A stretch of DNA of 64,000 nt, from positions 6,014,001 through 6,078,000 of the forward strand of contig NC_135767.1 of assembly GCF_052425735.1 (NCBI RefSeq). Direction: 5' to 3'. The position numbers and the translations under genes are program-made. Origin of the DNA: Oculina patagonica. Taxonomy: Eukaryota. Below, piece after piece: positions 1 through 64,000 of this stretch (position 1 is its first letter; each line of letters starts with the position of its first letter). The notes under the pieces were generated by a model that did not search any database, had not been told where the DNA came from, and worked only from the letters and a program-made list of their open reading frames with translations.

Positions 1-51137: not shown

Positions 51138-53015
51138 CTAAGCGAACATTTTCTGACAGTTTATTCTTTTCATTTTTTGAACTTGAAAATAGTGTCATGA
51201 CTACTCCGAAACTTCGTTCGCTTTTATCGTTTATATTTACTTTTTTCAATCAATACATGTTATAGCAAAAGTTAAAGCATAACTTACTAAAGCGCACGTT
51301 TTGGTTGGGTAATTTAGCGTTTAGTATTCGCCTATTTGGTAATGTGAATTCCTTCAACTTTAGGGCGCGCGCTGATGTGACGCGACATGGCGCAAGCGAT
51401 CAACGCGGTGCCTTCCGAAATATTGGAATTCAGTATACTTCCCATGCCGTTTAATCAGCCTTGCATATGAAACTTATGTTCTAGGAAAGTCCATAGGCGT
51501 TCTCATTTGTTTCTGTGACCGTGCAAAGCCTCGGATGGTGACGTCACCGCTCTTGATAGAGCCCAGTCTCCCTTAACCGAGTAAGCCTGGGAACTAAGCT
51601 GATTTTAAAGTACATTTTTACAGGAAACTTAAATTTCGATTTCAGATCACCTGCATTTGTAAGAGGAAGTGTTAAGAGAAAACAAATTCTTTTCTAGCCC
51701 ACCCAACCAGATTGCGAAACGACAAATGTTTATTTTGTCGAAAACAATATATTTACCTTTTAATTAGACCTGCTTACAAGTCAGGGAACGCTGAGCACGA
51801 GAAAGGAGTCCTTCTGAACGAGAAACGAACGACTTTGAGACAATCTACCTTTCTGCTTTTTGTTGAGACTTTTGCAGAGCTGAACCATTTTTCCACAATA
51901 TTCTGGATGATCGATGATTTTTTTATCATTTAAAAATATTCAGTCTTGTTTGTGTTGTCTGAGCTTCATACGCTAAATTTTTCACACTTTTCAAAGTAAA
52001 CGTAAAATTTATTGCCTCTCACTAAATAAATATTTTGCGCCACGCAGTCTGGCAGTGTCGGCTAATAAGAATTTTACTTTCTATAAAAGAAAGTACAGGT
52101 GATCTGAAATAGAAGTTAAAGTCTCAAGAATATGATGAAAATTGCCTTTCCTCAAAACATGTTTTCTCTTGTAGAAGTTAAAAACACTTTTGACTTGCTA
52201 CAGAGTATAATTTTATTTATCGACGATTCAGAGTGAATTGCTCAAGTACAAAACGTTATCTGCCATTTCGTTCCAAAGTTAACGGCACTGAAGTCTGATT
52301 AAACACAACCGATGCTTATTGTCAACAGTTAAAACTAATATATAATTAGAGAGCAATTTTGCGCGGCTCTAACTGTGTGTGTATAGCTTATCATCTTGCA
52401 ACGTGTAATACAAATGAACATAGGATCATCTTAATTGTTATGCAAGAAAAACCTTAGACAAGTTGATCATGAAAGGTTATTATGAAATGTTGATAATAAG
52501 CAGGATGTGCTACCATTAGCGATTAGAAAAATAGGTTTTATTTTAATTAAGGTAATAAGCTGTTCGTACAATTTTCATATCTATCGATAAACTCGAAAAG
52601 ACTCTACACTTAAATAACGGCGGAACCTAAAATGCGGTCATTGTTTTCAGAGACCTTTTCGCTAAAAAGATGTGTGATCGATGCTATTCTTTCGGTCTTT
52701 ATAAATTGTACTCTAGCAGCTTATAGAATAATAAGACATTTTTTCAGCTGAAAAGCGACAGAATATCCAAACAACTGACAGATCTGTCAGTTTTACACTC
52801 AAACATTCAATAAAATGGGCAAATTGCATGACATAAATTCTAATGCAGCAAACACCGGGCCATCAAGAAGTAAAAGGAATTCATATACAAAACAACACAC
52901 AACACAGACGAGTGCGAGTTATTAGCGACATACAAATTATCATCTCACAAGTTGATGCTTTTCCCTCAAACCTTAGTAACTTTCTCAACTTTAAGCACTC
53001 AAGCATCTCAGAACA

Positions 53016-53941
53016 ATGGCGAACTTTACTGGAGAAGGAAACTATACAAGCAAACTGAATCAAGCACTCATGATCAGCGCACCACCAGCAGGCATAGTTG
53101 AGTTTTTTTCAGCTTTGAACATTATTCTTTCCATCACCGCTGCTGTGGGCAATGTTCTCATTCTTTTTGCTCTTAAGAATGTTTCTTCTATTCATCCTCC
53201 AACAAAACTTTTCTTTCGATGTCTTGCGGTCACTGATCTTTGCGTTGGTTTTATTGCACAACCACTCTACGCTACCTACGTTATGTCTCTTATGATAAAG
53301 ATGAACGTGAATGTGCTATACTACGTCGACAAAGCTTGTGAAGCTTCAGGGTATATTTTATGTGGAGTATCTGGCTTAACATCGACAGCAATTAGTGTGG
53401 ACAGACTTCTCGCCCTGTTGCTGAGACTGAGATACAGACATGTCGTAACATTGAGGCGAGTTCGTGTTGTCACAACTTGTTTCTGGTTATTTGCTGCTTC
53501 AGTTGGATGGATTCGGGTGTGGAGAAGAGATATCGCCTTAAAGGCAGCCTCTGTTGGCATAATTCTTTGCCTGGCAACTTCGATTTTCTGTCACACGAGG
53601 AACCACCTCAAACTACGACATCAACAAGCCCTGGTACAAAACAATGTCCCCCAAGGACAACAAAACGGAGAAGGGATTCCACTTAACGTAGCAAGATACA
53701 AAAAGACAGTCTCCAGCATTATGTGGGTGCAGTTGGCATTACTTGCCTGCTATGTTCCGTGGGGGTCGTTGTCGCTGTGCTTAATGTGAATGGAATTGAA
53801 CATGAAATCGTGACTTTCTCAGTTGCTACAATGACGCTAGTTTTCTTAAACTCATCTCTAAACCCAATCTTGTACTGCTGGAAAATCAGGGAAGTGAAAC
53901 AAGCAGTTGAAGACGCAATCAGGCAGCTTTATTGTTTTTAG
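53016..53941 (+). pseudogene. Class A GPCR copy 13 (near-duplicate of copy 11), +2 frameshift in TM6
   Basis: CCGTGGGGGTCGTT versus CCGTGGGTCGTT in copy 11 (G-run 53761-53765); could be a homopolymer error. Confidence 0.8.
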
Positions 53942-55032
53942 AACACTAGCTATATAGATCAACGTAAAGTTGCAAAGTACAATCGACAGTCTCCAGATAG
54001 CGTAAATACGGCTAAATTCATTTCTTGTAATGAGCAAAATTGCTTTCAAATCAGGTTGGAAAATGTCGAAAAAGCGCTAGAAAACGGAAGATAAACTGTA
54101 AATATGTCGACAAAGATGAGCCATCCGTTAACTGTTATTTGACTCAAACATTGAATCAGCAACTTTGTTTTTTCTTTAATTTAGCTATCATGCTAGGCCA
54201 CCGATGAGAATGTATCAGCATGGATGTATTGTTCATGATGCGAGATTTCATAATGTATTATAACAGAAAATTCATTAATTTAAATTAAATAAAACATAAA
54301 CAAATGATGGCAATAAATTTATTCAACTCAAAACCTGTTTTTTGAGATAAAGTGTCGTTTAAAATATTTTCCAGACTAGCATTTTTTGACCAAACGAATA
54401 TTTTTTTCTTAGACCGTGTTGTGACAATAAGGGATTCTGGTTCTATTTCACTGTATAAGTTTTAAATTTGTTTTATTTCTCTTAATGTTTGCGGAAACAA
54501 ATATACTTACTGAGAAGCAAAAATTGAGAAAGATTTCTGACTATTATTTTTGTCCTTGGGTTTTACCGGTATCTTATATTTGTCGCGGAGTTCCGACTTG
54601 TGCCACCACTGCATTTAAAATTATCTTGCTAATGGACCGTTTCAAATGTTTTGAAACTGGATTCAATATTTTTGTGTGGTTGTTGTTGGATGAGCTGTTC
54701 ATGACATCGAACATTAGCAGATAATGAAATATGGAACACGCTTGGTCCAATTACGAACTGAAAAAAAATTGCGTCACCTTCTCAACCAATCAGATGCAAA
54801 ACCAAAACCAATCACGACTTGGTCACGTGCGTTTTCCTGCGCTTGGCGCCGATTGCGTGTGTTGGCTTCGTGTTCTCATTGGTTCATTGTGTTGTTTAAT
54901 TTGTTGTGATTGGACACTCATATAGTTTTGTTATTACGCTTCTTTCGTGTTTAGCAACCTCCCCATGCCATTCGCGTGTCAATTACGTGTATTTCTTGCT
55001 GTTTCGCTACATTGGTTAAACTGCTGACGATT

Positions 55033-55416
55033 TCCGGGGGGGGGGGGGTACTCCATATAATGGCCTATACGGGGAGGCTCCGCCCGAAAGGGGTACCTTT
55101 TTTAGGCTTCAGGTATATAAAAGGGTAGGGATTTCACAAGTTTAAGTATATGAAAGGGTATTAAATCCATCATTAAGGTTTTTAAAAGGGCCTTGAATTA
55201 AAATATAAAGCGCAACATGAAAATGACAAGAAAACGTCCTGTTCTAAGTCTATGCCATATCTTTTAGGTATATGAAAGGGGTACCTTTTTTCAGTAAAAG
55301 GTATACGAAAGGGGTACAATTTCTGTGAAAATGGTAAATAAAAGGGTAAGGGGTAAGAGCTTGGGGCGGAGCCTCCCCGTATAAAACTTTTTTGAGTGCC
55401 CCCCCCCCCCTCCGGG
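55033..55416. mobile_element. MITE with (C)CCGGGGG...CCGGG ends and 8-bp TSD TGACGATT
   Basis: TSD at 55025-55032 and 55417-55424; empty site at ~37419. Confidence 0.85.
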
Positions 55417-55806
55417 TGACGATTTCAATGAAATGAGGTTATCAAAGACTTCCACACCTCGAAATTTGCTCACAATGCTAAAATTTCTCGCCTGATTAAT
55501 CCCTGAATTGTACTCTACAAGCCAGTTACTTTTGTTATTTACAAATAATTTATCTATAATTTATAATTTTATATATTGATTTACCTCAGTCAAAGGCATT
55601 GCCTGAAAGTCAATGAAAAGTTTTATTTATTTGCTATCTATTATTTGTACATGTTCGGGTCTTATGATTATTATCCAGAATCTCTCAGCGATAGCGCCGG
55701 AGAAGTCGGTTGAATTATCTTGTCAAACGATTGGACTTCTTTGAAGGAGGGATCTGCAAAAGAGAATACATGACGTCAAGAATATACAAGAGTTTTATTA
55801 ATCAAT

Positions 55807-56476
55807 AGAGTGAATTCGTGTAACCCGTTTTTTATATGCAAATGCGCCGTGTAATATTTAAATGAGCTGTACAGGAAAACAGAAAATTGCGGACAAATCG
55901 TAATTATTTGCATGTGGAAGTCAGGTTAAAATTCAAGCATTTACCCATATGTAAAAACCAAAACAGATAACGGAGCTTAAAATTTCTCATGCCTTGAATT
56001 GTCTTGCGATTTTAGACAAACATTTTATATTCAACATCCCGTAAAGAAAAACAAATTAAACTTGACTGTAACACAATTCTGCGCGAGCAATCCAATGGGG
56101 AGCTTTAGCAAATCACGATGACAAGCAACTTTTGTTTAGCAAACAAAAGGTTTAATGAGCAGGAAAATAGCTGTACACGTGTCTTATTACTCTTGGCAAC
56201 TTCCCATCTTCTGAAAAACAACACTGATGTGAAATGAATAAATCCTGCGTGATTTGAACCAGACCGCTAATTTTCGATGTAGGTTGAACATGTTCTTGAA
56301 GTGCTTAAAGAAAGACACGTCCTGTTTATACTTATTTTCTGTATAACTATTAAAGTGATTTCTTTGAGGTTTTCTGACCACTCGTGTATTGTTTTATTGT
56401 ATTATGATTGTACACAAACATTAGAATATTATACGACTCATTAACATATAAAAAACGGGTTACACGAATTCACTCT
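55807..56476. mobile_element. MITE with 3-bp AAT TSD (PIF/Harbinger-group-like)
   Basis: TIR AGAGTGAATTCGTGTAACCCGTTTTTTATATG; empty site ATCAATACATG at ~17453. Confidence 0.85.
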
Positions 56477-58219
56477 AATACATGTTATAGCACATGTTAT
56501 AGCATAACTTAGAAAAGCACACGTTTTGGTTGGATTATTTTTCGCCCATGGGTAGACGCTGGCGAATGCCTTCAACTTAAGCGCGCGCGCTGATGTGTCT
56601 TCCGAAATATTGGAATTCAGTATATTTCCCATACCGTTTAATCAGCTTGCGTTTTATCAAGTTTTAAAAATTATAGCCCTTAACCACGACCGTAAAATAC
56701 TTTTGTCTTGTACAGGGCGAAACTTTTCTTGGTACATATTTGTAAGGCATTTTAAAGCAGCTAAGTCTCTATGCGTTCTCGCTTGTTTTGATGGCCGCGA
56801 AAAGCCTGGGATGGTGACGTCGGCACTCTTGATAGACCCAGACTCCCTTAAGCCGAGAAAGCCTTGCAAAGAGGCTGATTTTAAGGTACATTTTTACGGG
56901 AAACTAAAATTTCGATTTGAGATCACCTGCACTTGCAAGAGGAAGTGTTTTGAGAAAATTAATTCTTGTCTAGCCCACGCAACCAGACTGCAAAACGACA
57001 AATGCTTATTTTACCTTTAAATTAGACCTGCTTTATAGTACAAGTCGAGCTCAGGGAACACTGAGCACAAGAAAGGGGGCCTTCTGAACTAGAAGGGAAC
57101 GACTTTGAGAAAATCTACCTTACTGCTTTATGTTGGGACTTTTGCAGAGCTGAGCCATTTTTGCCACAATGTTCTTGTAATAAACATCGATGATTATTTT
57201 GTCATTTAAAAATATTTAGTCTTTTTGTGTTGTCTGAGCTTCACATACTAAATTTTCCACACTTCTCCAAGTAAACGTAAACTTTAGTGCCTCTCGCTAA
57301 ATAAATATTTTGCGCCACGCAGTCTGGCAGCGTCGGCTAGTCAAGAATTTATTTTCTATTTAAAAAATCAGCTTACAAGTGCAGGTGATCTGAAATAGTA
57401 GTTTAAAATACGTCCAATATTGCCTTTCCTAAAAAATTTTTAAAACACTAGCTTTATTTTATTCATCGCAGATCAGAGTGAATTGCTCAAGTACAAGACG
57501 TTGTCTGCCACTTTGTTCAAACCAGGTTAATGGCCATGACGGTAAAACTTTGAAGTCTGATTAAACACAAGCGATGCTAATTGCCACAAGTCAAACAACT
57601 AATAGATAATTAGGAAACAATTTTGGCCGGCTCTAACTGTGTGTATTTAGTATCTTGCAACGTGTAATACATATAAACTGACATAGAATCATCTTATATG
57701 TCATGCACGAAAACCTTTGACAAGTTGATCAAGGTTGATAATAAGCACGATGTGCTACGTTAGCGATTAGGAAAATAGGTTTTATTCTAATTAAGATAAT
57801 TAGCTGTTCGTACAATTGTTTTCATAGACCTTTTCGCTAAAAGGATGTGTGATCGATGCTCTTCTTTCGGTGTTTATATGGTACTCTAGCAGCTTAAAGA
57901 ATAATAAAACATTTTTTTCAGCTGAAAAGCGACAGAATATTTAATCAACTGACAGATCTGTCAGTTTTAAACTCAAACGTTCAATAAAATGGGCAAATTG
58001 CATGATATAATTTCTAATGCAACAAACACCGGGCCATCAAGGATAAATAGGAAGTTATCTACAGAAATAAACAACACTTGCAAGGCACAAACGGTCGTGT
58101 TATCAGCGACATATAAAATCATCGTCTCACAAGGTTTTTCTCCTTTCTCAAACATTAGTAACTTTTTCAACTTCGAGCACTCTTTGAGCCAAGTTTAATT
58201 TTATGTCCACCCAAGAACA

Positions 58220-59131
58220 ATGGCGAACTCAACTGGAGAAGAACTGAACTACACAAGCAAACTGAACCAAGCACTCAGCGCACCACCAGCAGGCATAGTT
58301 GAATTTTTTTCAGCTTTGAACATTTTTCTTTCCATCACCGCTGCTGTGGGCAATGCTCTAATTCTTTATGCTCTGAAGAATGTCTATTCTATTCATCCCC
58401 CGACAAAACTATTCTTTCGATGTCTGGCGGTCACTGATCTTTGCGTTGGTCTTATTACACAACCACTTTATGTTTTCTACATTATGTCTCTTAAGATCAA
58501 GATGAACAATGTGCTGTATTATGCTAACCAAATCTCTGGAGCTTCAAGTTATATTTTATGTGGAGTATCTGGCTTGACATCGACAGCAATTAGTGTGGAC
58601 AGACTTCTCGCACTGTTGTTGGGACTGAGATACAGACATGTCGTAACATTGAGGCGAGTTCGTGTAGTCATAACTTGTTTTTGGCTAATTGCTGCTTCAT
58701 GTGGTTTGCTCTGGGTGTGGAGAAGAGATATGACCATTACGGCAGCCTCTGTTGGCTTACTACTTTGTCTGGCAACTTCGTTGTTCTGTTACACGAGGAT
58801 CCACCTCAAACTACGACATCAACAAGCCCAAGTACAAAACAATGTCCCTCACGGACAACAGAACGAAGAAGGGATTCCACTAAACATAGCAAGATACAAA
58901 AAGACACTTTCCAGCATTATGTGGGTGCAGTTGGCTTTTGTTGCCTGCTATGTTCCGTGGGGCATTGTGGCTGTGCTGGATGCGAATGGAATTGAACATG
59001 ACGTGGCTTGGTTAGCTGCACAAATTCTGGTCTTGTTAAACTCGTCTCTAAACCCGATCTTGTACTGTTGGAAAATCAGGGAAGTGAAACAAGCAGTTAA
59101 AGGCACAATCAGGCAGCTTTACTGTTTTTAA
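58220..59131 (+). CDS. Class A GPCR, copy 14
   Basis: Intact 303-aa ORF. Confidence 0.95.
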   Translation: MANSTGEELNYTSKLNQALSAPPAGIVEFFSALNIFLSITAAVGNALILYALKNVYSIHPPTKLFFRCLAVTDLCVGLITQPLYVFYIMSLKIKMNNVLYYANQISGASSYILCGVSGLTSTAISVDRLLALLLGLRYRHVVTLRRVRVVITCFWLIAASCGLLWVWRRDMTITAASVGLLLCLATSLFCYTRIHLKLRHQQAQVQNNVPHGQQNEEGIPLNIARYKKTLSSIMWVQLAFVACYVPWGIVAVLDANGIEHDVAWLAAQILVLLNSSLNPILYCWKIREVKQAVKGTIRQLYCF

Positions 59132-59417
59132 AAGACTAGCTGTGTAGATCGACATAAGGTTGTAAAGTATTACATTGACAGTGTCCAAATAGCGTGAAAA
59201 AGTAGCTTAATTCAATTATTAGAAAGTGCGAAAATTGCCTTCCAATCGAACTGAAAAGTATTGAGACAGCGCCAGAATACGAACAATAAAATGTAGAACT
59301 GTAGACAAGGAACGCTTGCCATAACGCATCCATTTGGCGAAAATAGTGACGTAGCGGCTTTGTTTTAATTTTAATTTAGCTATCATGATTGGCCACAAAT
59401 GAGTTGAAGCTTTAATA

Positions 59418-59532
59418 ATACACACTTGTATAATAGGAGTTTTGGCGCAAATGATAAAAAAAGCTCGGCTCGCCGGCTCGCCTCGCTATTTTTATCATTT
59501 GCGGCCAAAACTCCTATTATACAAGTGTGTAT
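59418..59532. repeat. 115-nt terminal imperfect hairpin
   Basis: 29-bp perfect stem, 1-nt bulge, 14-bp stem, one mismatch, 3-bp stem, and a 20-nt loop containing (GGCTCGCC)2. Confidence 0.9.
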
Positions 59533-59626
59533 AAGCGCGAGCGGCACGCAAAAAATCGCGAGCTGCATTGGTGCGCCAGAATTTTTTTTCAATTGAACAA
59601 ATATTTTTCTTTGGTATATACAACAG

Positions 59627-62600
59627 ATGGCTGCCGAAAGATATTCGTCAGAAGTTTTGCAAGCTATGATGGAGGAAAACCTCCGTGAATTTCAAAGAAA
59701 CCCACAAAAGAACAATATGTTTATTATTGCAAGAACCAATTTTGATAATTGGCTCCGTGTATGGAAAATGAAAATGCCTGAATCTGACAGAAATAACAAA
59801 GATCTTTACACTTTTGCAAGAAAAAACAAAAAAAACTTTTATGATCTTTTATTAAGTGAAATTAATGAATTACAAAGCTTAAAATCGAGCTTTGGGTTGG
59901 AAGTTAAATTTTATAAACAAAAAACCGGTATAAAAGAATATATGTGGCATTATTTTAAAGAAAAACAACCGCACGTTTTTAACGAACATAATAAAAAACA
60001 GATAAAACAAGAGTTCGATAAATTTATTGAAAGAGCAAAGGGAGAAATCGAGTCTTGGTCAGAGAGAGGCTCAGGCTGGGTTATTGAAAGAATAACAGAA
60101 GCGTACGTTAATGTTGCACGCTATCAGCCATTGCGGGGAGGAACATATTTACCTCTTCCAGCTAATTTGGCAAAAAAGATAGCGATTGTTAACGTAAGAA
60201 ACAGGGATAACGAATGTTTAAAGTGGGCTCTGAGAGCTGCTTTATATCCACCTGCAAACGGCAAAGACCCCCAAAGAACAAGTAAATATCCAGTTAACGA
60301 CGAAATTAACTATGAAGGAATTGTTTTCCCAACACCTGTAAAACAGATTGACAAGCTTGAGGCGCAAAACAGCAAACTTGCAATAAATGTGTTTGGATGG
60401 GAAAACAATCTTGTGATTGTGCACAGAATAAGCAAAAAAGAAAAAAACATTCCTCGTATAAACCTTATGTTAATTGAGTCAGGATTAATTCAGCATTATT
60501 GTTTTGTAAAAAGAGTAAGCGCTCTGCTTTACGATCAGAGCAAATCACACAACTCAAAACACTTTTGCATGATGTGCTTGACCGGTTTCACAAGACCTGA
60601 CTTGCTTGAGAACCACGAAAAACATTGCAATGGTGTGAACGGCAGGCCAACAAGGATCGAAATGCCAAAGAATGGAGAAAACACCCTTTCTTTTCAAAAT
60701 TATCAGAAACAAATGAAAGTGCCATATGTGATATATGCTGACTTTGAGGCATTGGTAAGAAAGATGCAACGATGTGAACGCGAAACGCTCAAGGACCGCC
60801 AGAAGAGAAAAGATCTTGGTGAAGAACAGGAAGACTTGGAGCAAAAAAGCTACACTGAAAAGACAGAACAGCACGAGGCATGTGGTTTTTCTTACACTGT
60901 AGTAAGGAGCGATGGCATAAACAAACCTCCAGTGACCTACAGAGGTAAAAACGCAGTTGAAGTGTTTTTGAAATGCCTTTTAAGTGAAGAGAAAAAAATA
61001 AGATTTGCTTTGGCAACACCAAAGCCACTTGTGATGACGGCAAAGGATTGGGAAGAATACAGAAACGCAACAAGTTGCCACATTTGCAACGAAAGTTTGA
61101 TAAGTGATTCATTTTTTGACTCAATGCCTGTTTGGTGCCACGACTCAGGCCGTTATTGCGGCCAAAGCCACAAATGTTGTTATTACGCGGCACTTAAAGA
61201 AATAGAATTTGTAGGCCCAAAAAGAGAAAGAAAAGCAAAAAACAAAACAGATCAATGGATTGCAAAAACCCAGGAAGAATGTTTGTTTTGCTCGGAACCT
61301 TTTATGAAGAAAAATTATAAGGACTCTGTAAAAGATCATTGCCACATAACAGGCAAGTTTCGAGGAGCTGCGCACAACGCATGTAACTTGAAATTAAGAA
61401 TAAAACCAAAAACAGACCAAATACCAGTTGTTTTTCACAACTTAAAAGGCTACGATGCACACCATTTAATGCAGGCTATGACTAAGCTAAAGCTTCCAAC
61501 AAAGGAAGAGAAAAAATGCGGTGCGAACAACATGGATGTAAAATGCGTTGCCAACAACATGGAGAAATACATTACATTTTCATTTGGCGGTTTGCGCTTT
61601 ATTGACAGCTTAAACTTTCTTCAAGGAAGCCTTGATTCACTCGTAAGTGCAACCCCCAAACAAGCTTTAAAAATAACAAAAAAACTTTTCTTTGAAAAAA
61701 GCGAACTGTTGTTGGACGATGGAACATATCCATGCAAATACATTGAAGTGTGGGAAATGTTTAAGGAAAATGATTTGTGCCAAAGTTTTTTTGAAAAACT
61801 GTTACAACCAGAAGAAAAAGAAAATATTATAAGCCGACTTTGGATAATTACTCAATCCGAAAAATTAAAAACCATTTTTCTTGAACAATACGAAAAAGCA
61901 AAAACCATTTTTCTTGAAAACTTTGAACTGTTAACAAAAAAAGGAATTTATCCATACGAATACATAGACTCATGGGATAGATTTATAGAAACAATTTTAC
62001 CAAAAAAAGAAAATTTTTACAGCAAGCTTAATGATGAGCACATAACAGATAAAGAGTATAAGCATGCACAAAACGTGTGGAAAACCTTTGGCTGCCAGAC
62101 GTTGGGTGACTACCACGATTTGTACGTACAAACTGACGTTACTCTTTTGGCAGATGTTTTTGAAAACTTCCGAAAAATATGTCTTGAGAAGTACGGGTTG
62201 GATCCTGCAAATTATTACACATCTCCAGGCCTTTCTTGGGACGCACTATTGAAAAAGACAGGAGTACAGCTTGAGCTACTGACAGACTACGACATGCATC
62301 TTTTTGTGGAAAGAGGAATAAGAGGAGGAATTTCAATGGTAAGCAAGAGATACGCAAAGGCTAACAATCCTTATGTTGAGGGGTATGACGAAAAAAACCC
62401 AAAAAAATACTTAATGTACCTTGACGCTAACAACCTTTACGGGTGGGCAATGAGCAAGCCGCTGCCAAAAAGTGGTTTTAGGTGGAAAAGAGTTATGCCG
62501 ACAGAAAAAGAAATTATGATGAAAAAGGAGTCTGCAAAAGCTGGGTGGATATTGGAGGTTGATCTTGAATATCCCTCTGAACTGCACGATGCCCACAACA

Positions 62601-63721
62601 GCTACCCGTTGGCACCAGAAAAAAAGAAAACAAATAAAGACTTATTTTCGCCTTACCAAAAGAAATTAATAGAAGAGCTTAAATTTAATCAGCCTGACTG
62701 TGAGAAGCTTGTGTTGACACTTGAGGACAAAACTAATTATGTTGTACATTATCAAAACTTGCAGTTTTATCTGAAACAAGGAATGAAACTGAAAAAAGTT
62801 CACAGAGTATTAGAGTTTGAACAAGAGAAGTGGATGGAACCCTACATTCGGATGAACACAGACTTTCGTAAAGAAGCCGAAAGCGACTTTGAAAAGAGTT
62901 TTTACAAGTTGATGAACAACTCAGTTTTCGGTAAAACAATGGAAAACCTGCGTAATCGTGTTGACATAAAAATAGTGCGAAGCAATGAAACAAACAAAAT
63001 AAGAAAATTGATTGCAAGCCCATTGTACTCAAGGCATGTAATGTTTTCTAACGATCTAGTTGGAATAGACATGCGCAAAAGCAAGCTTATTCTCAACAAG
63101 CCAGTCTACACGGGAATGACAATTCTTGACAACAGCAAGATATGTATGTACGATTTTTATTACAACCACCTGAAAAAGGTATACGATTCAAAGTGCGAGC
63201 TACTGTACACGGACACAGACAGCTTGTTGATCGAAATAGAAACAGAAGACGTTTACGCGGACATGGCAGAACACATTGACAAGTACGACACAAGCGAATA
63301 TCCCCCCGAACATCCACTTTTTTCTGTCAAAAACAAGAAGGTGTTGGGCAAAATGAAGGATGAGTGCGCGGGTGAAGAAAAGTGCAAGATTACAGGGAAA
63401 AAAATTCCTGTGCTTCACATTATTTCTGAAAGTGTTTGCCTTAGATCAAAAATGTATTCTATCGCGTGCGCAAAAATGAATATAAAAAAAGCAAAGGGGG
63501 TAAAAAAGTGCGTAGTAAAAAATGAAATTGTGCACGAAAATTATTTAGAAACGCTTTTTGGAACAAAGCAATTATGGCATGGAATGAACATACTTAGAAG
63601 CGAGGGTCATGAGATTTACTGAATGCATCTCAACAAGGTCTCGCTGTCGCCTTTTGACTCAAAGCGATGGATAGCGGATGATGGGATACATACAAATGCT
63701 TACGGATATAAGCCGACATAA
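59627..63721 (+). CDS. polB: Protein-primed family B DNA polymerase (group-2 Polinton type: TP-like/vOTU/exonuclease with EndoVII insert/polymerase); one in-frame TGA at 63620-63622
   Basis: ERGSGW; NRDNECL..HY (vOTU-like); YADFE, FHNLKGYD, DVTLLADVF (Exo I-III); DHCHITGKFRGAAHNACNL (EndoVII); YLDANNLYG, KLMNNSVFGK, YTDTDS; after the TGA the frame continues MHLNKVSLSPFDSKRWIADDGIHTNAYGY to TAA at 63721. Confidence 0.92.
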
Positions 63722-63730
63722 ACAGAACTT

Positions 63731-64000
63731 TTATAGCTTTTCTGGTGGTAACTGTGTATTTGGAGGAATAACAAGCAATTCTTCACGCACGAAGCCGCGC
63801 TTTGGACCATCGTGCAAGTAATAAAGCACTGGCTGATCAGGTTTAGTAACAGACCTTTCGATGCTGTAGACTTTTAATGACCAAATCGGATCTGTTGCCC
63901 TTTTTACGCCGCCTTCTAGCTCGCCAGGTTGGTAGAGATAGCGCACATTAACGAGAGAGGGTATTTTTTTTTCTTTCTTGCCAACAGGCCTTGTATATTT
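63731..64000 (-). CDS. C-terminus of a Polinton-type retroviral-like (rve) integrase
   Basis: VRYLYQPGELEGG..RATDPIWSLKVYSI..VLYYL..GPKRGFVREELLVIP resembles Polinton integrase C-terminal domains; frame open to the window edge; tail-to-tail with PolB, 9 bp apart. Confidence 0.75.
   Translation of the reverse strand, partial: KYTRPVGKKEKKIPSLVNVRYLYQPGELEGGVKRATDPIWSLKVYSIERSVTKPDQPVLYYLHDGPKRGFVREELLVIPPNTQLPPEKL

What the first reader, a model, noticed from the sequence alone, without database searches (positions are those of the whole stretch)
61076..61392. Tandem duplicated EndoVII-like Zn module inside PolB (one degenerate, one intact)
Seen: module 1 is CHIC...VWCHDSGRYCGQSHKCCY and module 2 is CLFC...VKDHCHITGKFRGAAHNACNL. 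They align (CH-x-x-G-R/K-Y/F-x-G-x-x-H-x-x-C), but module 1 lacks the DH and final N. Known: group-2 pPolBs carry a T4 endonuclease VII-like HNH insert, and T4 EndoVII acts as a dimer on branched DNA. Inference: a single-chain pseudo-dimer with one dead site would nick one strand rather than cut both, as needed to resolve a hairpin telomere like the one at 59418.
Basis: partly seen in the sequence, partly recalled or inferred. Interest (0 to 1): 0.7.

Follow-up and report, generated by a model that had tools for sequence, protein, structure and literature searches.

The report
Dead nuclease copy in Polinton polymerase
The DNA polymerase of a virus-like transposon (Polinton) in a likely coral genome carries two tandem copies of a small zinc-type nuclease module, of which the front one has lost its cutting residues and likely only helps grip DNA; the element's hairpin-shaped ends also occur in relatives with one or no copy, so the duplication is not needed for them.

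Summary
Observation confirmed, interpretation mostly not. Residues 470-520 and 542-590 of a Polinton protein-primed polymerase are a gapless 68-residue tandem duplication of an endonuclease-VII-like module. Module 2 keeps D570/H571/N587. Module 1 keeps the four zinc ligands (67-68 of 68 relatives), has V/W/Y at the catalytic positions, is under purifying selection (dN/dS 0.33), and its model best matches Hpy99I and T4 EndoVII (Z about 5). The closest precedent is Hpy99I, whose dead first repeat reads DNA. The '59418 hairpin' is the first 111 nt of a 182-bp terminal inverted repeat of a 16.5-kb element with a 5-bp target duplication. All 44 such ends read have one orientation (no flip/flop), against hairpin-telomere resolution. 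Terminal hairpins also occur in Polintons of this genome with one module (9 of 10 elements) or none (5 of 9). Polymerases about 90% identical carry one or two modules, and three-module forms exist. Best reading: an optional, dead, likely DNA-binding extension of a one-site nickase. I found no paper on it in 10 searches. A bolder lead is that the outer hairpin arm is regenerated by nick-and-refill at a conserved bulge.

The parts
59415..59419 (.). 5-bp target-site duplication, left copy (right copy follows G000:C10:6089961)
   Evidence: 5-bp duplication in 14 of 15 paired ACACAC-type elements
59420..59601 (+). Left terminal inverted repeat (about 182 bp) of a 16,542-bp Polinton that runs beyond the window (G000:C10:6073420-6089961)
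   Evidence: (98.4% to the right end)
59420..59530 (.). Terminal imperfect palindrome, 111 nt, starting at the element's first base; 27-bp perfect outer stem, 1-nt bulge on the inner arm, GCTCG repeats at the tip
   Evidence: (-47.5 kcal/mol, z -14.8)
59627..63622 (+). [quoted passage not shown]
60215..60496 (+). Candidate vOTU protease dyad C197 and H290 (motif judged by eye; not confirmed by a profile)
   Evidence: sequence; domain order from PMC11161782 passages
61034..61186 (+). Module 1 (residues 470-520): helix, C484/C487, beta-hairpin, H515/C518; catalytic positions are V502, W503, Y519
61187..61249 (+). Basic linker (521-541), variable in length among relatives, weakly constrained (dN/dS 0.69)
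61250..61396 (+). Module 2 (542-590): C552/C555/H583/C586 and the intact D570, H571, N587 site; lies between the ExoI and ExoII motifs of the proofreading domain
63731..64000 (-). 3' part of the rve integrase gene of the same element
   Evidence: rve E 2e-6, below the curated cut-off

Best explanation
The insert is a tandem duplication of an endonuclease-VII-like module inside a Polinton polymerase; the rear copy keeps its catalytic residues and likely works as a one-site nickase, while the front copy has lost them, keeps its predicted zinc ligands and likely serves as an optional extra DNA-binding unit, as the first repeat of Hpy99I does. Shown: duplication, residue pattern, selection on both copies, variation between one, two and three copies, and ends that are TIRs in one fixed orientation. 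Inferred: zinc binding, nicking, DNA binding by module 1, and a target among structured intermediates of the element's own DNA (fold-back ends, branches) met by the polymerase during protein-primed copying. It is not a pseudo-dimer that opens a closed hairpin telomere.
For: Zinc ligands C484 68/68, C487 68/68, H515 67/68, C518 67/68; module 2 D570 65/68, H571 66/68, N587 68/68. dN/dS 0.33 in module 1, 0.14 in module 2, 0.69 in the linker, 0.41 and 0.16 in flanking exonuclease parts (19 disjoint pairs). Same secondary-structure string in both units, pLDDT 89.8. Module 1 alone: the top 7 of 48,161 chains are beta-beta-alpha-Me nucleases, led by Hpy99I (Z 5.1, rmsd 4.2, 67 aligned) and T4 EndoVII (Z 4.8, rmsd 3.9, 67 aligned). 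In Hpy99I the dead first zinc repeat reads the major groove and the second cuts (PMC2699513). The last module is the intact one in the 2x and 3x forms. Optional: P0069/P0079 (two modules) against P0119 (one, 627-member cluster) are 90% identical on both sides; multi-module proteins are rejected as one clade to the exclusion of single ones (p-AU 7e-5).
Against: No DNA contact or activity was tested. Module 1 of this copy is not basic (4 K/R against 7 D/E), and its former active site is filled with conserved hydrophobic residues, which also fits a packing surface. The Z-scores are under 8, Foldseek gave no match at E<=0.001, and the Hpy99I match covers chain range 106-184 only, so the tandem geometry is not shown to be alike. 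Elements with no such nuclease spread in the same genome with hairpin ends, so no step at the ends strictly needs it.
Confidence: 0.45

Rival explanations
1. Homing-type endonuclease: module 2 cuts rival Polintons at a sequence, promoting replacement of their polymerase gene, and module 1 sets or changes the specificity.
For: PMC11161782 (passage) reads endonuclease inserts in pPolBs as relics of intein invasion; PMC10748475 (passages) reports HNH-bearing pPolB2 replacing pPolB1. Here one AGTAGT-ended element type carries either a group-1 polymerase or an EndoVII one behind a shared N-terminus. The hairpin tip of module 1 (503-509) is variable, and the nearest fold, Hpy99I, is sequence-specific.
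Against: No splicing domain flanks the insert in the sequence. Module 2 is as constrained as the exonuclease next to it (0.14 against 0.16), more like a domesticated domain. No target site was identified.
Confidence: 0.2
2. Module 1 is a structural passenger: a duplication that became folded against module 2 or the exonuclease domain and is kept only so that the protein folds, with no DNA contact.
For: Conserved V502, W/Y503, Y/F519 at the old active site. Both modules gained the same loop extension, absent from single-module forms. Module 1 is predicted less well alone (pLDDT 72.6, strand 28-33 lost) than in the pair. Repeated duplication (P0250, two intact-looking copies) and loss. P0243 keeps both zinc sites with neither active site.
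Against: Kept across lineages about 40% identical with dN/dS 0.33; triplicated in two lineages; the linker varies from about 20 to 45 residues.
Confidence: 0.2
3. One reading: a single-chain pseudo-dimer of T4 EndoVII type with one dead site that nicks and opens a covalently closed hairpin telomere.
For: Every double-module element whose end was reached has a long hairpin (108-186 nt); none had plain ends. The shared loop extension could form a pseudo-symmetric contact. T4 EndoVII nicks bulges and branches (PMC10956419).
Against: 0 of 44 ends inverted, where nick-and-transfer or concatemer resolution is expected to give both isomers (recalled from parvo- and poxviruses). TIRs, target duplication, integrase and a candidate vOTU dyad fit protein priming. 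Hairpins occur with one and zero modules. Three-module forms do not fit a dimer. The T4 dimer is an interwoven dimer of six-helix subunits; the insert returns to the exonuclease domain about 15 residues after N587.
Confidence: 0.07

Closest known systems
Polinton/Maverick pPolB2 with HNH insert (PMC10748475, passages; PMC11161782, passages)
   Same: Zinc-type HNH nuclease inserted in a Polinton protein-primed polymerase; element with integrase, A32 ATPase, TIRs and target duplication.
   Different: One HNH domain is described there, and called unique to nematode and oomycete elements; here the insert is tandem, with a dead front copy, in coral and mollusc elements. Whether the insertion site is the same was not tested.
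Hpy99I restriction endonuclease (PDB 3FC3; PMC2699513, abstract and passages)
   Same: Two tandem zinc-bound repeats, only the second catalytic; top fold match of both models.
   Different: A stand-alone homodimer with CxxC/CxxC ligands whose repeats are not visible in sequence; here CxxC/HxxC, visible in sequence, inside a polymerase, oligomeric state unknown.
T4 endonuclease VII (PDB 1E7D; PMC10956419, passages)
   Same: Catalytic core D-H...N and zinc site; Pfam PF02945 and PHROG matches.
   Different: The helices and C-terminal part that build the T4 dimer have no counterpart in the insert; two active sites there, one per chain here.
Terminal palindromes of virophages and PLVs in Halocafeteria (bioRxiv 10.64898/2026.07.28.741278, passages)
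   Same: Palindrome inside the TIR next to the target duplication; hairpin priming proposed there.
   Different: There mostly with non-pPolB replication genes and 52 nt long; here with pPolB, 59-186 nt, with a conserved bulge and one fixed orientation.

Membership tests
Polinton/Maverick | pPolB plus rve integrase plus packaging ATPase | tested here: met
   (rve E 2e-6 below cut-off; Pox_A32 E 2e-10); polymerase motifs seen in the sequence, no PF03175 hit
Polinton/Maverick | TIRs of 100-1500 bp and a 5-8 bp target duplication | tested here: met
   182-bp TIR, 5-bp duplication; range from PMC10748475
Polinton/Maverick | Capsid proteins and maturation protease | tested here: inconclusive
   No Pfam or PHROG match for the candidate ORFs; not folded
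Endonuclease VII-like beta-beta-alpha-Me nuclease (module 2) | Asp-His and Asn of the active site, zinc ligands, family profile | tested here: met
Endonuclease VII-like beta-beta-alpha-Me nuclease (module 1) | Fold and zinc ligands | tested here: met
   predicted model, Z about 5
Endonuclease VII-like beta-beta-alpha-Me nuclease (module 1) | Active-site Asp, His, Asn | tested here: not met
   V502, W503, Y519
T4 EndoVII-type junction resolvase dimer | Interwoven dimer built by long helices behind the catalytic core | tested here: not met
   Profile match ends at position 62 of 82 and the chain re-enters the exonuclease domain; helix after module 1 about 10 residues
T4 EndoVII-type junction resolvase dimer | Cleavage of branched DNA | not testable with these tools
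   needs an assay
Hairpin-telomere replicon (parvo-, poxvirus type) | Flip and flop isomers of the terminal palindrome (feature recalled) | tested here: not met
   44 of 44 integrated ends in one orientation; caveat: integration could select one isomer
Hairpin-telomere replicon (parvo-, poxvirus type) | Covalently closed ends of the free genome | not testable with these tools
   only integrated copies and contigs available

The most novel reading that the evidence does not exclude
These Polintons repair their own ends: the 3' end folds back, the polymerase's own nuclease nicks beside a conserved bulge, and the polymerase refills the outer arm from the inner arm, with the dead module reading or measuring the longer hairpin. 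This would explain why the outer 26 bp differ between families (17 variants among 29 distinct hairpins) yet stay paired (6 mismatches in 754 cells, against 26 in 406 behind the bulge), why the orientation never inverts, and why the first asymmetry lies at 6-14 bp with no module, mostly 19-20 bp with one and 26-27 bp with two in this genome. Against: the trend is three lineages, some double-module families in metagenome contigs have a bulge at 19 bp, and two single-module elements keep a bulge in the outer stem.
Probability: 0.12. Interest if true: 0.75.

Novelty: new variant of a known kind. Interest (0 to 1): 0.38.

Why it matters
How Polintons leave the chromosome and keep their ends is open, and the nuclease inside their polymerase has no assigned job. 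Natural one-, two- and three-module versions, including a pair about 90% identical, and element families with zero, one or two modules in one genome give a ready comparison for an assay. The duplication itself is an architectural variant with a clear precedent, so its own surprise value is moderate.

Tried and rejected
Complex prediction of module 1 with module 2: no verdict (score 0.00, alignment not used). Foldseek against PDB and viral models: nothing at E<=0.001; weak viral rows are phage EndoVII proteins. Sequence search of PDB: no relevant hit. Protein Atlas unavailable, so the terminal-protein and vOTU assignment rests on motifs only. My first 'single-module' profile held 7 multi-module proteins; these were dropped and the test redone; only the offset and profile-profile figures are used. 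First fetch of single-module ends missed them because the polymerase faces the other way (redone in 49, 51). Viral contigs with P0106: no match; the 12 found with A1 gave no usable ends. No RNA holder listed. Contigs of 4 runs showed no strand-changing joint in the hairpin, but contigs drop such forms. The careful tree did not finish; quick trees were used. Two papers were not held. Rejected: chance match; recent decay of module 1; a 6-bp duplication TAATAA (the family pattern is 5 bp); assembly artefact (145 of 150 genomic matches span the whole two-module query).

Full report
Setting. The finding lies in a 1331-aa ORF (59627-63622) at the left end of a 16,542-bp element that continues past the window. 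The element has an rve integrase and an A32 ATPase, inverted repeats 98.4% alike and a 5-bp target duplication. It is a Polinton inserted in a tandem array of GPCR genes. The nearest named proteins come from a stony coral (83% identity), so the host is likely a coral. This copy's polymerase ends at a premature stop about 32 codons early.

The duplication is real. The two motifs align without gaps at an offset of 68 residues (11 of 36 identical; 0-3 at neighbouring offsets). A profile from 27 single-module relatives recognises the second half of module 1 at 14.2 bits, above all 5000 shuffles, and the first half of module 2 at P<0.01 in 61 of 68 relatives. In 68 aligned two-module proteins the four zinc ligands of module 1 are present in 67-68. 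The positions matching D570, H571 and N587 hold V (62), Y/W (53) and Y/F (60). Module 1 has dN/dS 0.33 against 0.14 for module 2 and 0.69 for the linker (19 disjoint pairs of 41 intact segments; 18 min-edit not applied, simple Nei-Gojobori). AlphaFold gives two units with the same helix-CxxC-hairpin-helix pattern (pLDDT 89.8, pTM 0.63). Module 1 folded alone (pLDDT 72.6) returns seven beta-beta-alpha-Me nucleases as its top seven rows, led by Hpy99I (Z 5.1) and T4 EndoVII (Z 4.8). These Z-scores are modest and Foldseek found nothing significant.

It is common and labile. In this genome 145 of 150 scored matches (434 candidates) span the whole two-module query. Among 121 proteins (query plus 120 listed of 686 hits; the query favours doubles), 92 have two modules, 2 have three and 27 have one; 17 of the 27 are true singles and 10 are partial or look like truncated gene models. 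In the three-module proteins only the last copy is intact. P0069 and P0079 (two) are about 90% identical to P0119 (one) on both sides of the insert. In a quick tree of the core behind the insert, six single-module proteins nest inside a 99%-supported clade with all 13 multi-module ones, and holding the multi-module proteins together is rejected (p-AU 7e-5). I read this as an old duplication with later loss or exchange. P0250 shows a separate duplication with two intact-looking copies, and P0243 keeps both zinc sites with neither active site.

The hairpin. It starts at the element's first base and folds far better than shuffles (z -14.8). I read 44 ACACAC-type ends in this genome (29 distinct sequences). 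At least 41 of them belong to elements with a two-module match; 3 were not checked. All 44 have the 1-nt bulge on the inner arm (side assigned by shared flank, and for three ends). Replicons that resolve hairpin telomeres give two isomers (recalled), so this argues against that route, unless only one isomer integrates. Single-module Polintons of the same genome have 70-74-nt hairpins at both ends in 9 of 10 elements (the tenth's left end was outside the fetched stretch). Group-1 Polintons, in which my profile found no module (best E 0.13-0.57), have 59-65-nt hairpins in 5 of 9 elements (in two only one end was seen), plain ends in 3 and no ends found in 1. All 14 AGTAGT-ended pairs have 6-bp duplications. 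Among 80 metagenome contigs, mostly too short, 14 ACACAC-type hairpins (108-186 nt) and one AGTAGT-type lie upstream of two-module genes. The link to long hairpins, ACACAC termini and 5-bp duplications may be one lineage.

Mechanism. I commit to a one-site nickase (module 2) with a dead, zinc-held, DNA-binding extension (module 1), acting on structured intermediates of the element's own DNA. The precedent is Hpy99I, where the dead first repeat inserts into the major groove (PMC2699513, abstract and passages). Activity, binding and target are inferred. The T4 enzyme is an interwoven dimer of six-helix subunits (PMC10956419, passages), and the insert has no room for that. Against my reading: module 1 of this copy is not basic, and nuclease-free elements manage with hairpin ends.

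Literature. An HNH insert in pPolB2 is known (PMC10748475, passages; PMC11161782, passages). Coral polintoviruses are known (PMC11131425, passages; no mention of HNH or palindromes in the main text). Terminal palindromes in virophages and PLVs were reported in a 2026 preprint (passages). Passages of PMC5714182, PMC8502044, PMC12747079 and PMC12721341 gave nothing on tandem modules in pPolB. Ten searches showed no paper on the double module or on hairpin-ended animal Polintons; PMC5803895 was seen as a listing only. I read no supplements; the alignment figures of PMC10748475 and the domain lists of PMC11131425 could show the architecture, and subscription papers and Repbase entries were not searchable.

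Verdict. A real, conserved and apparently undescribed variant of a known insert, with a good structural precedent. The hairpin-telomere story is unlikely. The fixed-orientation, bulged terminal hairpins are the more interesting lead.

Noticed in passing
window 59420-59530 and 43 other ends: Outer 26 bp vary between families but stay Watson-Crick paired (6 mismatches in 754 cells, no G-T), while the stem behind the bulge keeps mismatches (26 in 406); suggests the outer arm is copied from the inner arm. A GTT(T/C)TGG-like motif at positions 20-26 is kept in distant families.
   Followed up: partly
L189, L197, L208, L216: One AGTAGT-ended element type carries either a group-1 polymerase or a single-EndoVII polymerase behind a shared N-terminus and neighbouring genes: a likely polymerase swap like that reported in nematodes.
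   Followed up: partly
L032:6937-7046; also L043:7748-7848: An internal copy of the inner half of the terminal repeat lies about 0.9 kb from the right end, so that a short ORF (207 aa in L032, no Pfam or PHROG match) is bracketed by end-like sequence.
   Followed up: no
L008: The module region switches from this family to another family's sequence just behind the active-site motif of module 2; a likely recombinant.
   Followed up: no
L232/L233, L244/L245: Single-module elements whose two ends differ, each hairpin still matching its own arms.
   Followed up: no
L299:1990-2123: A 134-nt AGTAGT-type hairpin 3.5 kb upstream of a two-module polymerase gene in a metagenome contig; same element not proven.
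   Followed up: no
P0073, P0074, P0080, P0082-P0084, P0091, P0092: Modules separated by 140-300 residues of tandem repeats; may be gene-model artefacts.
   Followed up: no
window 50100-59400: About 5.2-kb tandem duplication carrying rhodopsin-family GPCR genes (53016-53789, 58220-59131); more copies follow the element (L033).
   Followed up: no
window 63620-63622: Premature stop near the polymerase C-terminus; this copy is probably inactive.
   Followed up: partly
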